A stretch of 64,000 nucleotides of DNA. Source: Escherichia phage APCEc01. The translations under genes and the position numbers were made by a program. Each line of letters begins with the position of its first letter. The first letter of the stretch is position 1. The notes below the pieces were generated by a model. It made no database searches. It was given only the letters and a program-made list of their open reading frames with translations, and was not told where the DNA came from. The DNA is taken from the sequence record NC_029091.1. The stretch is one strand, 5' to 3'. Positions 1 through 64,000 of this stretch are shown here, in pieces.

Positions 1-976
1 CTGTTTGGTCCATTGCCATAATAACAGGTGGTCGGTTTTCCATATAAATCATTTCACCGGAATGATGTTGCAGGTCTCTAGGGTCGTAATAATCCTTTTC
101 TGCTTTAACATTAGGGTCATTTGGATTTTTCTTAGCTTCTAACGGGTTTGCGATAATTGATATCTGTCTAAAACCCTTGTTACCAGGCAAAGCTGCCTCA
201 GGGAAATAAACAGAATCAAAATATGCTTTAAACCGCATCGTATTAGCTTTAACACGGTAAATCAAACCGTAGTCATCTTGTTGCCAAGTTAAGTTATTTT
301 CATATCCCCAACGGGTGGGGTCTTCTTTAATTTCTTCCGGCCATGGAACTACAAGATATTCGTTAGTGCAACGGTTAATTGACACATCGGCAGGAATCTC
401 ATAAAGATATTCCCAAATATATCCATCACCGGTTTCGATAACCCCATTAGCATCGCCTCTGCCTTCAGGAGGAGACATAGAACGAACAGACGGAGTCCAT
501 TTACCACCCAATTTAAGACATTCATCTTTATTATCTAAAGATTCTATTGAACAGAGCCCTACGTCAGGGACATCTAAACAACGGTAAATTAACCAACCAG
601 CTCCAACTTCTGTCGCGTTGTACGGAGCAGTATTACATGCGACTATATCGTTAATTCTAAACGTGTAAGGGTCTGGATATCGCACATCTCCCCAATCACG
701 TCTAGGAATAACAGAATCTAACATTGAAGGTAAAACTTTAACGGTGCCCATCATATGGGTCCACATATCAGTAACACCAAGAACAGAATCTGTAGGATAA
801 GGTGGGGCGAAGCCCACCTCATTTTCATTTGACGCCCAAGGCTCTGAACGTCCAAACGTAATATAAATGGAGTTCTTATCATCTCCATCCCCAACTGAAT
901 TATAAAAATTCAGCATTTTCTCTGTTCTAAATTTTGATGTAACTATTGCACGATAGATAACACTTGAATCATTCAT
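1..976 (-). CDS. 8: baseplate wedge protein gp8 (C-terminal end cut by window edge)
   Basis: Minus-strand ATG at 976-974; translation begins MNDSSVIYRAIVTSKFRTEKMLNFYNS, the T4-type gp8 N-terminus; start overlaps gp7 stop; ORF runs to position 1. Confidence 0.9.
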   Translation of the reverse strand, partial: MNDSSVIYRAIVTSKFRTEKMLNFYNSVGDGDDKNSIYITFGRSEPWASNENEVGFAPPYPTDSVLGVTDMWTHMMGTVKVLPSMLDSVIPRRDWGDVRYPDPYTFRINDIVACNTAPYNATEVGAGWLIYRCLDVPDVGLCSIESLDNKDECLKLGGKWTPSVRSMSPPEGRGDANGVIETGDGYIWEYLYEIPADVSINRCTNEYLVVPWPEEIKEDPTRWGYENNLTWQQDDYGLIYRVKANTMRFKAYFDSVYFPEAALPGNKGFRQISIIANPLEAKKNPNDPNVKAEKDYYDPRDLQHHSGEMIYMENRPPVIMAMDQT

Positions 977-3900
977 CTAATTTAACCTGTGGTGGATTCA
1001 CGGGGTCTCTTGGATTTCCTACATTATCGATTAACCGTTGTTCAACCAAATCTCTAAATCTAGAGAATGTTGTTCCGGACGCATCAAATAATGGGCTCAT
1101 CAGTTTACGTCGTTCCGATGGAAGTTGACCTTGAAATATGGAGTTATTGTTTTCAGCGTTATAATCTTCAGGTAATGGATAATCTTGACCAGCCATAGGG
1201 CCTATTTCATATATCGCTTTACCTGTAATAGGGTCAAACTCAACATTTCCTTGTGGGTCTAATTTAGCCACTCGGTCTGCATATTTAGTCGGTAATCCAG
1301 AATCCCACTTATAGTTTTTGTATTTATTAATAATGGTTTCAACATGTTTAAGTGTTAATCCGGTGTTAATAAACATTGTGAGAAGGGTAATTGCGATAAA
1401 TCCAAATCCAACCGGATGAACAAAACGTAATACGTCTGATTTCCAACGAGATGATGGAAGTTTAGATTTAATCTTCATTACGTAGTATGCTCTACCACGA
1501 TTTATGTAATCGATGTTGTTCTGAGAAAGCTCTTTACCTTTAATACCACGAACAATTTCGCCTTCAAAACCAGGGAGTCTTTCAGCTTTAACTTCCTGTC
1601 CTTGGATTAAACGACCTAAGAGGTTGTGAATTGTTACAGTCCATTGTAATTTACCTTTAGAGTAACTTCTCTCGATATACGTCACATTACAACGTCCTGT
1701 AGCGGTGTATATGGTTTGTCCGACCAAATCTTCTGTCAACGAATCAGATTCAATGATGATATCATATTCGGTCCCGGAACTAGATTCAATTTCAATTTCA
1801 ACATCTTCGTTATAAAGCACTTTAAACAAGAATTTATACGATGCTTCAGTTCCTTTAGTTGAATAGAAGTCATAACTTCTTGATTCAAAGAAACGAGACA
1901 CTAAATCGCGTTTTTCGGCGTTTAAGTAAATGTTTCGTTTATAAATCTCAGACCATAAATATTCCCACGCATGTTCTTCGCGCGGATATTGATTTTTAAT
2001 AAGATTTAAAAGGTTGTTATAATGGGTCCCATAACCGTCAGAAAGATACTGAATATAAGCCTCGCAGAATGCTTCAAAGTTTGTATTATCTAAAAGATAA
2101 GACTCCGGCATCATTGTAGTGAGCAATGGTCGTAAATCCGGGTCTGCAATACCGTCCTCTTCTACAGGAGTCCATGTGGTATCTTTTTCTTGGTTTTGTA
2201 ACGATGCTGTTAAGAATATATTAGTAGGCTTCCAAATTATAGAAACATTATCTCTAACACGATAACTAAAATCATAATAAGAAATAATCTCACCTGATGA
2301 TTTATAGAAAATCATGCCGGATGCATATTTTTTAAATCCGGCGAAATCTACGTTAGGCATCACTATTGTACAGTCACCGTCCTTCCAATATTCATGAACT
2401 TCACGGTCTGAAGAACTAAGTGGATGATTCTCAATAACCTTAGTGTAAAGTAAATCAGAATAAATTACAACAGCCTTGTCTGAGTTATTAATCCAACATC
2501 GAGTACCGGACTTTCTAGAATAACTAAAGAATGGCTCAGCATAGTATTCCATCGGTTGAGGAGTGAACGATTCCCATTGAGAGTCTTCAGTTGAAATAAA
2601 TGCCATCATATGATAATGTTTATCAGCCAACCATTCGCGAGGATACTCATATTTAACAGCACCGATTAAACCGTACTTGATTTGTGTTTTTGGGTCATCA
2701 ACAATATCCGATTCTAGAAATTTAAAATTACTAGATGAAATAGATAACTCAACACCATCAGTAGACATACTGGTGTACCCAGGTTCAATACGACGGCGTT
2801 CTTCTTCAGTATTACCAAACACACGTTTAAATGTGCCAGCATCATGGTCTAGAACGTAAACGCCCTTATCAGCAGAATCAACAATAGGAGTAGTCCTCGG
2901 GTCGTCATTAAGATTAACAACTTCACCGATAATCAGTGCAAATATTTTACCGCCGACAGAATCCATTTTATAGCAAACTGCCTTAGGGTTACCTGTGATG
3001 TTAAATGTTTCTTGTTCAAACAAACGTTCGGAATACGTCGGAGATAACGGGTCTGAATCAATAGGGGCATTACTAGTTTTAATAAAACGAACTTTATCTC
3101 GAGCAGCAACGTATACATAATCGTCATTGCAAACGATAGCTTCTGCAATACGTGACACGTTAGCAGGTAATGATGCGTAGTTACCAAATATTTCTACATC
3201 AAATCCTAAATTTAACTGGTCACCAATTTTAGCAAATGTTATATCTTGAGAACTAAATCTCACATCACCAGCAGACCAACGAACGTCAGTTGATTTACGG
3301 CCGTAAAATAATTTATCATACCCAAGAACATACGTGGTATAACCTGTCTGGTAATACACTGTTCTTGATACAGGGTACCCTACACGGTCATTAAACAATT
3401 TAACCGATTTCCAGGTTTGTCCCTTATCATTAGAGACTTTAACCACAGGCTGATACCGTTCAAACAAATAAAGAATTCCTTCGGATTCCATCAAATAAAC
3501 ACGGTTTATATCATGACACACCTGTTGAATCGAACCTTGAATTTCATGATACTCATTTTCGCCAATAATGAAATTTTTAATAGATGAAATATCCGCATAA
3601 GCAGGGCTAAATTGGAACGATTCATTCATTAGAGCTGCCATTATAGTGTCGTTATTAAAATCGACATAAGACATGTTGTTATTTGTAAATTTTTCTCTAA
3701 TAAAAGTGTTAGCCAATTGCATTTCAATCATATGTTGAAATGTATACGCGTTAGTCTGAAATGATTCAAATATTTCGGTATATACCCAATCAGATCTCTC
3801 GAAGCCTTCGGCGGCAGTTGATACACGAATAATATAAGAAGTTAATGGGTCTAAGCTACTTTCGAACCAGTTGCTATTAGGAGTATATCCTAAATTTATC

Positions 3901-4067
3901 CATCTGTAGCTGGCAGGGGGAATTATTTCCCCGTCTGCCGTTTTAGTCTCAGCGATTTCTACGAAATAGTAGAAATTAGCACCAACGTCATCCCAGCGTA
4001 TTTGAACTTGGTTAGCGGACAACTTGGATATTCTGAGACTTGTGACTGCTGGCGCTTTTACTGTCAT
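969..4067 (-). CDS. 7: baseplate wedge initiator protein gp7
   Basis: 1032-aa ORF, same length as T4 gp7, in conserved 53-5-6-7-8 order with overlapping stop/start junctions. Confidence 0.9.
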   Translation of the reverse strand: MTVKAPAVTSLRISKLSANQVQIRWDDVGANFYYFVEIAETKTADGEIIPPASYRWINLGYTPNSNWFESSLDPLTSYIIRVSTAAEGFERSDWVYTEIFESFQTNAYTFQHMIEMQLANTFIREKFTNNNMSYVDFNNDTIMAALMNESFQFSPAYADISSIKNFIIGENEYHEIQGSIQQVCHDINRVYLMESEGILYLFERYQPVVKVSNDKGQTWKSVKLFNDRVGYPVSRTVYYQTGYTTYVLGYDKLFYGRKSTDVRWSAGDVRFSSQDITFAKIGDQLNLGFDVEIFGNYASLPANVSRIAEAIVCNDDYVYVAARDKVRFIKTSNAPIDSDPLSPTYSERLFEQETFNITGNPKAVCYKMDSVGGKIFALIIGEVVNLNDDPRTTPIVDSADKGVYVLDHDAGTFKRVFGNTEEERRRIEPGYTSMSTDGVELSISSSNFKFLESDIVDDPKTQIKYGLIGAVKYEYPREWLADKHYHMMAFISTEDSQWESFTPQPMEYYAEPFFSYSRKSGTRCWINNSDKAVVIYSDLLYTKVIENHPLSSSDREVHEYWKDGDCTIVMPNVDFAGFKKYASGMIFYKSSGEIISYYDFSYRVRDNVSIIWKPTNIFLTASLQNQEKDTTWTPVEEDGIADPDLRPLLTTMMPESYLLDNTNFEAFCEAYIQYLSDGYGTHYNNLLNLIKNQYPREEHAWEYLWSEIYKRNIYLNAEKRDLVSRFFESRSYDFYSTKGTEASYKFLFKVLYNEDVEIEIESSSGTEYDIIIESDSLTEDLVGQTIYTATGRCNVTYIERSYSKGKLQWTVTIHNLLGRLIQGQEVKAERLPGFEGEIVRGIKGKELSQNNIDYINRGRAYYVMKIKSKLPSSRWKSDVLRFVHPVGFGFIAITLLTMFINTGLTLKHVETIINKYKNYKWDSGLPTKYADRVAKLDPQGNVEFDPITGKAIYEIGPMAGQDYPLPEDYNAENNNSIFQGQLPSERRKLMSPLFDASGTTFSRFRDLVEQRLIDNVGNPRDPVNPPQVKLDE

Positions 4068-6037
4068 TGTGAAATAGGCTCCAAATCTATAGTTAAGTAC
4101 TGAGGACGTAAGTCATTTTCGAATACGATTAAAGAACCATCCTTTGTAAAAATAATATCATCTGCAGGGTCGGAATAAAGTTCAATTGTTTGAACTTCAA
4201 AACGGTCTGAAGTGAGGTCAATTTTAGCAATGTTCCAATAAATCGAATCGGCAGGATAATTCACTTCACCAATTGAATAGTATTTGTTTCGTCCGTCAGT
4301 AACAGTAAGTTTATTAAAATCATTACCTGTATAAGGTTGTATATTTTCGTTTTCAACAACATCACCGTCCGCAAATGGACCAATAATAACTTGACCTATG
4401 CCACGGTCATTACGGTCAGAAGATACTATGCGAACACCATATTTAATAGTTTCGTTTGCATTTTCTGGATTAGGTCTGTGCGAATCAAACGAGAATATAT
4501 TAGATTCCATCGATCTATCTTTAATCTGATTATTGTATTTAATACCGGCCTCAGGCGTTTTATAGAAGTTTTGTACTTCGCGAACCATTTGAATAGTAGC
4601 TGAAGAACCAATAATAGAAATATCTGCATCATCGACATAAGTTAGCATTTTAGATTTTGCAAACGATGAGTTAAAAATTTCTACATCTTCAATATAATAT
4701 CGGTCAATTTTATTAATAATTTGCCCTTCAAGATATTGCTCTGATTCTTGAAGTTTATTCAACGCGTATGTAACTTTGATATTCATTTTGATAAACAAAT
4801 AATCAGGCGAAATAACAACAGGTGTAATAGTCCCTAAGTTATAATCATTCAAATAGTTTTTGATATCATCACGTTGGACAGAAGTCAAATACAATCCAGA
4901 TTTAGGCTTAGCAGCAATATATGCGTACCCTGGTTTAGATGAATCTGTGAATGTTTGAACCGCCTGAATAATAGAACCAAACCGCTCAGAAACGAATGTG
5001 TCATAGTCGGGAGCGGTTACACAACGTTGTTGAGTTTCGCGTTTAATTGTGCCTAATTCGCGGATACGTTCAATATCTTCAGGGTCACCACCGCCGTCGG
5101 CCCCAACAAAGTCTGGGTTATTGCTAGGGTTCTCATTAATATCTATTACCGTGATATTAGCTAATGTATCAGCATAAGAAAATCCTACAGCACCGTTAGC
5201 ATCTGCGCCATTAGTAGAAATATACTCAATTACGATTTTAGAACCCTGAACAGGTTTAAGGCCACCAATATAGTTAGATGTTAACGCACCTTCTGACGTG
5301 TTAATAGAGATTTCGCCTTCACCAAAATAAAATTCGGTGTTCCCATCAACTGTTTCACGCATATAATAGATTGTTGACGTAGAACCAGCGTGAACCATCG
5401 ACTTACGAGTCCAGTTAATCCATTCTGCTCCGTCAACATACAACTTAACCAAATTACGGTCAATATTCTTATCACGAATAATGATAGGTTTTAATCTATC
5501 AAATGTTAATTCAGTGCGAACAATACGTCCTTGAGCTAATCGAAGACGTGGAAAATATTGGTTATTTTTGTCTTTAACTACAATGACATCTTCAGTAGAA
5601 ACAAAGTTATACGGGTTAACAGAAGTATCTTTAGCGTATGCTAAGAAACGAGTGCCACGTGGAATGGTGATATAGTTTCTATTTAATGCATCTGTACATG
5701 TGAGCATAATTTCTGTTTGTGCTGCTGATTTAGATGAAGGCAGATATCCGTTATCTTGAGCCGCTTGTACAACAGAACTACGCAAGTTTGCAGTACGCAT
5801 AAAACTTTCATACACTGCACTATTACTGAACTGTTGGATGTAAAGAGTGTTATATGCTAAAAGGTCGCACAATACGTTTAAGCGTGAACCTTCAAAATCA
5901 TAATCAAGAAATTCATTCTGTCCATTGAGCCATTCGATAATGTTCTGTTTGATTTCGGCAAATGTGCCCCCGATAAAAATCTCGGGAATAGCATTCGCTG
6001 TTCGGGTTAATTGATAATTTACAGGAGTGTTTGCCAT
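4064..6037 (-). CDS. 6: baseplate wedge protein gp6
   Basis: ORF track 4064..6094; in-frame ATG at 6037 gives MANTPVNYQLTRTANAIPEIF..., the T4 gp6 N-terminus; 657 aa. Confidence 0.9.
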   Translation of the reverse strand: MANTPVNYQLTRTANAIPEIFIGGTFAEIKQNIIEWLNGQNEFLDYDFEGSRLNVLCDLLAYNTLYIQQFSNSAVYESFMRTANLRSSVVQAAQDNGYLPSSKSAAQTEIMLTCTDALNRNYITIPRGTRFLAYAKDTSVNPYNFVSTEDVIVVKDKNNQYFPRLRLAQGRIVRTELTFDRLKPIIIRDKNIDRNLVKLYVDGAEWINWTRKSMVHAGSTSTIYYMRETVDGNTEFYFGEGEISINTSEGALTSNYIGGLKPVQGSKIVIEYISTNGADANGAVGFSYADTLANITVIDINENPSNNPDFVGADGGGDPEDIERIRELGTIKRETQQRCVTAPDYDTFVSERFGSIIQAVQTFTDSSKPGYAYIAAKPKSGLYLTSVQRDDIKNYLNDYNLGTITPVVISPDYLFIKMNIKVTYALNKLQESEQYLEGQIINKIDRYYIEDVEIFNSSFAKSKMLTYVDDADISIIGSSATIQMVREVQNFYKTPEAGIKYNNQIKDRSMESNIFSFDSHRPNPENANETIKYGVRIVSSDRNDRGIGQVIIGPFADGDVVENENIQPYTGNDFNKLTVTDGRNKYYSIGEVNYPADSIYWNIAKIDLTSDRFEVQTIELYSDPADDIIFTKDGSLIVFENDLRPQYLTIDLEPISQ

Positions 6038-6045
6038 TTTAATTC

Positions 6046-6339
6046 CTATTTTATAAAGACTTTTGACGAGGCCTGAGAAACAGTATCCCCGCATGAAATT
6101 GGGTCAGCCATTTGAACGGCCTTTTTACCGGTGACGTATACTTTAGATGTACGAGGTTCAGTAACACCTCCATGAGTCTCGTATGGTTTTTTAATTTCTG
6201 TATGAGGTGTTATTTGGTCTCCTGCCACAAGAACAGGAATACCACCGGTGAACACTTTAGATTGGGAAGCATTTATTACAGTAGGAGGCCATGCTTCATG
6301 ACCTGTTGTAACACACTTGTCGTAACTTAAGCCAGACAT
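6046..6339 (-). CDS. 5.4: PAAR-repeat spike-tip protein gp5.4
   Basis: 97-aa product from in-frame ATG at 6339 ([19 protein letters not shown]...); size and position just downstream of gene 5 match T4 gp5.4. Confidence 0.75.
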
Positions 6340-6341
6340 TT

Positions 6342-6857
6342 TCACGGCCTCACATAAACATAGTTTCGTAATTGATGAGCCCATTTGCTCCAATTTCCTA
6401 CTATAGTTTTTGTATAAACCTTAGTAAGAGTTTTTTGTACTGGAGCCGGTGGAGGTTCTGTACCAGAGTCACTTCTAGAACCGCCTGATGAACTTTCTTC
6501 TTGGTAGTTATAAATCATTTCAACCGTATAACTAAACACTTTACGAAGATTCTGAGGAGCTCTCCACAAATATAACTGTGTGGACTCATCTTTTGGTAAA
6601 TCATCCCATGAAGATGCGGTTTCAAAATCATCATTTAATCGGTATTTCAATGCGTCCGAAGAAAAGCTAAACACACTTTCATATGTTCCATATAAACGAT
6701 TACCATCTACCGTAATGCCTTGTGTCGGTTCATAATCTGTTATATTTATTGACACTAAAGTTTCGGTTGTTTCTAACTGTGGAGTAAAAAGGGCGTCTAT
6801 TGACGCCCCTTCCATGTCTTCTCCTAAGTCGGTATTTAAAGGAAGTATTTGTGCCAT
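6342..6857 (-). CDS. conserved baseplate-region protein (gene 5.1-like by position)
   Basis: 171-aa acidic ORF packed between gene 5 and gene 5.4. Confidence 0.55.
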
Positions 6858-6860
6858 ATA

Positions 6861-8594
6861 TTACCCAATATCAATACGAGATCCGTCAACAGTGTATTGT
6901 CCTGAAGCTACTGAGCTCATTGTAGACATTGTTTCTGCCCAATCCCCGGCAACAGTCATATCAACATTACCATTAACAGTCCATTTAACGTTTCCGTTGA
7001 CGGTGTAATCATGATTCCCTTCGACCTGAGTTTTTGCATCACCTTTAACAAGAATATCTGCATTTCCGTCAACAACTATTTTGATATTACCCTTAACGTA
7101 AAGAGTTCCATCGCCTTCAACAGTTTTAGATTGATTACCACGAATAAAGATTGTGTCATTGCCGTCTATTTGATGGAGGCGGTCTGCCATGTTATAATAT
7201 ATTTCATTAGCACCAACGTTAACAAGCTTATCGCCAGAAATCAAAAAGTTCCCATCGCCATTAGTGATGTCAAAAAGGTCTTCTACAGTTTTACGAGTAC
7301 GACGCCCAGACGGAGAAACTTCCTCATATGACCCTGTTGGATGAACTAAGCGATAACGTTCATTACCTGGAGTATCGTCAAATTCTTGGATATGACCGCT
7401 TTCTGTTTCCATAGCATGAACGTATGGATACTCACCACGATAACTTGATTCCGGTTCTTTAAAAAGGATGCGTGAATCTAATGGAACAGGAGGACCAGCT
7501 GGGTCTTCTGGATCGGTATTTCTAGTAACTAAATCGGCACCAACTCCTGGTGAAGGCGGCGTTTTAACAGGAACACCATATGATTCCATGTTACCGGTTA
7601 AAATAATTGTTGTTACACGTGAAGCGCGTCCTTTAGTCTGTTGGAACCATAATGAATCGCGTCCAGATTTGTATGCAGTTTTCCAATCGCCTGCGGCCAT
7701 TGCTTTAAGCATAGTATTGAATTTTGCTACACCACCAACGCCCATTTGGAAACACATGTTTTCTAATGCCATTTGACGAGACCTGTTCATTTTAGCATAA
7801 ACAGGACCTACTTTAGAATTAGAACGAATGTCTTTCTGCATCTTAGCAAGGTCTTTCTCAAATAACGCTGTTGCTTCTTCTAATGTAATAGTTCCCGGAT
7901 TTCCTGTTACTTCACGCCCTACTTGATCGGATAACAATTTATTAATTCGAGACATATCTCGGGTCTTTTCCATTACGATAAGGTGTCCAATACCTACGGT
8001 AGGATATCCGAGATGGTCCCAATACACTTTATCACGAAGACCTTCGTCACGACGTAACATTTCTGTTATTGTAAAATTAGGGTCATCATCTTCTGGAATA
8101 TTTGCTAAATCTGTATCATCTGGGTTTATACCATAATCCAAGTTGTTATCTTGAATTACGTTAGAGTTTGAATAATAACCAGCTTCACCACCTTGGTTTA
8201 ATACGTTCGTATCATTACCTAAACGTCGTGGATACTGGCCTGTCGGGTCTGAAAAACCTTCAAGTCTATTAGGCTTTTCACGTACGATTCCACCGTATGT
8301 ACCAAGTACAATCCCGTTTGTTTTCCATTTGTCTAAGAAATGACCATATACTCGAGTTCCTTCAACAGGACCTGTAACAGAACCACCAATACCTGACATT
8401 GATGCAGACGTAATAGGTTGAATAACAGTCATCCATGGAAGTTTTTCTGTAGGAATACCTTGTACATCACCTTGTGCTCTCTGTGCTGGATGAAGACCAA
8501 CGACTCGAACTCGAACTCGCCCTTGTTTTAATGGGTCCATTCTGTCCTCGACAACACCCACGAACCAATTAAGGCTACTGCTAATCATTTCCAT
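6861..8594 (-). CDS. 5: baseplate central spike / tail lysozyme gp5
   Basis: 577-aa ORF with a T4-lysozyme-like domain (YPTVGIGHLIVMEKTRDMSRINKLLSDQVGREVTGNPGTITLEEA) and C-terminal VxGNxxxxVxGN beta-helix repeats. Confidence 0.92.
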   Translation of the reverse strand: MEMISSSLNWFVGVVEDRMDPLKQGRVRVRVVGLHPAQRAQGDVQGIPTEKLPWMTVIQPITSASMSGIGGSVTGPVEGTRVYGHFLDKWKTNGIVLGTYGGIVREKPNRLEGFSDPTGQYPRRLGNDTNVLNQGGEAGYYSNSNVIQDNNLDYGINPDDTDLANIPEDDDPNFTITEMLRRDEGLRDKVYWDHLGYPTVGIGHLIVMEKTRDMSRINKLLSDQVGREVTGNPGTITLEEATALFEKDLAKMQKDIRSNSKVGPVYAKMNRSRQMALENMCFQMGVGGVAKFNTMLKAMAAGDWKTAYKSGRDSLWFQQTKGRASRVTTIILTGNMESYGVPVKTPPSPGVGADLVTRNTDPEDPAGPPVPLDSRILFKEPESSYRGEYPYVHAMETESGHIQEFDDTPGNERYRLVHPTGSYEEVSPSGRRTRKTVEDLFDITNGDGNFLISGDKLVNVGANEIYYNMADRLHQIDGNDTIFIRGNQSKTVEGDGTLYVKGNIKIVVDGNADILVKGDAKTQVEGNHDYTVNGNVKWTVNGNVDMTVAGDWAETMSTMSSVASGQYTVDGSRIDIG

Positions 8595-9169
8595 TATGCA
8601 ATCTCCATCTCACGAATCAAATCAGTAATAAACGAGTTTATATCTTCTTTTGCAACAATTTTTATTTTACGAAGTTTTTCGTTATCTAATACAGCCGCTT
8701 CATAAATATCTACTGCAGCTAAAGGTCCTTTATATTGCGGATACTTACGAGCTTCATCACCTTTATCGTACCACACTAAAGGCTCGTCAGGATATGAAAC
8801 TAAATTGTAAAATTTCTCACGGTTCTCGTTAATATGATAAAGAATTTGGTCGCCGCCTGCATTAGCATATTTCTGAATAGAAGCTTGATACGCTGCTTCC
8901 TGAGATGTAATCCAACCATAATACGGGTCGTAGTTGTCATTACACATCAAAAGGACCCAGTATAATTGAGGGTTGCCATAAATGATATTCGCTAGTTCTT
9001 CAGGACGCGGAGAGCCTTTAATATAATAAGAACGTAATCTATAATTGGCAGCAACACGCTTAAAGTACTCTTTATAGTTACGAAATATGTCTGTCATAGG
9101 AATAGTAGGTGCATTCTTATCAACTGTTTTAGCACTATATCCTATTGGGTCGAAGAATGTAAATAACAA
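8594..9169 (-). CDS. 53: baseplate wedge protein gp53
   Basis: 191-aa ORF immediately upstream of gene 5 with 1-nt overlap; apparent TTG start preceded by GGAGG-like RBS; size and position match T4 gp53. Confidence 0.8.
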   Translation of the reverse strand: MLFTFFDPIGYSAKTVDKNAPTIPMTDIFRNYKEYFKRVAANYRLRSYYIKGSPRPEELANIIYGNPQLYWVLLMCNDNYDPYYGWITSQEAAYQASIQKYANAGGDQILYHINENREKFYNLVSYPDEPLVWYDKGDEARKYPQYKGPLAAVDIYEAAVLDNEKLRKIKIVAKEDINSFITDLIREMEIA

Positions 9170-9196
9170 GATAGTCTCCTTCCAATATGAAATTGG

Positions 9197-9204
9197 TATA
9201 AATA
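9197..9204 (+). promoter_or_regulatory. T4-type late promoter (TATAAATA) for gene 4
   Basis: Exact TATAAATA octamer about 27 nt upstream of the gene 4 ATG. Confidence 0.6.
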
Positions 9205-9211
9205 ATAATAC

Positions 9212-9219
9212 TATTTATA
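9212..9219 (-). promoter_or_regulatory. T4-type late promoter (TATAAATA on minus strand) for gene 53
   Basis: Plus-strand TATTTATA is TATAAATA on the minus strand, about 43 nt upstream of the gene 53 start; divergent from the gene 4 promoter. Confidence 0.55.
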
Positions 9220-9230
9220 AGGAGGACAAC

Positions 9231-9680
9231 ATGGCCTACTCTGGTAAATGGGTCCCAAAAAATTTAAAAAAATACCGTGGAGACCATACCAAAATAACGT
9301 ATCGTTCAAACTGGGAAAAATTCTTTTTCGAATGGTTGGATAAAAATCCAGAAATTATTGCATGGGGTAGTGAAACAGCAGTAATTCCATATTTTTGTAA
9401 TGCTGAAGGTAAGAAACGTCGATACTATATGGACATATGGATGAAAGATGCATCAGGTCAAGAGTTCTTTGTAGAAATAAAACCAAAGAAAGAAACTCAG
9501 CCACCTATTAAACCGGTGAATCTTACAACTGCGGCTAAGAAACGTTATATGAATGAAATCTACACGTGGTCTGTGAACTGTGACAAATGGAAAGCTGCCT
9601 CAGCTGTTGCTGAAAAGAGAAATATAAAATTTCGAGTTCTAACCGAAGATGGTCTTAGAAAACTCGGATACAAGGGGTAA
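9231..9680 (+). CDS. 4: head completion protein gp4
   Basis: 150-aa product from ATG at 9231 ([11 protein letters not shown]...) after RBS AAGGAGG; divergent from gene 53 as in T4. Confidence 0.8.
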
Positions 9681-9682
9681 TT

Positions 9683-10504
9683 ATGAGCATATTCCAAATT
9701 ATATCTGAAGGCGTACAAGCCCCTAAGATTGCTCAGTCTATGAATGAAAGAAAATGGATTGAGATAGGATTAGAATACAAGAAAGCTAAAGAGAAAGGAA
9801 TCACTGCAAAAGCATTTGCAGAATCAAAAGGAATAAAATACTCGTCGTTTACATCTGCAATGTCTAGATATGCATCATCTATTAAGACTGCACAGAAAAT
9901 TGAAACGCTTGAATCTAAACCTAAAAATAAACTCAATAAGCAAGAACGTCAACTTCTGATGATAAACTCGTTTCGCAGTTCAATACGAGAAAAGATTAGA
10001 AATGAAGGCGCAGCAGTAAACAACAAATCATCTAAGTGGTTTGTTGAAACAATTAAAAAAAGTGTAAAAGGTCATAAAGTAGTCAAGCCTACGCCAGGCA
10101 AAATTTATACTTACGTGTATGATGCTAAACATAAAGATACTCTGCCATACTGGGACCGATATCCTTTGATTATTTATTTAGGATTAGGTAAACATAATTT
10201 GATGTATGGGTTAAACTTGCACTATATCCCACCTAAAGCACGTCAACAGTTTCTTGAAGAATTGCTGAAGCAATATGCTAGCACAACTACTATTACTAAT
10301 AACACAAAGTTGAAGATAGACTGGAGCAAGGTGAAAGGATTTCAAGGTGCTGACAAAATGATTAAAGCATACCTGCCAGGCCACATTAGAGGAACAATAA
10401 CAGAAATAGCTCCTAAAGACTGGGCTAACATAATCATGTTACCTACTCAGCAGTTTATGTCAAAAGGAAAACGTTTCTCTGCGAATACTGTTTGGAAATC
10501 TTAA
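9683..10504 (+). CDS. 2: DNA end protector protein gp2
   Basis: 273-aa ORF (T4 gp2 is 274 aa) in conserved 4-2-3-1 order. Confidence 0.8.
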
Positions 10505-10606
10505 TTCTATTCTCTTCCGTTCTTCTGATATTCTGTTGAACCGGATTAATGGAAGAGACCTAAAACCATTATACTGCATTTTTATTAAAGCGTTTTTGAG
10601 GTGCTT

Positions 10607-11191
10607 ATGACTCGTCCAACGAGACAGATTTTTAACCAAACAAATATAACAAACTTTGTTGTGGATATCCCAGATAGTACACGAACTTCAGGTTTTGTGC
10701 TCAATGCCCAAACAGCTCCATTGCCAGGTGTGAGAATTCCTGTTGTTGAAACTGTGACAGGCACAATGGGGTTAGGACGTGCAATGCGTGCAGGCACCAC
10801 ATTTGAATACGACCCTTTTGTTGTACGATTTATAGTTGATGAAGACATGACGTCCTGGATGAACATGTATAAATGGATGCTCAGCACTAATAACTATATA
10901 ACCGGACATAATACGGCCCACTCCGATGGTCCTGAGTTTGTTACTTTGCACATTTTAAACAACAATAAGACTGAAGTAGTTTTGACGGCGAATTTCTATA
11001 AACCATGGATTTCTGATTTGAGTGAAATTGAATTTAGTTACACCGAAGACTCTGACCCTGCCGTTACGTGCGTAGCAACTATTCACTATGCGTACATGAC
11101 GATAGAAAAGGATGGTGAAGTCATTGTATCTCAACAACCACGTCAAGCAGTCGAATCTAAATCCATTTCTAGACACCCTTCCTTGCGTTAA
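10607..11191 (+). CDS. 3: tail completion / sheath stabiliser protein gp3
   Basis: 194-aa product from first ATG; position after gene 2. Confidence 0.7.
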   Translation: MTRPTRQIFNQTNITNFVVDIPDSTRTSGFVLNAQTAPLPGVRIPVVETVTGTMGLGRAMRAGTTFEYDPFVVRFIVDEDMTSWMNMYKWMLSTNNYITGHNTAHSDGPEFVTLHILNNNKTEVVLTANFYKPWISDLSEIEFSYTEDSDPAVTCVATIHYAYMTIEKDGEVIVSQQPRQAVESKSISRHPSLR

Positions 11192-11244
11192 TCGCTTCTA
11201 GCTCCGTATGTTATAATCACTCATAAATTATATGAGGAAAACCT

Positions 11245-11979
11245 ATGGAGCTAATCTTTTTAAGTGGCATCAAACGTAGTGGTAAAGACACCACTGCTGA
11301 TTACATCAATTCAAACTTTAAATCCGTAAAATACCAATTAGCATATCCAATTAAAGACGCTCTAGCAATAGCCTGGGGACGTAGGCATGCTGAAAATCCT
11401 GATGTATTCACAGAGTTGAAATACGAATACTTTGAAGGCATTGGATACGACCGTGAAACACCATTAAATCTCAATAAGTTGGATGTTATTGAATTATTGG
11501 AAGAAGCGCTAATTTATTTGCAAAGTCAATATTTACCGATTAATAATGTTAAAGTATTATCATCGTTAGAAGGTGGATATTCGTATCTAGATATTAAACC
11601 ATATGAAGCCCTGCGTGAAGCTATAAATAATATCAACGACACATGGTCAATCCGCCGTCTTATGCAAGCCCTCGGTACGGATGTTGTCGTTAATTTATTT
11701 GACCGTATGTATTGGGTTAAACTTTTTGCATTAAACTATATGGATTATATTGGAAGTGATTTCGATTACTATGTTGTGACCGATACACGCCAAGTCCATG
11801 AAATGGAAACCGCTAGAGCGATGGGTGCTACAGTTATTCATGTGGTTCGCTCTGGTACGGAATCCACCGATAAACATATTACAGAAGCTGGGTTGCCTAT
11901 TGAAGAAGGCGATTTAGTTATTACAAACGACGGCTCTTTAGAAGAGCTTTATTCTAAAATTGAAACAATCTTAAGGTAA
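11245..11979 (+). CDS. 1: deoxynucleoside monophosphate kinase gp1
   Basis: 244-aa ORF starting MELIFLSGIKRSGKDTTADYINS with P-loop GxKRSGKDT, as in T4 gp1. Confidence 0.9.
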   Translation: MELIFLSGIKRSGKDTTADYINSNFKSVKYQLAYPIKDALAIAWGRRHAENPDVFTELKYEYFEGIGYDRETPLNLNKLDVIELLEEALIYLQSQYLPINNVKVLSSLEGGYSYLDIKPYEALREAINNINDTWSIRRLMQALGTDVVVNLFDRMYWVKLFALNYMDYIGSDFDYYVVTDTRQVHEMETARAMGATVIHVVRSGTESTDKHITEAGLPIEEGDLVITNDGSLEELYSKIETILR

Positions 11980-11983
11980 TAAA

Positions 11984-12669
<686 letters not shown>

Positions 12670-12682
12670 TTTTCACAAAACA

Positions 12683-12716
12683 GTTTACATAAAGATGATG
12701 GTGTGTTACTATCATC
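12683..12716 (+). promoter_or_regulatory. early promoter with stem-loop (GTTTACA -35, TACTAT -10)
   Basis: GTTTACA at 12683-12689, 17-bp spacer carrying inverted repeat GATGAT/ATCATC, -10 at 12707-12712. Confidence 0.55.
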
Positions 12717-12746
12717 CTATCAAATAAACAGCCTCAAGGAAATAAA

Positions 12747-13034
12747 ATGAAATCCTATAAAGAATTTATATCACCTTTTGCTAACGTTTCTACTCTGACC
12801 GAAGCAACCCTTACTTCCGAAGTTATTAAAGCAAATAAAGGACGTGAGGGTAAACCAATGATTAGCCTGGTTGACGGCGAAGAAGTAAAAGGTACTGTTT
12901 ACTTAGGGGATGGATGGTCTGCTAAGAAAGACGGCGCTACTATTGTTATCTCTCCGGCCGAAGAGACTGCACTGTTTAAAGCTAAGCATATTTCTGTAGC
13001 TCAGCTTAAAATTATTGCAAAAACTCTTCTGTAA
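12747..13034 (+). CDS. internal protein candidate with capsid-targeting N-terminus (IPI-like by position)
   Basis: 95-aa ORF starting MKSYKEFIS, resembling the T4 internal-protein leader MKTYQEFIAE; sits next to 57B where T4 has ipI. Confidence 0.7.
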   Translation: MKSYKEFISPFANVSTLTEATLTSEVIKANKGREGKPMISLVDGEEVKGTVYLGDGWSAKKDGATIVISPAEETALFKAKHISVAQLKIIAKTLL

Positions 13035-13037
13035 GTA

Positions 13038-13080
13038 GTTTACATGCTGATAGGACTATGTTATAGTAGTCCTATCAAAA
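13038..13080 (+). promoter_or_regulatory. early promoter with stem-loop, repeat family A
   Basis: GTTTACA at 13038-13044, TATAGT at 13062-13067, palindrome ATAGGACTAT...ATAGTAGTCCTAT spanning the -10. Confidence 0.6.
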
Positions 13081-13104
13081 CAAATGAGTAAATGGAGAAA
13101 TAAA

Positions 13105-13290
13105 ATGAAACGCGCTGAACTGATTCGTAATGTTGCTGTAGTAATTGCTTCAATGGCTTTTAGTTTTTCGATGTTTGTAGGATTCATTTGCGGACTACTG
13201 ACAACAACTGAAAATTCTATCTCATTGGTAGTAGCATTTCTAATCGGTTTAATCGCTATCGTTATGGATAAAATTGCAAAAGGTGAGTAA
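13105..13290 (+). CDS. small hydrophobic membrane protein
   Basis: 61-aa product from ATG after GGAG; single hydrophobic segment. Confidence 0.5.
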   Translation: MKRAELIRNVAVVIASMAFSFSMFVGFICGLLTTTENSISLVVAFLIGLIAIVMDKIAKGE

Positions 13291-13291
13291 A

Positions 13292-13654
13292 ATGAAATAT
13301 CACGTATATGCGGATTTTGAAGCAAATCCTTCTAAAGACCCTGATTGTCGTTTGATACGCAAACCATTTGATTCAGCAGCTCAAGCATGGACTTGGATTA
13401 AATCTAAATCGCCTGGTTATATGTTCTTTGAAGTAGTCGATGACAATGGTACACTGCATCCAGAACCTACAGAAACTATTAATTTCCTTCTGTTTGCTGG
13501 TTACGACTGTTATCCTCTTGGTGGTATTGATGATCTTGTTGCTACAGGAAAAACTGTTGAGGCTCTTCGCGAAATTTATAAAAACGCAGAAGAAAATTTT
13601 GACTGGTACCAGATTGTCAGTGCACATACTTTTGAAGTGGTGGAACACTCATGA
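13292..13654 (+). CDS. hypothetical protein
   Basis: 120-aa product from ATG after GGTGAG RBS; no recognisable family. Confidence 0.55.
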   Translation: MKYHVYADFEANPSKDPDCRLIRKPFDSAAQAWTWIKSKSPGYMFFEVVDDNGTLHPEPTETINFLLFAGYDCYPLGGIDDLVATGKTVEALREIYKNAEENFDWYQIVSAHTFEVVEHS

Positions 13655-13941
13655 TTCTTTACGCTAAAGTAAAATCTGTCGAGAACGGATATGAAAGCGA
13701 TCAACGTGCAGCTAAAGCACTAGTCGATGACTATGGTATTTTGACTAATTTTGAAGTTGAAAAGGTTTATATCGACCGTTCATCTTCGCAAGTTAAATTA
13801 CTCTGTGAAGATGATAAATTTAACACAGTTAACTTTGATTTCTTTATTGAAACAGAAAAAGGCCCTCTTGAATATGATATTTTCAAGAATCCTTTGAAAT
13901 TACGTTGCATTGAATATAATTACATTAATATGGTACGGTGA
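13651..13941 (+). CDS. hypothetical protein
   Basis: 96-aa ORF, start overlaps upstream stop. Confidence 0.5.
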   Translation: MILYAKVKSVENGYESDQRAAKALVDDYGILTNFEVEKVYIDRSSSQVKLLCEDDKFNTVNFDFFIETEKGPLEYDIFKNPLKLRCIEYNYINMVR

Positions 13942-13945
13942 GTAA

Positions 13946-14461
13946 ATGAATATTTGTTTAGGCAGTACAATTCCTAAGGGTTACGTAATTGATGTCACTA
14001 CTTGGGAAAATGACGGCGACAACTATAAAACTAAAACGTTGTTTGGTGTAGAAGAGCATGAGCTCCAACAGTTTAAATATCTCTTGAAGAAATTTAAGAG
14101 TCGTCATTCCAGCACTAAAGCTGAACGTTACTGTGGTAATACACCATTCAGTGATTGCTCGCTTTTAATCTATGAATACTTGGTTGAAGGACTGTTCTCA
14201 GACCAGCTTTATCCAGAATTCATTAAAAAGGTCTTTGGTATTGAAGTCGACCTTGGTAATAAATCTGAAGAAGACGAATCGCGTGTATTTGACCTGTTCC
14301 ATGAGAATGGATATTTAGTATCAGAAGGTCTCATTGATATTCTTGGCCATGCTTCTGAATATTATGATTATGATTTCTTGCGTGTAGTTGAATGTGTTGA
14401 ATTTGCTTATATTGAAGAAGAAATCGTTTTGCCGACTGTTAAAATGATTGATTTGCTTTAA
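13946..14461 (+). CDS. hypothetical protein
   Basis: 171-aa ORF after GGTGAG RBS. Confidence 0.55.
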   Translation: MNICLGSTIPKGYVIDVTTWENDGDNYKTKTLFGVEEHELQQFKYLLKKFKSRHSSTKAERYCGNTPFSDCSLLIYEYLVEGLFSDQLYPEFIKKVFGIEVDLGNKSEEDESRVFDLFHENGYLVSEGLIDILGHASEYYDYDFLRVVECVEFAYIEEEIVLPTVKMIDLL

Positions 14462-14540
14462 GAATTATGTGTTATTATTAATTCATACCCTCTATTACCA
14501 AAGGTGCTCTAAAGTGCCTTTCATAATAGAAAGTTATTTA

Positions 14541-14614
14541 GGCCCTGTAGCTCAATGGTTAGCAGCAGTCCCCTCATAAGGGAAAGGTTACCAGTTCGAA
14601 TCTGGTCTGGGTCA
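14541..14614 (+). tRNA. tRNA with CAT anticodon (Met, or Ile if C34 is modified)
   Basis: Cloverleaf: acceptor GGCCCTG/CTGGGTC, T-arm ACCAG-TTCGAAT-CTGGT, anticodon loop CTCATAA; no encoded CCA. Confidence 0.75.
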
Positions 14615-14620
14615 TATATT

Positions 14621-14697
<77 letters not shown>

Positions 14698-14715
14698 ACT
14701 TTAAGTGAGGAAAAT

Positions 14716-15060
14716 ATGAAAGGTAATATTTATCTGGTAGTTCATGATTTAACGTTTTATTTTAATGAACAGGATACAGTTATTTCCGACCGGTTGATTA
14801 ATTCGTTATATCAACACGCTGATTACGTTTATTTCCAAAATGAATTTGGCCATTGGAAGTTTCTTAAAAACCGTTCCGGGTTAACTAGTTTTGAATACTT
14901 TGACCGTAAAGACCTTTTAAACGAAATTCCATTACAACATCGGTTCCAGAAACGCGAATCACTATACTATTGTCGTCATATACCAAATGCTGAATGTGTT
15001 TATGAAGCGATTAATCTATGGCGTCGGCGTCGAGAGCAAATTGATGATATGCCAAAATAA
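14716..15060 (+). CDS. hypothetical protein
   Basis: 114-aa product from first ATG after RBS; the upstream ORF-track extension overlaps tRNA-Arg and is rejected. Confidence 0.5.
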   Translation: MKGNIYLVVHDLTFYFNEQDTVISDRLINSLYQHADYVYFQNEFGHWKFLKNRSGLTSFEYFDRKDLLNEIPLQHRFQKRESLYYCRHIPNAECVYEAINLWRRRREQIDDMPK

Positions 15061-15371
15061 GAAGCCGGGTCGCTACCGGCAAGTCGTCGGACTGATGTTC
15101 CCTGAGTAAGGACTGGTCTTAATAAATCTTTACGATTTGTTAATATCCCCTTACATCACAGCAGAAACGGCGCACAGAATTATCGATTCGAGGAAATATC
15201 TTTGTCGTAAGCCGAGTAGCGTTTTTGACGGAACGTTCGGATATGGTCGAGATATGGCCTTTTAAAAATATTGAGTAGCGTCAACTGCTTAATAACCGGG
15301 TTCGAATCCCGGCGTTTCGTACAAACACTTGCCTTAGCAGGTGGAACCCCGACAAGGTTGCCGCAAGGCTT
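15061..15371 (+). ncRNA. candidate small stable RNA region
   Basis: About 300 bp without a credible ORF, GC-rich paired segments and a tRNA-like T-arm (CCGGG-TTCGAAT-CCCGG), closed by a terminator; T4 has small stable RNAs next to its tRNAs. Confidence 0.3.
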
Positions 15372-15399
15372 AGCCCCTTCCGAAAGGTCGGGGCTTTTT
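15372..15399 (+). terminator. intrinsic terminator (GCCCC..GGGGC plus T5)
   Basis: AGCCCCTTCCGAAAGGTCGGGGCTTTTT. Confidence 0.7.
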
Positions 15400-15444
15400 G
15401 GCATAATAATAAATAGATAAGTTAATTAACTTAGGAAAAGCAAC

Positions 15445-15909
15445 ATGAAATCATACGCTGAATTTTTGACTGAACAATCTAGTTCAGATGTAAAAGCCGC
15501 TGCGATTGCAGCAATTCAAGCAGGTAAATATTCTTACAAAGACGCCTCTGATGAAGAACGTTTCCGTTTTATTAGAGATTTTAAAGCCGAAGGTTTTACT
15601 AATGCTAATACTGTTAGCCGAGTTTTTAAAAGCCTAGCTGCATCAGGTGAATTGTTCCAGAAAGCTACAGGTAAAGCACCTGCGCCAAAAACAGACCCTA
15701 AAGCAGCTCAAGAAAAAAATATCGCCAAAGGAATTATTTCTAAGTATGAAGCAATTCTTAAAGAGCTTTTAGTAATCAAAACAGAAGGCCAGAAACTGGC
15801 ACGAGCACATAGCTTCAAAGATAATCCTCACGCTCATAGCCTTGAGTATGTTGAAGATATCCAAAAACTTATTAAAGACCGTATCTGGTCTGCTAAACAA
15901 ATTAAATAA
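15445..15909 (+). CDS. internal protein candidate with capsid-targeting N-terminus
   Basis: 154-aa ORF starting MKSYAEFLTEQ. Confidence 0.65.
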   Translation: MKSYAEFLTEQSSSDVKAAAIAAIQAGKYSYKDASDEERFRFIRDFKAEGFTNANTVSRVFKSLAASGELFQKATGKAPAPKTDPKAAQEKNIAKGIISKYEAILKELLVIKTEGQKLARAHSFKDNPHAHSLEYVEDIQKLIKDRIWSAKQIK

Positions 15910-15914
15910 TAGAA

Positions 15915-15942
15915 TGCCCCTTCCTTATGGTTGGGGCCTTTT
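15915..15942 (+). terminator. intrinsic terminator-like hairpin
   Basis: TGCCCCTTCCTTATGGTTGGGGCCTTTTGG, variant of the hairpin at 15372. Confidence 0.5.
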
Positions 15943-15975
15943 GGTATCTAGGGCATAAAAATATTTCATAAAGAT

Positions 15976-16010
15976 GTTTACTTCTTCTAAGGACATGATA
16001 CTATAGACTT
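15976..16010 (+). promoter_or_regulatory. early promoter (GTTTACT -35, TACTAT -10)
   Basis: GTTTACT at 15976-15982, TACTAT at 15999-16004. Confidence 0.5.
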
Positions 16011-16032
16011 ATCAACCATAGAGGAAAATGTT

Positions 16033-16536
16033 ATGAGTCTTTACACTGAACTGAATAAAAAATCTGAAGAATCTGCTGAAACTATTTTTAAAAACGTGCA
16101 AAAGCGTATTTTGGAAAAGATGTACGATGCAGCATCTAAAGGTGAAAAATCTTGCCGGTTTCCGATGAGGTGTTCTTCTGATTTATGCGCAAATACTATT
16201 GAATGGCTGGAAAGTGAAGGTCTTACGGTAGAGAAAAACCCGGCGACTTCTATTGACGGCGAATCATATATTAGTATTTCTTGGGATAAATCAAGGGTAG
16301 AAGAGAAAGATGGTGATTGGGTTGTAGATGTTAAAACTTCTGATGGTGGACGTTCTGTTGAAGTTTCAGCTGTAGTTAAAGGCACCCACGAACAAAGGAC
16401 TTGGGGTTGGGGTGGTGAAGAAAAAGAAATTGTTCTTAGTGTGATTGCCAGGTCAACTAGTAATAAAATTGCACAAAGCATCATTGACGCTGCAATTGCT
16501 GAAGCAGAAAAAATTTGCAAAATTAAAAATAAATGA
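16033..16536 (+). CDS. hypothetical protein
   Basis: 167-aa ORF after AGAGGAAA RBS. Confidence 0.55.
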   Translation: MSLYTELNKKSEESAETIFKNVQKRILEKMYDAASKGEKSCRFPMRCSSDLCANTIEWLESEGLTVEKNPATSIDGESYISISWDKSRVEEKDGDWVVDVKTSDGGRSVEVSAVVKGTHEQRTWGWGGEEKEIVLSVIARSTSNKIAQSIIDAAIAEAEKICKIKNK

Positions 16537-16570
16537 TGTACAAACGCCAAGGATGGTGGTACTATAGACT
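16536..16570 (+). promoter_or_regulatory. early promoter with stem-loop
   Basis: ATGTACA -35, 17-bp spacer containing CCAAGGATGGTGG, TACTAT -10 at 16560-16565. Confidence 0.45.
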
Positions 16571-16595
16571 TATCAACTACAGAGGAGTAAACAAA

Positions 16596-16760
16596 ATGAC
16601 TACTTTAATTATTTGGTTCGATGAAAATGAAGAAACATACTGTGTGAATATTGGTGAAAGTCCAATGCCTGAATTTGAATCCTCGGATAAAAACTCTGTT
16701 GTATCTTGGGCTGAAGGTTATAAAGCAGCTAAAGGTGACGTTGAAATAATTTACATCTAA
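16596..16760 (+). CDS. hypothetical small protein
   Basis: 54-aa product from ATG after AGAGGAG; the longer ORF-track version would overlap the promoter. Confidence 0.45.
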   Translation: MTTLIIWFDENEETYCVNIGESPMPEFESSDKNSVVSWAEGYKAAKGDVEIIYI

Positions 16761-16806
16761 GTAAGTTTATGTTATAGTAATCACATCAAATCAAGAGGAA
16801 AATAAA

Positions 16807-17034
16807 ATGGCTAAAGTTAGTATTGATGTCGTTGATTATGAATACACCGAAGAAGTTATTCGCAACCGACACCCTGAAGTTCGTATCGATTCAGTCCAAG
16901 ATTCCAAGTTCTGGACAACTGAGCTTAATCTGAGTGGTCCTTATGAAGCTGTTAAGAAGTTCATGGTTGAAGAATACTGCGAAGGCATGCACCCCGAAGA
17001 CGCCAAGTTTTATGTCAATTTGATTAAAAAATAA
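16807..17034 (+). CDS. hypothetical protein
   Basis: 75-aa ORF after AGAGGAAAA RBS. Confidence 0.5.
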   Translation: MAKVSIDVVDYEYTEEVIRNRHPEVRIDSVQDSKFWTTELNLSGPYEAVKKFMVEEYCEGMHPEDAKFYVNLIKK

Positions 17035-17071
17035 TTTACAAACTCTTGAGAGCAGAGTATAATGCTCTCAT
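17034..17071 (+). promoter_or_regulatory. early promoter with stem-loop
   Basis: TTTACA at 17035-17040, TATAAT at 17058-17063, inverted repeat TGAGAGCA/TGCTCTCA across the -10. Confidence 0.55.
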
Positions 17072-17104
17072 CGGATAACAAACCACCAATTGAAAGGTAA
17101 TAAT

Positions 17105-17698
17105 ATGAACACACTGAAGAAACTTGTTGAATTCATCCGCACTAAACTTGGTACTGCTATGGCTAAAAATCTGACTGTCGAAGAACAGTATAACGCAGCT
17201 GCAGATAAGTTGATTACCCAAATCAAAGAACTAAAAACGGCTTCTGTTAAATCTATTAATGAAGAAAAACGTATTCGCGAACTTGTTAATGAAAAGAACA
17301 AACAAGCCGCTTCTAAGGAACGTGAAATTCGTAAGCTCTTGGCTGAAGGACAAGATGTTACCATGCATGCTAAGCTTGGTCTTCTGTATCGTCGAACTGC
17401 CGAACAACTTAATACAAAGGCTGACGGGTATGCCGCTATGCGAATTGAAATTGCTCGTAAGGTGGTTGAACTTGATGATGCTCGTCAGAATCTGGCAATC
17501 AAACTCGAATACATTCGTGAAACTCGAGCAGCCAATGCCCTTGGTATCTCTACGGCTGATGATGTAATTGAAATCGCTGCACTGACTAAGGTTGATATCG
17601 AAGACACTCTGACTCGTGTTGAAACGTTCAATGGCACTCCAGCCGGTGTCGAAACCACTTCTGCTGATGTACAAGAATATATTAACTCTTTGAAATAA
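17105..17698 (+). CDS. hypothetical coiled-coil protein
   Basis: 197-aa product, Lys/Glu/Ala-rich heptad-like sequence. Confidence 0.55.
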
Positions 17699-17705
17699 AA
17701 TAATA

Positions 17706-17728
17706 CGGAGGACTCCGGTCCTCCTTTT
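17706..17728 (+). terminator. intrinsic terminator
   Basis: GGAGGAC-TCCG-GTCCTCC followed by TTTT. Confidence 0.65.
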
Positions 17729-17747
17729 GGATAATAAAGGAGTTAAC

Positions 17748-18350
17748 ATGCGAAACCAAAATAATGATATTGACTCAATGTTCGAAGAGTTCCGAGATAA
17801 GGTAAATCCACCTACGTCTTTAGTTGATTCATTACGATATGTTGCAACCGGACGTAAATGGTACTGGTCGTCTTCTTATGAGACTACTGAGAAAACGGCT
17901 AGCCATAGCAGAAAATCTTTATTAGCCCCAGGTATTATGATTCATGATATCGGAGCTATTGCTAAACTAGTTGCAGACCATGATATTAGATTCACCGATT
18001 TCGTTGCTCCTACATGGTCTGTTTGTTGTTTAAACACTGAATGGGAATATATCAGCGAACGCTCTAAAGATTATTATGGTTTTAGAGATAAGCTTCTGAG
18101 GTCTAACATGTTTTATATTGATACAGAAGTTCTGGTCAATAATAAAAAATACTACTTCACTTTAATCGTCGATTCTGAAACTATGTATGAAGGCGGGCCT
18201 TTGCTTAAGAGAGTTGATGCTTTAAGTGCTATTGATGCGCTTTATGAAACTATGGTTGTTAGTCCTAATTTCACTAACAATTTAATCCTTGAGCAATTTA
18301 TTATGGAATGTAGAGAATATGTCAAAGCCAACCCTGTACATGCCAATTAA
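17748..18350 (+). CDS. hypothetical protein; C-terminus has FIMECR motif
   Basis: 200-aa product from ATG after GGAG; ends ...EQFIMECREYVKANPVHAN. Confidence 0.5.
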   Translation: MRNQNNDIDSMFEEFRDKVNPPTSLVDSLRYVATGRKWYWSSSYETTEKTASHSRKSLLAPGIMIHDIGAIAKLVADHDIRFTDFVAPTWSVCCLNTEWEYISERSKDYYGFRDKLLRSNMFYIDTEVLVNNKKYYFTLIVDSETMYEGGPLLKRVDALSAIDALYETMVVSPNFTNNLILEQFIMECREYVKANPVHAN

Positions 18351-18714
18351 GCCCTGGGCATACGAATACAAGCGTAAATTAATCCCAAATGAAGTACTAT
18401 TTGGCCCTATTTTAGCTTTAGCATTTTTAATCTTTATGATTATAGGAGCTGTTTTAGATTCCAATAAAGTTATATCGTCTGATGCAGCATTTTCATTAAT
18501 GTTCGTCGCACCACTTATTGTACCGTTTTTATTAATGCCTATTAATTGGGTAGGATATTGGCACCAAGGCCGTCATCACAGAGCTCGAGTAAGAGAATGG
18601 AAAGTTCAGTGCGCAAAAGCCCAAGCTCAGTATGATGAAGCTGTTAAAAAGTATGAATATGAAGAAGCTATGGAATTCGTTAAGGAAATAAGATGCAAAA
18701 GCCTCAACTCTTAA
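18319..18714 (+). CDS. hypothetical membrane protein
   Basis: 131-aa product with two hydrophobic segments; overlaps the upstream gene end. Confidence 0.45.
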   Translation: MSKPTLYMPIKPWAYEYKRKLIPNEVLFGPILALAFLIFMIIGAVLDSNKVISSDAAFSLMFVAPLIVPFLLMPINWVGYWHQGRHHRARVREWKVQCAKAQAQYDEAVKKYEYEEAMEFVKEIRCKSLNS

Positions 18715-19052
18715 CCGTATGGCCTTCTCTTGGTGAGAACATTCTAATTTTTATTATGAGTATTGGCATGGGATTTGCCTTTGGATTAGTTGGATTTCTT
18801 ATTGACGGCGTTGTGTTAGGATTTATAGGGAACACTGGTGGATTCACAGACCAATGGCAGGACTTACGGTATACCCAAGCCTTTGCATCCATCGCATCAT
18901 TTTGTACTGTAGTCTATTTTTACTACGATTTTATAAACCACAACAAGAAAAATAAAAAGGTTTACGCTTCTCAAATGATTAGTTATAATGAACTCCTAGC
19001 TAGACGTGAAAATGAAACAATCGAAAACTTTATTAAGGAATGTAGAAAATGA
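18693..19052 (+). CDS. hypothetical membrane protein; C-terminal NFIKECR motif
   Basis: 119 aa, hydrophobic N-terminal half, ends ...ETIENFIKECRK. Confidence 0.5.
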   Translation: MQKPQLLTVWPSLGENILIFIMSIGMGFAFGLVGFLIDGVVLGFIGNTGGFTDQWQDLRYTQAFASIASFCTVVYFYYDFINHNKKNKKVYASQMISYNELLARRENETIENFIKECRK

Positions 19053-19354
19053 GTAAGATTATTGAAATTAAAGTACCAGAGTTTAATGATGCCAAATCCG
19101 CTTCAGATGCAATTTATAAACTTCTGAATCAAGCTGAACGTATCGAAGAAGAAGCAACAAAGATCGCAGACCAATATGCCGTATCATTTTCTGTAGGTGA
19201 TTATGGTAGCGGTCGTACTTATTATCCTAAGGGTGAAATCGTATCCCAGTGGATGAAAGATGAAATTGAAAATAATGGCGGCGATGTTAAGCGTGAAGGT
19301 AATGGATACGTTATTACTGAAGGTGCTTGGGTTTCGTCTTCTGCGTTGTGCTAA
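19049..19354 (+). CDS. small protein, tandem paralog A (C-terminal GAWVSSSALC)
   Basis: 101 aa; shares DYGSGRTYYP and GWVxSS..C motifs with the next two ORFs. Confidence 0.5.
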   Translation: MSKIIEIKVPEFNDAKSASDAIYKLLNQAERIEEEATKIADQYAVSFSVGDYGSGRTYYPKGEIVSQWMKDEIENNGGDVKREGNGYVITEGAWVSSSALC

Positions 19355-19363
19355 GGAATCATT

Positions 19364-19636
19364 ATGTCTAAAGAACAAACCGAACTGGCTGAAGCTGTAG
19401 CAAAAATCTATGCAGCTATTGAGGCTGCCAAAGAAATTGCTGATAAACAAAACACAACATTCAACTTGTACCCAGCTTATGGTATGGGTGGAACCTATCA
19501 TTCACCCGGACATCTTAAAGCCGATCTTGAACGTTGTACAAAAAACGGCTATGCTGAATGGGCTGACGTTTACCAATACGACTACAACCTGAGCCTCGAA
19601 ACTGGTGGTTGGGTCGCATCTTCTCACACTTGCTAA
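19364..19636 (+). CDS. small protein, tandem paralog B (C-terminal GGWVASSHTC)
   Basis: 90 aa; gene junction TGCTAAGGAAnCAnTATGTCT identical to paralog A. Confidence 0.5.
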   Translation: MSKEQTELAEAVAKIYAAIEAAKEIADKQNTTFNLYPAYGMGGTYHSPGHLKADLERCTKNGYAEWADVYQYDYNLSLETGGWVASSHTC

Positions 19637-19645
19637 GGAAACAAT

Positions 19646-19843
19646 ATGTCTCGTGAATTAGATTGTGCTGTACGTACGGCAGTAGCTGCTCTGGAAAACC
19701 TGTTCCAAATTGCAACAGAAGAACGCGAAGAAGTTACATTATGGATTGAAGATAACGCAGGTCTGAATCTCCAGGACGCGATCTCATTATCCCACAATAG
19801 TATCACTGTTCAAGGCTGGGTATCATCTAGTTATTCTTGCTAA
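19646..19843 (+). CDS. small protein, tandem paralog C (C-terminal QGWVSSSYSC)
   Basis: 65 aa, same C-terminal motif. Confidence 0.45.
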   Translation: MSRELDCAVRTAVAALENLFQIATEEREEVTLWIEDNAGLNLQDAISLSHNSITVQGWVSSSYSC

Positions 19844-19847
19844 AACA

Positions 19848-19890
19848 GTTTACAACAAGATAGGGCTATGTTATAGTAGTCCTATCAAAA
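19848..19890 (+). promoter_or_regulatory. early promoter with stem-loop, repeat family A
   Basis: GTTTACA at 19848-19854, TATAGT at 19872-19877, palindrome ATAGGGCTAT...ATAGTAGTCCTAT. Confidence 0.6.
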
Positions 19891-19905
19891 CAAATGGAGT
19901 CCACA

Positions 19906-20145
19906 ATGATTTATTACGAAAGTATCGGAACCAAAGTGGTTAGTAAAACCATTACTCGTGAAAAGTTTGCAAAGATATTCGATATGCGTTATAAAAAATC
20001 TGAACACAAAGGCATCCGATTCGAAGATGCGCACTGTACAATTTGCCCTTATAATGAAGACATAAACGGTACAATCGTTCCATTGGTAGAGGCTTCACAT
20101 GATGACCTCTGGGATGAATATAATATCGCATGTCGTGAAATTTAA
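19906..20145 (+). CDS. hypothetical protein
   Basis: 79-aa product from ATG after GGAG. Confidence 0.5.
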   Translation: MIYYESIGTKVVSKTITREKFAKIFDMRYKKSEHKGIRFEDAHCTICPYNEDINGTIVPLVEASHDDLWDEYNIACREI

Positions 20146-20173
20146 GTTAATGAATTAATCCGAGGAAAATATT

Positions 20174-21130
20174 ATGATGTTAGTTATTGGTTCTCGTGCA
20201 CTTCACTATCACGGTCTTATTGATTCTAGCGCTATTAAAAATAGTGATTGGGACTTTATTGCGGACCAAGGTTCTTGGAATGCATTCAAAAATCAAATGA
20301 TGGGTGTATATGTTCACCAAGATAACCCTGATGTCCAAGTTTTCAAATGCTTCCATAATGGACGCGAAACTCATTTTGAAGCATATATTGTTCCGGCAAT
20401 CACTAATGTCCGTGAATTAGTCGGTGAACTCACTCCTGAAGATTTCACGTCTTCTTATGACCTTTTAAAATACGCCAAGAAAAATTTGACTAAAGACCGT
20501 TTGAACGGGTTTTACTGGGCAACTCCTGAGATATGTCTTGCAATTAAGATGTCTCATCGTTTCAAGAAAAATAATCCATTCTTTTTAAAGACTATGAACC
20601 ATATTCAGTATCTTCGTGGTAAAGGTGTTACACTGAACGATGAACTTACTGAAATTATGCTGAAACGCCAGAAAGAAACCTTGAATTATGCTCACCCAGT
20701 TCTTGACACTTCTAAAAGTGCGTTCTTTAAAGATGACATCTATACATATGACCATGATACTATTCATGAAGCCATTGCACTAACAGACCGTCCAGCGTAT
20801 ACATTTTATATGAAAGATGGTTCTGAAGTCATGACCTCACGCGAGAAGTTCGAATCATTACCAGAAATGGTCAAATTGGCCGGCGTATACGAAGAATCAT
20901 GTGTACTAGCGTTAGAACGTTCTCAGATTCCTAATAACTTTGAAATCCATCCACGTGATAGTTTTATGATGGCCCTTGAAAAGGTCTGTACATCAATCAC
21001 ATCAGGATGGTTCCGTGAGTTCGCTTGGGAAAATTATAGCAAAGTAGTAAGTATGTACCAAAGCTTAGGACACGACGATTACGTCAAGCGTTTCAAACAA
21101 AACTTTCATATGGTAAAACCTTTCAAATAA
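20174..21130 (+). CDS. hypothetical protein, possible minimal nucleotidyltransferase fold
   Basis: 318-aa ORF; N-terminal IGSRALHYHGL...DWDFI resembles a G-S...D-x-D motif (weak). Confidence 0.5.
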   Translation: MMLVIGSRALHYHGLIDSSAIKNSDWDFIADQGSWNAFKNQMMGVYVHQDNPDVQVFKCFHNGRETHFEAYIVPAITNVRELVGELTPEDFTSSYDLLKYAKKNLTKDRLNGFYWATPEICLAIKMSHRFKKNNPFFLKTMNHIQYLRGKGVTLNDELTEIMLKRQKETLNYAHPVLDTSKSAFFKDDIYTYDHDTIHEAIALTDRPAYTFYMKDGSEVMTSREKFESLPEMVKLAGVYEESCVLALERSQIPNNFEIHPRDSFMMALEKVCTSITSGWFREFAWENYSKVVSMYQSLGHDDYVKRFKQNFHMVKPFK

Positions 21131-21142
21131 TTTCACAAAACA

Positions 21143-21185
21143 GTTTACAAGGTCTGTAGTTGTTGATACTATAGACCTATCAAAA
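21143..21185 (+). promoter_or_regulatory. early promoter with stem-loop
   Basis: GTTTACA at 21143-21149, TACTAT at 21167-21172, inverted repeat AGGTCT/AGACCT; upstream TTTCACAAAACAGTTTACA is identical to the 12670 promoter. Confidence 0.55.
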
Positions 21186-21210
21186 CAAATGAGTGAATGG
21201 AGATATAAAA

Positions 21211-21411
21211 ATGACTACTTTGAATAAACGTTTCGGTAAAGCTAAACCTGGTTGTGCAGCAGAACGTCGTTATGTTTTCGCTCAGTTAGAAGATGTAGAG
21301 TATCAGATTAATCAAGTTCACATTACTGGCATCGAGCCTATGTGTGGCCTTGAAGCTCTTCGTGAAGTTCGTGATGGGTATCGTCGTGACATCGAAGAAA
21401 TGTCAAAATAA
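21211..21411 (+). CDS. hypothetical protein
   Basis: 66-aa product from ATG after GGAG. Confidence 0.5.
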   Translation: MTTLNKRFGKAKPGCAAERRYVFAQLEDVEYQINQVHITGIEPMCGLEALREVRDGYRRDIEEMSK

Positions 21412-21455
21412 GTGTACAAACTGATAGGACTATGTTATAGTAGTCCTATTAAAAC
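21412..21455 (+). promoter_or_regulatory. early promoter with stem-loop, repeat family A
   Basis: GTGTACA -35, TATAGT at 21436-21441, palindrome ATAGGACTAT...ATAGTAGTCCTAT. Confidence 0.6.
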
Positions 21456-21469
21456 ATGAGGAGAATATT

Positions 21470-21775
21470 ATGAAATTAGGCGAAACCAACCGAATTGGTC
21501 TTTTAACAATATTTGTATCACTTTTTTACGCAGCTCTTTCTGTTGCAGTATTACAAAAGGCTTACAGTATGGATGGTGTTCCTGGTTTTGTATTCTTATC
21601 GCCGTTTTTGCTATTCGTTGGAGCATTGTTATTATATGCCACGACTAGTTTCGACCATAACGTCTGGGTCAATTATAAATGTAAATTGTCTGAAGAAGAA
21701 CACGCAGAAGCTCGTAAAAAAGCTATTGAATCTACCAATCTAGAAAATTTCATTAAAGAATGTCGAGGAAAATAA
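21470..21775 (+). CDS. hypothetical membrane protein; C-terminal NFIKECR motif
   Basis: 101 aa, two hydrophobic segments, ends ...NLENFIKECRGK. Confidence 0.5.
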   Translation: MKLGETNRIGLLTIFVSLFYAALSVAVLQKAYSMDGVPGFVFLSPFLLFVGALLLYATTSFDHNVWVNYKCKLSEEEHAEARKKAIESTNLENFIKECRGK

Positions 21776-21776
21776 T

Positions 21777-22463
21777 ATGAATAGTTCTAAAGTGTTTAAT
21801 AGTCAAGCTCGTGCAGTAGGTGGTTTTGCTCATGCGATTAAAAATGACCAGATTAAAAACGAGCCTATGTTCTTTAATTGCGATTTGAATTTTGCTTTTG
21901 ATAACGGCGGTCCAATTACTCGTAGCTTTATCCAAAATCTCCCTGACGATTGGAAAGACTCGGATGTAGTATTTGATTCACGAGTCCATATGCTGATGCC
22001 TGGTTGGTATCCTGCTATTCCTGGTTATCACCATGATGACGTACCACGCCCGGATATTCCGGTTGGTCAACATTTTATTACTGCAGGACAACCTGACTAT
22101 GACAATCCTCGCTATTTGTCTGAACATATTCTTGGTCTTGTTAACGCTGATGTGTGTCCTACTCATTTTGCAACAGGAACTGCAGAGTTCAGTCAGATTC
22201 CTGATGGCGAACTTATCTATCGCCAGTGGCACAAAGAAGTCCTCGAAAAAATCGAAAAAGGCGAACTAGAGAAATGGGAAGCTCCAGATCGTACTCTTCT
22301 TCAGTTTGATTGGCAAACATGGCACACTGGTTCTCGTGCAATTAGTAACGGATGGCGTTGGTTCGGACGTGTATCTCGTAATACAGACCGAGTTAAAAAG
22401 ATTACCAATGAAATTCGTGTCAATGCCCAAGTTTATCTGGAATTCCCTATGGAAGGATGGTAA
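21777..22463 (+). CDS. hypothetical protein
   Basis: 228-aa ORF, His/Asp-rich (PGYHHDDVP); no confident family assignment. Confidence 0.55.
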   Translation: MNSSKVFNSQARAVGGFAHAIKNDQIKNEPMFFNCDLNFAFDNGGPITRSFIQNLPDDWKDSDVVFDSRVHMLMPGWYPAIPGYHHDDVPRPDIPVGQHFITAGQPDYDNPRYLSEHILGLVNADVCPTHFATGTAEFSQIPDGELIYRQWHKEVLEKIEKGELEKWEAPDRTLLQFDWQTWHTGSRAISNGWRWFGRVSRNTDRVKKITNEIRVNAQVYLEFPMEGW

Positions 22464-22954
22464 TGATTAACAAAACATATTGGTCTAATATAGACGATGG
22501 CAACGAAGGTATTTCATACTATTCAGTAGATTGGACAGGATGTCCATCCTACTTAGTGAAACATATTTGCCAAGAATTTAAAATCGACCAGCCAGCAGGT
22601 ATTATCGTGAACAGATACATTAATGGATATCAACCTATCGATGAAGTAATACGAACAACTCAAGCTGAGCTTGAAAAGTTTTTCAATAAGTGCCAATGGA
22701 TAACAGGATGGATTATATTTGTACCGTCGGTATGGTTTTTTAGTACTAAGGTGAGTTCTTTCGGTTTTGTTGATATTATTGCTATCTTATTAGCATCTGC
22801 TATCGTAAGTATAATTGGCGGTATAATTGGTGGAGGTACTGTAGGCATCATTATTAATCTTGTTAAAAGTAGTTTACAAGAACGTAAAGACAAGATAAAG
22901 GCCAAGAATAATGAAGTTGAACGTTTTATTACCGAATGCAGGAATTTGAGATGA
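22457..22954 (+). CDS. hypothetical membrane protein; C-terminal RFITECR motif
   Basis: 165 aa, hydrophobic central region with GGxIGG repeats, ends ...NEVERFITECRNLR. Confidence 0.5.
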   Translation: MVMINKTYWSNIDDGNEGISYYSVDWTGCPSYLVKHICQEFKIDQPAGIIVNRYINGYQPIDEVIRTTQAELEKFFNKCQWITGWIIFVPSVWFFSTKVSSFGFVDIIAILLASAIVSIIGGIIGGGTVGIIINLVKSSLQERKDKIKAKNNEVERFITECRNLR

Positions 22955-23187
22955 GTATAGCAATTTACATTAAATCAGAATCATGTGATAGTTATCTGTA
23001 CACATATGATAAAGATGTGTCAGAAGAAAAAATCAAAGACGACCTTAATATGGACCTTGATATGTTCTGTCCTATTGCAGATTACAAACTTGCGGTCTCT
23101 AATAGTGAAAGTCCATCTAAAGAAACGCGCATTGAAGAATTTATGTCCGAATTAATGGCCAAATCATGGGACCGAGATGATGAGTAA
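22951..23187 (+). CDS. hypothetical acidic protein
   Basis: 78-aa product from second ATG. Confidence 0.45.
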   Translation: MSIAIYIKSESCDSYLYTYDKDVSEEKIKDDLNMDLDMFCPIADYKLAVSNSESPSKETRIEEFMSELMAKSWDRDDE

Positions 23188-23635
23188 GAAAAATAAAGTG
23201 AAAGAACTATCAGCCGGTATTATTTTCCTTACCGAAGATAAAGAATTATTCATGGGGCGTGTAACTGGTTCTCGTCCTAAAGGTGCATTAGCTCATCGGT
23301 GGGATATTCCTAAAGGCCGTGTCGAACCTGGCGAATCTCCTATTGAAGCCGCTATTCGTGAATGCGAAGAAGAAACTGGGTTTACACAATATGACCCTGC
23401 CTTCCTGAAAGACCTAGGTGAACATCATTACTCAGACAATAAGAATATTCATCTGTTCCTATATACCATCCCTGTAGAGCACGAGCAATTCAGAAACAGT
23501 GTTTGTAATTCCTATCATACATTCCCAGACGGACGACAGATTCCTGAATTTGATGCATTCGCTTTAATTAAACCTTCTCAATGGGAATATGTAATGGGTA
23601 AATCATTATATAAGGTGCTCACTACACTCCTATAA
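23177..23635 (+). CDS. nudE: Nudix hydrolase (NudE-like)
   Basis: 152 aa with Nudix box GRVEPGESPIEAAIRECEEETGF; directly upstream of lysozyme as in T4 (e.1). Confidence 0.85.
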   Translation: MMSKKNKVKELSAGIIFLTEDKELFMGRVTGSRPKGALAHRWDIPKGRVEPGESPIEAAIRECEEETGFTQYDPAFLKDLGEHHYSDNKNIHLFLYTIPVEHEQFRNSVCNSYHTFPDGRQIPEFDAFALIKPSQWEYVMGKSLYKVLTTLL

Positions 23636-23642
23636 GTAATAA

Positions 23643-23668
23643 ATACCTCCTATAAACGTGGGAGGTAT
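23643..23668 (+). promoter_or_regulatory. hairpin sequestering the gene e ribosome-binding site, late-promoter-like loop
   Basis: Perfect 8-bp stem ATACCTCC/GGAGGTAT; 3' arm is the Shine-Dalgarno 2 nt before the ATG; loop TATAAACGTG resembles TATAAATA. Confidence 0.6.
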
Positions 23669-23669
23669 T

Positions 23670-24158
23670 ATGAATATATTTGAAATGCTTCGTAATGACG
23701 AAGGTCTTAGACTGACTTTATACAAAGACACTGAAGGCTTTTGGACGATTGGCATAGGCCATTTAGTAACAAAGAACCCGTCTTTAGCCGTAGCTAAAGC
23801 TGAACTTGACAGAATGATCGGTCGTAAATGCAACGGTACAATTACCCTTGATGAGGCTGAAAAGCTATTTAATGAAGACGTTGATAAAGCCGTCCGCGGA
23901 ATCTTGGGTAATGCTAAACTTAAACCGGTATATGATTCTTTAGACGCAGTTCGTCGGTGTGCATTGGTCAATATGGTCTTCCAAATGGGTGTAGCAGGAG
24001 TCGCCGGTTTTACTAATTCTCTTCGTATGCTTCAACAGAAACGTTGGGATGAAGCGGCAGTAAATCTAGCCCAATCTAAATGGTATCGTCAGACACCTAA
24101 TCGCGCGAAACGCGTAATCTCAACATTTAAAACAGGAACTTGGAAAGCGTATATATGA
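23670..24158 (+). CDS. e: endolysin, T4 lysozyme family
   Basis: 162-aa product [32 protein letters not shown]..., close to T4 lysozyme. Confidence 0.95.
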
Positions 24159-24436
24159 AAACATATAGTGAATTTTTATCAGAATCTATTCTTAACGAAG
24201 CTACTGACACATTTGCAACTAAGCTAGGTGCAGCTTTGGTTGAAGCTGAAAGTCTATTAGCACGTATTTCTGAACTTGCTAGTAAGATAGATACTCGCAA
24301 ATTTGAACGTACCAGCGATATCGCTAAGCTTGAAGCCTTGTTGCGTATGTGCGATAAACCAGAAGAAATCGCTAAGAACGGCTCGCTGATGAAACAACGT
24401 CTTGAAAAATATATTTCAGGCGCTTCAGAAAAATAG
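24155..24436 (+). CDS. internal protein candidate with capsid-targeting N-terminus
   Basis: 93 aa starting [11 protein letters not shown]; start overlaps lysozyme stop (ATGA). Confidence 0.65.
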
Positions 24437-24437
24437 T

Positions 24438-24490
24438 GTTTACTTCCTCCAAGGGTTTTGATACTATACATTCATCAACTACTTGGAGGA
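24438..24490 (+). promoter_or_regulatory. early promoter with stem-loop
   Basis: GTTTACT at 24438-24444, TACTAT at 24462-24467, inverted repeat TTCCTCCAAG/CTTGGAGGAA whose 3' arm is the denV RBS. Confidence 0.55.
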
Positions 24491-24494
24491 AATT

Positions 24495-24908
24495 ATGACT
24501 CGTATCAATTTAACACTTGTTTCTGAACTGTCCGACCAACATCTTATGGCTGAGTATCGTGAATTACCACGCGTATTTGGTGCAGTCCGTAAACATGTTC
24601 AAAACGGTAAACGTGTAAAGGATTTTAAAATCTCTCCAACATTTATCTTAGGCACAGGTCACGTAACATTCTTTTACGACAAACTCGAATTTTTACGTTT
24701 ACGTCAAATCGAGCTAATCGCTGAATGCTTGAAACGTGGTTTCAAAATCAAGGACACGACTGTCCAGGATATTTCCGACATTCCTGTAGAATTTCGTAAT
24801 AATTACGTCCCGTCCGAAGCGTCCATTGCGATAAGTCAAGCACGCTTAGATGAAAAAATTGCTCAACGTCCGACTTGGTACAAATACTATGGTAAATCAA
24901 TTTACTAA
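24495..24908 (+). CDS. denV: endonuclease V (pyrimidine-dimer DNA glycosylase)
   Basis: 137-aa product [34 protein letters not shown]..., close to T4 DenV. Confidence 0.92.
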
Positions 24909-24915
24909 GGAAAAA

Positions 24916-25176
24916 ATGAAAATGTATCAAGAATTTATCATTGAAGTAGATGCCAAAGACCCCAAATTTAAAGTTAAAGCTTTCATTGGTGATGCGGAAG
25001 ACTTTGGCTCATTAAAACGTAATGGGTATTCTTTCTTGGGTGGCGATGGTAAAGAAATCAACACCTATGCAAAACGTAGTGAAATTGCTTATGTTGTAGT
25101 AAGTCCTAAAGTAGATGTTGACGATATTGGATACGATTTTAACAACTTCGGAATTATTTCTGGCGGTAAAGCTTAA
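24916..25176 (+). CDS. internal protein candidate with capsid-targeting N-terminus
   Basis: 86 aa starting MKMYQEFIIEV. Confidence 0.6.
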   Translation: MKMYQEFIIEVDAKDPKFKVKAFIGDAEDFGSLKRNGYSFLGGDGKEINTYAKRSEIAYVVVSPKVDVDDIGYDFNNFGIISGGKA

Positions 25177-25179
25177 ATT

Positions 25180-25215
25180 GTTTACGCTTAAGTATTAATA
25201 TGGTATAATTACTCT
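25180..25215 (+). promoter_or_regulatory. early promoter (GTTTACG -35, TATAAT -10)
   Basis: GTTTACG at 25180-25186, TGGTATAAT at 25201-25209. Confidence 0.55.
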
Positions 25216-25239
25216 ATCAAAACAAACAAGGAAACAAAA

Positions 25240-25554
25240 ATGAAAACGTATAAAGAATTTATTGCAGAATCCGCCAACCAACGCGTTGAAGGTGGTTATA
25301 TTTGGATTGAACAAGTTGAGCCACCGAGCCGCACTTCTACAGGTAAATGGAAAATTACTGTTGACGGTCCTGGCGGTAAACGTAGGACTCTTAAAGAAAT
25401 TAACGGGTACTATGAAGAAGCTCTTTCGGATGCAGGAACTTACATGATGCAAATCATGATTAAAAACCCTGAAAACCGTTTTGCAGCTAAAGTCTTCCGT
25501 CGTATTGGTAATAAACTTTATGATGCATACTCTAAAAACTTCCCTAAAGAATAA
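25240..25554 (+). CDS. internal protein candidate with capsid-targeting N-terminus
   Basis: 104 aa starting MKTYKEFIAES. Confidence 0.65.
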   Translation: MKTYKEFIAESANQRVEGGYIWIEQVEPPSRTSTGKWKITVDGPGGKRRTLKEINGYYEEALSDAGTYMMQIMIKNPENRFAAKVFRRIGNKLYDAYSKNFPKE

Positions 25555-25579
25555 CATAAATTAAAACAATAGGAACAAA

Positions 25580-25909
25580 ATGAAAACATATCAGGAGTTT
25601 ATCACTGAAGTTACATTATCTGCGGAACAGAAAGCTGCTATCGAAGAAGGTAAAAATCCCAAAGTAACATACAAAGTAAATAGTAAAGGCGTTTTTGATG
25701 GCTTGGTTCAAGACCCTGAATTGAAAAAAGCTCTTTCTAAAACTAATGCGTACTTTGCTCCTAAATTTAACACAGCCGGTGTACTTATTGGATTGGACGT
25801 ATTCAACTCTAAAGGTGTTCTATCTAATGCCTTTGGTTATGCCGCTAACAAAATTACCAAAGCAGCATGGGAATCCAATACCAAACAAGCTCAAAAGCCT
25901 AGAGTATAA
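25580..25909 (+). CDS. internal protein candidate with capsid-targeting N-terminus
   Basis: 109 aa starting MKTYQEFITEV. Confidence 0.65.
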   Translation: MKTYQEFITEVTLSAEQKAAIEEGKNPKVTYKVNSKGVFDGLVQDPELKKALSKTNAYFAPKFNTAGVLIGLDVFNSKGVLSNAFGYAANKITKAAWESNTKQAQKPRV

Positions 25910-26082
25910 TTCTTGCCTAATAAAGGGAAACGCAACCTCTCCTCATGAACGTCGAGTCCTCTGAGTGATGTACCTTTTCCAACCTGTAATAAGGTCGAGC
26001 CCAAGTGCGGTAATGGGTTTACATAGCGAGTCGAAGGACCTAACATGTGCCACGGAATGGCCCAAACCTTAAGAGAAATAAT

Positions 26083-26622
26083 ATGAGAACATTTTTAACT
26101 GGACCTTATCTATCCCTGATGAATGCTTTTACACACCATTCTGATGCTAGAGTAGAAGAAATTTGTAAGAACGGTTATGTCCCACCATTTGAAGACGTAC
26201 TCAAGCAGTACTGTACACTTCGTTTAGACGGCGGCCGACAATCAGGTAAATCAATTGCTGTGACTAACTTTGCTGCTAATTGGCTGTATGATGGCGGAAC
26301 AGTTATTGTTCTTTCTAATACTTCAGCTTATGCTAAAATTTCTGCTGGCAACATTGAAAAAGAATTTTCGCGTTATTCTAGCGACGATATTCGATTCCGT
26401 TTATTTACTGATTCTGTTCGTAGTTTTATTGGCAATGAAGGTTCTAAATTCCGTGGATTAACGCTTTCTCGTATTCTGTATATAATTGACGAGCCTATTA
26501 AAGCTCCTGATATGGATAAGATTTACAATGTACATATTAAAACAGTCCAACACTGTTGCAAAAGCAAATATTGCATCGGCGGTAATGCTCGTCCTCAATT
26601 TTTTGTGATTGGAATGCAATGA
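26083..26622 (+). CDS. hypothetical protein with P-loop-like motif
   Basis: 179-aa product; LDGGRQSGKSIAV resembles a Walker A motif. Confidence 0.5.
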   Translation: MRTFLTGPYLSLMNAFTHHSDARVEEICKNGYVPPFEDVLKQYCTLRLDGGRQSGKSIAVTNFAANWLYDGGTVIVLSNTSAYAKISAGNIEKEFSRYSSDDIRFRLFTDSVRSFIGNEGSKFRGLTLSRILYIIDEPIKAPDMDKIYNVHIKTVQHCCKSKYCIGGNARPQFFVIGMQ

Positions 26623-26927
26623 TGACCACTATTGAAGTTTTTGAATATTGTTATAACAGCCCAGTATGCAATAAAAGGGCCCTTGTAGAAAATTACGAGA
26701 TTTACCATTTTAAACCTAAACGATACCGTTTGACTAAAGGTCCGTTCGCAGGGCAGCAGGTTCTTTGTACTGCTCCTAATGCACGGTTGATGACTAGTAT
26801 TCCACATTTCAAAATGGAATTTATTGACGGGCCATTTAAGGGATTAATCACTCAAAGTTTAATGGCGTTTAATTCCGACCCATTTTTGATTAAAGAAAAA
26901 ACTTGGATAAATTTATTTTCTAATTGA
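26619..26927 (+). CDS. hypothetical protein
   Basis: 102-aa ORF, start overlaps upstream stop. Confidence 0.5.
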   Translation: MMTTIEVFEYCYNSPVCNKRALVENYEIYHFKPKRYRLTKGPFAGQQVLCTAPNARLMTSIPHFKMEFIDGPFKGLITQSLMAFNSDPFLIKEKTWINLFSN

Positions 26928-26933
26928 GGTTAT

Positions 26934-27296
26934 ATGAAAGCATATCAAATTCTTGAAGGCACACACAAAGGCACTATTTATTTTGAAGACGGTACTCAAG
27001 CCCGGATTATTGTCTCTAAGACTTTTAAAGAAGACGCTATTGTAGACCCGGAAATTTTCTACGGTTTGCATGCCCGTGAAATTGAAATTGAACATCACCC
27101 TAAAGTTAAAATTGAAGGTGGTCAACATCTGAACGTTAACGTTCTGCGTCGTGAAACTCTAGAAGATGCAGTTAAGCATCCAGAAAAATATCCGCAGCTG
27201 ACCATCCGTGTATCTGGTTATGCAGTTCGCTTTAACTCTCTGACTCCGGAACAGCAGCGCGACGTTATCGCTCGCACCTTTACTGAGAGTCTATAA
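26934..27296 (+). CDS. autonomous glycyl-radical cofactor (GrcA/YfiD-like)
   Basis: 120 aa; C-terminal [20 protein letters not shown] carries the glycyl-radical fingerprint RVSGYAV. Confidence 0.75.
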
Positions 27297-27520
27297 TGGC
27301 TAAATTGATTATAGAAGGGTCTGAAGATGTTTTAAAATGTTTTGCCGCCTGGTTTAGTTGCTCAGGCGAGCAATCATTCACTGAAGCATTTAGAATGGGT
27401 GATATTACCGGAAACTATCCGGCAACTGATATCACTGTACGTGGATATGGTATTAATGAGCCTATCCAATTGGTCGAATATGACCTTGCCACTGATGAGG
27501 AAATTCCTTATGTCGATTGA
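27296..27520 (+). CDS. hypothetical protein
   Basis: 74-aa ORF. Confidence 0.45.
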   Translation: MAKLIIEGSEDVLKCFAAWFSCSGEQSFTEAFRMGDITGNYPATDITVRGYGINEPIQLVEYDLATDEEIPYVD

Positions 27521-27776
27521 AGACATCAAAGGCTACAAGCCGCATACCGATGATAAAATCGGTAAAGTGAACGCTATTAAAGATGCAGAAGTCCGTCTTG
27601 GATTGTTGTTTGATGCTCTGATTGAAGAAGCATATATCTTGAAAGAAAATGAAACAGAGCAACAAACCAAAGAAGATATGGATGCAGTGCAGGCTCTTAA
27701 GTATGCTAAGCAACATCTAAAAGAAGCCAGCATGTGGGCGTGTCGTGCAGTATTTCGACCTGAGGAAAAATACTAA
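27510..27776 (+). CDS. hypothetical protein
   Basis: 88-aa product from internal ATG (MSIEDIKGYKPHTDDK...). Confidence 0.45.
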   Translation: MSIEDIKGYKPHTDDKIGKVNAIKDAEVRLGLLFDALIEEAYILKENETEQQTKEDMDAVQALKYAKQHLKEASMWACRAVFRPEEKY

Positions 27777-27991
27777 TGGCTTCTACTATTACTGGGTTAT
27801 TGGACTTTCAAGAAAAGGTCAACAAAATTTGTAGTGAATACTTAAAGTATCTTGAAGAAGACCTTGAAGATTGTAAGGAAGAAGGCGAAGAAGACTATGC
27901 TGACCAGCGTCGACGCCAAATCGAAGAGATGAGGCATTTCGCCAATATGGTATCTAAAGAATCTTGGGCTTTAACTCCATTTTATCAATAA
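27776..27991 (+). CDS. hypothetical acidic protein
   Basis: 71-aa ORF. Confidence 0.45.
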   Translation: MASTITGLLDFQEKVNKICSEYLKYLEEDLEDCKEEGEEDYADQRRRQIEEMRHFANMVSKESWALTPFYQ

Positions 27992-27995
27992 AGTA

Positions 27996-28046
27996 GTTTA
28001 CTTCTCCTCTAGTTGTGTTACTATAGACCTGTCAACTAGAGGAGAA
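27996..28046 (+). promoter_or_regulatory. early promoter with stem-loop
   Basis: GTTTACT at 27996-28002, TACTAT at 28019-28024, 13-bp inverted repeat TCTCCTCTAGTTG/CAACTAGAGGAGA; 3' arm contains the regB RBS. Confidence 0.6.
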
Positions 28047-28052
28047 ATCAAA

Positions 28053-28511
28053 ATGACTATCAATTCAGACGTTTTTATCCGCCGTAATAAACTCCGTCGA
28101 ATCTTTGAAACGGAGTTCCGCAAAATAAATGCCGGTATAAAAGATGCTGCAAAGTCTCTTGGACTACCAGGCTTTCATATCAAGTATTCTCAACATCTCT
28201 TAGATCGTGCCATCCAGAGAGAAATAGATGAGAATTACGTTTTTGAATTATTTCATAAAGTAAAAAATCATGTTAAAGAAGTTGCAGAATTTTTATCAAT
28301 GCCGGCACGTCCAGATGTTGATGAAGATTTTGTCGAAGGTGTCGAATATCGCCCAGGCCGTTTAGAAATAACTGATGGAAATCTTTGGTTAGGACTTACA
28401 GTTTGTCGCGAAAATCCGGCATTCAAAATGAAGACTCTTCAATGCAGAATGGCTATTATTAACAATAAACGACTACCAGGAAAAGCTTCTAAAGCAGTGA
28501 TTAAAATCTAG
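28053..28511 (+). CDS. regB: site-specific endoribonuclease RegB
   Basis: 152 aa, MTINSDVFIRRNKLRRIFETEFRKIN...AIINNKRLPGKASKAVIKI, close to T4 RegB. Confidence 0.9.
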   Translation: MTINSDVFIRRNKLRRIFETEFRKINAGIKDAAKSLGLPGFHIKYSQHLLDRAIQREIDENYVFELFHKVKNHVKEVAEFLSMPARPDVDEDFVEGVEYRPGRLEITDGNLWLGLTVCRENPAFKMKTLQCRMAIINNKRLPGKASKAVIKI

Positions 28512-28519
28512 AGGTAAAC

Positions 28520-29062
28520 ATGAGAAAAGCACTACTCGCTGGTCTATTTGCTCTTTCATTATCAGCACATAGCTCCGAGCATACTTTTAGTAATGTCCAA
28601 CTCGATAACTTGAATTATGCTTATCAGTTTGGGGAACAGTTTTCTAAGGATGGAAAATTTAAAACGCATGAAAATATGCATAAGAAAGGACTTGGATACA
28701 TAATGGCCGCAATACTATGGCAGGAATCATCTGCCGGTATTAATCTTAAAGATAAGAAAGGTCACCATGCGTATGGAATGTTCCAAAATTATCTACCGAC
28801 AATGAGGGCAAGAATTAACCAGCTTGGTTATAATATGACTGATGCCCAAATTAAGAAAATGCTATCTAAGCGGTCTAATTCAGCCAGATGGGCTTATATC
28901 GAATTTTCTTATTGGTTAAATATACATAACGGGGATATAAGAAAAGCTATATCCTCATATAATGCGGGATGGAAGACAAGTGCCGGAAGTAAATATGCTT
29001 CTGAAGTCCTAGAAAAGGCTAATTACCTTAAATCAAATAAACTACTGGAAATAAAAGAATGA
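28520..29062 (+). CDS. secreted lytic-transglycosylase-like protein
   Basis: 180 aa, N-terminal signal peptide, WQESSAG...YGMFQ resembles the SLT catalytic motif. Confidence 0.55.
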   Translation: MRKALLAGLFALSLSAHSSEHTFSNVQLDNLNYAYQFGEQFSKDGKFKTHENMHKKGLGYIMAAILWQESSAGINLKDKKGHHAYGMFQNYLPTMRARINQLGYNMTDAQIKKMLSKRSNSARWAYIEFSYWLNIHNGDIRKAISSYNAGWKTSAGSKYASEVLEKANYLKSNKLLEIKE

Positions 29063-29406
29063 CCAAAATGTTGGCTTTAATAGTTGGCTTGGTTTCATTT
29101 AACGCTCTTGCTAATACTACATATACTGATGTAACGGAGTATACAAACAGAACGGCGTCTGATTACTGTGGTAAAAGTCAAGAGTGTAAAGTAGATTTTT
29201 CACAAAAATTGTTATATGCGTATAAAGACGGAGAAAAAGACGGGGCGTCTAGTAGGTTCAAGGCGTCTACCTTAATTAAAAGATACTATAAAAAATGGCA
29301 AATATTAGAATGCTCGGTGGCGGAACCTAAAGATAAGGCAGCATGCAATTCTATGGTGGACCGTCTAGTTGACTCTTATAATAGAGGACTTGCAGCAAGT
29401 GATTAA
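29059..29406 (+). CDS. small secreted protein (Vs-like by position)
   Basis: 115 aa with signal peptide, several Cys; adjacent to regB. Confidence 0.5.
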   Translation: MTKMLALIVGLVSFNALANTTYTDVTEYTNRTASDYCGKSQECKVDFSQKLLYAYKDGEKDGASSRFKASTLIKRYYKKWQILECSVAEPKDKAACNSMVDRLVDSYNRGLAASD

Positions 29407-29866
29407 AAACTATATCAAGGGCGATATTGTCGCCCTGTTTTCTAAAGGTAATAATATTGCTCATGGGTGTAATTGTTTTCATACAATGGGCGCGGGTGTG
29501 GCAGGACAATTAGCAAAGGCTTATCCAAAAATTCTGGAAGCCGATAAACTTCAAACCGAATTCGGAGACGAGTCTAAACTCGGGACTTATTCGGTTTATG
29601 AAAAATATTTTAAGACCCATAAAGCTTATTGCTTTAATCTTTATACACAGTTTGAGCCGGGACCTAATTTTGAGTACTCTGCTTTAATGAATTGTATAAT
29701 AGAATTAAATGAATTCGGAAAGAATAAGATAATAAAGCCTGTAATTTATATGCCAAGAATTGGTGCAGGTATTGGTGGTGGAAACTGGGATGTCATCGAA
29801 GAGATTTTAGATACGTATTCTACTAAACTAGAAATTGTGATTGTTGATTGGGAACCGTTATTATGA
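29399..29866 (+). CDS. macro-domain protein (ADP-ribose binding/processing)
   Basis: KGDIVALFSKGNNIAHGCNCFHTMGAGVAGQLAKAYP matches the macro-domain pattern GDI...N..N...GxGVxG.L..A; no in-frame ATG near the N-terminus, GTG at 29399 assumed. Confidence 0.5.
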   Translation: MIKNYIKGDIVALFSKGNNIAHGCNCFHTMGAGVAGQLAKAYPKILEADKLQTEFGDESKLGTYSVYEKYFKTHKAYCFNLYTQFEPGPNFEYSALMNCIIELNEFGKNKIIKPVIYMPRIGAGIGGGNWDVIEEILDTYSTKLEIVIVDWEPLL

Positions 29867-30075
29867 ATATACATTATCCACATCCATATGACCCAAAGAA
29901 TAAGGCAGTAATTATTCGTCAATGGGAACGCATTTGTCGTACCAAATGTCCAATTAATAGTCCACATGATGTAGATAAAGACTACATCGGAACATTCGTT
30001 GAATATACCTTTATTGATAAGAAAGGCCGTAAACAACATGTAGAAGAATATTGCTTAAAGGTGACATGGCTATGA
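29863..30075 (+). CDS. hypothetical protein
   Basis: 70 aa, start overlaps upstream stop. Confidence 0.45.
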   Translation: MNIHYPHPYDPKNKAVIIRQWERICRTKCPINSPHDVDKDYIGTFVEYTFIDKKGRKQHVEEYCLKVTWL

Positions 30076-30278
30076 GTCAAACAAAAATTCTTACAGGTGC
30101 TAAATGCGAAAAATGCGAATGGCCTGTAGTTTTTGCTTTATGCAATGACGAAATGGCTTGTGATTTTGATTATTGGTGTTACTGTTCGAACAAAGGTTGT
30201 AGCAATCATAAAGGTGAAGGGTTTTACTCAGGATTTTACCCTTACCCAGATTTCGTTAAAGAAGGTGAACCTAAATGA
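30072..30278 (+). CDS. small Cys-rich (zinc-binding) protein
   Basis: 68 aa with CEKCEW...CNDEMACDFDYWCYCSNKGC. Confidence 0.5.
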   Translation: MSQTKILTGAKCEKCEWPVVFALCNDEMACDFDYWCYCSNKGCSNHKGEGFYSGFYPYPDFVKEGEPK

Positions 30279-30457
30279 AATTGACTAAAGAAGAGAAAAC
30301 TAAACTGTTCGAACTTATCCATGACCTATTGGATGAGCAAGCAGCCACCAATGCGTACGATGAATATGCTCCTTTGACGGACGAAGAATATCAAGCATTG
30401 TTGGAATCATTTGACAGGAAAGAACAAGAACTCATTGACTATGTGAATTCACTATAA
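30275..30457 (+). CDS. hypothetical acidic protein
   Basis: 60-aa ORF. Confidence 0.4.
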   Translation: MKLTKEEKTKLFELIHDLLDEQAATNAYDEYAPLTDEEYQALLESFDRKEQELIDYVNSL

Positions 30458-30466
30458 GGGACTCTT

Positions 30467-31048
30467 ATGGCTAGTTTAATTTTTACCTATGCCGCTATGA
30501 ACGCTGGTAAGTCTGCTTCATTACTTACTGCTGCACATAACTATAAAGAACGTGGCATGGGTGTATTAGTTCTTAAACCGGCTATTGATACTCGCGATTC
30601 AAAAGGTGAAATAGTCTCTCGTATTGGTATTCGTCAGGATGCCAATATAATTACAAAAGACATGGATATCTTTGAATTTTATAAATGGGCTGCAGCACAA
30701 AAGGATATTCATTGTGTATTTGTTGACGAAGCTCAGTTCTTAACTACTGAAAAGGTGTATCAACTTAGTCGTATTGTTGACGTGTACAATGTGCCGGTAA
30801 TGGCATATGGACTACGAACAGATTTTAAAGGTAATCTATTTGAAGGTTCTCAAGCATTAATGGCTATTGCCGATAAGCTTGTTGAACTTAAAGGTGTCTG
30901 TCATTGTGGTAAAAAGGCCACAATGGTAGCTAGAGTCACGGAAGACGGACTTCCAATTACAGATGGCAGTCAAATTGAAATTGGTGATACCGATAGATAT
31001 GTGTCATTATGCCGGAAGCATTGGAATGATTTGACAGGGTTGTTATAA
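30467..31048 (+). CDS. tk: thymidine kinase
   Basis: 193 aa, P-loop MNAGKSASLL, VDEAQF, C-terminal CHCGKKAT...LCRKH zinc site. Confidence 0.92.
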   Translation: MASLIFTYAAMNAGKSASLLTAAHNYKERGMGVLVLKPAIDTRDSKGEIVSRIGIRQDANIITKDMDIFEFYKWAAAQKDIHCVFVDEAQFLTTEKVYQLSRIVDVYNVPVMAYGLRTDFKGNLFEGSQALMAIADKLVELKGVCHCGKKATMVARVTEDGLPITDGSQIEIGDTDRYVSLCRKHWNDLTGLL

Positions 31049-31075
31049 ATACTAATATCTAACCAAGAGGTATAT

Positions 31076-31288
31076 ATGCAGCAATTAAACGAAAGACAAC
31101 TTCGTAATCTTACTGTAACCCAATTAGATGAAATCCGAAGAGAATTAGGACATTCTATTTCTCATTTAAACGAGGATATCCGTCAAACTGGTTCTAAAGC
31201 TGATTATACACGCAAGCGCAAGCTGGAAAAATACCTCACAGATGTTAAGGCCGTCCAAAGGCGAAAAATAAATACTGGCCAAAATTAA
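31076..31288 (+). CDS. hypothetical basic protein
   Basis: 70-aa ORF. Confidence 0.45.
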
Positions 31289-31300
31289 CAGGAGGCCTAT

Positions 31301-31603
31301 ATGGCCTTAAGAGCGATAGCTGTCATAGCGATGCTGGGGTTTTTTGCAGCAACAACTCCTATCGTTGGTACTGCACATATCGACCCATATTTTGATAACT
31401 TTATGGAATCAGGGATTAAAAACGTATATACTTTGTTTGAAATTCAAAATGTCGAGAATTCTGAAAAATTCTATAAGTATATGGCAAAGCATTACAAAAA
31501 TAGCCCCTGTGATGATGCATTTGAATGTCATGAACAAGGCATAAAAACTGCCAGACAATTTGCCGAGTTCATGAAAATAAAATTAGAGCCTACATCTATC
31601 TAA
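31301..31603 (+). CDS. rI: lysis inhibition regulator rI
   Basis: 100 aa, N-terminal membrane anchor, ...DPYFDNFMESGIKNVYTLFE...CDDAFEC..., close to T4 RI. Confidence 0.88.
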   Translation: MALRAIAVIAMLGFFAATTPIVGTAHIDPYFDNFMESGIKNVYTLFEIQNVENSEKFYKYMAKHYKNSPCDDAFECHEQGIKTARQFAEFMKIKLEPTSI

Positions 31604-31609
31604 TTTACT

Positions 31610-31637
31610 AGCCCCTTCCGAAAGGTTGGGGCTTTTT
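31610..31637 (+). terminator. intrinsic terminator, near-copy of the 15372 element
   Basis: TAGCCCCTTCCGAAAGGTTGGGGCTTTTT. Confidence 0.7.
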
Positions 31638-31648
31638 GGCATCTATCA

Positions 31649-31700
31649 GTTTACTTCTCCTCAGGTTGTGTTATAGTAAACCTTACTTACTAGAGGAGAA
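31649..31700 (+). promoter_or_regulatory. early promoter with stem-loop
   Basis: GTTTACT at 31649-31655, TATAGT at 31672-31677, inverted repeat TTCTCCTC/GAGGAGAA. Confidence 0.55.
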
Positions 31701-31704
31701 CGTT

Positions 31705-31884
31705 ATGTCACGTAAAGAAAAAATTTCTAAGTTAATGTTTTTGATTGAAGAGTACGCTAATGCGGTATCTGATTGGGAAAATGCTCATGGTTGCGAAGAT
31801 GGAGACATCGACATTAACAGAGCTATGAAAAAGATGGCTGAAGCCCACACCGAATTGCAAATGTATGTTAACGAGATTATGTGA
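31705..31884 (+). CDS. hypothetical small protein
   Basis: 59-aa product from ATG after AGAGGAGAA. Confidence 0.45.
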   Translation: MSRKEKISKLMFLIEEYANAVSDWENAHGCEDGDIDINRAMKKMAEAHTELQMYVNEIM

Positions 31885-31891
31885 GGATATT

Positions 31892-32098
31892 ATGCTTTAC
31901 GATTATACTGGAAAATCTGAAGACGGTGTACTTGAACTTTTACCTGAAAGCGCTGAAGATGATGATACGGTGGTGATGTTTTGTAAAAATGGCCCTGGGG
32001 ATAAGGGATGGATTTATCTTCGTCAAGAAAATGACTTAATTGTTTTGGGCCCAAAACAAGTTGAAGAACTTTATCAACATTTAAAACACAATCGGTAG
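31892..32098 (+). CDS. hypothetical acidic protein
   Basis: 68-aa product. Confidence 0.45.
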   Translation: MLYDYTGKSEDGVLELLPESAEDDDTVVMFCKNGPGDKGWIYLRQENDLIVLGPKQVEELYQHLKHNR

Positions 32099-32140
32099 TT
32101 TACATCTTGGTAGGACTATGTTATAGTAGTCCTATCAAAA
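32098..32140 (+). promoter_or_regulatory. early promoter with stem-loop, repeat family A
   Basis: GTTTACA at 32098-32104, TATAGT at 32122-32127, palindrome TAGGACTAT...ATAGTAGTCCTAT. Confidence 0.6.
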
Positions 32141-32443
32141 CAAACGGAGAACAAAATGAAACTTTTGCTTATCGCTTATGTTGTAGTACAATACAATTAT
32201 CCGATGTTTACTTATAACATGGTAAACGGCATAGTGAATCTTATTGAAACGAGTATGGTAAAATGACCCGTGAACAAGCTAATAAATTGATGGAACTTAT
32301 CCGTAACTTACGTGAAGCCGATTCAGATTTGAATGATGTAGCTTATCATGCAGTAAATGATAACGAAGACTTTTATGAAAATCAGGTTGATGCTTGTCTG
32401 AATGATTTGGTGAATTTTGTTGAAACTTTAATTGGTGAATAAT

Positions 32444-32974
32444 ATGAAAACTGTAATTGAAACAACCGAGTTGTTTGGCGATTTATGTATCGAAAAACGT
32501 GGTTATGCTTACGTTCTGACACAAGAAGATGATGCTGTTACTATTCTTCCTATGGAACTGGACAAGATTTTGAAACTCAATCCGCCCGGCCATGCATCTG
32601 TAATTAACATTGATGAAGACCTTCAAGTTCGTTTTTATCACGGTCTTTATAGTGGGGTTAATATCGAAACAGAAGATGAATGCCTTTCTATCAATAATTG
32701 GAAAACATTCGTCACTAAGGTGAAAGAATTCATAGAATCTGAAACTGCCAAAAAGGCCAAACTTCAATGGGCTAAATGCCGTAATGCTTTTATTACAAAT
32801 CAGGACCGCCCTGACTATACAACAGTCCTAGGCGTTAATCCTTCTTATGAAGACGGTGATGTCGTAGTTATTCGCCAAATTGATGACCTTCGTCAACATA
32901 TCATTACATTAGACAAAGATGAAGCAGTTGCTCTTAAAGCTTATCTTGATTCTATTATCCCAACCTTGAAATAA
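32444..32974 (+). CDS. hypothetical protein
   Basis: 176-aa product. Confidence 0.5.
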   Translation: MKTVIETTELFGDLCIEKRGYAYVLTQEDDAVTILPMELDKILKLNPPGHASVINIDEDLQVRFYHGLYSGVNIETEDECLSINNWKTFVTKVKEFIESETAKKAKLQWAKCRNAFITNQDRPDYTTVLGVNPSYEDGDVVVIRQIDDLRQHIITLDKDEAVALKAYLDSIIPTLK

Positions 32975-32984
32975 GGAAATTATT

Positions 32985-33458
32985 ATGATTATCAATGAAA
33001 ACTCTTGGCACTTTAAAATTTATGCCGCGTTCAATAGTACATGGAATCGTCCGAAAACGTTGTGTGCTTATTTTTGGAAAACGCTAATCCCGGTATTGGC
33101 TGCTTCAATTATTGGATTTGCGATTTTAGCAGCAGTCACAATCATTGGCCAGGAAATTTTAACTAAATTCTTTGTTTTTAGCAGTCTATGGACATTAGTT
33201 CCAGCCTCAATTGGTGTAGGCATTTTGATTGTAGCAGTCATGGCTTTTATTGCTACCGGGTTGGTAATTGGTCCGTCTTGGTTGTTAGACAAATATAACG
33301 ACAGAAAATATTATAAAGAAATTGAGCTCATTGCGCAAAACCAAGAACGAATTAAAAATGGACTTGAGCCTATTGAACGTAAGAAATCATTAATAGGCGA
33401 ATACCTTAAAGCTCGTAAAGAAAAAGTCTGTCCTACTCTTGAATATAAGGCTAAATGA
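32985..33458 (+). CDS. hypothetical membrane protein
   Basis: 157 aa with three hydrophobic segments. Confidence 0.5.
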   Translation: MIINENSWHFKIYAAFNSTWNRPKTLCAYFWKTLIPVLAASIIGFAILAAVTIIGQEILTKFFVFSSLWTLVPASIGVGILIVAVMAFIATGLVIGPSWLLDKYNDRKYYKEIELIAQNQERIKNGLEPIERKKSLIGEYLKARKEKVCPTLEYKAK

Positions 33459-34444
33459 TGAAAACAATTATGAAAGGCTACTTTGGTAGCCACCTTTATG
33501 GAACGTCTACTCCTGAATCTGACGTCGATTTTAAAGAAATTTATGTCCCTCATGCTCGTGATATCTTGACCGGTAACGTTAAAGAACACATGAGCAAGAA
33601 CACGAATAACACATCTTCTAAGAACACAAAAGACGACGTGGACCATGAGTTATATAGTCTCAAATATTTCTTTAAACTAGCTGCGGATGGTGAAACCGTC
33701 GCATTAGATATGCTTCACACTCCACAAAGTCTAGTAGTTAAATCTGATTTGCCTGATGTATGGAAGTATATTCAAGATAACAGGTCTCGTTTCTATACCA
33801 CTAACATGAAATCTTATTTAGGGTATGTCCGTAAGCAAGCTTCTAAATACGGTGTCAAGGGTTCTCGACTGGCCGTTCTTCGTCAAGCCCTTAAACGTTC
33901 TAATGAATGGGGACAATACTTTGATAATGGTGCAGTAATTCGTTTATCACATATGAAGAATGTTCTGCCCGTAGGTGAATTTGCTTCGTGGGTTGAAACC
34001 GAAAACAAGAAAACAGGTAAGCAAACATTCTATAATCTGTTAGACCGTAAATTCCAAGATACGTTAACCAATAAAGAGTTCAATGCCATCCTGGTTAAAC
34101 TTGAAGAGAACTATGGCGAACGTGCTCGTAAGGCAGAAGCCAACGAAGGTATTGACTGGAAAGCATTGAGTCATGCATGTCGTGGTGGACTTCAATTATT
34201 GGAAATTTACAAAACCGGCGACCTGGTTTACCCACTTCAGGATGCTCCATTTATTCTCGATGTTAAGCTTGGTAAACATACGTTTAAAACTGTACAAGAA
34301 TTCCTAGAAGATATCGTTGACCAAGTTGAACATGCGTCAGAACAAGCCGCTAAGAACGGTATGCAACAAAAAGTAGATATGAGTTTCTGGGATGATTTCC
34401 TTGAGCAAGTCTATCTCGAAAATCATAATTCTTACTATAAATAA
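33455..34444 (+). CDS. predicted nucleotidyltransferase (Pol-beta-like fold)
   Basis: 329 aa; N-terminal GYFGSHLYGTSTPESDVDF is the classic G-S-x(9-13)-D-x-D signature. Confidence 0.6.
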   Translation: MMKTIMKGYFGSHLYGTSTPESDVDFKEIYVPHARDILTGNVKEHMSKNTNNTSSKNTKDDVDHELYSLKYFFKLAADGETVALDMLHTPQSLVVKSDLPDVWKYIQDNRSRFYTTNMKSYLGYVRKQASKYGVKGSRLAVLRQALKRSNEWGQYFDNGAVIRLSHMKNVLPVGEFASWVETENKKTGKQTFYNLLDRKFQDTLTNKEFNAILVKLEENYGERARKAEANEGIDWKALSHACRGGLQLLEIYKTGDLVYPLQDAPFILDVKLGKHTFKTVQEFLEDIVDQVEHASEQAAKNGMQQKVDMSFWDDFLEQVYLENHNSYYK

Positions 34445-34475
34445 ATAGATAAATAACCATTAACTTGAGGTAAAT

Positions 34476-34742
34476 ATGAAAAAATTAGTAATTGGTTTAT
34501 TCGCGGTAATGATGGCATTCTCTGTTGGTGCTACCACGGGCGCAGGAGCTGATGGTAACCAGTCTTCTGCGCCTTCTAACGGTTCGGTAAATGCATCACA
34601 TTCTCAGGGTATTGAGAACATTAAATCAAGCTATATTAATAGCACGGCCGGACAAGCAACTGAAGCATGGTCAAAGGGTCGAGTAGTTACTCGCTCTGTA
34701 TTCTGTGATATGCCTAATTATGTTGCTAAGTGTGATAAGTAA
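34476..34742 (+). CDS. small secreted protein
   Basis: 88 aa with signal peptide MKKLVIGLFAVMMAFSVGA. Confidence 0.5.
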   Translation: MKKLVIGLFAVMMAFSVGATTGAGADGNQSSAPSNGSVNASHSQGIENIKSSYINSTAGQATEAWSKGRVVTRSVFCDMPNYVAKCDK

Positions 34743-34746
34743 ATGT

Positions 34747-34766
34747 GGGGACCTTCGGGTCCCTTT
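34747..34766 (+). terminator. intrinsic terminator-like hairpin (UUCG loop)
   Basis: GGGGACC-TTCG-GGTCCC then TTT. Confidence 0.55.
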
Positions 34767-34793
34767 AGGGGGTTAAAATATTTTTAAAAAGTA

Positions 34794-34830
34794 GTGTACA
34801 TGCTTTTAGGATATGATACTATAGACCTAT
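34794..34830 (+). promoter_or_regulatory. early promoter
   Basis: GTGTACA at 34794-34800, TACTAT at 34817-34822. Confidence 0.5.
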
Positions 34831-34860
34831 CGAAACGAAATGAGTAAATTGGAGAATAAA

Positions 34861-35841
34861 ATGTTCAACGTTCAAATCAAAAAAGGTATCTATCGTAATA
34901 ACGAAATCTCTGGTTCTTATGTTGCCACAAAGACCTGGTTCCCGGCAAAGCTTAATCCTGAATGTTCCCACTTAGGTGATGGTAAAATTTTCGTTATTAT
35001 TGATGGTTCTGAACGTGGAGTATGGGTCTTCAAATCAGACATCGTAATGGAAGGAGTTGAGACATCACCAGTTGCAGTTGTTGAAAGCACTGAAGATATG
35101 AAAACCCGTATCAACAAACGCTTTAAAGTAATGAACATGATGACGAATGGTATTATCGATGGCAAAATTCGTTCACTCATTATTTCAGGTGCAGCTGGTA
35201 TTGGTAAGACGTATTCTCTGGATAAAGCACTTAATAATGCTAATGATAATGGTTTCATCAAATACAAAAGCATTAATGGTAAAATCTCTGGTATTGGCCT
35301 TTACGAACAACTTTGGCTCAACCGTGATGCAGACAGCGTTCTCTTAATCGATGACGTTGACGTATTCTCAGATATGGACATCCTGAACCTTCTTAAAGCA
35401 GCATTAGATACCGGAGATAAACGCAAAGTTTGTTGGAGCACTGCGTCATCTTATCTCGAGGATAAGGGTATTGATAAAGAATTTGAGTTTGAAGGTACTA
35501 TCGTTTTCATTACAAACGTTGATATCGATAAAGAGTTAGAACGGGGTTCGAAACTTGCTCCACATCTTCAAGCTTTAGTATCTCGTTCAGTGTATCTCGA
35601 CCTTGGAGTACACTCTAATGAAGAGATTATGGTTCGAGTTGAAGATGTAATATTATCTACTGACATGATGCAGAAACGTGGTCTGACGGATGCAGAAACG
35701 TATAAAGCATTGTCCTGGATGAAGGCTAACGTATCTCGTCTTCGCAATGTATCATTACGTACGGCTCTTTATGTAGCAGATTTTATTTCAACTGATAAAG
35801 ATGGTTGGGAGGAAATCTCTGAAGTAACTTTACTGAAATAA
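34861..35841 (+). CDS. AAA+/P-loop ATPase
   Basis: 326-aa product; Walker A ISGAAGIGKT, Walker B SVLLIDDVD. Confidence 0.65.
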   Translation: MFNVQIKKGIYRNNEISGSYVATKTWFPAKLNPECSHLGDGKIFVIIDGSERGVWVFKSDIVMEGVETSPVAVVESTEDMKTRINKRFKVMNMMTNGIIDGKIRSLIISGAAGIGKTYSLDKALNNANDNGFIKYKSINGKISGIGLYEQLWLNRDADSVLLIDDVDVFSDMDILNLLKAALDTGDKRKVCWSTASSYLEDKGIDKEFEFEGTIVFITNVDIDKELERGSKLAPHLQALVSRSVYLDLGVHSNEEIMVRVEDVILSTDMMQKRGLTDAETYKALSWMKANVSRLRNVSLRTALYVADFISTDKDGWEEISEVTLLK

Positions 35842-35979
35842 GCTTATAGGAAGTTCTGAGGTAACAAAAGCCATAAAGATGAATAATCATATGGCTTACC
35901 TCAAAGAAGGACACCAGGAACCTACTGAGGGCATAGAAATATTTAAAAATAATGATGTACAAATCAAAGAGGATATGTT

Positions 35980-36267
35980 ATGGATTTTATGCAAAAAATT
36001 AAAGCCGCAGTCGAACTCTATGCTCATCGTATGGTTAGTTCTACAATGCAATATAGCGAGGAGGTTCGCCAGGACTCTTCCTTGAAAGGAAAAACTAAAG
36101 CCTTAATTACCTTAGATCGTTTGCAAAAGAATGCCATAGAGATGCTCCAGTACGACAAGGGTGTATATAAGAAAGAACAGGAAGAGAAACTTAAATCTGA
36201 AAAATTACAAAAAATCCCGAAGTCTGTTTGGTTCAGTGGAAAAAATACCGAAAAAAGTTTCTTTTAG
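35980..36267 (+). CDS. hypothetical protein
   Basis: 95-aa ORF; start uncertain. Confidence 0.4.
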   Translation: MDFMQKIKAAVELYAHRMVSSTMQYSEEVRQDSSLKGKTKALITLDRLQKNAIEMLQYDKGVYKKEQEEKLKSEKLQKIPKSVWFSGKNTEKSFF

Positions 36268-36269
36268 TT

Positions 36270-36310
36270 GTTTACAAGGTCTATGGTTATGTTATTATAG
36301 ACCTATCAAC
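36270..36310 (+). promoter_or_regulatory. early promoter with stem-loop
   Basis: GTTTACA at 36270-36276, TATTAT at 36293-36298, inverted repeat AGGTCTAT/ATAGACCT. Confidence 0.55.
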
Positions 36311-36325
36311 TACTGGAGGTAAAAC

Positions 36326-36853
36326 ATGAACGCTAAAGATATTTTCAACCTGGTAAATTATAACGACGGTAAATTTAAATCTGAAGCACAAAGCAAGTTC
36401 TTTAATGACGTTGCTTATGGTAACGAGATTACCGTGGACGGAGGTCAGATTTTCAAATCTCGCTGGAATTGGATTGTTATCATCGATTCAGTTGGAATTG
36501 TGGAAGTCTACAAAAACACTAACAAAAAACGTACATTATTCTGGTCTCGTGAAACTAACGAGCAGTACAAAAAGGATAAAGCATCTCGTTTATCCAAAGT
36601 AACCCAGGAAGATATCGAGTTTATCAAGAAAGATATCGAGATGTACGAAAATTTAATCGCTGAAGACCAGGCAGTACTCGATAAGTTTGATGAAATTAAA
36701 GCTTCTCGTGAAATCCCTGACTTCATGAAAGAAACAGTAAACGAACGATACGCTCTCACTTCAGAACGTATTGCAAACTATACAAAACAGAAAGCAGAAC
36801 GTATTAGTACTCTTCGGAAATTTGAAGAACGTTTAAAGACGGTTCACGCATAA
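36326..36853 (+). CDS. hypothetical protein
   Basis: 175-aa ORF. Confidence 0.55.
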   Translation: MNAKDIFNLVNYNDGKFKSEAQSKFFNDVAYGNEITVDGGQIFKSRWNWIVIIDSVGIVEVYKNTNKKRTLFWSRETNEQYKKDKASRLSKVTQEDIEFIKKDIEMYENLIAEDQAVLDKFDEIKASREIPDFMKETVNERYALTSERIANYTKQKAERISTLRKFEERLKTVHA

Positions 36854-36881
36854 ACGCTTTACCCAAGGACGGGTTATAATG
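36851..36881 (+). promoter_or_regulatory. MotA-dependent middle promoter candidate
   Basis: MotA-box-like AAACGCTTTA, 13 nt, then TATAAT at 36875-36880. Confidence 0.5.
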
Positions 36882-36915
36882 GTTTTGAGTTCCAATTCAA
36901 TCTGAGGAAATAGTT

Positions 36916-37911
36916 ATGAGCATTACATCTGATGCGGTAAAACATGAAATTAACGGTTTATGTGCTTCACAGATTAAAGTATGGTTTAAAGACCATAACG
37001 ATCGCAGAGCACTTAATTATGAGCAAATTGCTATCCAAGTTCATCAATTACTGACTAGTAAATTTGATTTTCATATGCCGTCTGAAATCTATACTAATCT
37101 GCCGCGAGCACTTATTAAAGCGTGTAAAGGTTATGGAAAATCAATGGCTGATGGAATCTTCAGCGCGCTGAATAAACTTAACGTTCTGTCGATGATTAAC
37201 TCTAACAACATCCTGCGTAATCTAGGACGTACTGATTTGTTCGGCCGTGAACAGGGTAAAATGCCTTTGAAATGGATTGTTGCTCATCTTAACGAGAACC
37301 AAACACGTTTTATGGCCGTAACAGCACGTTTACAAATGGGCCTAGATCGTCAGATGAACTTTAAAACTCATCCATGTTATTCAGGTTCAACAAACTTTTA
37401 TAAATGTGAGCTTCAAAAGGTCGGTGGCAAAACCGTCTTAGTAGTTCGTGTAACGTTTGAAGGACGACGTCAAGGATATTTTGACATAATCGGCTCTGGA
37501 CTTAAACATTGTGGATTTATCGACGAAGTTGATATCAAGCGAGACGGCGTTGGATACCGTATTGGGTATGTTTGTACTCTTAAAGAAGAGATTTCAGGAC
37601 CAGCTCCAGGACTAAAAGACGTTAGATATAAAGACGAGCTCGTTGAAGAAATAAAAGAAGTTGAATATGATATCAACCAAGAAGATGCTCTTAAAGACCT
37701 TATTGATGAACTGAACCAAGACGTTATTCCGGTTCAGAAATTTGAATCAAAACATGCTGAGCAAATCAAATACTTTGAAGCTTTGATTAACGAACTTAAT
37801 GTAACTATTCAACAGACTGACGATGAAATCTCACGATTAGCAGGCTTAAACGGTAAAAATAAAACAGAACGAGCTAATCTTATTCAAGTAGTAAAACTTC
37901 TTAAGGAATGA
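36916..37911 (+). CDS. hypothetical protein with C-terminal coiled coil
   Basis: 331-aa ORF. Confidence 0.55.
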   Translation: MSITSDAVKHEINGLCASQIKVWFKDHNDRRALNYEQIAIQVHQLLTSKFDFHMPSEIYTNLPRALIKACKGYGKSMADGIFSALNKLNVLSMINSNNILRNLGRTDLFGREQGKMPLKWIVAHLNENQTRFMAVTARLQMGLDRQMNFKTHPCYSGSTNFYKCELQKVGGKTVLVVRVTFEGRRQGYFDIIGSGLKHCGFIDEVDIKRDGVGYRIGYVCTLKEEISGPAPGLKDVRYKDELVEEIKEVEYDINQEDALKDLIDELNQDVIPVQKFESKHAEQIKYFEALINELNVTIQQTDDEISRLAGLNGKNKTERANLIQVVKLLKE

Positions 37912-37950
37912 TGTACAACCAAGGATGGTTGGAGTATAATAAATTTTTCA
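37911..37950 (+). promoter_or_regulatory. early promoter with stem-loop, repeat family B
   Basis: TGTACA -35, TATAAT at 37935-37940; 32 bp (ACAACCAAGGATGGTTGGAGTATAATAAATTT) identical to 38911-38942. Confidence 0.55.
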
Positions 37951-37966
37951 ACATGAGGAATATAAA

Positions 37967-38902
37967 ATGGCTTTTATTACACGTAGAGAACTTATCAAAG
38001 AATTTACCTCGAACGCATATACTCCAGGACCTAATCCTATCCGTATGCCTGTAAAGACTCCTGAAGAGATTGAGGAAATCTGTTCGTATTATGGGATTAA
38101 TTCTCGTAAGTTTACTCAATTTGAATGCGTTACTAACACACCCGTTAAAGAGTTCATTAAAAATGGCGAGTTCAGCCGTTTATTGGCCAAACAGAAACTT
38201 CGTAATTTTTGTATTGGCGGTGAAGGACAATATTTCGCTAAGCAGTTCCGGAATAACCTTAACAATCTGATGGCCATTGCTTCTCGTATTCGTCCTCAAG
38301 CAATTAACATGAAACATTTGAAATATACTTACGATAAGTTGGAAATCATGGTTATCAGTGAGAACGAGTTCACTCTCACGTATAAACCTAAGAATGATAA
38401 CGTTGCTCGTGTATTCCACCAAGCGTTGGAAGTGTTAGGTGATAATATTCACCAGATTAAAGCAATTTATTCTCGTGAGCTTAATATTATCAACCCTATC
38501 AAGAATAAGGGCCATATCGCTATCCAGGCTCGTGTATCTATTGGTAAAAAGGTTCCTGCGCCATGGTGGCACAAAGACTCTGAATACTATCAAAATCTTA
38601 AAAAGGAAAATGCAACGTTCGAAGCGTCAATTACTGCAACCCCAATTGGCCATGCTGAAGTTCTAGGTGCATATTCTACTGCTCCATCTATACACATTTC
38701 ACCGTCGACTAAACTGGAAATCTCTAACGGTCTTCTTCCTGCCGAAGATTACCATTATAATCAAATCAAGGCCACTGTAGACCAACTATCCGTTGAACTT
38801 GACAAAGCACAAGCTAAGCTTCGTGATGCTCAACAAGTAGTTACCAAGCTCCAGTTGCAGTACTCTAAACTTTTTAACGCAATGAATGCGTTAAAATCAT
38901 AA
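37967..38902 (+). CDS. hypothetical protein with C-terminal coiled coil
   Basis: 311-aa ORF. Confidence 0.55.
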   Translation: MAFITRRELIKEFTSNAYTPGPNPIRMPVKTPEEIEEICSYYGINSRKFTQFECVTNTPVKEFIKNGEFSRLLAKQKLRNFCIGGEGQYFAKQFRNNLNNLMAIASRIRPQAINMKHLKYTYDKLEIMVISENEFTLTYKPKNDNVARVFHQALEVLGDNIHQIKAIYSRELNIINPIKNKGHIAIQARVSIGKKVPAPWWHKDSEYYQNLKKENATFEASITATPIGHAEVLGAYSTAPSIHISPSTKLEISNGLLPAEDYHYNQIKATVDQLSVELDKAQAKLRDAQQVVTKLQLQYSKLFNAMNALKS

Positions 38903-38906
38903 ATCA

Positions 38907-38945
38907 GTTTACAACCAAGGATGGTTGGAGTATAATAAATTTATC
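38907..38945 (+). promoter_or_regulatory. early promoter with stem-loop, repeat family B
   Basis: GTTTACA at 38907-38913, TATAAT at 38931-38936. Confidence 0.6.
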
Positions 38946-38964
38946 TTAACGAGAGGAAAATATT

Positions 38965-39915
38965 ATGACACGTTCACATTACATTGAATACTTTGCAGGT
39001 CTTATCGCTAACGTTCATGCCCAACGTGCTTCTGGTGTACTAGGATTTGATGTTCCACACCGAGATGTAGTAAGTGGTATTCTTCGAGATTTTGGTACAT
39101 ACATAGGCCAAGAAAATCATATCTGTAAAGATACTCAAAATGCATATTCTCATTCATTAGGGACACTGCTTCAATGGTTCAAACGTTCTCGTTTATTATC
39201 TTCTACTGTAGCTCGCGATAACATTAAAAACTTTATGAAGCCGAGCTTCATTAAATCTGTGACATCTAAAACCGATTTGGTTGAATTCACTATTGTTAAT
39301 GATGTTAAAAAGACTCATTTGGCTGATTGGTTATCTACCATTCCTGAAACTAAATTTGCTGATAAATTTGCTTGTGAATTCAATAACCAAGTGAATATGC
39401 TTTTTAAACATTCTCGTAAATTATTCACAGGCGGCGATGATCGTACAAATACAGTTCATGCTAAAGATTGGGTTACTGCAGTGTTCAAACCAACCGGTAA
39501 TGGTACCGCATCATTATCAATTGATATTCAGGTTCCTTATTATTACTCACGTAATCTCGGCACCATGAAAGCTGAAGAAATTAAGAAGCACAATAAAACC
39601 ATTCGTTCGCTGTCTTATAAACTTCGCATGATGTTAAGAGTCATGGACGTGGTAGAAATGTATGATGAAACCGAAGATAATGGTTCAATGTTATACAGTT
39701 CTCGCATTCAAATTAAGTTGAAGAACCCTAACGAGTATAAGCCTAAGCCTATTAAAGAGCCTAAAGCAGAAAAAGTTGATAACTTAAGAGAAGAACGCGA
39801 ATATCTCAAATCTCGTCTGAAAGAAGTCGAAGCCCAGATTGCAGAACAAACTAAATCGTTAAAAGCTCTGAATGCGAAAGCGGATGGTTTACGAAATGCC
39901 ATTGAGGTGTTATAA
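38965..39915 (+). CDS. hypothetical protein with C-terminal coiled coil
   Basis: 316-aa ORF. Confidence 0.55.
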   Translation: MTRSHYIEYFAGLIANVHAQRASGVLGFDVPHRDVVSGILRDFGTYIGQENHICKDTQNAYSHSLGTLLQWFKRSRLLSSTVARDNIKNFMKPSFIKSVTSKTDLVEFTIVNDVKKTHLADWLSTIPETKFADKFACEFNNQVNMLFKHSRKLFTGGDDRTNTVHAKDWVTAVFKPTGNGTASLSIDIQVPYYYSRNLGTMKAEEIKKHNKTIRSLSYKLRMMLRVMDVVEMYDETEDNGSMLYSSRIQIKLKNPNEYKPKPIKEPKAEKVDNLREEREYLKSRLKEVEAQIAEQTKSLKALNAKADGLRNAIEVL

Positions 39916-40220
39916 TGAAACTACGTCTTTTAGAGGATATTGATATGAGCACTAATCATGGCTTGGTTAAGTTTATTGACGATAGTTCAAAGATTGAATT
40001 TGTTCAGCGAGATAAAATCCACGGTGAAGAAGAGTTTGTTCCTCCGGCATGGAACGAAATAATGAAAATGGTTGAACGACGTGAAAATGCTGCCAAATCG
40101 GCAGCAAAACATCCATGCCCGGAATGTGGAACTATCCAAGTCCAACTGGTTAACTGGACAACTGATAACTTGAAATTGAAATGCCGTAAATGCTTCCACA
40201 AATTTGAGAGAACATTATAA
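39915..40220 (+). CDS. small zinc-ribbon protein
   Basis: 101 aa with CPECG...CRKC. Confidence 0.5.
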   Translation: MKLRLLEDIDMSTNHGLVKFIDDSSKIEFVQRDKIHGEEEFVPPAWNEIMKMVERRENAAKSAAKHPCPECGTIQVQLVNWTTDNLKLKCRKCFHKFERTL

Positions 40221-40633
40221 TGAGATATAGCCTTCGTTGTTTTATCGCAGCTTTAGTTTTTGCTATTATTCCATTCATTTGGAACAGCCAGAATACTTAC
40301 ATGGAAACTAAAGTAATTCCTGTGGAGGTAGTGGAATTAATCTCAGGCCAATCTACAGGAAAATATTCTAAATTAGAATTTATTGCAGTCTATAAAGATG
40401 AGCAAGGACGAGTTTTTGACAGGCATGTATCACCGTCGTTTTATACGCTTCTGAATAAAGGTGATACGATAGCTATAGAAATTCGTGAGATGGATATCAA
40501 ACAAACTACTAAAGATAACTTGATTTGGTTCTTTGGTACGGTGTTGTTGGTTTCTATCTGTATCACAGGTTTTATTACATGTATTGTATTTGGCGTTGCA
40601 TATTTAATCGATGAAAGGAAAAATAATGTTTAA
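40220..40633 (+). CDS. hypothetical membrane protein
   Basis: 137 aa, N- and C-terminal hydrophobic segments. Confidence 0.5.
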   Translation: MRYSLRCFIAALVFAIIPFIWNSQNTYMETKVIPVEVVELISGQSTGKYSKLEFIAVYKDEQGRVFDRHVSPSFYTLLNKGDTIAIEIREMDIKQTTKDNLIWFFGTVLLVSICITGFITCIVFGVAYLIDERKNNV

Positions 40634-40889
40634 AGTGTACGGGTATGACTCTACTATTCATAAATGCGTTTATTGTGATAATGCGAAACGATTGCTGACT
40701 GTTAAGAAACAGCCATTCGAATTCATTAATGTTATGCCAGAAAAAGGTGTGTTCGACGATGAGAAAATTACTGAGCTTCTGACTAAGCTCGGGCGTGAAA
40801 CAAAAGTCGGATTGACAATGCCACAGGTATTTGCTCCTGATGGAACTTTGATCGGCGGATTTGACCAACTGCGAGAATATTTTAAATGA
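40626..40889 (+). CDS. nrdC: thioredoxin/glutaredoxin NrdC
   Basis: 87-aa product MFKVYGYDSTIHKCVYCDNAKRLL... with CVYC active site, close to T4 NrdC. Confidence 0.9.
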   Translation: MFKVYGYDSTIHKCVYCDNAKRLLTVKKQPFEFINVMPEKGVFDDEKITELLTKLGRETKVGLTMPQVFAPDGTLIGGFDQLREYFK

Positions 40890-41182
40890 GTATTGATTTA
40901 ACTTTCCCGGGCCCTTATGACCTGGGTGAATTAGAAGCTTTATTATATCAAGAAATGTGCTCTCGTGCTAAGAACGATATTCAGTATGCTATCGATAATC
41001 CATGGGGTGAATTTCGTATATTAATGGGTAATCGAATCATCGGTGTCCAATGGCGATTCGTTGGCCTTGAGCCTGAGGACTATGAAGAAAACGAGCACGG
41101 TGACTGGATTCCTGTTGGTGAATACCACTGGGAATACGGTGGTCCTGATTTTGAAGTCTCTTGTTCATGGGTAGAACAATAA
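40886..41182 (+). CDS. hypothetical acidic protein
   Basis: 98-aa ORF. Confidence 0.5.
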   Translation: MSIDLTFPGPYDLGELEALLYQEMCSRAKNDIQYAIDNPWGEFRILMGNRIIGVQWRFVGLEPEDYEENEHGDWIPVGEYHWEYGGPDFEVSCSWVEQ

Positions 41183-41200
41183 CCTGCGAGAAAATTTTAA

Positions 41201-41557
41201 ATGACATATTCATTAAATCTTAAAGATTTCCAAGATGTATACGAAGTTTGTGCCAATGAACTTGGACCTGATGCTCCAACTATTATTGAAGTTTTAAATG
41301 TGCTCCCTTCATCATTAGCTTACGAAGCCAAATCATGGGGTTGGAACGACACTGTCGTTCGTGATGACCTTTACGTCCTGATGAACGATATGATGGTTAA
41401 AAAGGCAGAACCGGTTGCGCCAATGGTTACCATTACCGTTGAAGAATATAATCGCCTGCAAGCCATTGAAGAGCTTCTGTGGAACATTGAATGTGACCTG
41501 CCGTCAGGGCTAGAATCCTGGATTGATTATGAAGAGCTCAATAAACTCCGGGGTTAA
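41201..41557 (+). CDS. hypothetical protein
   Basis: 118-aa ORF. Confidence 0.5.
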   Translation: MTYSLNLKDFQDVYEVCANELGPDAPTIIEVLNVLPSSLAYEAKSWGWNDTVVRDDLYVLMNDMMVKKAEPVAPMVTITVEEYNRLQAIEELLWNIECDLPSGLESWIDYEELNKLRG

Positions 41558-41857
41558 ACCGTGGTATTCTGCTCGATGGGAGACTGTCGAGCCAGACGTC
41601 GAAACGGTTTACAACGACGAAGAACCATGTTATGATGAACCTTCAATAAATGAATTAATTGATATGGAAATGGGAAGAGATTATTATGCAAGTTAAATTA
41701 TTGTACCGTTTATTAAAAAATGGCAAACACGATTGGTATTTGCTTATTAAAACCGATCCGAATTTTTTCTCTGGACAACCATTTACAGTTCGTCCTACTA
41801 AACGTCAGCTTCGCAAAGCTAAACGTTCTCATCGTAACTTTTATAGAGAATATTGAT

Positions 41858-42283
41858 ATGAATATTTCTGAAACTCGCGGTAAATGGTTCAAGATTGTTA
41901 AAGAAGATGAAGAACTACAAGTCAAGTTTCCTGAATTAAAGAAAGATACGATCATCAAGGTAATTGGTACTACTACCGAAGATGGTTATGGCGACCATGG
42001 CATTATTGAAGTGATGTTGTCTACCGGTGAGAAACTTTGCATCTATGACCGTGATACTTCTCTTTGGTGCTTCTGGGAATCACATTCAATAGATGAACTC
42101 GAAGAAATTGATTCGGCTGATATTGCGGATGTGCTAGGTAGTAAACTTGGTGAATTCGAAGGTGAACGAATTTCTTATGCATTAGCTAAATTAGCTGGAC
42201 AAGAAAATAACGACGGCTATGAAGGTAACCTGATGCAAGCAGCCGCAGAATACATTGAATATTTAGAAAGACGTTTAAGTTAA
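41858..42283 (+). CDS. hypothetical acidic protein
   Basis: 141-aa product from internal ATG (MNISETRGKWFKIVKE...); directly upstream of gene 49. Confidence 0.5.
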   Translation: MNISETRGKWFKIVKEDEELQVKFPELKKDTIIKVIGTTTEDGYGDHGIIEVMLSTGEKLCIYDRDTSLWCFWESHSIDELEEIDSADIADVLGSKLGEFEGERISYALAKLAGQENNDGYEGNLMQAAAEYIEYLERRLS

Positions 42284-42288
42284 TAAAT

Positions 42289-42313
42289 ACCCTTATCTAT
42301 TTAAGGTAAGGGT
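42289..42313 (+). promoter_or_regulatory. hairpin over the gene 49 translation initiation region
   Basis: 7-bp stem ACCCTTA/TAAGGGT; the 3' arm overlaps the RBS 6 nt before the ATG. Confidence 0.5.
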
Positions 42314-42318
42314 TTATC

Positions 42319-42792
42319 ATGTTATTATCAGGCGCAAAATATAAAGAAGAAAAACAAAAATTTTATGATGCACAGAACGGTAAGTGTCCTATTTGCCACC
42401 GTGAATTAGACCCTGATGTTCAAGGTAACCATCTTGACCACGACCACGAATTAAACGGGCCAAAAGCCGGTAGAGTTCGTGGATTACTCTGTAATCTGTG
42501 CAACGCAGCAGAAGGCCAAATGAAGCATAAGTTCAATCGTTCCGGTCTTAAAGGACGTGATGTTGACTACCTCGAATGGCTTGAAGCTCTTCTTGCTTAT
42601 TTGAAACAAGATTATTCTGATAATAATATCCATCCTAATTTTGTTCCAGACAAAACTAAAGAGTTCTCAAGACTAGGTAAAGAGGAAATGATGGCTGAGA
42701 TGCTTCAAAGAGGATTTGAATATAATGAATCTGACACCAAAACACAGTTAATAGCTTCATTTAAGAAGCAGCTTAGAAAGAGTTTAAAATGA
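42319..42792 (+). CDS. 49: endonuclease VII (Holliday junction resolvase) gp49
   Basis: 157 aa, MLLSGAKYKEEKQKFYDAQNGKCPICHREL...HLDHDHELNGPKAG..., close to T4 gp49. Confidence 0.93.
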   Translation: MLLSGAKYKEEKQKFYDAQNGKCPICHRELDPDVQGNHLDHDHELNGPKAGRVRGLLCNLCNAAEGQMKHKFNRSGLKGRDVDYLEWLEALLAYLKQDYSDNNIHPNFVPDKTKEFSRLGKEEMMAEMLQRGFEYNESDTKTQLIASFKKQLRKSLK

Positions 42793-44606
42793 CAATTGAA
42801 AAAGAAATTGAAGGATTGATTCATAAAACTAATAAAGACCTTTTAAACGAGAATGCTAATAAAGATTCTCGTGTTTTTCCAACTCAACGGGACCTTATGG
42901 CTGGTATTGTGTCTAAACACATTGCCAAAAATATGGTCCCGTCTTTTATTATGAAAGCACATGAAAGCGGAATTATCCATTTCCACGATATTGATTATTC
43001 CCCTGCTCTTCCGTTTACTAATTGCTGTTTAGTCGATTTAAAGGGGATGCTTGAGAACGGATTTAAATTAGGCAATGCTCAAATTGAAACGCCTAAATCT
43101 ATTGGCGTTGCTACTGCAATTATGGCACAAATTACTGCACAAGTTGCTTCCCATCAATACGGCGGAACGACTTTTGCTAATGTAGATAAAGTACTTTCTC
43201 CTTATGTTAAACGCACCTATGCAAAACATATTGAGGATGCAGAAAAATGGCAAATCGCTGATGCGTTAAATTATGCTCAATCTAAAACAGAAAAAGACGT
43301 ATACGATGCATTCCAAGCTTATGAATATGAAGTAAATACTCTCTTTAGTTCAAACGGACAAACGCCTTTTGTAACAATTACATTTGGTACGGGAACTGAC
43401 TGGACTGAACGAATGATTCAGAAAGCAATTCTGAAAAATCGTATTAAAGGTCTTGGTCGTGATGGGATAACTCCTATTTTTCCTAAACTTGTTATGTTCG
43501 TTGAAGAAGGTGTTAATCTTTATAAAGACGATCCGAACTATGATATTAAGCAGCTTGCGTTAGAATGTGCAAGCAAAAGAATGTATCCTGACATTATTTC
43601 GGTTAAGAATAATAAAGCTATCACCGGCTCATCTATTCCTGTTTCTCCAATGGGTTGTCGTAGTTTCTTGAGTGCATGGAAAGATTCAACTGGAAATGAA
43701 ATTCTTGACGGTCGTAATAATCTTGGCGTTGTAACACTGAATCTTCCTCGTATAGCATTAGATTCTTATATTGGAACACAGTTCAATGAACAGAAATTTG
43801 TTGAGCTATTTAACGAACGAATGGACCTGTGTTTTGAAGCCTTGATGTGTAGAATTAGTTCCTTAAAAGGAGTTAAAGCGACTGTTGCTCCTATTCTTTA
43901 CCAAGAAGGTGCATTCGGGGTTCGTCTTAAACCTGATGACGACATAATTGAGTTATTTAAAAACGGTAGAAGTTCAGTGTCTTTAGGATACATTGGTATT
44001 CACGAATTGAATATTCTTGTCGGTCGTGATATTGGGCAAGAAATTTTAACTAAAATGAATGCTCATCTTAAACAGTGGTCCGAAAGAACTGGATTTGCTT
44101 TTAGTTTGTATTCTACTCCTGCTGAAAACCTTTGTTACAGCTTCTGTAAACTTGATACAGAAAAATATGGAAGTGTAAAGGATGTTACTGATAAAGGTTG
44201 GTACACTAATAGTTTCCATGTTTCAGTAGAAGAAAATATTACTCCGTTTGAAAAGATTTCTCGTGAAGCGCCATATCATTTCATAGCGACAGGTGGTCAC
44301 ATTTCTTATGTTGAACTTCCAGATATGAAAAACAATTTAAAGGGACTTGAGGCCGTCTGGGATTATGCTGCACAACATTTAGATTATTTTGGTGTTAATA
44401 TGCCAGTGGATAAATGTTTTACATGTGGAAGTACCCATGAAATGACTCCTACTGAAAACGGATTTGTTTGTTCTATTTGTGGAGAAACTGATCCTAAAAA
44501 GATGAACACAATAAGAAGAACATGTGGTTATTTGGGAAATCCGAACGAACGCGGATTTAATCTCGGTAAAAATAAAGAAATCATGCATAGGGTTAAACAC
44601 CAATGA
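42789..44606 (+). CDS. nrdD: anaerobic ribonucleoside-triphosphate reductase NrdD
   Basis: 605-aa uninterrupted ORF (same length as T4 NrdD); C-terminal glycyl-radical motif RRTCGYLG. Confidence 0.93.
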   Translation: MTIEKEIEGLIHKTNKDLLNENANKDSRVFPTQRDLMAGIVSKHIAKNMVPSFIMKAHESGIIHFHDIDYSPALPFTNCCLVDLKGMLENGFKLGNAQIETPKSIGVATAIMAQITAQVASHQYGGTTFANVDKVLSPYVKRTYAKHIEDAEKWQIADALNYAQSKTEKDVYDAFQAYEYEVNTLFSSNGQTPFVTITFGTGTDWTERMIQKAILKNRIKGLGRDGITPIFPKLVMFVEEGVNLYKDDPNYDIKQLALECASKRMYPDIISVKNNKAITGSSIPVSPMGCRSFLSAWKDSTGNEILDGRNNLGVVTLNLPRIALDSYIGTQFNEQKFVELFNERMDLCFEALMCRISSLKGVKATVAPILYQEGAFGVRLKPDDDIIELFKNGRSSVSLGYIGIHELNILVGRDIGQEILTKMNAHLKQWSERTGFAFSLYSTPAENLCYSFCKLDTEKYGSVKDVTDKGWYTNSFHVSVEENITPFEKISREAPYHFIATGGHISYVELPDMKNNLKGLEAVWDYAAQHLDYFGVNMPVDKCFTCGSTHEMTPTENGFVCSICGETDPKKMNTIRRTCGYLGNPNERGFNLGKNKEIMHRVKHQ

Positions 44607-45073
44607 ATTATGATAGATTTTATCCTTGCGATTTTGTGAATGGCCCTGGATGCAGGGTCGTTCTTTTCGTTACGGGTTGTTTGCATAAATGCGAAGGGTG
44701 TTATAATAAATCAACATGGAATGCTAGAAATGGTGTTCCATTCACTGGTGAAACACTAGAACAATTAATTGAATGTTTGAATAATGATTATATAGAAGGA
44801 TTAACTATAACCGGAGGTGACCCTCTCTATCCTGATAACCGAGATGTTATTCATTGCATTGCTCAAACAGTAAAAAATCTTTATCCCAATAAAAGCATTT
44901 GGTTGTGGACAGGATATAAGTTTGAAGATATTAAACAACTAGAAATGCTTAAATATGTTGATGTTATTATTGATGGGAAGTATGAGAAAAATCTTCCGAC
45001 TAAAAAGCTGTGGCGAGGATCAGATAATCAGCGACTTTGGTCAAATACCGATGGGGTGTGGAAACATGATTAA
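44603..45073 (+). CDS. nrdG: anaerobic RNR activating enzyme NrdG (radical SAM)
   Basis: 156 aa with CLHKCEGC cluster motif; start overlaps nrdD stop. Confidence 0.9.
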   Translation: MNYDRFYPCDFVNGPGCRVVLFVTGCLHKCEGCYNKSTWNARNGVPFTGETLEQLIECLNNDYIEGLTITGGDPLYPDNRDVIHCIAQTVKNLYPNKSIWLWTGYKFEDIKQLEMLKYVDVIIDGKYEKNLPTKKLWRGSDNQRLWSNTDGVWKHD

Positions 45074-45183
45074 ATTGAATTACATTATGGATACTATAAA
45101 TGATATGATTTTTCGTTTTGGTCCAGAATTTTATTCGCAATATAGTTTAATGATTATCAATGTTTAGTTAATTAAGGGTAAAT

Positions 45184-45399
45184 ATGTACAAATTTCGTAA
45201 AGGTTTAGCTGATTTTCTTACATCTGTAACGTTCTTTTTGTTTATGGCAGTTGGAGCTATTTTTCTTATTCCTTTTACTGGTGTATTTTTCGTGATTAGT
45301 TTAATTTCTCCAGAAAAGGGTTTATCCTCCAGCGAATTCAATGAACGTTTGGACAAAATTACTAATAAACTGAATTCTGTTCTTGATAAAAAGGCTTAA
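45184..45399 (+). CDS. small membrane protein
   Basis: 71 aa, two hydrophobic segments. Confidence 0.5.
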   Translation: MYKFRKGLADFLTSVTFFLFMAVGAIFLIPFTGVFFVISLISPEKGLSSSEFNERLDKITNKLNSVLDKKA

Positions 45400-45401
45400 T
45401 T

Positions 45402-45719
45402 ATGATTAGTTTTGAGCGGTATGTAGTAGAGAGTTGGAATGGTTTTGATATGTTCGGTAATGACTATTATTTCTATGAATGTAGTCTGAACCCAAGCTTC
45501 TGGGCTGGACGTGAACAAGACCTCGAAGAAATCAACGCTCGTGCCGATTTGTTAGGTGAACTGCCTACGGTTTATTTTACCTTTGATGAATCCGGCTTCG
45601 TTATCCAGGTTTATTTTCCTGAAGAAAACTCTGGTGAGGATTCTGTTAATCCTCCTTATTGGGCTTACCAAGGAATTATTTCTCGTGGAACAAAACTCGA
45701 ACTTAAAGAACAAGATTGA
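45402..45719 (+). CDS. hypothetical protein
   Basis: 105-aa ORF. Confidence 0.5.
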   Translation: MISFERYVVESWNGFDMFGNDYYFYECSLNPSFWAGREQDLEEINARADLLGELPTVYFTFDESGFVIQVYFPEENSGEDSVNPPYWAYQGIISRGTKLELKEQD

Positions 45720-46008
45720 AATTTATGGCATCCCTGAAGAAGTAGGACGTTGTCCAGGATGTTATGCTGTTACAAAACTTTTAAAGGATCTCAATGCTCC
45801 TTATACATTTTATAAAGTCCTCACTAATAATGGTAAGATTGAATATGACCGTCCTTTAATCGTATCTCTTGCTAAACGTGCAGGATTCACTTCACTTAAT
45901 ATTCGTTATCCTGTCATATTTTTAAATGATAAGAAACAAAAGAATATTGCAGAGTTTAAAAAGTCCTTGATTTCATTAGGATATGACTCTGATATCATAG
46001 AAGATTGA
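45715..46008 (+). CDS. glutaredoxin-like protein (NrdH-like); start codon unresolved
   Basis: Thioredoxin-fold sequence KIEIYGIPEEVGRCPGCYAVTKLL with CPGC site; no in-frame ATG at the expected N-terminus. Confidence 0.5.
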   Translation: MEIYGIPEEVGRCPGCYAVTKLLKDLNAPYTFYKVLTNNGKIEYDRPLIVSLAKRAGFTSLNIRYPVIFLNDKKQKNIAEFKKSLISLGYDSDIIED

Positions 46009-46035
46009 CCAGGTGCCGCCTGGTCTTCTTTATCT
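46009..46035 (+). terminator. terminator-like hairpin
   Basis: CCAGG-TGCCG-CCTGG followed by a T-rich run. Confidence 0.45.
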
Positions 46036-46176
46036 CATTTCTAATATAATCCATTGGAATCTTCACTTCACTATCTCCTTGTGCCCCTCTCAAATCAAAA
46101 AATATTTTCATAAAACCAGTTTACATCCTCGATAGATATGTTAAGATTAACACCATCTACCGCAGAGGAAAACAAA

Positions 46177-46359
46177 ATGACAATTGAAGATAAAGAAATT
46201 AAGGTTGACCAGTACTATTCTGTCAATGGTAATGCCATACAGATAACCAGAGTTTCAAGCCTGGATGTTTGGTACCGTTCAATCAAATATCCAGAAATTG
46301 GTGAAATGCTTTGTGACCGTGGTATATTCTGTTCAATTGCGAAGGAAATTAAGTCATGA
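46177..46359 (+). CDS. hypothetical small protein
   Basis: 60-aa product from ATG after GAGGAAAA. Confidence 0.45.
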   Translation: MTIEDKEIKVDQYYSVNGNAIQITRVSSLDVWYRSIKYPEIGEMLCDRGIFCSIAKEIKS

Positions 46360-46604
46360 TTAGTTTAGATTCAAAGAAAGTTGTTCTATCTCTTAATGTA
46401 AATAACGAACGTCCGATATTCATTACCATTTCCGATTTGAACGTTGAAATTGCTAATGGAGTCCGTACTTATCAAACGTCTAAAACACATTGGGATTATA
46501 TCCCGATGTTGACGCTTACTCAGCGTTTAGAATCAATCGGTCTTAAAGACCTTTCAGTAAGTGAAGTGAATTTTATCAAACGCGTTGTATCAATCAACCT
46601 CTGA
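46356..46604 (+). CDS. hypothetical protein
   Basis: 82-aa ORF. Confidence 0.45.
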   Translation: MISLDSKKVVLSLNVNNERPIFITISDLNVEIANGVRTYQTSKTHWDYIPMLTLTQRLESIGLKDLSVSEVNFIKRVVSINL

Positions 46605-46611
46605 GGTACTT

Positions 46612-46905
46612 ATGGGTAAAACATATCGTCGTAAAGATTTGAAAGTTCGCGATTACGACTATTTTGGTAAGCGTAAAGCTCCTGATGGTGTTAGCCACAA
46701 AGACATGGTTGAAAACATTTTCCGCTCAGATAAATGGAAACGTATGAAAGGCGTTGATTCTGAAGTCAAGAATGAAATGAATCGACAACTCCGCAAAGAA
46801 GTTCGTAAGTTGAAAAAAGATGTTTACAGTAAAGAAGAGTATGATTATAATACTTCTCATACTGAAGCCAAACGTAAAGCTAACGAATGTTATCGTTACA
46901 GTTGA
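46612..46905 (+). CDS. hypothetical basic protein
   Basis: 97-aa Lys/Arg-rich product. Confidence 0.45.
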   Translation: MGKTYRRKDLKVRDYDYFGKRKAPDGVSHKDMVENIFRSDKWKRMKGVDSEVKNEMNRQLRKEVRKLKKDVYSKEEYDYNTSHTEAKRKANECYRYS

Positions 46906-46912
46906 GGAAATT

Positions 46913-47047
46913 ATGAATATCAAACGAATGCTTTTTAAGCAGGGATTATATACTTTAAATGTTAATCCAAAGGGTGATACAACTAAATGGTCTGTAAATG
47001 ACTGGATTAAGTTCATCGATGAAAATGGGGCCTGGAACACAAAATGA
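46913..47047 (+). CDS. hypothetical small protein
   Basis: 44-aa product from ATG after GAGGAAA. Confidence 0.35.
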   Translation: MNIKRMLFKQGLYTLNVNPKGDTTKWSVNDWIKFIDENGAWNTK

Positions 47048-47244
47048 ATCCTGAATCTATGTTATCGCAAAAGCTTCGTGAAGAACGTGCCGAATTCTTT
47101 GCCAATATGAAACTCAACGGCGTTGAGGATGAAGACTTCTTACGCTGGTTCTGGATTTACAAATACAAAGAATGCCAGCACGCTGTACTACTGACTTGTG
47201 CAGTTATGTACGAAGGCTGGAAAGGCGCTAAAAAGTTCGGTTAA
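47044..47244 (+). CDS. hypothetical protein
   Basis: 66-aa ORF. Confidence 0.45.
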   Translation: MNPESMLSQKLREERAEFFANMKLNGVEDEDFLRWFWIYKYKECQHAVLLTCAVMYEGWKGAKKFG

Positions 47245-47246
47245 TA

Positions 47247-47290
47247 ATGTACAACGATAGGAAGATATGTTATTATCTTCCTATCGTCTT
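47247..47290 (+). promoter_or_regulatory. early promoter with stem-loop
   Basis: ATGTACA -35, TATTAT at 47271-47276, 12-bp inverted repeat GATAGGAAGATA/TATCTTCCTATC. Confidence 0.55.
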
Positions 47291-47307
47291 AAAATGAGGA
47301 AAATATC

Positions 47308-47547
47308 ATGGCCCAAGAATTAGATTTTATCAAATTCAAAAAACACCTCGACGTTAAAATTGGGGATTCAATTGTTAGGATTGAGTATGACATTTTAACA
47401 GATGCTATTACTGTTGGTTGTGATGGAAATAGTTTCAGCTTCGATACAACCGAAAACAAATACCCAATCTATAAAGGCATCTTTGATATGGGTGTTGATA
47501 TTACTCCACGCGATACAAATTACTTGCTTTTCATGCTTAAAAAATAG
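47308..47547 (+). CDS. hypothetical protein
   Basis: 79-aa ORF. Confidence 0.5.
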   Translation: MAQELDFIKFKKHLDVKIGDSIVRIEYDILTDAITVGCDGNSFSFDTTENKYPIYKGIFDMGVDITPRDTNYLLFMLKK

Positions 47548-47590
47548 TATACAAACTCTTGAGAGCAGAGTATAATTCTCTCGTTGGATA
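47547..47590 (+). promoter_or_regulatory. early promoter with stem-loop (near-copy of the 17034 cassette)
   Basis: GTATACA -35, TATAAT at 47571-47576, shared core AAACTCTTGAGAGCAGAGTATAAT. Confidence 0.55.
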
Positions 47591-47613
47591 ATAAAATAAC
47601 CGAGGAAAATAAT

Positions 47614-47946
47614 ATGTCTACTAAAATCAAAAACGTAGTTAATTCTTTCGCTTTCGATAAAGTTGTTGCTCTTCTGGAATCTGGCAATATTGTTACTCCT
47701 CAAGTTCTTGACGCATGGGAATTCCGTCTTTATGAAATCATGCAAAAACACAACCAGAAAATTGGACGTAATTCTATTCGTGAAATTCTAGTGCAATATA
47801 TTCTTTCTGAATTTGACGTTGCTGCGTTTGGTGTTGAATCTAAAGCTTATCAGAAACATGAAATCTCTGAAAAGACTATCCGTCGTATGAAAAATCAACG
47901 TAAGAAAAAATTCGTTGACCTGAAAATTGTTAAGGCGGCAAAATGA
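47614..47946 (+). CDS. hypothetical protein
   Basis: 110-aa product. Confidence 0.5.
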   Translation: MSTKIKNVVNSFAFDKVVALLESGNIVTPQVLDAWEFRLYEIMQKHNQKIGRNSIREILVQYILSEFDVAAFGVESKAYQKHEISEKTIRRMKNQRKKKFVDLKIVKAAK

Positions 47947-48170
47947 GCGTATTAACAGAAACTTTGATTAATGACCTGCGTCTAGCTGGTTACGAAGTTG
48001 GTACAAATAGTCTAGGTCTTCCTCAGATTGAAGGTCCTGGATTTATTCTAGAATACGAATTCAAACAATGGTGGTTATATGCTACGGTTGACGATGCGTT
48101 GAATATTGATTTCGTTGACCAATTTGATTCGCTGGATGCTGCTCTTGAAGCAGCAAAGGAACTAGAATGA
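47943..48170 (+). CDS. hypothetical acidic protein
   Basis: 75-aa ORF. Confidence 0.5.
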   Translation: MSVLTETLINDLRLAGYEVGTNSLGLPQIEGPGFILEYEFKQWWLYATVDDALNIDFVDQFDSLDAALEAAKELE

Positions 48171-48436
48171 AATTAACTCGAATCAGTATAACTGAAGAAA
48201 AGCTGGGCGAATTTTATGTTGACGAATACATGAAAGTCACGTATTTTCCATTCGTTAAAGGTGTTGGTTTTTGGGAAACTCATGTATCTCAATTAAACGA
48301 AGGCGACTATAACGAAACACATGAGAACTTTTTAGATTTTCTTTATAATGCCGGTCTTACTGAGCTTTATATCGATATCCATGAGTTCAAACGTTTAATG
48401 GAAAAAGTGTTTCAGGCTTATTGTTTGCTCCGATAG
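48167..48436 (+). CDS. hypothetical protein
   Basis: 89-aa ORF. Confidence 0.5.
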   Translation: MKLTRISITEEKLGEFYVDEYMKVTYFPFVKGVGFWETHVSQLNEGDYNETHENFLDFLYNAGLTELYIDIHEFKRLMEKVFQAYCLLR

Positions 48437-48443
48437 TATCTCG

Positions 48444-48490
48444 TGCTTTAAGATAGGTCTCTAAATATTATGATATAATAGACCTATGAA
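48444..48490 (+). promoter_or_regulatory. promoter with stem-loop upstream of gene 55
   Basis: TGCTTTA at 48444-48450, TATAAT at 48474-48479 flanked by inverted repeat ATAGGTCT/AGACCTAT. Confidence 0.4.
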
Positions 48491-48508
48491 TTGAGCCAAG
48501 AGGTACTT

Positions 48509-49066
48509 ATGACTGAACAAAAACCTAAAAATAACTATGTGAATAATAAAGAGCTTCTCGCCGCTATAATCGAGTGGAAAAAGGAGCTCTTAAATAATAA
48601 AGACCCAAACAAAATTATTCGTCAGAATGATACCATCGGTTTAGCAATTATGCTTATCGCCGAAGGCCTGTCCAAACGTTTCAACTTTTCAGGATATACC
48701 CAGTCTTGGAAGCAGGAGATGATTGCAGATGGGATTGAAGCCTCTATTAAGGGACTTCATAATTTCGACGAAACTAAGTACAATAACCCACATGCATACA
48801 TAACTCGAGCTTGTTTTAATGCTTTTGTCCAACGTATCAAAAAAGAACGTAAGGAAGTTGCAAAGAAATATAGTTACTTCGTTCATAATGTCTACGACAG
48901 TCATGACGATGATATGGTAGCGTTGGTAGATGAAACGTTTATTCAAGACATCTACGATAAAATGACGCATTATGAAGAATCCGCTTATAAAGCTCCTGGG
49001 GCTGAAAAGAAGGAAGTTGTTAGCGATTCGCCTAGTTTGGATTTTTTATATGAGGATGACAATTGA
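48509..49066 (+). CDS. 55: late-transcription sigma factor gp55
   Basis: 185-aa product [35 protein letters not shown]...[44 protein letters not shown]..., close to T4 gp55. Confidence 0.93.
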
Positions 49067-49266
49067 CATCTCTAACTACTTAGAAGAACCTTTTGACGAA
49101 GCAATCCCTTATTTGGTAAAACTGTTGGGTCGTGAATTTAAAATTAATTTTGACATCGACCCTTTGAACCCACATGACGTGTCATTTTCGATAAATGGGA
49201 CTCCGGTTGAGTATGAGTTCTGTATTGAAGAGGATGGACGTTTTTATTTTAATTTAATGAGATAAT

Positions 49267-49590
49267 ATGACTACCGAGATTATTGAAAATAAAGAAGCAG
49301 AAGATGCAGTAGCTAAAATGCTACAAGAAATCCAAAAGAAAAATGAAGCTGAAGCACGTAAAAAATCCGAAAAGATTCTTAAAAAGAATCGTTTTGAACT
49401 AAACCGTCTTTATGCTCATGCTCAAGAAGCAGCAATTCAAAACAACTTCGAAGCTTACGAATATGCTATTAAGAAATCTCGGGATATTCTACGACAACCA
49501 TATAATGACAAGTTAATTAAAATCCAGTGGGTTACTACTCGTCAGGCTATTGAGGACATCATTAATGGCGCTAGTTCAAACAAAGTTTAA
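49267..49590 (+). CDS. hypothetical protein
   Basis: 107-aa ORF. Confidence 0.5.
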   Translation: MTTEIIENKEAEDAVAKMLQEIQKKNEAEARKKSEKILKKNRFELNRLYAHAQEAAIQNNFEAYEYAIKKSRDILRQPYNDKLIKIQWVTTRQAIEDIINGASSNKV

Positions 49591-49810
49591 ACGTCTAAAG
49601 CTGAACGCAGGGTTCACCCTTAAATTGGGAGGTCCTCTTTGTGTTAAAATCTCTGAAAAGGAATATCACGACGGTTCTATTACAGAAATTTGTCCGCCTA
49701 TTGTAAAGGCAGACCCAAAACAACTCGTGTGGGTTGATTCATTTCAAGTTAAGAAATGGTGGAAACGATGAGAGAAATCGGTTTAGGTATTTTCTGAGAG
49801 GTGCTTATGC

Positions 49811-49984
49811 ATGACGAACATCCCGACTTCTGAAAATTTCGATAAAATCCGTAAAGGCAAAGCAGAAAGAATGAGACGTTTTAAAGAGTCTTATGATAAA
49901 GCTAAAGCCGAAGGAACTATTACATACAAGCCCATTCGATTTAAAAGTTCAAATGAGCCTCTGTACGGTGTACTATGTGGATAG
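49811..49984 (+). CDS. hypothetical small basic protein
   Basis: 57-aa ORF ending at the terminator hairpin. Confidence 0.35.
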   Translation: MTNIPTSENFDKIRKGKAERMRRFKESYDKAKAEGTITYKPIRFKSSNEPLYGVLCG

Positions 49985-50011
49985 GAACTCTTCGGAGTTC
50001 CTTTTTTTTTT
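49984..50011 (+). terminator. strong intrinsic terminator
   Basis: GGAACTC-TTCG-GAGTTCC followed by T10. Confidence 0.8.
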
Positions 50012-50034
50012 GCTTTATAAACGGATGATAAAAT
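50011..50034 (+). promoter_or_regulatory. MotA-dependent middle promoter candidate for gene 47
   Basis: TGCTTTA at 50011-50017, 11 nt, TAAAAT at 50029-50034. Confidence 0.45.
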
Positions 50035-50057
50035 GAATTAACTAATGAGGAAATAAT

Positions 50058-51077
50058 ATGAAAATTTTGCACTTAGGCGACTTCCATATCGGAGTCAAAC
50101 AAGACGACCCATGGGTTCAAGATATTCAACGTGATGGTATTCGTCAAGCAATTGAATACTCTAAGAAACACGGGATTAAAACTTGGATTCAGTACGGTGA
50201 TTGGTTTGACGTCCGTAAAGCAATAACACATCGTACAATGGAATTCAATCGTGAAATCGTTGATATGATTTCTAAAGCAGGCATTCACGTTCATGTCACG
50301 ATAGGAAACCATGACATGGCGTTTAAGAATACAATAACACCTAACACTGTTTCTGAATTGTTAACTCAATTTGAAAACTTTACTATTTATGAACATCCAA
50401 CTACTGTAGATTTTGACGGATGTCTGATTGATATCGTTCCATGGATGTGTGAAGAAAATACAGGTGAAATCTTAGAGCACATCAAGACTTCTTCCGCAGC
50501 GTATTGTGTTGGGCACTGGGAACTGAATGGCTTTTATTTCTATAAAGGAATGAAGTCTCATGGGCTTGAACCTGATTTCTTAAAGACCTATAAACAAGTC
50601 TGGTCTGGCCACTTCCACACAATCTCTGAAGCTGCTAACGTCAAATATATTGGGACACCATGGACCCTTACTGCAGGTGATGAGAACGACCCGCGCGGAT
50701 TCTGGGTATTTGACACTGATGTTGAACGTATGGAATTTATTCCTAATGAAACAACATGGCATCGACGAATCACTTATCCGTTTAAAGGCAAAATCAATTA
50801 TTCTGATTATACTAATCTAGCCTTACGTGTTATAGTATCAGAAATTGATTCAGAGTTGACTAAGTTTGAATCTGAACTTGAAAAAGTAGTTCACTCTCTT
50901 CGTATGGTTTCTAAAGTTGATAACAGTGTTGAATCTGATGACGACCAGGAAATCGAGATTAAATCACTTCAAGATATCATTAAAGAATATATTGACGCGA
51001 TTCCAGATATCTCAGACGAAGACAGAGAAGCGCTGGTCAAATATTCCAACGAACTTTATATTGAGGCAACACAATGA
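50058..51077 (+). CDS. 47: recombination nuclease subunit gp47 (Mre11/SbcD-like)
   Basis: 339 aa (same as T4 gp47), MKILHLGDFHIG phosphoesterase motif. Confidence 0.93.
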   Translation: MKILHLGDFHIGVKQDDPWVQDIQRDGIRQAIEYSKKHGIKTWIQYGDWFDVRKAITHRTMEFNREIVDMISKAGIHVHVTIGNHDMAFKNTITPNTVSELLTQFENFTIYEHPTTVDFDGCLIDIVPWMCEENTGEILEHIKTSSAAYCVGHWELNGFYFYKGMKSHGLEPDFLKTYKQVWSGHFHTISEAANVKYIGTPWTLTAGDENDPRGFWVFDTDVERMEFIPNETTWHRRITYPFKGKINYSDYTNLALRVIVSEIDSELTKFESELEKVVHSLRMVSKVDNSVESDDDQEIEIKSLQDIIKEYIDAIPDISDEDREALVKYSNELYIEATQ

Positions 51078-51331
51078 CTTTAGATGAATTTAATAATGCT
51101 GGGCTTGGACTTGAAGTTGAAATGGACGTTAAAGACGATGATGGATTCGAGAACACTATCAAGTATTGGATTGAGCCATTACGCGTTGAAGGCAATGAAG
51201 TTAAAGCAGTTCATGTCTGCACCGACTGGGCTATTGAATTTAGCTTTAATATAATGGACAACGATACTCCCGGCTCTATTCTTAAAATGGCTGAAGCGTG
51301 TATTGAGGATGCGTATAATGACGAAGACTGA
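51074..51331 (+). CDS. hypothetical acidic protein
   Basis: 85-aa ORF between genes 47 and 46. Confidence 0.5.
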   Translation: MTLDEFNNAGLGLEVEMDVKDDDGFENTIKYWIEPLRVEGNEVKAVHVCTDWAIEFSFNIMDNDTPGSILKMAEACIEDAYNDED

Positions 51332-51557
51332 TTATGAAATCCATCGTCATGAATTTAGTATTGGTGACGGTTATATTGGTATCGTTGAATGGACTGAGAA
51401 TTACGAGGAATCAACTCCTCGTTTCTTTGGAACAATGTATGTTACCTGTGAGTATGCACCAGGTGTTGTTATGTATGCAGAACTAGATGAATATTTTGCT
51501 GATAGAGATGACATGTTAAAATATGTAGAGGACTTCATTCGAAGAGAATACATATGA
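51318..51557 (+). CDS. hypothetical protein
   Basis: About 79 aa; start ambiguous (ATGs at 51309 and 51318). Confidence 0.45.
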   Translation: MTKTDYEIHRHEFSIGDGYIGIVEWTENYEESTPRFFGTMYVTCEYAPGVVMYAELDEYFADRDDMLKYVEDFIRREYI

Positions 51558-53242
51558 AATCATTTAAATTAAATCGTGTTCGTTATCAAAACATCATGTC
51601 GGTAGGTGGGAATCCTATCGATATCCAATTAGATAAAGTCCAAAAGACCTTAATCACCGGTAAAAATGGCGGTGGTAAATCTACGATGTTAGAAGCCATT
51701 ACTTTCGGACTTTTCGGTAAACCATTTCGTGATGTTAAGAAAGGACAAATCATTAATAGCACGAACAAGAAAGAGCTCTTAGTTGAGCTTTGGATGGAAT
51801 TCGATGATAAAAAATACTTCATTAGACGCGGCCAAAAGCCCAATATTTTCGAAATCTCCGTTGACGGTGTTCGTCTCGATGAATCTGCCAGCAGTCGTGA
51901 CTTCCAAGAAGAATTTGAACGTAGCATCGGAATGTCATACGCGTCTTTTAAACAGATCGTTGTGCTTGGGACGGCAGGGTATACCCCTTTCATGGCTCTT
52001 AGCACCCCTGCTCGTAGAAAACTTGTCGAAGACCTTTTAGAAGTCGGCACACTCGCTGAAATGGATAAAATCAATAAGTCTCAAGTTCGAGAACTTAATT
52101 CCCAGGGACAAGTTCTCGATGCTAAGAAAGATGGTGTTATCCAACAAATTAAGATTTATAACGAGAATATCGAACGTCAAAAGAAATTATCTGGTGATAA
52201 TGTAGCGCGTCTACAGAATATGTATGACGACCTAGCCAAAGAAGCTCGTTCATTAAAAGCAGAAATCGAAGAAGCTAATGAGCGACTACTTAATATCGTT
52301 CTTGATGAAGACCCTACTGAGGCATTCAACAAGATAGGACAAGAAGCATTCTTGATTAAATCTAAAATCGACTCATACAACAAAGTTATTAAGATGTATC
52401 ACGATGGCGGTACATGTCCTACTTGCGCATCACAGTTGCACCAGGGTGACCCTATTGTCTCTAAGATTACCGATAAGCTTCACGAATGTAATCACTCATT
52501 CGAGCAACTTACATGTCACAGAGATAACCTGAGTGTCCTAGTGGACGAATATAGAGCTAATGTTAAGACTAAACAGGACCTTGCATCTGATATTCGTACC
52601 AAGAAACAAGCAATGATTGCCACTATTGATAAAGCTAAGAAAGTTAAAGCTGCAATAGAACAAGCCTCGGCGGAATTTATCGACCATGCCGATGAGATAG
52701 CTTTGCTTCAAAAAGAACTTGATAAAATCATTAAAACAAAATCAGATATCGTTCTTGAAAAATACCATCGTGGTATTATTACAGATATGTTAAAAGATTC
52801 TGGTATTAAAGGTGCTATCATTAAAAAATATGTGCCTCTGTTCAACAAGCAGATTAACCATTATCTTAAAATCATGGAAGCCGATTACGTGTTTTCTATT
52901 GATGAAGAATTCAATGAATCTATAAAATCACGTGGCCGTGAAGATTTTAGTTATGCTTCATTTAGTCAAGGTGAAAAGGCACGTATCGATATCGCATTGT
53001 TGTTTACATGGCGAGATATTGCTGAAAAGGTCTCTGGTGTTAAAATCAACACTCTGATTCTTGATGAGGTTTTTGATGGGGCAGTTGATTCTGAAGCTGT
53101 TAAGGCTATAGATACCATTCTTGGAAGTTTACAAAATACTAACGTGTTCATTATTTCTCATAGGGACCATGACCCTCAACGTTATGGACAACATTTGCAA
53201 ATGAGCAAAGTTGGACGATTTACTGTAATGACTGTTTCATAA
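51554..53242 (+). CDS. 46: recombination ATPase subunit gp46 (Rad50/SbcC-like)
   Basis: 562 aa, Walker A GKNGGGKST, central coiled coil with CPTC zinc hook, C-terminal LILDEVFDG. Confidence 0.93.
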   Translation: MKSFKLNRVRYQNIMSVGGNPIDIQLDKVQKTLITGKNGGGKSTMLEAITFGLFGKPFRDVKKGQIINSTNKKELLVELWMEFDDKKYFIRRGQKPNIFEISVDGVRLDESASSRDFQEEFERSIGMSYASFKQIVVLGTAGYTPFMALSTPARRKLVEDLLEVGTLAEMDKINKSQVRELNSQGQVLDAKKDGVIQQIKIYNENIERQKKLSGDNVARLQNMYDDLAKEARSLKAEIEEANERLLNIVLDEDPTEAFNKIGQEAFLIKSKIDSYNKVIKMYHDGGTCPTCASQLHQGDPIVSKITDKLHECNHSFEQLTCHRDNLSVLVDEYRANVKTKQDLASDIRTKKQAMIATIDKAKKVKAAIEQASAEFIDHADEIALLQKELDKIIKTKSDIVLEKYHRGIITDMLKDSGIKGAIIKKYVPLFNKQINHYLKIMEADYVFSIDEEFNESIKSRGREDFSYASFSQGEKARIDIALLFTWRDIAEKVSGVKINTLILDEVFDGAVDSEAVKAIDTILGSLQNTNVFIISHRDHDPQRYGQHLQMSKVGRFTVMTVS

Positions 53243-53270
53243 ACGCTTTAACACGATGTGGTTATAATGA
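53243..53270 (+). promoter_or_regulatory. MotA-dependent middle promoter candidate
   Basis: AAACGCTTTA at 53241-53250, 12 nt, TATAAT at 53263-53268; inverted repeat GATGTGGT/ACCACATC around the -10. Confidence 0.5.
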
Positions 53271-53296
53271 CCACATCAAATTAAATGGAGAACAAC

Positions 53297-53485
53297 ATGG
53301 AGTATTCAACTGGACAACATCTTCTCGTTGTCCCTGAAATTAAAAAATATGTTTTGACCAATACGTTTTCAGGTGAAGAACATATTGTTACTGAACAAAT
53401 GCTCAAATCTGCTTTTAAAGATGAGTATAATAAAATAATGTCTAATCGCAATTCCGCATGGACAGTTACCGACTTCTACGAATAA
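53297..53485 (+). CDS. hypothetical protein
   Basis: 62-aa product from ATG after GGAG. Confidence 0.45.
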   Translation: MEYSTGQHLLVVPEIKKYVLTNTFSGEEHIVTEQMLKSAFKDEYNKIMSNRNSAWTVTDFYE

Positions 53486-53497
53486 GAGAGAAATAAT

Positions 53498-53914
53498 ATG
53501 TTTACTACTGCTAAAGGTTTTACCGCTGCTGATCTGAAAGTTACTTCTATCCGTACTGACGCTAACCCGCATAACCATAATCGTGTTCGTAAAGCATGGG
53601 TCCTGCATTGTGATGACGCAAGTGCTAAAAAACTCCAATCTTTGCCACAAGAAACTCGTTTTATGATTTATGGTTTTATTGATAACGATGTGTCTGATAT
53701 GTGGATTCATTTGATGCGTAAGCACTATAAAGATTCTATCGAAGCAGGTGCTAAAATCGTTCTTGATAAAGACGGTTCTGAACGCCTTGAAGATTTTTAC
53801 TGTGTTGATGCCGACGAACAACTAATTGCAGCTGGCGAAATTGTTGCTTCTAAAATTCCAGAATATATTGAATCACTGCCTGAAGCTATTAAAAAGCAGA
53901 TTGTTGCTGCATAA
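53498..53914 (+). CDS. rpbA: RNA-polymerase-binding protein RpbA (by position)
   Basis: 138-aa ORF immediately upstream of gene 45. Confidence 0.6.
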   Translation: MFTTAKGFTAADLKVTSIRTDANPHNHNRVRKAWVLHCDDASAKKLQSLPQETRFMIYGFIDNDVSDMWIHLMRKHYKDSIEAGAKIVLDKDGSERLEDFYCVDADEQLIAAGEIVASKIPEYIESLPEAIKKQIVAA

Positions 53915-53956
53915 TAAATTTGTTATAAACTTTGAATTGTCTTGAAAGGAAATAAA

Positions 53957-54643
53957 ATGAAACTGTCTAAAGATACTATCGCTATTCTGAAAAACTTTGC
54001 CTCTATTAACTCTGGCATTCTGCTGAGTCAAGGTAAATTTATTATGACTCGTGCAGTTAATGGCACCACTTATGCGGAAGCAAATATCTCTGATGAAATT
54101 GATTTTGACGTAGCACTTTATGATTTGAATAGCTTCTTAAGCATTTTGAGTCTAGTGTCTGATGATGCCGAAATTTCAATGCATACTGATGGCAATATTA
54201 AAATTGCAGATACACGTTCCACAGTTTATTGGCCTGCTGCCGACAAGAGCACCATTGTTTTTCCTAATAAGCCAATTCAATTCCCAGTGGCTTCTGTGAT
54301 TACTGAAATTAAAGCTGAAGACCTTCAACAATTGCTTCGAGTTTCACGTGGACTTCAGATTGATACAATTGCTATTACAAATAAAGATGGTAAAATTGTT
54401 ATCAATGGCTATAATAAAGTTGAAGATTCCGGACTAACTCGTCCTAAGTATTCTTTGACTCTTACTGATTATGACGGTTCTAATAACTTTAACTTCGTAA
54501 TCAATATGGCTAATATGAAAATCCAGCCAGGTAACTATAAAGTAATGTTGTGGGGAGCTGGTGATAAAGTTGCAGCTAAGTTTGAAAGCTCTCAAGTAAG
54601 TTATGTTATTGCGATGGAAGCCGATTCTACTCACGACTTCTAA
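53957..54643 (+). CDS. 45: sliding clamp gp45
   Basis: 228-aa product MKLSKDTIAILKNFASINSGILLSQGKFIMTRAVNGTTYAEANISDEIDFDVALYDLNSFL..., T4/RB69-type clamp. Confidence 0.95.
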   Translation: MKLSKDTIAILKNFASINSGILLSQGKFIMTRAVNGTTYAEANISDEIDFDVALYDLNSFLSILSLVSDDAEISMHTDGNIKIADTRSTVYWPAADKSTIVFPNKPIQFPVASVITEIKAEDLQQLLRVSRGLQIDTIAITNKDGKIVINGYNKVEDSGLTRPKYSLTLTDYDGSNNFNFVINMANMKIQPGNYKVMLWGAGDKVAAKFESSQVSYVIAMEADSTHDF

Positions 54644-54647
54644 GTCA

Positions 54648-54675
54648 AAGCTTTACGTTTATTGTGATACGATTA
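54648..54675 (+). promoter_or_regulatory. MotA-dependent middle promoter candidate for gene 44
   Basis: AAAGCTTTA box ending 54655, 12 nt, TACGAT at 54668-54673; followed by hairpin TGGAGGA-GAAA-TCCTCCA at 54676-54693. Confidence 0.5.
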
Positions 54676-54718
54676 TGGAGGAGAAATCCTCCAGTTTAAT
54701 GATAATGAGGAAAATTAC

Positions 54719-55681
54719 ATGATTACTATCAATTCCAAAGAACACATTCTAGAACAGAAATATCGTCCTTCTTCCATTGACGAATGTATTCTGCCTGCGT
54801 ATGACCATGAAACATTCAAGTCTTTAGTATCTAAAGGAAAACTTCCTCATATTATTTTACACTCTCCATCTCCTGGTACCGGTAAAACAACCGTAGCAAA
54901 AGCATTATGTAATGATATCAATGCCGAAATGATGTTCGTCAACGGTTCTGATTGTAAGATTGATTTTGTGCGTGGTCCATTAACTGCATTTGCTCGTTCA
55001 GTCTCAATGGAAGGCAAGCCTAAAGTTATCGTTATCGATGAATTTGACCGTAGTGGCCTTGCTGAATCACAACGGCACCTTCGTACGTTTATGGAAGAAT
55101 TCTCTAGTAACTGTTCTATTATTATTACTGCCAACAACATCGATGGAATTATCGAACCATTACGTAGTCGTTGTCGAGTTATCGAATTCGGACGTCCGAC
55201 TGAAGAAGATAAAATCTCGATGATGAAGAAAATGATTCATCGTATGGTTGAAATCTGTAAGAACGAAAATATCGAAATCGCTGATATGAAAGTTGTTGCA
55301 GCTTTGGTTAAAAAGAACTTCCCGGACTTTCGTCGTACAATTGGCCAATTAGACCAGTACTCGTCTAAAGGTGTTCTTGATGCAGGTATTTTGTCAATTG
55401 TAACCAATGATCGTGGCACGGTAGATGATGTCATAGAAGCAATGAAGAACAAAGATATCAAACAACTTCGTGCATTAGCTCCAAAATATGCTGCAGATTA
55501 TTCATGGTTCATCGATAAATTAGTTTCTGAGTGTTATGACAAAGTTGCACCAGGTAAAAGTATTATTTCGCTTTATGAAATTGCAGGCGAAAATAATAAG
55601 TTTCATGGATTAGCAAGTAATATTGAATTACATGTTATGTATATGCTTCTTCAACTGACCTGCGAACTAACTTGGAAATAA
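54719..55681 (+). CDS. 44: clamp loader large subunit gp44
   Basis: 320 aa, Walker [11 protein letters not shown], Walker [10 protein letters not shown]. Confidence 0.95.
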
Positions 55682-55682
55682 T

Positions 55683-56246
55683 ATGAACTTATTCGATGAT
55701 GACGTCCAGCTTAACGAGCACCAAATTGCATGGAAGTCTAATGACGCTGATGCGATTCAAAAATGTGCTGATATGTTTAAAGAAAAACCTGAGAATGAAT
55801 TCTTTAAAATCATTAATGCTATTAATGAAAAGAAATCTATGTCAATTGCTCAGGTCGACTACTCAAAATTTATGGTTGAGAACTCATTATCCCAGTTCCC
55901 GGAATGTATGCCAGCTGTTTACATGATGAACTTAGTCGGTTCTGAATTAAGTGATGAAGCGCACTTCAACTATATGATGGCTGCAATTCCGCGTGGTCGT
56001 CGATTCTCTAAATGGGCTAAACTAGTTGAAGACACTTCAGAGTTACTAGTTATCAAACTGTTGATGAAACATTACACAATCAACATGAATGATGCTACCG
56101 AGTATAAGCGGCTCCTTGAAAAAAATAACAAGTTGCCAATAGTCCTTAAAGAACTGAAGGCCATGGTCACTGATGAGTTTCTCAAAGAAGTTACAAAAAA
56201 TGTGAAAGAACAAAAACAATTTAAAAAATTAGCATTGGAATGGTAA
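55683..56246 (+). CDS. 62: clamp loader small subunit gp62
   Basis: 187 aa (same as T4 gp62). Confidence 0.9.
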
Positions 56247-56248
56247 AA

Positions 56249-56617
56249 ATGATCGAAATTAAATTGAAGAACCCCGAAGATTTTCTGAAAGTCAAAGAGA
56301 CTCTGACCCGTATGGGCATCGCTAATAACAAGGATAAAGTTCTTTATCAGTCCTGTCATATCCTCCAAAAGCAAGGTAAATATTACATCGTCCACTTTAA
56401 AGAAATGCTGCGTATGGACGGACGTCAGGTTGATATTGATGGTGAAGACTATCAGCGACGTGATTCGATTGCTCAGTTGCTTGAAGACTGGGGCTTGATT
56501 GTTATTGAAGACTCTGCTCGTGAAGATCTGTTTGGCCTTACTAATAACTTCCGTGTTATCTCTTTTAAACAGAAAGATGACTGGACTTTGAAAGCAAAAT
56601 ATACAATTGGTAATTAA
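56249..56617 (+). CDS. regA: translational repressor RegA
   Basis: 122-aa product MIEIKLKNPEDFLKVKETLTRMGIANNKDKVLYQSCHILQKQGKYYIVHFKEMLRMDGRQ..., close to T4 RegA. Confidence 0.93.
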   Translation: MIEIKLKNPEDFLKVKETLTRMGIANNKDKVLYQSCHILQKQGKYYIVHFKEMLRMDGRQVDIDGEDYQRRDSIAQLLEDWGLIVIEDSAREDLFGLTNNFRVISFKQKDDWTLKAKYTIGN

Positions 56618-56621
56618 AGCA

Positions 56622-56641
56622 ATGGGACTTCGGTCCCATTT
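56622..56641 (+). terminator. hairpin (UUCG loop) after regA
   Basis: ATGGGAC-TTCG-GTCCCAT followed by TTGG; TATAAT 6 nt downstream. Confidence 0.45.
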
Positions 56642-56698
56642 GGAGTATAATAAGTTCATCAACAAACAAAAGACAATAACTCGTCTAAAGGAAATTAA

Positions 56699-59410
56699 AT
56701 GAAAGAATTTTACTTAACGGTTGAACAGATTGGTGATTCAATTTTTGAACGTTACATCGATTCTAATGGCCGTGAACGTACTCGTGAAGTAGAATATAAA
56801 CCATCACTGTTTGCTCATTGTCCAGAAAGTCAGGCTACGAAATATTTCGATATCTACGGTAAGCCGTGTACTCGTAAGTTGTTCGCTAATATGCGTGATG
56901 CCTCCCAATGGATTAAACGCATGGAAGATATCGGACTTGAAGCACTTGGCATGGACGATTTCAAATTGGCGTATTTGTCTGACACTTATAACTATGAAAT
57001 CAAATACGACCATACAAAAATTCGTGTGGCTAACTTCGACATCGAAGTAACATCTCCGGACGGGTTCCCTGAGCCGTCACAAGCAAAACATCCGATTGAT
57101 GCTATCACCCATTATGACTCAATTGACGACAGGTTCTACGTATTTGATCTATTGAATTCTCCATATGGTAATGTAGAAGAATGGTCTATTGAAATCGCTG
57201 CTAAGCTTCAAGAACAAGGCGGTGATGAAGTTCCATCTGAAATTATCGATAAAATCATTTATATGCCGTTCGATAACGAAAAAGAATTGTTGATGGAATA
57301 TCTCAACTTCTGGCAACAGAAAACTCCTGTCATTTTGACTGGATGGAACGTTGAGTCATTTGATATTCCATATGTGTATAACCGAATCAAGAATATTTTT
57401 GGCGAATCTACTGCGAAACGTTTATCGCCACATCGTAAAACTCGTGTTAAAGTTATCGAAAACATGTATGGTTCTCGTGAAATCATTACATTGTTCGGTA
57501 TCTCTGTTCTTGATTACATTGGCCTTTACAAAAAATTCTCTTTTACCAATCAACCGTCGTATTCTCTGGATTACATTTCAGAATTTGAATTGAACGTTGG
57601 TAAACTGAAATATGACGGCCCTATTTCTAAGCTTCGTGAAAGCAATCACCAACGATATATTTCTTATAACATTATCGACGTGTATCGTGTATTGCAAATT
57701 GATGCTAAGCGTCAGTTCATCAACTTGAGCTTGGACATGGGTTATTATGCTAAGATACAGATTCAATCTGTGTTTAGCCCAATTAAAACATGGGATGCTA
57801 TTATTTTTAATAGCCTTAAAGAGCAGAACAAGGTGATTCCACAAGGTCGTTCTCACCCGGTTCAACCTTATCCCGGCGCTTTTGTTAAGGAACCTATTCC
57901 AAATCGATACAAATATGTAATGAGTTTCGACCTTACATCTCTGTATCCAAGTATTATTCGCCAAGTGAATATTAGCCCGGAAACAATAGCAGGAACGTTT
58001 AAAGTAGCTCCATTGCATGATTATATTAACGCAATCGCTGAACGTCCTTCAGATGTGTACAGTTGCTCTCCTAACGGCATGATGTATTATAAAGACCGTG
58101 ATGGTGTAGTTCCAACTGAAATCACTAAGGTCTTTAATCAACGTAAAGAACATAAAGGTTACATGCTTGCAGCTCAACGTAATGGTGAAATAATTAAAGA
58201 GGCATTGCATAATCCTAATCTTTCTGTTGACGAACCATTAGATGTTGATTATCGTTTCGACTTCAGTGATGAGATTAAAGAAAAGATTAAAAAGTTGTCT
58301 GCTAAATCTCTTAATGAAATGTTGTTTAGAGCTCAACGTACTGAAGTTGCAGGTATGACCGCACAAATTAACCGTAAATTGCTTATCAACTCACTTTATG
58401 GTGCACTTGGCAACGTTTGGTTCCGTTATTATGATTTGCGTAATGCTACTGCAATCACAACATTCGGGCAAATGGCTTTACAGTGGATTGAACGTAAAGT
58501 TAATGAATATCTGAATGAAGTTTGTGGTACAGAAGGTGAAGCTTTCGTTCTATATGGTGATACAGACTCTATTTACGTATCTGCTGATAAAATTATCGAT
58601 AAGGTTGGTGAATCTAAATTCCGTGATACCAACCATTGGGTAGACTTCTTAGATAAGTTTGCACGTGAACGTATGGAACCTGCTATTGATAGAGGTTTCC
58701 GTGAAATGTGTGAATACATGAACAATAAACAACACTTAATGTTCATGGACCGAGAAGCTATCGCTGGTCCTCCGCTCGGTTCTAAAGGTATTGGTGGATT
58801 CTGGACTGGTAAGAAACGTTATGCATTAAACGTGTGGGATATGGAAGGAACCAGATACGCTGAGCCTAAACTCAAAATCATGGGTCTAGAGACTCAGAAA
58901 TCTTCGACCCCTAAAGCAGTACAGAAAGCTCTTAAAGAATGTATTCGTCGTATGCTTCAAGAAGGTGAAGAATCATTACAAGAATATTTTAAAGAGTTTG
59001 AAAAAGAATTCCGTCAATTGAATTATATTAGCATCGCGTCGGTATCTTCTGCGAATAACATTGCTAAATACGACGTAGGTGGATTCCCGGGTCCTAAATG
59101 CCCGTTCCATATTCGTGGAATTCTGACATATAACCGAGCTATCAAAGGTAATATTGATGCACCACAAGTTGTAGAAGGTGAAAAAGTATATGTTCTGCCT
59201 TTACGTGAAGGAAACCCATTCGGTGATAAATGTATCGCATGGCCTTCTGGTACTGAAATCACAGATTTAATTAAAGACGATGTACTTCATTGGATGGACT
59301 ACACTGTTCTCCTTGAGAAGACATTTATTAAACCACTTGAAGGATTCACATCAGCAGCTAAACTCGATTACGAGAAGAAAGCATCTCTGTTCGATATGTT
59401 TGATTTTTGA
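56699..59410 (+). CDS. 43: DNA polymerase gp43 (family B, RB69-type)
   Basis: 903 aa; MKEFYLTVEQIGDSIFERYIDSNGRERTREVEYKPSLFAHCPESQATKYFDIYGKPCTRKLF..., exo motif FDIEV, pol motifs DLTSLYPS and YGDTDS, C-terminal SLFDMFDF. Confidence 0.97.
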   Translation: MKEFYLTVEQIGDSIFERYIDSNGRERTREVEYKPSLFAHCPESQATKYFDIYGKPCTRKLFANMRDASQWIKRMEDIGLEALGMDDFKLAYLSDTYNYEIKYDHTKIRVANFDIEVTSPDGFPEPSQAKHPIDAITHYDSIDDRFYVFDLLNSPYGNVEEWSIEIAAKLQEQGGDEVPSEIIDKIIYMPFDNEKELLMEYLNFWQQKTPVILTGWNVESFDIPYVYNRIKNIFGESTAKRLSPHRKTRVKVIENMYGSREIITLFGISVLDYIGLYKKFSFTNQPSYSLDYISEFELNVGKLKYDGPISKLRESNHQRYISYNIIDVYRVLQIDAKRQFINLSLDMGYYAKIQIQSVFSPIKTWDAIIFNSLKEQNKVIPQGRSHPVQPYPGAFVKEPIPNRYKYVMSFDLTSLYPSIIRQVNISPETIAGTFKVAPLHDYINAIAERPSDVYSCSPNGMMYYKDRDGVVPTEITKVFNQRKEHKGYMLAAQRNGEIIKEALHNPNLSVDEPLDVDYRFDFSDEIKEKIKKLSAKSLNEMLFRAQRTEVAGMTAQINRKLLINSLYGALGNVWFRYYDLRNATAITTFGQMALQWIERKVNEYLNEVCGTEGEAFVLYGDTDSIYVSADKIIDKVGESKFRDTNHWVDFLDKFARERMEPAIDRGFREMCEYMNNKQHLMFMDREAIAGPPLGSKGIGGFWTGKKRYALNVWDMEGTRYAEPKLKIMGLETQKSSTPKAVQKALKECIRRMLQEGEESLQEYFKEFEKEFRQLNYISIASVSSANNIAKYDVGGFPGPKCPFHIRGILTYNRAIKGNIDAPQVVEGEKVYVLPLREGNPFGDKCIAWPSGTEITDLIKDDVLHWMDYTVLLEKTFIKPLEGFTSAAKLDYEKKASLFDMFDF

Positions 59411-59450
59411 TATAATGCCAAGGACGGCCAACTAATTAAATGAGAGAAAT

Positions 59451-60086
59451 ATGAAAACTACTCCTATTACTATCGCTATTGACGCAATCGTAAAACAAGC
59501 TTCATCTCTTGCCACTATGGCTAAAGTAATTAGTCAAAACCCTGCTCGTTATAATGCTATTCTAGAAACTCTTCGACGCCCTGGACTTAGTAATTATGAA
59601 AGCCGGGTAATTATTACAGGTGTTGGTAAGAATGCTAATATCGCAACTAAAGCTTCCGAGACTTTTGCTTCACTAGGTATTCCTAGCATGTATTTGAACA
59701 CCGGGCATTATTCTCATGGTGACGCAGGATTTATTGCGCCTAATGACGTGTTGATTCATATTAGTCGTTCTGGTAAAACTGAAGAAATGATAGGTGTTGC
59801 TAAACATCTTCGTATGATTCGTCCTCAGGTTAAACAGATTCTGTTACATTGTAACCCAGACATTCCACAAGAATACGAAGCTCTTTTTGATTATACGTTC
59901 TGTACCGGTATCGCGGTAGAAGTTGACGAGAACTCTTTAGCTCCGACTATGTCCACTACATTGTTGTTAGCGCTTATCGATACGTTTGCTATCAACCTTT
60001 CGTCTGAACGTGGATTTACCTCTAATGATTTCCTTAAGTTCCATCCAGGCGGTGCACTAGGTGCCATGTTACGAGGCGAACAATGA
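59451..60086 (+). CDS. D-arabinose-5-phosphate isomerase, SIS domain only (KdsD/GutQ-like, no CBS domains)
   Basis: 211 aa; VIITGVGKNANIATKASETFASLGIPSMYLNTGHYSHGDAGFIAPNDVLIHISRSGKTEE and LAPTMSTTLLLALIDTFAINLSSERGFTSNDFLKFHPGGALG parallel the KdsD SIS domain. Confidence 0.8.
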   Translation: MKTTPITIAIDAIVKQASSLATMAKVISQNPARYNAILETLRRPGLSNYESRVIITGVGKNANIATKASETFASLGIPSMYLNTGHYSHGDAGFIAPNDVLIHISRSGKTEEMIGVAKHLRMIRPQVKQILLHCNPDIPQEYEALFDYTFCTGIAVEVDENSLAPTMSTTLLLALIDTFAINLSSERGFTSNDFLKFHPGGALGAMLRGEQ

Positions 60087-60226
60087 AAGCAATAACAATA
60101 GGACTTTTACTATTGATGCTTGTCATGACTATCTACTGGAGCTTAACGGCTCCGGTAATGATTCCAACACTTGTAATTGGATGGATTATGATTGGACTAC
60201 AAGCAAAGTATGAATGCTTTAACTAG
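60083..60226 (+). CDS. small two-helix membrane peptide
   Basis: 47-aa ORF (MKAITIGLLLLMLVMTIYWSLTAPVMIPTLVIGWIMIGLQAKYECFN); start overlaps isomerase stop (ATGA); below the ORF-track length cut-off. Confidence 0.35.
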   Translation: MKAITIGLLLLMLVMTIYWSLTAPVMIPTLVIGWIMIGLQAKYECFN

Positions 60227-60267
60227 AATAGTGTACAATACTCCTACTTACCAATGAGGACTTCAAC

Positions 60268-61953
60268 ATGAAAAAAGCTGTTATTCTTGGTGCTGGACTG
60301 GCAACTCGTTTGTATCCAATAACGCATCATATTCCTAAGGTGCTTGTTAATTATAAACAAGACACTATTCTGAGCAATTTGTATACAATTTATTCTGACC
60401 TTGGCGCAGATGAAATTATTGTAGTAGTTCATTCAAAATTTGCTGAAACTGTTCGAGCTTATTGTGAGCAAGAAGGGTTCAATGTGACTATTCGTACAGT
60501 TGATGAAGCGTATGGTTCTGCTTATGCTCTTGCTAAATTACACAAAGATTTAGACGGCCATAATGTAATTGTTAACTGGTGTGATATTATTCCTGATTTT
60601 GGTTCATGGTCTTGGAATGTTAACGCAATCTATGTTAAGGGTGACGAATGTCGATATAATTTCGACGGTGAAAATATCACTAACGTAGGTTCAACAGGTG
60701 GTAATGTTGTAGGAATTTATCAGTTCAAAGACTGGGAATTCTATATGGGTTCTACCGATGAGGAAATTCATGAATACTGCAAAGGACGTGATTTCGTAGA
60801 ATTCCTTTACGGCAGCGCATTCAATAAATCAGAGCTTATGAATATAATTGATTTAGGTGATATGCCTAAACTTGAAAAGGCTCATGAAGTTCGTGAACTT
60901 AATCGTAGTTTTAATGCAGTTGAAATTGGTGAAGAAACTGTAACTAAATTCGCATTAACCGAACAGGGTCGAGCTCTTCAGAAAGATGAGATTTCGTGGT
61001 ATTTGAAAGTGAAATCAGATTCAGTTCCTCAGTTAGTTTCTGTTAATGAAAATAACTTTGAAATGGAACGCATTAAAGGTAAGCCAGCATTTGAATATAT
61101 TAAATCCAAATCAAGTCTTGCTCGTCCACAAATTGTTGATGCAATTTTAGATGCACTGAAATTCAGCACAGACACTTATTTTGTAAGTCCTGAAACTGTT
61201 CGTCGTGATTTCACTAAAGAATTCTATACGAAAGTTATTGATCGTTGTGAAAGCATTCAACCGTTGATTGATTCATTTGGTAAAATCACACATGTGAACT
61301 ACACTAAGATTGGACGTCTGAAGCCAATGCTGAAACAAGCTTTAGAACACCTTATTCGGTATCATAACCGTTCTCAGGGACAGTACTCTGTTATTCACGG
61401 TGACCCGAACTTCAGTAATACTATGATTACTGATAACGGCGAAGTCAAGTTTATCGACCCTCGTGGATATTTTGGCGAAACCAAGATTTACGGGCCAAAA
61501 TTGTATGATGAAGCTAAAGTGCTTTATGCTGTTTCAGGTTATGATGAATTCAATGCTAATCCGACCTGGGGGCAGTTTACTATTGATGAAACAACTTGTA
61601 ATGTGACTATTAACATCAATCCATTAGTTTACAAATATGGAAAGATGAGTTCGTTTAACGAGTATCATCATTTGGCAGTGGCAATTATCTGGATTGCATT
61701 AGGTGGTTATTTCAAGAATAATCCACTTAAAGCGGTAGCCGCATATTATAAAGGTATGGAACTTCTGACTAAGCAATTACGTAACATGGGCCGTGTACTT
61801 CAGGACGGCTCTATTAGTTATGACGTAGCAGAACCTGTAACGGCTACTCTGATTACAAAAAATCCTGGTAAATGGGTACTAACTGATAAAGAAACTGGTG
61901 TTTCCTATCGTCCAATCGGTGGCGATATCACTCATCAATGGGAACGAATCTAA
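60268..61953 (+). CDS. bifunctional sugar-1-phosphate nucleotidyltransferase / sugar kinase
   Basis: 561 aa; N-terminal MKKAVILGAGLATRLYPIT is the RmlA/GalU/LicC-type G-x-G-T-R-L motif; C-terminal part has kinase motifs HGDPNFSNTMI and FIDPRGYFG (APH/choline-kinase fold). Confidence 0.75.
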   Translation: MKKAVILGAGLATRLYPITHHIPKVLVNYKQDTILSNLYTIYSDLGADEIIVVVHSKFAETVRAYCEQEGFNVTIRTVDEAYGSAYALAKLHKDLDGHNVIVNWCDIIPDFGSWSWNVNAIYVKGDECRYNFDGENITNVGSTGGNVVGIYQFKDWEFYMGSTDEEIHEYCKGRDFVEFLYGSAFNKSELMNIIDLGDMPKLEKAHEVRELNRSFNAVEIGEETVTKFALTEQGRALQKDEISWYLKVKSDSVPQLVSVNENNFEMERIKGKPAFEYIKSKSSLARPQIVDAILDALKFSTDTYFVSPETVRRDFTKEFYTKVIDRCESIQPLIDSFGKITHVNYTKIGRLKPMLKQALEHLIRYHNRSQGQYSVIHGDPNFSNTMITDNGEVKFIDPRGYFGETKIYGPKLYDEAKVLYAVSGYDEFNANPTWGQFTIDETTCNVTININPLVYKYGKMSSFNEYHHLAVAIIWIALGGYFKNNPLKAVAAYYKGMELLTKQLRNMGRVLQDGSISYDVAEPVTATLITKNPGKWVLTDKETGVSYRPIGGDITHQWERI

Positions 61954-62339
61954 TGCACCGTGTAGAAAACATGCTTAATCTTTGTTTTGATGTCGATGAT
62001 TGTATAACAGAGTGGAATAACAATCGTGATTACGTGAACTTCAAACCTGACGTCGAAATGGTGTCTGCCATTAATGCCCTGTATGATGCAGGGCATACCA
62101 TAACGCTTTACACTGCTCGCGGTATGAAGTCAGTAGGTCCTGGTCGTATAGCAATTGACATTCTCCCAAGTCTTATTCAGAACTTGGCAAACATTGGCTT
62201 GAAGTACCATAATTTGCTAACACATAAACCAGTATATGATTGGATTATCGACGACAAAGCTATGCGTCCTGACGAATTCAAAGCTCTTATGAATAAAGGC
62301 GAATTCGAAACATTTAAATCATATAAACCGAATCTATAA
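61953..62339 (+). CDS. small HAD-superfamily phosphatase
   Basis: 128-aa product from ATG overlapping the upstream stop (TAATG); HAD motifs FDVDDCIT, TLYTARG, K, WIIDDK. Confidence 0.7.
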   Translation: MHRVENMLNLCFDVDDCITEWNNNRDYVNFKPDVEMVSAINALYDAGHTITLYTARGMKSVGPGRIAIDILPSLIQNLANIGLKYHNLLTHKPVYDWIIDDKAMRPDEFKALMNKGEFETFKSYKPNL

Positions 62340-62399
62340 TAATTTAAGTAAGACCTGCAAAAAAAAACCATCGCATCAATTAACGCGAGATGCAAAAAA

Positions 62400-63560
62400 A
62401 TGAATACTTTTAAAATCGGAACGAATTTTGATTTAGCTCTTCTTGATAAAATCGTAGAGCTCAATAAAACTTATCCTAATAGCTTGATAAATGAAGTATA
62501 CGGCTCTACAAGAGAAATGGCTTTTGTAGCAGCCAGACCTGATTTTAGGCTTCCTGACGTTGACAAAAAGATGTTAGAAGATTACGTTAAACGTTGTAAC
62601 GAATTAGGTATTTGCTTTAACTATACACTCAACACGATAAATCCTGGTTCAAAAAGAGAACTAGTTGAGTGGAAGAAGAAAGCTATTCAGGATTATGTTC
62701 AGTATCTTTGGTCAATAGGCGTATGGCGTATTACTATCGCTAACCCTGTTGTTATGGAAATTGTTCGTGAAGTCAATAAAGACATTGAGATTGAAGTTTC
62801 AACAATTCTACATGTCGATGCTGTAACTCAAATCAAATACTTGCATGACCAATATAATATCAAAAAGGTCTGCTGTGGAATTCATAAGAACCGTTCAGTT
62901 TCTTTCCTGAAGCGTGCAGCAGAGTTTTGCAATAAGAACAATATAATATTTGAAGTTCTTGTAAATGAGTTCTGTTCTAATGCTGGTAAAGGGTATACAA
63001 CACATTGTAGCTATCGTGACTCTTGCTATATTTTCCATAGTACTGATGTTACAGCTGATGATGCTAAATCCTTAAACGGATATCCTATGCAGCACTGTAT
63101 TAAAGCTCGTGATACAGACCCATTTAACTGGTTGAGAACTCGTTTTGTTCGTCCTCAAGATTTGAAACTTTATAATGATATTGGTATCACTCAATTCAAA
63201 GTTTCAGGACGTACAGGTAGCACAGACTACATTTTGAAAGTTCTTGAAGCATACGCTTCTGAAAAGTTTGAAGGTAATTTGTTAGAACTGTGGAAGCCTT
63301 TAGAGACTATTTTCACTCTTGAAAACGAAACTGAGTTTTCACATACAGTAAATATTGAAACCTCTTTGTTAGATGGCTTTTTAGAAAAAAGGTGGTTCAG
63401 ACATCCAGATTTCGATTGTGCTAATGAAATCTGCGGGACGACGTGTACATATTGTGAAAGATATTATAAACGTCAATTATCTAAAAACGGGTTAGCAGAA
63501 AACTCTATATCTATTATTGATATAACTAACTCTGATGACGCTTTGAGGTACCCGGAATGA
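62400..63560 (+). CDS. peptidase U32 family protein (Fe-S, RlhA/TrhP/UbiU-like)
   Basis: 386 aa; ANPVVMEIVREVNKDIEIEVSTILHVDAVTQIKYLH...IIFEVLVNEFCSNAGKGYTTHCSYRDSCY parallels the U32 core; extra C-terminal CANEICGTTCTYC cluster; assignment from memory, not HMM-verified. Confidence 0.5.
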   Translation: MNTFKIGTNFDLALLDKIVELNKTYPNSLINEVYGSTREMAFVAARPDFRLPDVDKKMLEDYVKRCNELGICFNYTLNTINPGSKRELVEWKKKAIQDYVQYLWSIGVWRITIANPVVMEIVREVNKDIEIEVSTILHVDAVTQIKYLHDQYNIKKVCCGIHKNRSVSFLKRAAEFCNKNNIIFEVLVNEFCSNAGKGYTTHCSYRDSCYIFHSTDVTADDAKSLNGYPMQHCIKARDTDPFNWLRTRFVRPQDLKLYNDIGITQFKVSGRTGSTDYILKVLEAYASEKFEGNLLELWKPLETIFTLENETEFSHTVNIETSLLDGFLEKRWFRHPDFDCANEICGTTCTYCERYYKRQLSKNGLAENSISIIDITNSDDALRYPE

Positions 63561-63796
63561 TTTCTAGAAAAACTTTTAACCACCAACTTAATGAAGAGAT
63601 TTTGACTATGAAACTGAACACTAATGAACAAATTCTTAAAAAGGCCCATCAGGGCCTTTTTGAAACTAAAGCGGCTAAAGTGATTAAAGAACCTGTTCAA
63701 TTAGAATACTACGCTGATGCATTTCTTCATAGTGTTCTTGGAAGTATCGATGCCGAAGCTTTACGTTATATCAATATTGCCAAGAAATTCAAATAA
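63557..63796 (+). CDS. hypothetical protein
   Basis: 79-aa ORF, start overlaps upstream stop. Confidence 0.5.
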   Translation: MISRKTFNHQLNEEILTMKLNTNEQILKKAHQGLFETKAAKVIKEPVQLEYYADAFLHSVLGSIDAEALRYINIAKKFK

Positions 63797-63820
63797 GCTT
63801 TACGAATTGAGTATATAATA
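63794..63820 (+). promoter_or_regulatory. MotA-dependent middle promoter candidate
   Basis: TAAGCTTTA box ending 63802, 11 nt, TATAAT at 63814-63819. Confidence 0.5.
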
Positions 63821-63837
63821 ATTGTATTGAGGTAAAC

Positions 63838-64000
63838 ATGGGAAAACATAACACAATGAAATATATCAAAGCCGCAGATTTTCAAACCGCATTTAAAGCA
63901 GTCAATCGTGAAATTTTAGAAAACCCGGAATTCGTAACTGATTCTCGTATTGGACGTTGTAATGAAATTGGGTCTATGACAGTAGTTGTTGACACTCCAT
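63838..64000 (+). CDS. 42: dCMP hydroxymethylase (gene 42-like), 5' part only
   Basis: Partial ORF MGKHNTMKYIKAADFQTAFKAVNREILENPEFVTDSRIGRCNEIGSMTVVVDTP; EFVTD...IG...VVVDTP loosely parallels T4 gp42 DFVVDKTGVKTIEIIGASFVADEP; runs off window. Confidence 0.5.
   Translation, partial: MGKHNTMKYIKAADFQTAFKAVNREILENPEFVTDSRIGRCNEIGSMTVVVDTP

Follow-up and report, generated by a model that had tools for sequence, protein, structure and literature searches.

The DNA of phage RB69 carries alpha- and beta-arabinofuranose on 5-hydroxy-dC (Lee 2026, PMC13326640). The D configuration of the sugar was determined on purified glycosyl-nucleoside, the stated structure being the tri-arabinoside of phage DLP3 (PMC13326640). 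A pathway that starts from arabinose-5-phosphate (A5P) would be expected to yield the sugar as D-Araf. A route to the sugar donor has been proposed that leads from ribulose-5-phosphate (Ru5P) to A5P (gp55), from there to Araf-1,5-P2 (C-terminal domain of gp52:53) and Araf-1-P (gp51), and finally to UDP-Araf (N-terminal domain of gp52:53) (PMC13326640). ORF055c and ORF53_52c of RB69 had already been proposed as genes for the synthesis of UDP-arabinose (Thomas 2018, PMC6024577). For the kinase, pyrophosphorylase and phosphatase activities of AfhE and AfhF from phage HY126, biochemical work is cited by PMC13326640, and the 5-hydroxy-dCMP synthase activity of gp48 was shown experimentally (PMC13326640); gp55 is not marked 'confirmed experimentally' in Table 1 of that study. 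The literature accessible to our search contained no assay of a phage isomerase.

The isomerase gene described here and its proposed role are already annotated and published as part of the RB69 cassette (Thomas 2018, PMC6024577; Lee 2026, PMC13326640). In RefSeq, the RB69 protein NP_861745.1 is named "arabinose 5-phosphate isomerase" with a remark on its similarity to GutQ, and the same name is used in many phage records. The isomerase is the proposed entry point that diverts ribulose-5-phosphate into UDP-D-arabinofuranose in RB69-like phages. Arabinose on every cytosine helps the phage DNA to evade restriction enzymes, and the pathway is of relevance to the phage-host arms race and to the choice of therapeutic phages.

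Results

A short isomerase gene downstream of the phage DNA polymerase gene

We analyzed a stretch of 64,000 nucleotides from Escherichia phage APCEc01 (the window), which by its sequence we assign to the genome of a T4-like phage, Mosigvirus. An earlier note on this DNA had reported an ORF of 211 aa, and an ATG-to-TGA frame of this length was found at exactly the position given:

59451..60086, + strand: isomerase ORF, 211 aa, ATG-to-TGA reading frame; predicted single-SIS-domain D-arabinose-5-phosphate isomerase, orthologue of RB69 ORF055c/gp55

The genes for gp46, gp45, gp44, gp62, RegA and the DNA polymerase gp43 are located 5' of the isomerase gene. Directly upstream of the latter no convincing promoter was found, the only element being a TATAAT at 59411-59416, past the gp43 stop.

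The search with a SIS-domain HMM that the note had proposed returned PF01380 as the sole Pfam domain of the protein (residues 51-181, E=4.1e-10), at 40 bits and thus above the cutoff of 25. No CBS domain was detected in the Pfam search of the whole 211-aa protein. In a multiple alignment, the protein ends at about residue 207 of the 328 residues of KdsD, and the tandem CBS region is absent. The lack of the CBS pair, as read in the note, was thus confirmed by Pfam, which finds SIS only, and by the pairwise alignment with KdsD, which stops just before that pair. A shifted or frameshifted CBS pair 3' of the isomerase was considered and excluded: about 180 nt separate its stop from the next gene, which encodes a nucleotidyltransferase/kinase, and since these encode a hydrophobic ORF of 47 aa, there is no space for a relocated pair. 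The note had further taken the loss of the CBS domains as a departure from the bacterial enzymes. This point needs a correction, because the SIS-only relatives 3ETN and c3406/5UQI exist in bacteria, and the loss is therefore not a phage-specific oddity.

A word-indexed homologue search of 5.8 billion proteins returned almost only phage proteins. It identified isomerase homologues of 205-215 aa with 43-81% identity in Straboviridae whose hosts are Escherichia, Erwinia, Kosakonia, Enterobacter, Serratia, Pectobacterium, Pseudomonas and Acinetobacter. Among the 120 homologues listed from this search, all were short (133-262 aa, mostly 205-215 aa), and they came largely from contigs in the range of 150-310 kb or from named Straboviridae. 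On the DNA level, a 4.5-kb query from the isomerase on (window 59300-63800) had matches in 195 phage records, and in 151 of these the match extended over at least 80% of the query; identity was 99.1% to Shigella phage JK42 and 98-99% to many Mosigvirus records. Judged by these comparisons, the isomerase gene is kept well beyond chance.

The isomerase groups with the KdsD/GutQ/KpsF branch of SIS proteins

The best NCBIfam matches of the isomerase were KpsF/GutQ (TIGR00393, E=5e-32), KdsD (2e-30) and GutQ (2e-22). All other families matched at 1e-6 or weaker, and the GmhA model was absent from the matches. The alignments were limited to the SIS part of the models (positions 2-153 of 268, or 47-202 of 328). 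With 111.5 vs 203.7 bits for TIGR00393 and 106.2 vs 505 bits for the KdsD equivalog, the scores remained under the curated cutoffs. This is to be expected, as the models extend over the CBS region, which has no counterpart in the phage protein; the low scores are thus due to the absent domain, and a divergence of the SIS domain is not the cause.

In BLASTP, the isomerase displayed 36% identity to KdsD of E. coli K-12 over 192 aa (E=6e-33), and the aligned stretch stopped at residue 202 of the 328 in KdsD, immediately ahead of the CBS pair; in the multiple alignment, the identity to KdsD was 32%. The comparison with E. coli GmhA yielded E=5.7. Over its full length, the protein matched phrog_5670, 'arabinose 5-phosphate isomerase', with E=1.5e-116. 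The description in the earlier note of a close match to the KdsD/GutQ SIS domain was appropriate insofar as the conserved blocks are present, although 'closely' is a little generous for identities of 36% and 32%.

A sequence search of the PDB gave nearly full-length matches to 3ETN from B. fragilis (220 aa, E=6.8e-25) and 5UQI (198 aa, E=1.7e-22), the latter being titled as c3406 of E. coli CFT073 in complex with A5P, followed by the SIS domain of KdsD (2XHZ, 1.4e-18) and a Listeria protein (3FXA, 6.5e-13). AlphaFold2, with an input of 40 homologues, gave a model with a pLDDT of 95.2 and a pTM of 0.90. The top Foldseek match of the model was 2XHZ (TMt 0.91, rmsd 1.8), with 3ETN and 5UQI also matched; ranks 1-9 were occupied by chains of KdsD, 3ETN, 5UQI and 3FXA, the last of these at rank 7. 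GmhA structures appeared only at ranks of about 42-47 with a TMq of 0.54. The isomerase has a SIS catalytic domain with a flavodoxin-like alpha/beta fold, and it is nearer to the arabinose-5-phosphate isomerase (API) branch than to the other SIS branches (GmhA, GlmS, RpiR/MurR, AgaS, PHI). With about 200 aa and an API-type SIS domain alone, it fits the SIS-only type of API represented by c3406 and the B. fragilis protein. Membership in the GmhA family or another SIS subfamily was excluded by the NCBIfam matches, the BLASTP result (E=5.7) and the Foldseek rank. The assignment to the API family rather than to GmhA made in the note was upheld by the same data (KdsD E=6e-33 vs GmhA E=5.7; GmhA structures from rank ~42).

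RpiR/MurR/HexR-type SIS regulators also gave weak family and fold matches. Such matches would be in line with a non-catalytic protein that binds a sugar phosphate through its SIS domain and, as the SIS modules of RpiR/MurR do, has a sensory or regulatory function. However, these matches were weaker by at least 20 orders of magnitude in E-value, Pfam found no HTH domain in the isomerase, and the Lys, His and Glu residues that map to KdsD are strictly conserved. We therefore regard a purely regulatory role as extremely improbable.

Active-site residues of KdsD are conserved

In an alignment of 10 phage homologues (36-75% identity) with E. coli KdsD and GutQ, the residues K60, H89, E112, E157 and H198 of the isomerase were invariant, and the same was observed across an alignment of 40 phage sequences. 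They correspond to K59, H88, E111, E152 and H193 of KdsD, which we take to be the catalytically important residues according to mutagenesis and structure work on that enzyme. The 2XHZ chain has Ala at position 59 vs Lys in genomic KdsD; it is a K59A active-site mutant, in line with the importance of K59. The blocks GVGKN, SRSGKTEE, LAPTxSTT and HPGGALG are all found in the isomerase, and the Ser/Thr stretches that bind phosphate (SxSG and APTxST) are likewise conserved. The phage clade has conserved features of its own: GDAGF replaces GDLGM, an HCN motif is present, and there is a short insertion ahead of the E157 block.

The conserved residues also bear on the substrate. A SIS-only isomerase might act on a different sugar phosphate, such as glucose-6-phosphate or some other ketose phosphate, in which case KdsD and GutQ of the host would provide the A5P. 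The Listeria SIS-only protein 3FXA was likewise a significant match (E=6.5e-13, Foldseek rank 7), and the NCBIfam scores under the equivalog cutoffs could be read in the same direction. The 3FXA family is reportedly a glucose-6-phosphate isomerase and not an API, and thus a SIS-only architecture is no guarantee of the substrate. However, the phage isomerase is far nearer to 3ETN, to 5UQI with its bound A5P and to KdsD than to 3FXA, and all five residues mapped from KdsD are invariant. In addition, the gene adjoins the arabinose kinase/nucleotidyltransferase gene even in distant phages, and the sugar on the DNA is D-arabinofuranose. Taken together, these results make a substrate other than that of the APIs improbable.

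The isomerase gene opens an RB69-type cassette

The following features were located 3' of the isomerase gene:

60083..60226, + strand: strongly hydrophobic ORF, 47 aa, MKAITIGLLLLMLVMTIYWSLTAPVMIPTLVIGWIMIGLQAKYECFN; read from the sequence and translated
60215..60239, + strand: candidate middle promoter, TGCTTTA-12 nt-TACAAT; exact pattern match only, 29 nt 5' of the nucleotidyltransferase/kinase gene
60268..61953, + strand: nucleotidyltransferase/kinase, 561 aa; Pfam NTP_transferase at residues 3-99, weak kinase-family matches at 308-409
61938..62339, + strand: HAD-type sugar phosphatase, 133 aa; NCBIfam TIGR01689 capsule biosynthesis phosphatase, E=4.3e-13; phrog_1238
62400..63560, + strand: U32-family protein, 386 aa; Pfam Peptidase_U32, E=7e-11; phrog_5757; RB69 gp50 orthologue by family match
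63557..63796, + strand: small ORF, 79 aa; phrog_8601 (unknown function), E=6e-51
63838..64000, + strand: start of the ThyA-like 5-hydroxy-dCMP synthase gene, 54 codons; 100% identical to the N-terminus of RB69p048, cut by the window end

The isomerase, kinase/nucleotidyltransferase, HAD phosphatase and ThyA-like synthase genes of the RB69-type cassette (gp45-55 in RB69, Afh genes in HY126) are all represented, in RB69 order, between 59451 and 64000. Four products were compared directly, namely the isomerase, the nucleotidyltransferase/kinase in its two halves and the N-terminus of the ThyA-like protein; they are 97-100% identical to those of RB69. Judging from the order of genes in RB69, the orthologue of the arabinosyltransferase gp46:47 and the gene for a nucleotide kinase are expected past 64000, and the orthologue of gp3, likewise an arabinosyltransferase, elsewhere in the genome. 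The suggestion in the earlier note that a neighbouring cassette diverts the sugar agrees with these findings, as genes for a nucleotidyltransferase/kinase, a HAD phosphatase and a 5-hydroxy-dCMP synthase adjoin the isomerase gene and a corresponding RB69 route is published.

The start of the 47-aa ORF overlaps the stop of the isomerase gene (ATGA), which suggests translational coupling of the two; from its hydrophobic sequence, the product may be a small membrane protein. At this site, the RB69 record has a shorter ORF054c, 'similar to T4 42-imm intercistronic region'. The pattern TGCTTTA-12 nt-TACAAT found near the end of the 47-aa ORF matches the T4 MotA-box consensus of middle promoters. 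The consensus pattern has 13 matches in the window vs 3.9 expected, a number reached in none of 100 shuffles. A near-match, AAGCTTTA-11 nt-TATAAT, is located ahead of the ThyA-like gene at about 63796-63822. A generic scan for sigma-70 promoters and terminators gave sites no commoner than in shuffles.

Based on Pfam and NCBIfam, the 561-aa protein is predicted to comprise an N-terminal sugar-1-phosphate nucleotidyltransferase and a C-terminal sugar kinase resembling APH and choline kinases; its NCBIfam matches are nucleotidylyltransferases. It is encoded by one intact ORF here, while the RB69 reference (8095..9781) is split into ORF053c and ORF052c, to which residues 1-218 and 219-561, respectively, are 99% identical. 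The intact ORF supports the published view that the split in RB69 is due to a sequencing error or a frameshift. The 561-aa protein has been described as an analogue of AfhE of phage HY126 (PMC13326640).

The gene for the HAD phosphatase overlaps the nucleotidyltransferase/kinase gene by 16 nt, and its product was assigned as the RB69 gp51 orthologue by family matches. PHROGs (phrog_1238) and the RB69 RefSeq record label this protein 'phosphoheptose isomerase'; this label is probably wrong, because the protein matches TIGR01689 and has an FDVDD Asp motif. The phosphatase is an analogue of AfhF, and its proposed role is to remove the 5-phosphate from arabinofuranose-1,5-bisphosphate (PMC13326640).

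The assignment of the phosphatase to a capsule biosynthesis family also touches on a different role of the isomerase, in which it would be an auxiliary gene boosting or altering Kdo, LPS or capsule synthesis of the host, apart from DNA modification. A5P is the committed precursor of Kdo, and the RB69 annotation remarks on a likeness to the capsule-expression protein GutQ/KpsF. However, no homologues of kdsA, kdsB or kdsC were seen in 52000-64000, and the isomerase gene clusters with the gene for the 5-hydroxy-dCMP synthase. Furthermore, the neighbouring enzymes turn A5P into nucleotide-arabinose and not into Kdo, and RB69 and the Acinetobacter phage DLP3, which both encode the isomerase, both have arabinosylated DNA (PMC13326640). 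A role in modifying the host envelope is thus very improbable. Homologues of the isomerase also occur in phages of seven further host genera.

The C-terminal end of the U32-family protein carries the Cys-rich motif CANEICGTTCTYC. Other members of the U32 family are oxygen-independent hydroxylases of RNA pyrimidines and of ubiquinone. The isomerase gene has no U32 gene beside it in L005-L008, which are contigs of distant phages, and DLP3 has no U32 entry either. The protein (gp50) appears as a 'sugar or heterocycle reductase' in Table 1 of PMC13326640. The 79-aa ORF is tentatively equated with RB69 ORF049c, as it agrees with it in size and position: RB69p049, too, has a length of 240 nt and a 4-nt overlap with the end of the U32 gene.

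Pairing of isomerase and kinase genes in distant phages

In phage contigs whose isomerase is only 46-51% identical, the isomerase gene is still followed directly by a gene for a protein of about 545 aa in which an NTP_transferase and an APH domain are combined. In proteins from Butyrivibrio, the nucleotidyltransferase/kinase module is fused to a C-terminal SIS domain (Thomas 2018, PMC6024577). As a separate observation, a gene for a DNA glycosylase of the Fpg/Nei type (PF01149 and PF06831) was found 2-3 kb 3' of the gene pair and beside topoisomerase II genes in distant contigs of 152-310 kb:

L005/L006 13078..13929: Fpg/Nei-type glycosylase, distant phage contigs
L007 11092..11952: Fpg/Nei-type glycosylase, distant phage contig
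L008 4344..5204: Fpg/Nei-type glycosylase, distant phage contig

Discussion

Based on domain content, family placement, conserved residues, fold, orthology to RB69 gp55 and gene neighbourhood, we propose, with a probability of roughly 90%, that the gene product is a D-arabinose-5-phosphate isomerase of the SIS-only type, belonging to the KdsD/GutQ/KpsF branch, and that it feeds the synthesis of UDP-D-arabinofuranose for arabinosylation of the phage DNA. The phage isomerase (gp55) would itself convert ribulose-5-phosphate to A5P. The kinase domain of the 561-aa protein would then add a phosphate at C1, yielding arabinofuranose-1,5-bisphosphate. From this compound, the HAD phosphatase is predicted to take off the 5-phosphate, and the nucleotidyltransferase domain would convert the resulting Araf-1-P to UDP-D-arabinofuranose. 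Phage arabinosyltransferases encoded outside the window would finally put arabinose on the 5-hydroxycytosine of the phage DNA, and the arabinosylated DNA would be protected from restriction. We infer that a pentose already phosphorylated at position 5 would lock the furanose form from the start and that, as a result, UDP-Araf could be made without a mutase.

A counterpoint to this proposal is that the host already has KdsD and GutQ, and given these the phage copy could be dispensable. A copy of its own may, on the other hand, allow the phage to raise the A5P flux above the supply by the two host enzymes. With 37.3% G+C and a genome of about 168 kb, some 63,000 cytosines would have to be served, and one or two arabinoses on each of them would be a plausible reason for a phage isomerase beside KdsD and GutQ.

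For the bacterial SIS-only APIs, feedback control by CMP-Kdo is reported. It is conceivable, if doubtful, that the SIS-only isomerases of phages, instead of duplicating host KdsD, form a deregulated lineage with a function of its own that is freed from this feedback and tuned for very high A5P flux. GDAGF, the HCN motif and the insertion before E157 would underlie such a property. If true, a deregulated lineage adds only regulatory detail to an already described pathway.

Among described systems, the closest is that of RB69. ORF055c/gp55 (NP_861745.1) is the same gene, also encoding 211 aa, with 97% identity (205/211) and six substitutions. It shares the position directly 3' of the gene for the DNA polymerase gp43 and 5' of the genes for the nucleotidyltransferase/kinase, the phosphatase, the U32 protein and the ThyA-like protein. 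Further orthologues in Straboviridae are collected in PHROG 5670 and include gp83 of DLP3.

Among bacterial proteins, c3406 (5UQI) and 3ETN of B. fragilis are the best or near-best matches in sequence and fold. They likewise consist of a SIS domain of about 200-220 aa without the CBS pair, but are only about 28-30% identical to the phage isomerase in structural alignments. The bacterial SIS-only APIs of the c3406 and B. fragilis type serve Kdo or capsule pathways. KdsD and GutQ of E. coli resemble the phage protein in the SIS fold, in the five conserved residues and, for KdsD, in 36% identity over the SIS domain. In contrast to the phage isomerase, KdsD (328 aa) and GutQ have two CBS domains in tandem at the C-terminus. 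The product of the E. coli enzymes is passed to Kdo-8-P synthase, whereas that of the phage enzyme is proposed to go to a C1 kinase.

A different parallel is offered by the ADP-heptose pathway of GmhA, HldE and GmhB, in which a SIS isomerase yields an aldose phosphate, a kinase phosphorylates C1, a HAD phosphatase takes off the distal phosphate and a nucleotidyltransferase activates the sugar. GmhA itself has the SIS fold alone in common with the phage isomerase (E=5.7, TM ~0.54), and the phage route differs in using a pentose and, as reported, UDP as the nucleotide (PMC13326640). The order of reactions, however, is mirrored by the route proposed for the phage, and kinase and nucleotidyltransferase are fused in both systems.

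Follow-up and report, generated by a model that had tools for sequence, protein, structure and literature searches.

A single gene of Escherichia phage APCEc01 encodes a sugar-1-phosphate nucleotidyltransferase fused to a kinase of the APH/choline-kinase fold, and this enzyme is very probably the Mosigvirus AfhE-type supplier of UDP-D-arabinofuranose for the arabinosylation of 5-hydroxycytosine in phage DNA. The window analysed, a stretch of 64,000 nucleotides from record NC_029091.1, belongs to an RB69-like phage of the T4 type, genus Mosigvirus. The protein is not new: it is already described as RB69 ORF53_52c, first reported in 2018 by Thomas et al. (PMC6024577), and, very probably, as AfhE in phage HY126. 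Biochemical characterisation of the AfhE family was reported in 2026 by He et al., whose results are used here as they are cited in PMC13326640. Coordinates of all features are given in Table 1.

An intact reading frame

The gene consists of a single open reading frame of 561 codons, which starts with ATG and has a GAGGA ribosome-binding site 7 nt upstream. Residues 1-561 of its product aligned with positions 1-559 of the PHROG 4098 profile (E = 6e-295). The product was 100% identical in amino acid sequence to the vB_Eco_mar005P1 / APCEc01 protein, and it shares a 90% cluster with RB69ORF053c. At the nucleotide level, identity to RB69 ORF053c+052c was about 98% over 1686 nt, and the sole difference in length was one 1-nt indel. 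This indel is the extra C of the RB69 GenBank record, which splits the RB69 gene in two, whereas the APCEc01 copy has the frame intact; it is exactly the one-base GenBank error in ORF053c/052c that had been published in 2018 (PMC6024577). In public records, many entries for the fusion protein are labelled 'bifunctional protein GlmU' and others "hypothetical", and neighbouring genes are misnamed "phosphoheptose isomerase" and "dCMP hydroxymethylase". A sequence search of the PDB returned no structure of the fusion protein or of AfhE.

Table 1. Features of the fusion gene and its surroundings in the window (residue numbers refer to the fusion protein).
Feature	Position	Strand	Evidence
Predicted SIS-domain arabinose-5-phosphate isomerase, KdsD/GutQ-like, without CBS domains	59451..60086	+	Pfam SIS; NCBIfam KpsF/GutQ E 5e-32, KdsD E 2e-30
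Hydrophobic small ORF, 47 aa (RB69 ORF054c homologue), between isomerase and fusion gene	60083..60226	+	PHROG 3610
Bifunctional nucleotidyltransferase/kinase gene (RB69 ORF53_52c homologue, AfhE type)	60268..61953	+	ORF, PHROG 4098, RB69 identity
Sugar-1-phosphate nucleotidyltransferase domain, about residues 1-210	60268..60897	+	
GAGLATRL nucleotide-binding signature, residues 8-15	60289..60312	+	G10, R14 and L15 at least 90% conserved, 105 homologues
APH/choline-kinase-fold kinase domain, about residues 211-507	60898..61788	+	
Catalytic loop HGDPNFSN, residues 377-384, Brenner motif	61396..61419	+	G378, D379, S383, N384 invariant; H377 at least 90% conserved
IDPRG metal-binding motif, residues 396-400, DFG equivalent	61453..61467	+	D397, P398, R399, G400 invariant
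C-terminal tail, 54 residues (508-561)	61789..61950	+	pLDDT 83-92
HAD-type phosphatase (AfhF type)	61953..62339	+	PDB 9iqw_A; NCBIfam capsule biosynthesis phosphatase E 4e-13
Peptidase-U32-family protein (RB69 gp50 homologue)	62400..63560	+	Pfam PF01136 E 7e-11; PHROG 5757
ORF of 79 aa (RB69 ORF049c homologue) that overlaps the stop codon of the U32 gene	63557..63796	+	PHROG 8601
Thymidylate-synthase-like 5-hydroxy-dCMP synthase, 5' end only (window ends)	63838..64000	+	matches JK42 QEG06160

Two catalytic domains in one polypeptide

An AlphaFold2 model, computed from a 105-sequence alignment, reached a pLDDT of 95.3 and a pTM of 0.92 (the single-sequence model gave a pLDDT of 33), and displayed both domains. 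Its closest structural matches include MurU, LicC and LicA. The motif residues of both domains were invariant or at least 90% conserved among 105 homologues, down to 27% identity. An initial annotation of the stretch had placed both catalytic domains in one polypeptide and recommended structure prediction; the model, the conserved motifs and the Pfam NTP_transferase match all bear it out. Its partition into an N-terminal third and C-terminal two-thirds also agrees with the proportions found, approximately 37% for the nucleotidyltransferase, 53% for the kinase and 10% for the C-terminal tail.

The N-terminal domain adopts a Rossmann-like nucleotidyltransferase fold, and Pfam NTP_transferase (PF00483) scored 39.1 bits on the protein (cut-off 21.2, E = 8e-10). 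Its top PDB profile match was HddC, of the NDP-heptose pathway. The RmlA/LicC-type G-x-G-T-R-L motif read earlier in this region does correspond to a signature, which resembles AAGLGTRL of LicC, but the second Gly is an Ala here, as in some family members. It is followed by P23-K24, of which K24 (60337-60339) is at least 90% conserved in the 105 homologues. Three aspartates, D106, D195 and D198, are invariant in the same set and are probably metal ligands.

The C-terminal domain has a bilobal kinase fold with the strand-3 Lys and the helix-C Glu, together with the Brenner H-x-D-x4-N loop and the D-x-x-G metal motif of APH-type kinases. The HGD...N loop and IDxxG motif pointed out previously are thus HGDPNFSN and IDPRG, both invariant or nearly so. 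Profile searches, which had been proposed as a check, were direct for the first domain and indirect for the second. Against the protein itself, all Pfam kinase families stayed below their cut-offs (APH, PF01636, 14.4 versus 23.2 bits; Fructosamin_kin, 17.1 versus 22.4 bits), but 10 of 31 homologues matched APH on their own (E ≤ 0.001, best E = 6e-10). By transitivity and by its fold, the kinase domain is therefore a divergent member of the APH family, in spite of its own sub-threshold scores. Neither PfkB nor CTP_transf_like was matched in the Pfam and NCBIfam profile searches. The assignment to a non-GHMP kinase of the APH/choline-kinase fold, as first annotated, is upheld by fold, motifs and homologues together.

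The tail that follows the kinase is found in homologues from T4-like phages and is missing from more distant ones. Foldseek matched free-standing phage proteins of 58-60 aa to the fusion model (TM 0.72, 36-38% identity), and these matches most plausibly fall on the tail. Such a phage-specific segment could be a docking module, passing intermediates to the phosphatase or to the transferases.

Gene neighbourhood

The fusion gene lies inside an arabinosylation cluster, between gene 43 and uvsX, that comprises the arabinose-5-phosphate isomerase, the HAD phosphatase and the 5-hydroxy-dCMP synthase. The SIS protein upstream (PDB matches 3etn, 5uqi and 2xhz) is predicted to convert ribulose-5-phosphate into D-arabinose-5-phosphate. 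Downstream, the phosphatase start overlaps the fusion stop codon (TAATG), an alternative ATG being present at 61938. The phosphatase is 100% identical to PDB 9iqw_A over 129 residues, and the crystallised construct begins at the Met of 61953. Entry 9iqw is most likely AfhF; RB69 gp51 is equated with AfhF in PMC13326640, from which the role of this phosphatase type is taken. The same source gives the function of the 5-hydroxy-dCMP synthase, whose JK42 counterpart QEG06160 is about 98% identical to PDB entries 9iqc, 9ir2 and 9iqu.

The U32 protein contains two cysteine clusters, 192/203/209/233 and 340/345/349/352, for which no reliable alignment of Cys ligands with E. coli UbiU, UbiV, RlhA and TrhP was obtained. 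It may act as an oxygen-independent cytosine hydroxylase. A promoter and terminator scan of 59300-64000 yielded no more signals than expected from shuffled sequence.

Proposed pathway to UDP-D-arabinofuranose

DNA of phage RB69 carries arabinosylated 5-hydroxycytosine (PMC13326640). According to He et al., as cited there, AfhE of phage HY126 phosphorylates D-arabinose-5-phosphate at C1 to give arabinofuranose-1,5-bisphosphate, AfhF then strips the 5-phosphate, and the AfhE N-terminal domain afterwards makes UDP-arabinofuranose. The APCEc01 protein is presumably close to HY126 AfhE in sequence, as the 100% and 98% identities of neighbouring proteins to PDB 9iqw and 9iqc indirectly suggest, and the kinase substrate and UTP specificity of the AfhE type, known to us through this secondary citation, would by homology apply to it as well.

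Under this scheme, the upstream SIS isomerase or the host KdsD would supply D-arabinose-5-phosphate from ribulose-5-phosphate. The APH-fold domain, with K227, E241, D379, N384 and D397 as predicted catalytic residues, would use ATP to form the 1,5-bisphosphate. R326, R399, K417 and K488, all invariant, are candidates for lining a basic pocket beside D379 in which the 5-phosphate could sit. The translationally coupled HAD phosphatase would take off the 5-phosphate, as is reported for AfhF in the cited summary. The N-terminal domain, by way of G8-L15, K24, D106 and either D195 or D198, would then join arabinofuranose-1-phosphate to UTP with release of pyrophosphate, the reaction ascribed there to AfhE. 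Finally, GT-B arabinosyltransferases encoded elsewhere would move the sugar onto 5-hydroxycytosine in DNA. In this four-step synthesis, which begins de novo from ribulose-5-phosphate, the two activities of the fusion would thus not follow directly on each other. On chemical grounds, we suggest that the kinase precedes the phosphatase because the 5-phosphate holds the sugar as a furanose until C1 is blocked.

Homologues elsewhere support such a route. Homologues at 31-36% identity are single HAD-SIS-nucleotidyltransferase-kinase polypeptides, which support a shared pathway by the Rosetta-stone argument. In a distant Tenacibaculum phage, the nucleotidyltransferase-kinase gene is followed by a phosphatase of the histidine-phosphatase family and then by a thymidylate-synthase homologue. 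Phage Thanatos cannot grow without its homologue (54% identical), which was inactive on xylose-1-phosphate (PMC12838424).

Alternative readings

The initial annotation proposed salvage of a free sugar into an NDP-sugar in two steps. The NDP-sugar product is retained, and so is D-arabinose, which had been named as the sugar to assay and agrees with the AfhE route as summarised in PMC13326640. Two-step salvage is not retained: the gene is set between a KdsD-type isomerase and a HAD phosphatase, and AfhE acts on arabinose-5-phosphate according to the same summary. A related alternative leads to the same product in another order, in which the phosphatase frees D-arabinose from its 5-phosphate (or the sugar is scavenged) and the kinase phosphorylates C1 of the free sugar before activation. 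Table 1 of PMC13326640 indeed lists this order, which counts against the one we prefer. However, the text of that article, citing He et al., describes AfhE as an arabinose-5-phosphate kinase whose bisphosphate product is the substrate of AfhF, and notes that the HAD neighbour resembles heptose-1,7-bisphosphate 7-phosphatase. From carbohydrate chemistry, free arabinose would be mostly pyranose, against a furanose product, and NDP-heptose synthesis proceeds through a bisphosphate intermediate. We consider the reversed order unlikely.

It is far less probable still that the enzyme is a LicA/LicC-like pair in one chain, phosphorylating choline or another amino-alcohol and activating it as a CDP-alcohol. 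Fold similarity, the one point in favour of this phosphocholine-type activation (also raised in the initial annotation), is accompanied by only 10-21% identity to LicA/LicC-type proteins. The genes around it code for a cytosine-modifying enzyme and for two enzymes that act on sugar phosphates, an isomerase and a phosphatase, and the fusions with SIS and HAD domains indicate sugar-phosphate chemistry. According to PMC13326640, RB69, a near-identical phage, has arabinose on its DNA, and no phosphocholine modification is reported there. We hold in equally low esteem the two functions suggested by annotation, GlmU, after the record labels, and a DNA glycosyltransferase, as in the Thanatos study (PMC12838424), for which CDD labelled the N-terminus GT-A-like (PMC6024577; PMC12838424). 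GlmU models cover residues 3-106 only, with 16-23 bits against cut-offs of 367-718; the left-handed beta-helix acetyltransferase domain is absent, and the C-terminus is a kinase fold instead. GlmU identity is refuted by this domain content. As for glycosyl transfer, the Thanatos homologue transferred no sugar to DNA (PMC12838424), and transfers are assigned to GT-B enzymes, some DLP3 arabinosyltransferases being marked as experimentally confirmed (PMC13326640). Both the phosphocholine and the DNA-glycosyltransferase readings were rejected.

Wider occurrence and significance

Returning to the AfhE-type assignment, the fusion enzyme would be the source of the activated sugar from which arabinosyl-5-hydroxycytosine is made. 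In RB69-like phages this DNA hypermodification takes the place of cytosine, and the literature describes it as protecting DNA against restriction enzymes and CRISPR nucleases. This is of relevance for phage therapy and for the enzymatic synthesis of UDP-arabinofuranose.

The HAD-SIS-nucleotidyltransferase-kinase polypeptides, which unite the whole pathway, occur in giant-virus-like contigs and in a eukaryotic transcriptome, some of them adjoining glycan-synthesis genes. These giant-virus-type fusions may allow viruses of eukaryotes to make NDP-D-arabinofuranose for the glycans of their virions, or for their DNA. If so, nucleotide-activated D-arabinofuranose would be a widespread viral metabolite. 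The joint proposition, that the AfhE-type family reaches past phage DNA modification and that the phage tail is a docking module, is speculative, and we judge it less likely than not to hold.

Comparison with known systems

RB69 ORF53_52c (gp52:53; PMC6024577; Lee et al. 2026, PMC13326640) is the same gene, with 561 aa and the same flanking genes, from a phage that likewise belongs to Mosigvirus, and differs in that its GenBank record is split by the extra C. HY126 AfhE, as described in PMC13326640 after He et al., likewise combines an N-terminal nucleotidyltransferase with a C-terminal kinase and is partnered with the phosphatase AfhF.

AmgK and MurU of MurNAc recycling, and LicA and LicC of phosphocholine activation, also pair a kinase of the APH/choline-kinase fold with a minimal RmlA-like nucleotidyltransferase. 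However, they are separate proteins (12-21% identity) that act in consecutive steps on unphosphorylated substrates.

The logic of the pathway parallels that of the NDP-heptose route, through GmhA, then HldE or HddA, then GmhB, then HldE or HddC. There, a SIS isomerase is followed by an anomeric kinase whose substrate already bears a phosphate at its distal carbon; a HAD phosphatase takes that phosphate off, and a nucleotidyltransferase completes the series. In E. coli, kinase and nucleotidyltransferase are likewise fused, in HldE, and serve non-consecutive steps. The same four-step logic would operate in the phage on a pentose rather than a heptose, with an unrelated kinase, of the APH family here, versus the PfkB fold of HldE and the GHMP fold of HddA. 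The resemblance is a functional analogy, not family membership.

Kinase and pyrophosphorylase are also joined in one polypeptide to make an NDP-sugar in FKP, the L-fucokinase/GDP-fucose pyrophosphorylase of Bacteroides, and in Leishmania AFKP80, which accepts D-arabinose as well as L-fucose and activates the former. These salvage enzymes rely on a GHMP kinase, start from the free sugar, complete the conversion in two successive steps and release GDP-pyranoses. Their kinase domain is non-homologous to that of the phage protein, and theirs is the architecture that the initial annotation had envisaged.

Results

The fusion enzyme is encoded by an uninterrupted ORF with a ribosome-binding site, GAGGA, 7 nt upstream. 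The three motifs named in the initial annotation are all present in its translation. GAGLATRL (residues 8–15) is a nucleotidyltransferase signature in its LicC-like form, differing from the RmlA signature by an Ala in place of the second Gly, and HGDPNFSN and IDPRG occupy residues 377–384 and 396–400. In the domain HMM search proposed in that annotation, Pfam NTP_transferase covered residues 3–99 with 39.1 bits, versus a curated cut-off of 21.2, and the Pfam matches to the kinase families APH, fructosamine kinase, EcKL and RIO all fell below their cut-offs. Because these matches were weak, the kinase domain was tested through homologues and residue conservation. Pfam APH was matched independently by 10 of 31 homologues having 28–73% identity to the fusion enzyme (best E 6e-10), and K227, E241, H377, D379, N384 and D397 were invariant or nearly so among 105 homologues. 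This confirms a nucleotidyltransferase (residues ~1–210) followed by an APH-fold kinase (~211–507) and a 54-residue tail, so that the two-domain anatomy first proposed was right. The tail is found only in homologues from T4-like phages. Two free-standing proteins of 58–60 aa from uncultured phages, A0A6J7WJH1 and A0A6J5KUX0, match the model of the fusion enzyme (TM ~0.72, 36–38% identity), probably over this tail. A sequence search of the PDB returned no structure of the fusion enzyme itself.

Features of the arabinosylation cluster and of homologous loci (window coordinates unless a record is named: L003, L012 and L013, contigs; L010, Tenacibaculum phage PTm5; L011, Escherichia phage JS98)
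Feature	Coordinates	Strand	Remarks
SIS-only KdsD/GutQ-type arabinose-5-P isomerase	59451..60086		upstream; NCBIfam E 5e-32 and 2e-30; PDB 3etn, 5uqi, 2xhz
Small ORF, 47 aa	60083..60226	+	very hydrophobic; PHROG 3610; overlaps stop of upstream gene
Fusion enzyme gene	60268..61953	+	uninterrupted ORF, 561 codons
C-terminal tail, residues 508-561	61789..61950	+	54 residues, TKNPGKWxLxDxETGxxYxP...W
HAD phosphatase			downstream; start overlaps fusion gene stop codon (TAATG); 100% identical over 129 residues to PDB 9iqw_A
Peptidase-U32-family protein	62400..63560	+	two four-Cys clusters
Small ORF, 79 aa	63557..63796	+	no Cys; PHROG 8601; overlaps U32 stop, coupled to U32 gene
Thymidylate-synthase homologue	63838..64000		5' end only within window
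Four-domain fusion homologues	L003:8001-10781; L012:7001-9679; L013:7001-9862		proteins P0085, P0119, P0089, P0091
Paralogue of L012 four-domain fusion	L012:1-1144
PTm5 homologue	L010:5001-7939		27.5% identity to fusion enzyme
JS98 (Dhakavirus) cluster	L011:5062-10175

The window carries the T4-type genes 46, 45, 44, 62, regA and 43. Over its segment 59400–64000, identity is 99.1% to Shigella phage JK42 and 95–99% to about 150 further phage records; JK42 and RB69, the records inspected, are both assigned to Mosigvirus. The fusion enzyme is 100% identical to the vB_Eco_mar005P1 / APCEc01 protein, and its gene is ~98% identical to its RB69 orthologue (NC_004928, L002:4095-5781). The sole indel lies after the equivalent of window nt 60921, where the RB69 record has one C more (GCAGTT-C-GAAATT); in GenBank this breaks the gene into ORF053c and ORF052c. 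Thomas et al. 2018 (PMC6024577) re-sequenced this site and showed that the extra C is an error; they called the 561-residue product ORF53_52c and suggested that it acts in UDP-arabinose synthesis. Our comparison confirms the error, which RefSeq still carries. In the JK42 record (L001:2912-6011), the annotated DNA polymerase CDS is shorter and a ‘hypothetical protein’ overlaps it, versus an intact 903-aa gene 43 at window 56699..59410; a frameshift or faulty annotation in JK42 is the probable cause.

The gene neighbours fit an arabinosylation pathway. The JK42 version of the thymidylate-synthase homologue is ~98% identical to PDB 9iqc, 9ir2 and 9iqu, whose accession numbers, adjacent to 9iqw, suggest one deposition set. 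We infer that these are the HY126 phage structures of He et al., in which case HY126 and the window phage are closely related. Neither small conserved ORF had a Pfam match. Database names for the genes at 59451..64000 lag behind the literature. Public records call the HAD phosphatase ‘phosphoheptose isomerase’ or ‘capsule biosynthesis protein’, the 5hodCMP synthase ‘dCMP hydroxymethylase’ or ‘thymidylate synthase’, and the fusion enzyme ‘hypothetical protein’ or ‘bifunctional protein GlmU’. The GlmU label is wrong: GlmU models match residues 3–106 only, far under cut-offs, and the C-terminus is a kinase.

Among distant homologues, some with 29–36% identity to the fusion enzyme join HAD, SIS, NTase and kinase domains, in that order, in one polypeptide of 890–955 aa (for P0119, the HAD domain alone is on record and the others are deduced from alignment to the query). 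By the Rosetta-stone argument, such single-chain proteins are evidence of cooperation between the four activities. Their contigs carry giant-virus hallmarks (MutS with HNH, UCH, RNA polymerase subunits and a 1553-residue family-B polymerase) and glycan-synthesis genes; the L012 fusions adjoin sugar epimerase and GT2 genes, and one four-domain homologue comes from a eukaryotic transcriptome. These observations suggest that NDP-arabinose-type synthesis may occur in Nucleocytoviricota. Other distant homologues have a cupin-type isomerase-like C-terminus. In PTm5, a jumbo phage outside Straboviridae, the NTase-kinase precedes a histidine phosphatase, in place of a HAD one, and a thymidylate-synthase/hydroxymethylase homologue; the module is retained with a non-homologous phosphatase. 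The JS98 cluster has NTase-kinase, HAD phosphatase, thymidylate-kinase-like, ThyA-like and glycosyltransferase genes, and neither a SIS isomerase nor a U32 gene is annotated within it. On this evidence, Ara5P could come from host KdsD, and the phage isomerase is probably dispensable.

Across 220 phage records the U32 protein keeps at least 80% identity, a much higher conservation than that of the fusion enzyme (82% versus 54% in Thanatos phages, 86% versus 43% in Klebsiella phages). Phages of Acinetobacter and Vibrio were absent from the top-10 organism tally for U32, which left seven organism groups unnamed, and from the matches listed; the fusion enzyme, by comparison, occurs in 57 Acinetobacter and 17 Vibrio records. 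The U32 protein is entered as a “sugar or heterocycle reductase” by Lee et al. 2026 (PMC13326640). In E. coli, U32 proteins are annotated as the 23S rRNA 5-hydroxycytidine (ho5C) synthase RlhA, as TrhP, for tRNA wobble hydroxylation, and as UbiU/UbiV, for anaerobic ubiquinone hydroxylation. The phage protein may hydroxylate cytosine at position 5 independently of oxygen, as a backup to the O2- and flavin-dependent synthase. This idea is weakened by the missing U32 gene in JS98-type coliphages and by an unreliable alignment to the E. coli enzymes.

Discussion

The fusion enzyme was already known: a role for it was put forward in 2018, and characterisation of its family was reported in 2026. The modified base of RB69 DNA is 5-hydroxycytosine rather than hydroxymethylcytosine, in mono- and poly-arabinosylated forms, and 5-hydroxy-dCMP is made by the thymidylate-synthase homologue (Lee et al. 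2026, PMC13326640). The same paper models RB69 gp52:53 as an N-terminal nucleotidyltransferase with a C-terminal kinase. As it cites He et al. 2026 (Nat Chem Biol), gp52:53 and gp51 are the counterparts of AfhE and AfhF, the kinase-nucleotidyltransferase and phosphatase of HY126; AfhE combines Ara5P kinase and UDP-arabinose pyrophosphorylase activities, and AfhF is a Mg-dependent phosphatase converting Araf-1,5-P2 to Araf-1-P. The initial annotation had rightly guessed D-arabinose. The Shewanella phage Thanatos homologue, 54% identical to the fusion enzyme, is required for phage propagation and is inactive on xylose-1-P with any NTP (PMC12838424).

On the order of phosphatase and kinase, PMC13326640 is internally inconsistent: its Table 1 places the phosphatase first (Ara5P -> Ara -> Ara1P), with the kinase acting on free arabinose, and its text on UDP-arabinose genes gives Ara5P -> Ara1,5P2 -> Ara1P. 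A two-step salvage of free sugar, as initially envisaged, is right only in part; its order is unlikely, being contradicted by the biochemistry of He et al. as relayed in PMC13326640. Activation of phosphocholine by a LicA/LicC-like enzyme, for which fold rank is the sole basis, conflicts with the gene context and is most improbable. There is no support for the fusion enzyme acting directly as a DNA glycosyltransferase.

The route with the best support passes through Araf-1,5-P2 in five steps. Our data show the domains, their conserved catalytic residues, the orthology to RB69 and the gene context; the substrates, UTP specificity and step order are inferred. The SIS isomerase or host KdsD would convert Ru5P to D-Ara5P, which the kinase domain would phosphorylate to Araf-1,5-P2. 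The HAD phosphatase would then yield Araf-1-P, from which the N-terminal domain would form UDP-Araf, and GT-B enzymes would move the sugar to 5-hydroxycytosine in DNA. Phosphorylation at C1 with the C5 phosphate still on would lock the furanose ring, rarely adopted by free arabinose, which would explain both the step order and the furanose product.

NDP-heptose synthesis follows a similar logic, with GmhA, an anomeric kinase, GmhB and a nucleotidyltransferase as its enzymes. There, E. coli HldE likewise fuses a kinase to a nucleotidyltransferase and catalyzes non-consecutive steps. The best PDB match of the family profile is HddC, another enzyme of NDP-heptose synthesis.

Follow-up and report, generated by a model that had tools for sequence, protein, structure and literature searches.

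The stretch of DNA analysed here (the window) comprises 64,000 nucleotides of Escherichia phage APCEc01 (NC_029091.1), of which the 4.6 kb at 59400-64000 share 95-99% identity with the genomes of about 150 RB69-like phages (Mosigvirus), with Shigella phage JK42 as the best match (99.1% identity over 4.6 kb). Judged by this nucleotide identity, the window is that of an RB69-like Mosigvirus. The open reading frames around afhF form a T4-type replication module (sliding clamp, clamp loader gp44/gp62, RegA and gp43 DNA polymerase), and downstream of gp43 the + strand carries, in this order, an isomerase, a 47-aa ORF, a nucleotidyltransferase/kinase, a HAD phosphatase, a U32-family protein, a 79-aa ORF and a thymidylate-synthase-like gene, which agrees with the annotations of JK42 and Bas47. 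The features are as follows:

59451..60086, + strand: SIS-only arabinose-5-phosphate isomerase, KdsD/KpsF-like, without CBS domains (Pfam SIS; PHROG 5670)
60083..60226, + strand: 47-aa hydrophobic ORF, predicted small membrane protein (from its translation; annotated in JK42, Bas47, CHI14 and LC53)
60268..61953, + strand: AfhE-like bifunctional enzyme, 561 aa (Pfam, NCBIfam and PHROG 4098; function from PMC13326640)
61951..61955, + strand: TAATG stop/start overlap of the afhE-like gene and afhF (read from the sequence)
61953..62339, + strand: AfhF, cap-less (C0) HAD phosphatase, 128 aa (identity to PDB 9IQW)
62400..63560, + strand: U32-family protein with a Cys-rich C-terminus (Pfam Peptidase_U32, PHROG 5757)
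63557..63796, + strand: 79-aa ORF, in Mosigvirus-like phages only, occupying the chorismate mutase position of other genera
63838..64000, + strand: first part of the thymidylate-synthase-like gene, which runs past the window end (translation; synteny with JK42 and Bas47)

The isomerase is matched by the NCBIfam models kpsF (111 bits) and KdsD (106 bits) and by the PDB entries 3etn, 5uqi and 2xhz, where the Bacteroides fragilis enzyme 3etn is the best match. Its stop codon is overlapped by the 47-aa ORF as ATGA, and the CHI14 copy of this ORF has 66% identity. The AfhE-like protein was assigned an N-terminal sugar-1-phosphate nucleotidyltransferase domain and a C-terminal APH/choline-kinase-like kinase domain; Pfam gives NTP_transferase at residues 3-99 and weak kinase-family matches at residues 308-409, NCBIfam gives sugar-1-phosphate nucleotidyltransferase matches, and the match to PHROG 4098 is full-length. 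The gene from 63838 onward is annotated in records as dCMP hydroxymethylase, and its RB69 homologue gp48 is the 5-hydroxy-dCMP synthase (PMC13326640). The order of isomerase, nucleotidyltransferase/kinase and HAD genes is kept in Mosigvirus, Winklervirus and Acinetobacter phages, Dhakavirus keeps the nucleotidyltransferase/kinase and HAD pair, and in every T4-like phage locus examined the HAD gene is linked to the nucleotidyltransferase/kinase gene. Scanning 59300-64000 for promoters and terminators gave counts no higher than in shuffled sequence, while tRNA and Rfam scans of the whole 64-kb window returned two tRNAs only.

The afhF frame runs from the ATG at 61953-61955 to the TAA at 62337-62339 (387 nt, i.e., 128 aa and the stop). 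As the earlier note had described, the gene starts on the stop codon of its upstream neighbour: the 561-aa ORF ends with the TAA at 61951-61953, the last A of which is shared with the ATG, giving TAATG. Two other in-frame ATGs are present, at 61938 (the 133-aa form, given by the ORF listing) and at 61971. From the reading frames and their conservation we favour 61953 as the best-supported start, because it is the start annotated in JK42, the crystallised construct reads ...H-M-HRVEN (cloning remnant ...H-M, the Met of 61953 being its first residue), relatives of 64-84% identity retain the HRVEN that follows this Met, and the same TAATG junction, also present in JK42 and Bas47, recurs in Dhakavirus IME08. 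The Bas47 record takes the start at 61938, but the residues that this adds are absent from the crystallised construct, and the start at 61971 has no Shine-Dalgarno match, though many homologues begin there. Since many of the more distant homologues start at Met8, the first seven residues are a lineage-specific extension; the predicted model has low confidence over these residues.

The Shine-Dalgarno sequence before 61953 is weak (-4.2 kcal/mol, vs. -6.0 to -6.9 at neighbouring genes with GAGG-type sites), and overlapping afhE/afhF junctions are found in three genera, as TAATG in Mosigvirus and Dhakavirus and as a 17-nt overlap in Winklervirus; in Acinetobacter phage Acj9 the two genes are instead 57 nt apart, and the spacer carries a GAGGA site of its own. 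The weak site and the overlaps in three genera are consistent with coupling of AfhF to AfhE, and the stop/start overlap probably ties the synthesis of AfhF to that of AfhE by translational coupling. Such coupling would make sense, because the AfhF step falls between the two reactions of AfhE, which is encoded just upstream.

That afhF is a real gene is confirmed, far beyond chance: tblastn found it in 382 phage records, and many Mosigvirus genomes encode the identical protein. The description of its product as a 128-aa HAD protein with all four motifs was borne out. Motif I is D13-x-D15 (D13-V-D15-D-C-I-T, where homologues have DIDNTIT), and motifs II, III and IV are T54, K92 and D100-D101, respectively; all six residues are invariant across 18 aligned homologues, the most distant of which has 35% identity. 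R56, H48, H86 and Y95 also belong to the invariant set and are candidates for binding the 1-phosphate of the substrate. The motifs also align with those of 1xpj, which has the HAD fold (motif I with DLDGT, then T, K and DD), T54 follows the strand at 49-53 of the predicted model, and the core fold is Rossmannoid. This predicted model is weak near motif IV, where the ten-residue block 91-100 has a mean pLDDT of 64. As regards the cap, an insertion after motif I would make a C1 cap, and one between motifs II and III a C2 cap. D15 is separated from T54 by 38 residues and T54 from K92 by 37, and in the predicted model both stretches consist of core helices and strands only; therefore, with 128 residues in total and fewer than 40 from one motif to the next, neither a C1 nor a C2 cap could be accommodated, and the cap-less (C0) class that had been proposed is supported both by size and by the predicted model. 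As expected from the HAD paradigm, D13 would be the nucleophile that forms the aspartyl-phosphate and D15 the general acid/base, T54 and K92 would bind the phosphoryl group, and D100 and D101 would bind Mg2+.

The curated family models of Pfam and NCBIfam do not assign AfhF a function, and a Pfam search gave no match even at E 0.1. The model of the EcbF-BcbF capsule biosynthesis phosphatases, TIGR01689, is matched with 49.5 bits (E 3.8e-13), far below its subfamily cut-off of 162, so that AfhF is a relative and not a member of this family, which, with 1xpj (Vibrio cholerae APC26283), counts among the closest known systems. PHROG 1238 matches AfhF at E 1e-42, but its label, "phosphoheptose isomerase", is a mislabel and accounts for a wrong product name in many phage records. 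In the structural ranking, 9IQW is followed by 1xpj (13.2), the PNKP phosphatase domains (9.6 and 9.3), GmhB (8.7 and 6.8) and HisB-N (7.5). KdsC, which the earlier note had singled out for comparison, is more distant than the PNKP phosphatase domains and GmhB. It does resemble AfhF in being a cap-less HAD sugar-phosphate phosphatase downstream of arabinose-5-phosphate metabolism, and in KdsC the cap is provided by an adjacent subunit; membership of the KdsC/YrbI Kdo-8-phosphate phosphatases is borne out neither by sequence nor by close structure, and AfhF is only a remote relative of KdsC. GmhB, the D-glycero-D-manno-heptose-1,7-bisphosphate 7-phosphatase of the ADP/GDP-heptose pathway, works alike and by the same logic. 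However, AfhF is not a member of this family either, with 14.7 bits against the cut-off of 44.6 for HAD-IIIA in NCBIfam; the two proteins share about 11-17% identity, GmhB has about 155-190 aa compared to 128 aa, and its substrate is a heptopyranose, while that of AfhF is a pentofuranose. The reading of AfhF as a nucleotidase that trims the dNMP pool (e.g., dCMP or 5-hydroxy-dCMP), and not as a sugar-phosphate phosphatase, is highly improbable: the matches that could point to it are generic to the HAD core (9-15% identity), the substrate assigned in the literature is a sugar bisphosphate, and the constant linkage to the nucleotidyltransferase/kinase gene described above speaks against it.

The identity of the protein comes from the PDB. 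Residues 1-128 are 100% identical to residues 7-134 of PDB 9IQW, deposited as 'D-arabinose 1,5-diphosphate phosphatase AfhF'. This is AfhF of Escherichia phage HY126, which has the same sequence (128/128), the same start codon in the crystallised construct and the same gene context (isomerase, AfhE-like nucleotidyltransferase/kinase, HAD); no difference is detectable, although the isolate may differ. The neighbourhood in the window is also that of AfhF, with the AfhE-like nucleotidyltransferase/kinase, the arabinose-5-phosphate isomerase and the ThyA-like 5-hydroxy-dCMP synthase. In RB69 the corresponding protein is gp51 (ORF051c), with DLP3 gp81 as its equivalent (PMC13326640). In the 2021 Bas47 record, afhF is annotated as "putative phosphatase". 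The module was flagged earlier by Thomas et al. 2018 (PMC6024577) as a candidate UDP-arabinose module. The literature found on AfhF/HY126 and on LC53 consists of secondary mentions only, and a transposon-mutagenesis preprint holds no essentiality data for the genes of the cluster.

The passages of PMC13326640, a 2026 paper in NAR on RB69 and DLP3, that summarise He et al. (Nat Chem Biol 2026) describe a pathway in which the phage isomerase converts ribulose-5-P to Araf-5-P, the C-terminal kinase domain of AfhE converts Araf-5-P to Araf-1,5-P2, AfhF, as a Mg2+-dependent phosphatase, converts Araf-1,5-P2 to Araf-1-P, and the N-terminal domain of AfhE converts Araf-1-P to UDP-arabinofuranose, so that AfhE is both an arabinose-5-phosphate kinase and a UDP-arabinose pyrophosphorylase. 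Arabinosyltransferases then use UDP-Araf to decorate the 5-hydroxycytosine in DNA, and this base is made as 5-hydroxy-dCMP by the thymidylate-synthase homologue (PMC13326640). Carried over to the window, the SIS isomerase (59451-60086) would turn host ribulose-5-phosphate into arabinose-5-phosphate, the C-terminal kinase domain of the AfhE-like protein would phosphorylate it at C1, AfhF would strip the 5-phosphate to leave D-arabinofuranose-1-phosphate, and the N-terminal nucleotidyltransferase domain would form UDP-Araf, with which DNA arabinosyltransferases would glycosylate 5-hydroxycytosine in the phage DNA. We therefore consider it very likely that the ORF at 61953-62339 is AfhF, the Mg2+-dependent cap-less HAD 5-phosphatase of D-arabinofuranose-1,5-bisphosphate that carries out the third of four steps to UDP-Araf; for its substrate and the order of steps we rely on the PDB title and on the secondary account of He et al., and the Mg2+ dependence is taken from the literature.

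The gene is part of the pathway by which RB69-like phages exchange cytosine for arabinosylated 5-hydroxycytosine. With this modified base the DNA is protected from many restriction enzymes and CRISPR nucleases, but the modification is itself recognised by type IV systems. Since AfhF is identical to a crystallised and characterised enzyme, it is already known; its role is settled by the crystal structure and the published biochemistry, and our finding adds no new biology to it. The value here is that the gene was correctly spotted from the DNA and that the reaction order is corrected to kinase, then phosphatase. Two leads go further, namely the bacterial Kdo operons from which the enzyme family appears to stem, and the pair of U32 and chorismate mutase genes.

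Concerning the order, the earlier note was right in placing the gene in an arabinose-nucleotide pathway, in its enzyme class and in the removal of the C5 phosphate, and it erred in the order of the steps and in the substrate. It had arabinose-5-phosphate dephosphorylated before the kinase acts, while the title of PDB 9IQW and the account in PMC13326640 give the bisphosphate as the substrate, after the kinase. The latter source is not uniform, as its Table 1 lists RB69 gp51 and DLP3 gp81 with 'dephosphorylates Araf5p to Ara' and its text, in the part that follows He et al., is kinase-first; the phosphatase-first idea was a reasonable prior, since this table carries it. According to that idea, AfhF would turn arabinose-5-phosphate into free D-arabinose, which the kinase domain would then phosphorylate at C1. 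It is well established that anomeric sugar kinases of the APH-like fold commonly take free sugars, and HAD phosphatases are often promiscuous, so that some activity of AfhF on arabinose-5-phosphate or on other sugar phosphates is possible. Nevertheless, we regard it as improbable that this is the order in the phage, because besides the deposited substrate name and the text just mentioned, the chemistry of the sugar and the layout of the genes stand against it. Free D-arabinose would be expected to turn mostly into the pyranose, but the DNA carries the furanose: the sugars of RB69 DNA are D-arabinofuranose by NMR, which favours a route in which the 5-phosphate stays on the sugar until C1 is fixed. 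We infer that the 5-phosphate holds the sugar in the furanose form and prevents ring expansion to the pyranose until then. The synthesis of ADP-heptose is laid out as GmhA, HldE and GmhB, and the SIS isomerase, the fused kinase/nucleotidyltransferase and the cap-less HAD phosphatase of the phage mirror this layout, which again favours the kinase-first order. The same is favoured by cyanophage homologues (35-38% identity), the genes of which lie between a carbohydrate kinase and a nucleotidyltransferase, beside a heptose epimerase, i.e., in the position of GmhB in the heptose pathway. The published order is arabinose-5-phosphate to arabinose-1,5-bisphosphate to arabinose-1-phosphate, and the route from arabinose-5-phosphate through free arabinose to arabinose-1-phosphate is not supported.

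Relatives of AfhF were also sought outside the T4-like phages, in a scan of one genome per species, which gave 34 loci (30 bacterial or archaeal, 1 phage-like and 3 short marginal matches). The 30 bacterial or archaeal homologues, here called mini-HADs, show 29-42% identity. At 18 loci of Chitinophagales or Sphingobacteriales, a SIS-only KdsD-like gene directly follows the mini-HAD, and the gene of the Kdo-8-phosphate synthase KdsA comes next in all 15 of the 15 loci whose contig extends far enough (in one of them, L012, it scores 371 bits against a cut-off of 242). A different arrangement is seen at 8 other loci, which belong to Methylococcales, Planctomycetota, Spirosomataceae, Peregrinibacteria and others: here the mini-HAD match follows a PseF/KdsB-like cytidylyltransferase in the same frame and is apparently fused to it; at locus L009 a single ORF spanning both was confirmed. 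The bacterial relatives of AfhF occupy the KdsC position in Kdo operons, and the cellular members of the family therefore sit where KdsC would. To that extent, the association with KdsC in the earlier note has an evolutionary echo. The SIS-only form of the phage isomerase, together with its best PDB match 3etn, suggests a joint pickup from a Kdo-type operon, that is, that the phages took the isomerase and the phosphatase as a pair.

To hypothesize further, the mini-HADs may be unrecognised, YrbI-unrelated phosphatases of Kdo-8-phosphate or other ulosonate phosphates, present in Chitinophagales, Planctomycetota, Methylococcales and others, either next to SIS-only KdsD and KdsA or apparently fused to a cytidylyltransferase; from an operon of this kind the T4-like phages would have taken the SIS-only isomerase together with the mini-HAD and retuned the latter from Kdo-8-phosphate to arabinofuranose-1,5-bisphosphate, and in cyanophages a further retuning would have adapted it to a heptose-type bisphosphate. 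We put this forward tentatively, as a possibility on the less likely side. Far less plausible is that the phage protein works as an analogue of KdsC in the LPS precursor metabolism of the host, with Kdo-8-phosphate (or another ulosonate phosphate) as its substrate. Bacterial relatives of 30-42% identity would agree with such a role, at 15 loci through operons that also encode a bona fide KdsA and a KdsD-like SIS isomerase and at 8 through the apparent fusions, but the phage cluster has neither KdsA nor KdsB, the adjoining enzyme is an anomeric kinase/uridylyltransferase, the identical protein was characterised as an arabinose bisphosphate phosphatase, and E. coli, as is well established, has its own KdsC. 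This reading of AfhF can practically be dismissed in favour of the arabinofuranose-1,5-bisphosphate phosphatase.

Downstream of afhF, the U32 protein (62400..63560) matches Pfam Peptidase_U32 with 42.2 bits against a cut-off of 22.4, as well as PHROG 5757, and a search by sequence gave no relative in the PDB. It is found in 220 phage records, with at least 80% identity in all of them, and the host genera listed are all enterobacterial or Shewanella. No Acinetobacter is among these 220 records, though 57 Acinetobacter phages carry the phosphatase. In PMC13326640 the U32 protein is listed as "sugar or heterocycle reductase".

The 79-aa ORF that follows was considered as a diverged chorismate mutase, an idea that is not supported, since Pfam gave nothing at E 10, BLASTP gave E 0.14 and hhalign a probability of 0.1%. 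The homologues found are all close (82-99% identity), and those with a name come from records of Escherichia phages or of E. coli. Its AF2 model is a helical hairpin (pLDDT 72, pTM 0.45), with which Foldseek returned nothing at E < 1.

A side observation concerns the same position in other genera, where in 54 records a gene for a CM_2 chorismate mutase (44.6 bits, with the cut-off at 27) adjoins the thymidylate-synthase-like gene; in LC53, CHI14 and F48, whose loci were checked, it lies between the U32 and thymidylate-synthase-like genes. The U32 proteins that have been characterised and are not proteases, RlhA, TrhP and UbiU/V, are hydroxylases that work without oxygen and have a link to prephenate; the target of RlhA is C5 of a cytosine. 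The work on RlhA and TrhP is cited in PMC13326640 for other routes of pyrimidine hydroxylation. A U32 gene followed by a chorismate mutase gene suggests that the phage protein may be an oxygen-independent hydroxylase; our literature search found no paper linking phage U32 proteins to oxygen-independent hydroxylation, which He et al. 2026 may address. Since the phage 5-hydroxy-dCMP synthase requires O2 (PMC13326640) and the U32 relatives are oxygen-independent, an anaerobic back-up hydroxylase is a testable idea.

Directly after the AfhF phosphatase gene (the mini-HAD) stands a U32-family gene, and the sequences that bear on it, in the window and in two loci of homologues from other genomes, are listed here:

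62400-63560, window: U32-family gene
3492-5002, locus L042: U32 and chorismate mutase genes
5503-7013, locus L003: U32 and chorismate mutase genes
63557-63796, window, + strand: ORF of 79 aa, overlapping the stop of the U32 gene
62340-62399, window: intergenic spacer that separates the HAD gene from the U32 gene

The U32-family gene is present in 220 phage records, with an identity of at least 80% across them; the hosts listed for these phages belong without exception to enterobacterial genera or to Shewanella, and the gene is absent from all 57 Acinetobacter phages with the phosphatase. In 54 non-Mosigvirus records the ThyA-like gene has a CM_2 chorismate mutase gene as its neighbour, which in F48 and in the Serratia phages LC53 and CHI14 comes immediately after U32. 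This pattern fits a prephenate-dependent, O2-independent C5 hydroxylase similar to RlhA or TrhP, and it is possible that the U32 protein would offer an anaerobic route to 5-hydroxycytosine. A published statement of U32 as a prephenate-dependent hydroxylase for 5-hydroxycytosine was not found in our literature search.

The 79-aa ORF occupies the place that the chorismate mutase gene has in other genera. The idea that it is itself a chorismate mutase was not supported, similarity to that enzyme not being detectable. The homologues detected are all close, with 82-99% identity, and those with a name belong to Escherichia phage or E. coli records; in some relatives the ORF is shortened to 47-58 aa. 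Its product was modeled, with low confidence, as a helical hairpin.

The spacer upstream of the U32 gene contains a 7-bp hairpin (TCGCATC...GCGA) with A-runs on either side and differs from that of Shigella phage JK42 by a 4-nt indel. A promoter-like site, TTTAAA-16-TATAAT, lies at window 62313-62340; counts of promoter-like sites in the region around the spacer were not above those of shuffled sequence.

Homologues of the mini-HAD were compared in the following loci, the last two being examples of the bacterial relatives:

2261-6996, L004: cluster of Escherichia phage IME08 (Dhakavirus)
2829-5215, L006: Synechococcus phage S-SSM7
3855-5909, L007: cyanophage S-CAM3
5980-7704, L012: bacterial relative
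3543-4568, L009: bacterial relative

IME08 retains the NTase/kinase, the HAD, a kinase-like gene, the ThyA-like gene and a glycosyltransferase, and its NTase/kinase-HAD junction is TAATG, as in the window. IME08 has neither a SIS isomerase nor a U32 gene, and so presumably receives arabinose-5-P from host KdsD or GutQ.

The cyanophage homologues (35-38% identity), which their records wrongly call "phosphoheptose isomerase", have a carbohydrate kinase nearby, with a small nucleotidyltransferase and a heptose/nucleotide-sugar epimerase alongside; in S-CAM3 the mini-HAD stands between the directly adjacent kinase and nucleotidyltransferase. Because of these neighbours, a heptose-type nucleotide-sugar pathway is suggested for these cyanophages, with the mini-HAD in the role of GmhB, the heptose-bisphosphate phosphatase.

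Bacterial relatives (29-42% identity, loci L009-L038) are found in Chitinophagales in operons of mini-HAD, SIS-only KdsD and KdsA, and in other phyla in frame 3' of a PseF/KdsB-like cytidylyltransferase, to which they are apparently fused. In both arrangements they occupy the place of KdsC in ulosonic-acid pathways.

Many phage records name the HAD phosphatase "phosphoheptose isomerase" or "capsule biosynthesis protein", and the error extends to the PHROG label (PHROG 1238). This naming is an annotation error and merits correction.

Two further observations concern other parts of the window:

60083-60226, + strand: very hydrophobic ORF of 47 aa, with an ATGA overlap with the isomerase stop
14541-14697, + strand: adjacent tRNA-Met (CAT) and tRNA-Arg (TCT) genes, an ARAGORN result that Rfam confirmed

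The 47-aa ORF, with two predicted membrane segments, encodes a putative small membrane protein within an operon for cytoplasmic sugar-nucleotide synthesis, and it is kept at the equivalent position in CHI14 (66% identical) and LC53.

Follow-up and report, generated by a model that had tools for sequence, protein, structure and literature searches.

A divergent U32-family protein encoded beside the 5-hydroxy-dCMP synthase of RB69-group phages as candidate oxygen-independent cytosine hydroxylase

The analyzed stretch of Escherichia phage APCEc01 (NC_029091.1; 64,000 nucleotides, hereafter the window) derives from a T4-like phage of the RB69 group (Mosigvirus). Downstream of gp44/gp62/regA/gp43 it carries a tightly packed cluster with all genes on the plus strand, the region 59400-63900 sharing 99.1% identity with Shigella phage JK42 and at least 98% with about 150 other records. 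The cluster comprises the following genes:

59451..60086, plus strand: arabinose-5-phosphate isomerase, RB69 gp55-like, by homology
60268..61953, plus strand: nucleotidyltransferase/kinase fusion of UDP-arabinofuranose synthesis, AfhE, RB69 gp52:53-like, by homology
61938..62339, plus strand: HAD phosphatase, AfhF, RB69 gp51-like, arabinose-1,5-bisphosphate 5-phosphatase, by homology
62400..63560, plus strand: divergent U32-family protein, RB69p050 orthologue, from its ORF, Pfam PF01136, a U32 TIM-barrel model and cysteine sites
63557..63796, plus strand: 79-aa helical protein, RB69 ORF049c family, phrog_8601
63838..64000, plus strand: ThyA-homolog 5-hydroxy-dCMP synthase, RB69 gp48 orthologue, its 5' 54 codons before the window ends, matching the HY126 protein

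Between the isomerase and AfhE genes lies a small plus-strand ORF of 50 aa with a GTG start (60061-60213); many related phages hold an ORF of 46-51 aa at the equivalent spot, where HY126 has a 144-nt gene annotated. The U32 gene is preceded by a gap of 60 nt (62340-62399) containing an A9 run, a hairpin with a 7-bp stem (62371-62388) and an A7 run abutting the ATG, and no clear Shine-Dalgarno sequence was seen in this gap. Scanning the cluster for promoters and terminators returned nothing above chance, a TTTAAA-16-TATAAT arrangement at 62313-62340 included.

The DNA of RB69 contains mono- and di-arabinosylated 5-hydroxycytosine and not arabinosyl-hmC (Lee et al., NAR 2026, PMC13326640). Its precursor 5-hydroxy-dCMP is made by the ThyA homolog gp48, which binds FMN and incorporates 18O from O2; since the oxygen comes from O2, a synthase of this type cannot act in anoxia. 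RB69 gp48 and a dNMP kinase alone place 5hodC in E. coli DNA aerobically, so that U32 appears dispensable in air. The same work describes derivatised 5hoC, fully replacing cytosine, as the sole non-canonical base reported for T4-like phages, tri-arabinosylated 5hoC in Acinetobacter phages, and base modification before replication as the phage paradigm (Lee et al., PMC13326640). It is the identity of the base as 5-hydroxycytosine and of the adjacent ThyA homolog as an O2-dependent hydroxylase that makes the U32 gene interpretable. The original prediction had placed the gene in a nucleotide-modification setting with sugar-activation genes, which is upheld by the isomerase, AfhE and HAD phosphatase genes upstream, whereas the neighbor it took for a dCMP hydroxymethylase is instead this FMN- and O2-dependent synthase (Lee et al., PMC13326640).

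The U32 gene itself has received little attention. Lee et al. mention RB69p050 once (Table 1, "sugar or heterocycle reductase") without discussing it, and name the RNA pyrimidine-hydroxylation pathways without a tie to gp50 (PMC13326640). GenBank labels range from peptidase and collagenase to "putative enzyme involved in UDP-arabinose biosynthesis", and elsewhere the gene is called a peptidase homolog. In a literature search outside of which some recent pathway papers fell, no link of U32 or prephenate with phage 5hoC was found, and a phage Tn-seq preprint held no essentiality data for the U32 gene.

The encoded protein of 386 aa is 99.5% identical to RB69p050 and matches Pfam Peptidase_U32 (PF01136) over residues 94-286 with 42.2 bits (gathering threshold 22.4, E=7.3e-11), the Entb_45 orthologue reaching 43.6 bits. 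Structure prediction yielded a U32 TIM barrel with Mk0906 (PDB 5D88) as top structural match, to our knowledge the sole U32 structure solved; searching the PDB by sequence gave no match. Profile score and fold both bear out the U32 membership first proposed from inspection by eye. Among the four E. coli U32 proteins, the profile match was strongest for RlhA (hhalign 81.5%, E=1.2e-5), spanning the barrel alone (54-285 of the phage profile, 46-258 of RlhA). At 386 aa, compared with about 650 aa including C-terminal domains, and with no match to the NCBIfam RlhA model, the protein does not qualify as an RlhA equivalog; the UbiU equivalog NF047963 scored 18.5 bits against a cut-off of 440 bits. 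Judged by these equivalog scores and by its differing motif spacing, the phage protein is inside the U32 superfamily but outside every characterised subfamily. The clade is divergent: out of 1.84 billion representative proteins, no more than 1702 matched its profile at E<=1e-3 (481 at E<=1e-30), so that mainstream U32 proteins were not retrieved. At 50% identity the family counts about 500-1100 clusters. Within the gene cluster, U32 shows the highest cross-genus identity (81-88%, compared with 41-73% for AfhE, the glycosyltransferase and the Tmk-like kinase).

RlhA, TrhP and UbiU/V are tied to O2-independent hydroxylation requiring Fe-S clusters and prephenate (PNAS 2024), in agreement with the oxygen-independent chemistry that had been attributed to characterised members beforehand. 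Prephenate has been demonstrated as oxygen donor for ubiquinone, and no U32 hydroxylase has so far been reconstituted in vitro (PNAS 2024). The known functions of TrhP and RlhA, forming ho5U34 in tRNA and ho5C2501 in 23S rRNA, would suggest that the phage protein acts on host RNA to tune translation in infection. We regard this as very improbable, as E. coli already encodes both enzymes, the phage protein lacks their C-terminal domains, and its gene always lies within DNA-modification or deoxynucleotide clusters.

Alignment of 65 family members revealed ten invariant cysteines, eight of them still conserved among 126 more distant representatives and falling into two groups of four. Site 1 comprises C192, C203, C209 and C233, with C192, the clade's own fourth cysteine, lying within an invariant N-E-F-C. 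Relative to the four U32 proteins of E. coli, C203, C209 and C233 stand in register with the U32 4Fe-4S ligand cysteines, aligning with C169/C176/C193 of UbiU, C169/C176/C192 of RlhA and C170/C177/C193 of TrhP, all needed for function there (PNAS 2024). The phage spacing C192-x10-C203-x5-C209-x23-C233 departs from the canonical C-x6-C-x15-C-x3/4-C, the canonical fourth position (C196 in RlhA, C197 in TrhP) is R237 in the phage protein, as in UbiU, and the PROSITE signature E-x-F-x2-G-[SA]-[LIVM]-C is not matched, an insertion following E190-F191. Site 2 is formed by C340, C345, C349 and C352 near the C-terminus, confirming the additional C-terminal C-x4-C-x3-C-x2-C noted earlier, and takes the form C-x(3-4)-C-x(2-3)-C-x2-C across the family; RlhA likewise needs two C-terminal cysteines, C580 and C611. 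Together, the two conserved four-cysteine sites suggest Fe-S binding by the phage protein.

A reading of Site 2 as radical-SAM CxxxCxxC, into which C345-x3-C349-x2-C352 would fit, was rejected: the spacing varies in the family (3-2-2, 4-3-2, 3-3-2, 4-2-2) while the fourth cysteine is constant, and because of both the site is unlike a radical-SAM site. The Pfam Radical_SAM domain gave no match in the protein. A true peptidase function of the collagenase type, for which nothing but the historical family name and the GenBank labels speaks, is hardly credible in view of characterised members being hydroxylation factors, of the eight conserved cysteines in two four-cysteine sites, and of a genomic context unrelated to proteolysis.

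The stop codon of U32 overlaps the start of the 79-aa ORF (ATGA), coupling the two translationally. The Cys-free 79-aa protein shares a conserved motif N-H-x-L-N-E ... Y-Y-x-D-A-F-x-H-S and is found in Mosigvirus, Tegunavirus, Pectobacterium PM2 and Serratia 92A1, at times together with a chorismate mutase; the HY126 record has the ORF split by a frameshift. A single-sequence AF2 model depicts a helical hairpin at low confidence (pLDDT 71). A diverged chorismate mutase was considered and dismissed, there being no Pfam or NCBIfam match even at E<=10, a BLASTP E of 6.8 and an hhalign probability of 0.2%; moreover, a true mutase coexists in Yersinia TG1 and Serratia 92A1. The protein may be a U32 accessory factor.

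Enterobacter phage Entb_45 encodes, between U32 and its ThyA homolog, a chorismate mutase that scores past the cut-off of Pfam CM_2 (E=2.4e-10). By tblastn this mutase appeared in 56 phage records, each time at this same location (non-Mosigvirus U32 records, n=68), and an HMM scan found it in 13 of 15 T4-like IMG/VR lineages; it is absent from the Mosigvirus of the window and from one Klebsiella-phage lineage. The phage mutases retain six of the eight EcCM active-site residues (R11, R28, K39, E52, S84, Q88). In the Shewanella phage Thanatos the cluster is rearranged, with the order AfhE, HAD, ThyA homolog, glycosyltransferase, Tmk, U32, chorismate mutase; as the adjacency of the last two survives this rearrangement, U32 and the mutase seem to move as a pair.

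Wider phage relatives of about 360 aa and 40-58% identity are encoded by viral contigs from metagenomes, the largest reaching 466 kb. Their neighborhoods were surveyed in 38 non-T4 loci with flanks of ±7-8 kb, hosts of the contigs being deduced from MAG binning. A type-I-beta DAHP synthase adjoins U32 in seven of these loci, five of the seven synthases being fused to a chorismate mutase domain:

L057, 8079-9197: DAHP synthase gene beside U32
L046, 5321-6376: DAHP synthase gene beside U32
L043, 5411-6433 (also in L044 and L047): DAHP synthase gene beside U32
L006, 9145-9891: DAHP synthase gene beside U32
L032, 8080-8826: DAHP synthase gene beside U32

The fused mutase domain is C-terminal, and the metagenomic contigs partly represent jumbo phages. 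A reading of these neighbors as KDO-8-P synthases, within a KDO pathway of KdsC-like HAD and arabinose-5-phosphate isomerase, is unlikely, as they score 149-216 bits to DAHP synthase versus 52-63 to KDO8P synthase, and five of them bear the chorismate mutase domain. Phage DAHP synthase genes would drive carbon into the shikimate pathway toward prephenate. The adjacency of U32 to chorismate mutase and to DAHP synthase-mutase fusions in two unrelated phage groups points indirectly to the use of prephenate by the phage U32 protein.

The further neighbors of U32 in the 38 loci were Tmk-like kinase (18 loci), AfhE (17), KdsC-like HAD (15) and arabinose-5-phosphate isomerase (10), and an RB69 gp46:47-like glycosyltransferase in 17, often directly upstream and overlapping the U32 start. 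The resulting Tmk-glycosyltransferase-U32 triad parallels the ThyA homolog-glycosyltransferase-Tmk triad of T4-like phages, and at least eight loci show it with neither AfhE nor isomerase nearby. A ThyA homolog was present within ±7 kb in a single locus, with canonical dUMP-type residues. In the metagenomic phages linked to anaerobes, U32 would thus take the place of the ThyA-type synthase in the cluster. In one metagenomic U32 cluster, the gene next to the glycosyltransferase (L034:2509-3360) encodes a thymidylate synthase of canonical appearance (RSGD...FN) that bears an odd LVAAAGAGG insertion and could be a dUMP-modifying enzyme.

These linkages bear on a role of U32 in the sugar branch, where arabinose, or the nucleotide carrying it, would be its substrate. 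Such a role is suggested by the position of the gene between the HAD phosphatase and the remaining cluster, by the annotations in GenBank and Table 1 of Lee et al. (PMC13326640), and by the co-occurrence with AfhE and the isomerase in many phages. Yet AfhE and AfhF suffice for UDP-arabinofuranose synthesis from arabinose-5-phosphate in HY126, in the account of that work cited by Lee et al. (PMC13326640), Acinetobacter phages form their tri-arabinosylated base without U32, the triads lacking both sugar genes argue likewise, and the links to chorismate mutase and DAHP synthase would be left unexplained. We consider this role quite improbable; sugar and host RNA are both unlikely as substrates.

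Other contexts of U32 include dCMP deaminase, dNK, NT5C and nucleoside deoxyribosyltransferase genes. Among 100,044 reference genomes the family was found just eight times, all belonging to obligate-anaerobe lineages (Erysipelotrichales, Bacillota, Lachnospiraceae, two Romboutsia, Tannerella, Phocaeicola faecalis and a groundwater BRC1 MAG). A cassette with the order GP88 (PF17338), guanylate-kinase-like and SAM-methyltransferase fusion (about 430 aa), protein of about 265 aa, and U32 is present in Phocaeicola, Tannerella, BRC1 and Bacillota genomes or MAGs:

L071, 2996-7077: GP88-to-U32 cassette
L070, 3872-7077: GP88-to-U32 cassette
L069, 3810-7068: GP88-to-U32 cassette
L004, 5135-9098 (also in L066): GP88-to-U32 cassette

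The cassette may constitute a hydroxylate-then-methylate nucleotide modification system. Downstream of it, L004 encodes NT5C, an NMN transporter, dNK, a radical SAM/SPASM protein, a second U32-like protein and a nucleoside deoxyribosyltransferase.

Since some relatives lie near dCMP deaminase and UDG-like genes or beside the bacterial kinase-methyltransferase fusion, the U32 family may have several substrates. The phage protein could accordingly be imagined to hydroxylate another nucleotide or position, e.g., dUMP to 5-hydroxy-dUMP, yielding a minor or condition-specific modification unseen in aerobic RB69. This is distinctly unlikely, considering the complete replacement of cytosine by derivatised 5hoC as the only non-canonical base reported for T4-like phages and the tight block of U32, chorismate mutase and ThyA homolog, which suggests a shared product. 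A hydroxylation of cytosines already within DNA, topping up or repairing unmodified positions after replication, would be in line with the characterised nucleic-acid U32 enzymes working on polymers, with RlhA as top profile match and with the frequent adjacency to a DNA glycosyltransferase. We hold it to be rather unlikely: U32 is repeatedly linked with Tmk-like kinases, dCMP deaminase, dNK, NT5C and guanylate-kinase fusions, its model shows only a barrel of about 360 aa, in which no domain for binding nucleic acids can be recognised, and the known phage modifications of this kind precede replication.

The distribution of U32 was then compared with oxygen lifestyle. All 220 GenBank phage carriers of U32 infect Enterobacterales or Shewanella. 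Acinetobacter is a strict aerobe. The arabinose gene AfhE occurs in 57 Acinetobacter phage records, and in the cluster of the Acinetobacter phage DLP1 the HAD gene is directly followed by the ThyA homolog, with neither U32 nor chorismate mutase. Acinetobacter phages were also absent among the matches listed in an NrdD search, although expected to rank high enough. JS10, a Dhakavirus of E. coli (L010), has the order AfhE, HAD, Tmk, ThyA homolog, glycosyltransferase, without U32 or an arabinose-5-phosphate isomerase of its own; because E. coli Dhakaviruses lack U32, the rule of host lifestyle is not absolute. The window contains these further genes:

26928-27293, plus strand: GrcA/YfiD-like autonomous glycyl-radical protein of 121 aa
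42789..45073, plus strand: anaerobic ribonucleotide reductase NrdD (42789-44606) and its activase NrdG (44603-45073)

With NrdD and NrdG the phage is therefore equipped for anoxic DNA synthesis, and together with the GrcA-like protein it has several dedicated anaerobic or oxygen-stress functions.

The data directly show family and fold, two conserved four-cysteine sites, the linkages of the gene and its phyletic distribution; from these we infer Fe-S binding, the use of prephenate, the substrate and the anaerobic role. With a probability of roughly 55%, the phage U32 protein would be an O2-independent, prephenate-dependent C5-hydroxylase of cytosine, dCMP being the most likely substrate, and thereby the anaerobic counterpart of the ThyA-type synthase. 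It would hydroxylate C5 without O2, the oxygen atom deriving from prephenate, as is thought for RlhA, TrhP and UbiU/V, and stand in for the adjacent FMN/O2-dependent 5-hydroxy-dCMP synthase under anoxia, so that arabinosyl-5-hydroxycytosine would go on replacing cytosine while E. coli grows anoxically, e.g., in the gut. Because Mosigvirus has no phage chorismate mutase, its prephenate would be supplied by PheA/TyrA of the host. Counting against the proposed hydroxylase are the missing mutase in Mosigvirus and one Klebsiella-phage lineage, the missing U32 in the E. coli Dhakaviruses, the departure from the canonical cysteine spacing and PROSITE signature with a displaced fourth ligand, and the sufficiency of RB69 gp48 and dNMP kinase in air. 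The initial suggestion was broad, allowing for bases as well as sugars, and for phage DNA as well as host RNA, as targets of hydroxylation; it would narrow to cytosine C5 at the dCMP or DNA level.

Several known systems can be set beside the proposed hydroxylase. RlhA (YdcP), the 5-hydroxycytidine synthase of 23S rRNA C2501, shares family and barrel and would share the chemistry on an identical atom, cytosine C5; it depends on Fe-S and prephenate and needs C-terminal cysteines besides those of the U32 motif, and the phage protein also has C-terminal cysteines. In contrast, RlhA, at 653 aa, possesses large C-terminal domains and has rRNA as its substrate, whereas the 386-aa phage protein ends in a compact C-x4-C-x3-C-x2-C tail, has a core spacing of C-x10-C-x5-C-x23-C with the fourth ligand provided by NEFC, and occurs in a context of deoxynucleotides and DNA modification. 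The E. coli pairs TrhP/TrhO and UbiU-UbiV/UbiI,H,F follow the same logic of an O2-dependent and a U32 enzyme yielding one product; unlike these, the phage pair would sit adjacent in a virus, its product would be a DNA precursor, and its O2-dependent partner is a thymidylate-synthase homolog. With the ThyA-type synthases (RB69 gp48, DLP3 gp80, HY126) U32 would share the product 5hodCMP, besides the cluster and the partnering Tmk-like kinase and arabinosyltransferase, but the two have no homology, FMN and O2 being used there, while Fe-S and prephenate are proposed for U32.

We see about an even chance that no U32 hydroxylase was known before this one from a virus, or with a DNA precursor as substrate. 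Phages of facultative anaerobes would then have two non-homologous 5-hydroxy-dCMP synthases adjacent to each other, a flavin/O2 enzyme with the thymidylate-synthase fold and an Fe-S/prephenate enzyme with the U32 fold, the latter often accompanied by a chorismate mutase of the phage; phages linked to obligate anaerobes would have the U32 route only, in some cases with DAHP synthase-chorismate mutase fusions, and phages of strict aerobes the flavin route only. If this is true, it would account for complete DNA modification of RB69-type phages in the anoxic gut, even though the known hydroxylase fails there, and it would bear on how fit therapeutic Mosigvirus, Klebsiella and Serratia phages are in vivo. 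The labels "peptidase", "collagenase" and "UDP-arabinose biosynthesis enzyme" carried by this gene in databases would be corrected, and the soluble substrate dCMP would offer the first tractable in vitro assay for prephenate-dependent U32 hydroxylation. Furthermore, the U32 family would mark hydroxy-pyrimidine DNA modification in uncultured anaerobe-linked phages, and prephenate-dependent hydroxylation, so far a matter of RNA and quinones in cells, would come to include DNA precursors and viruses.
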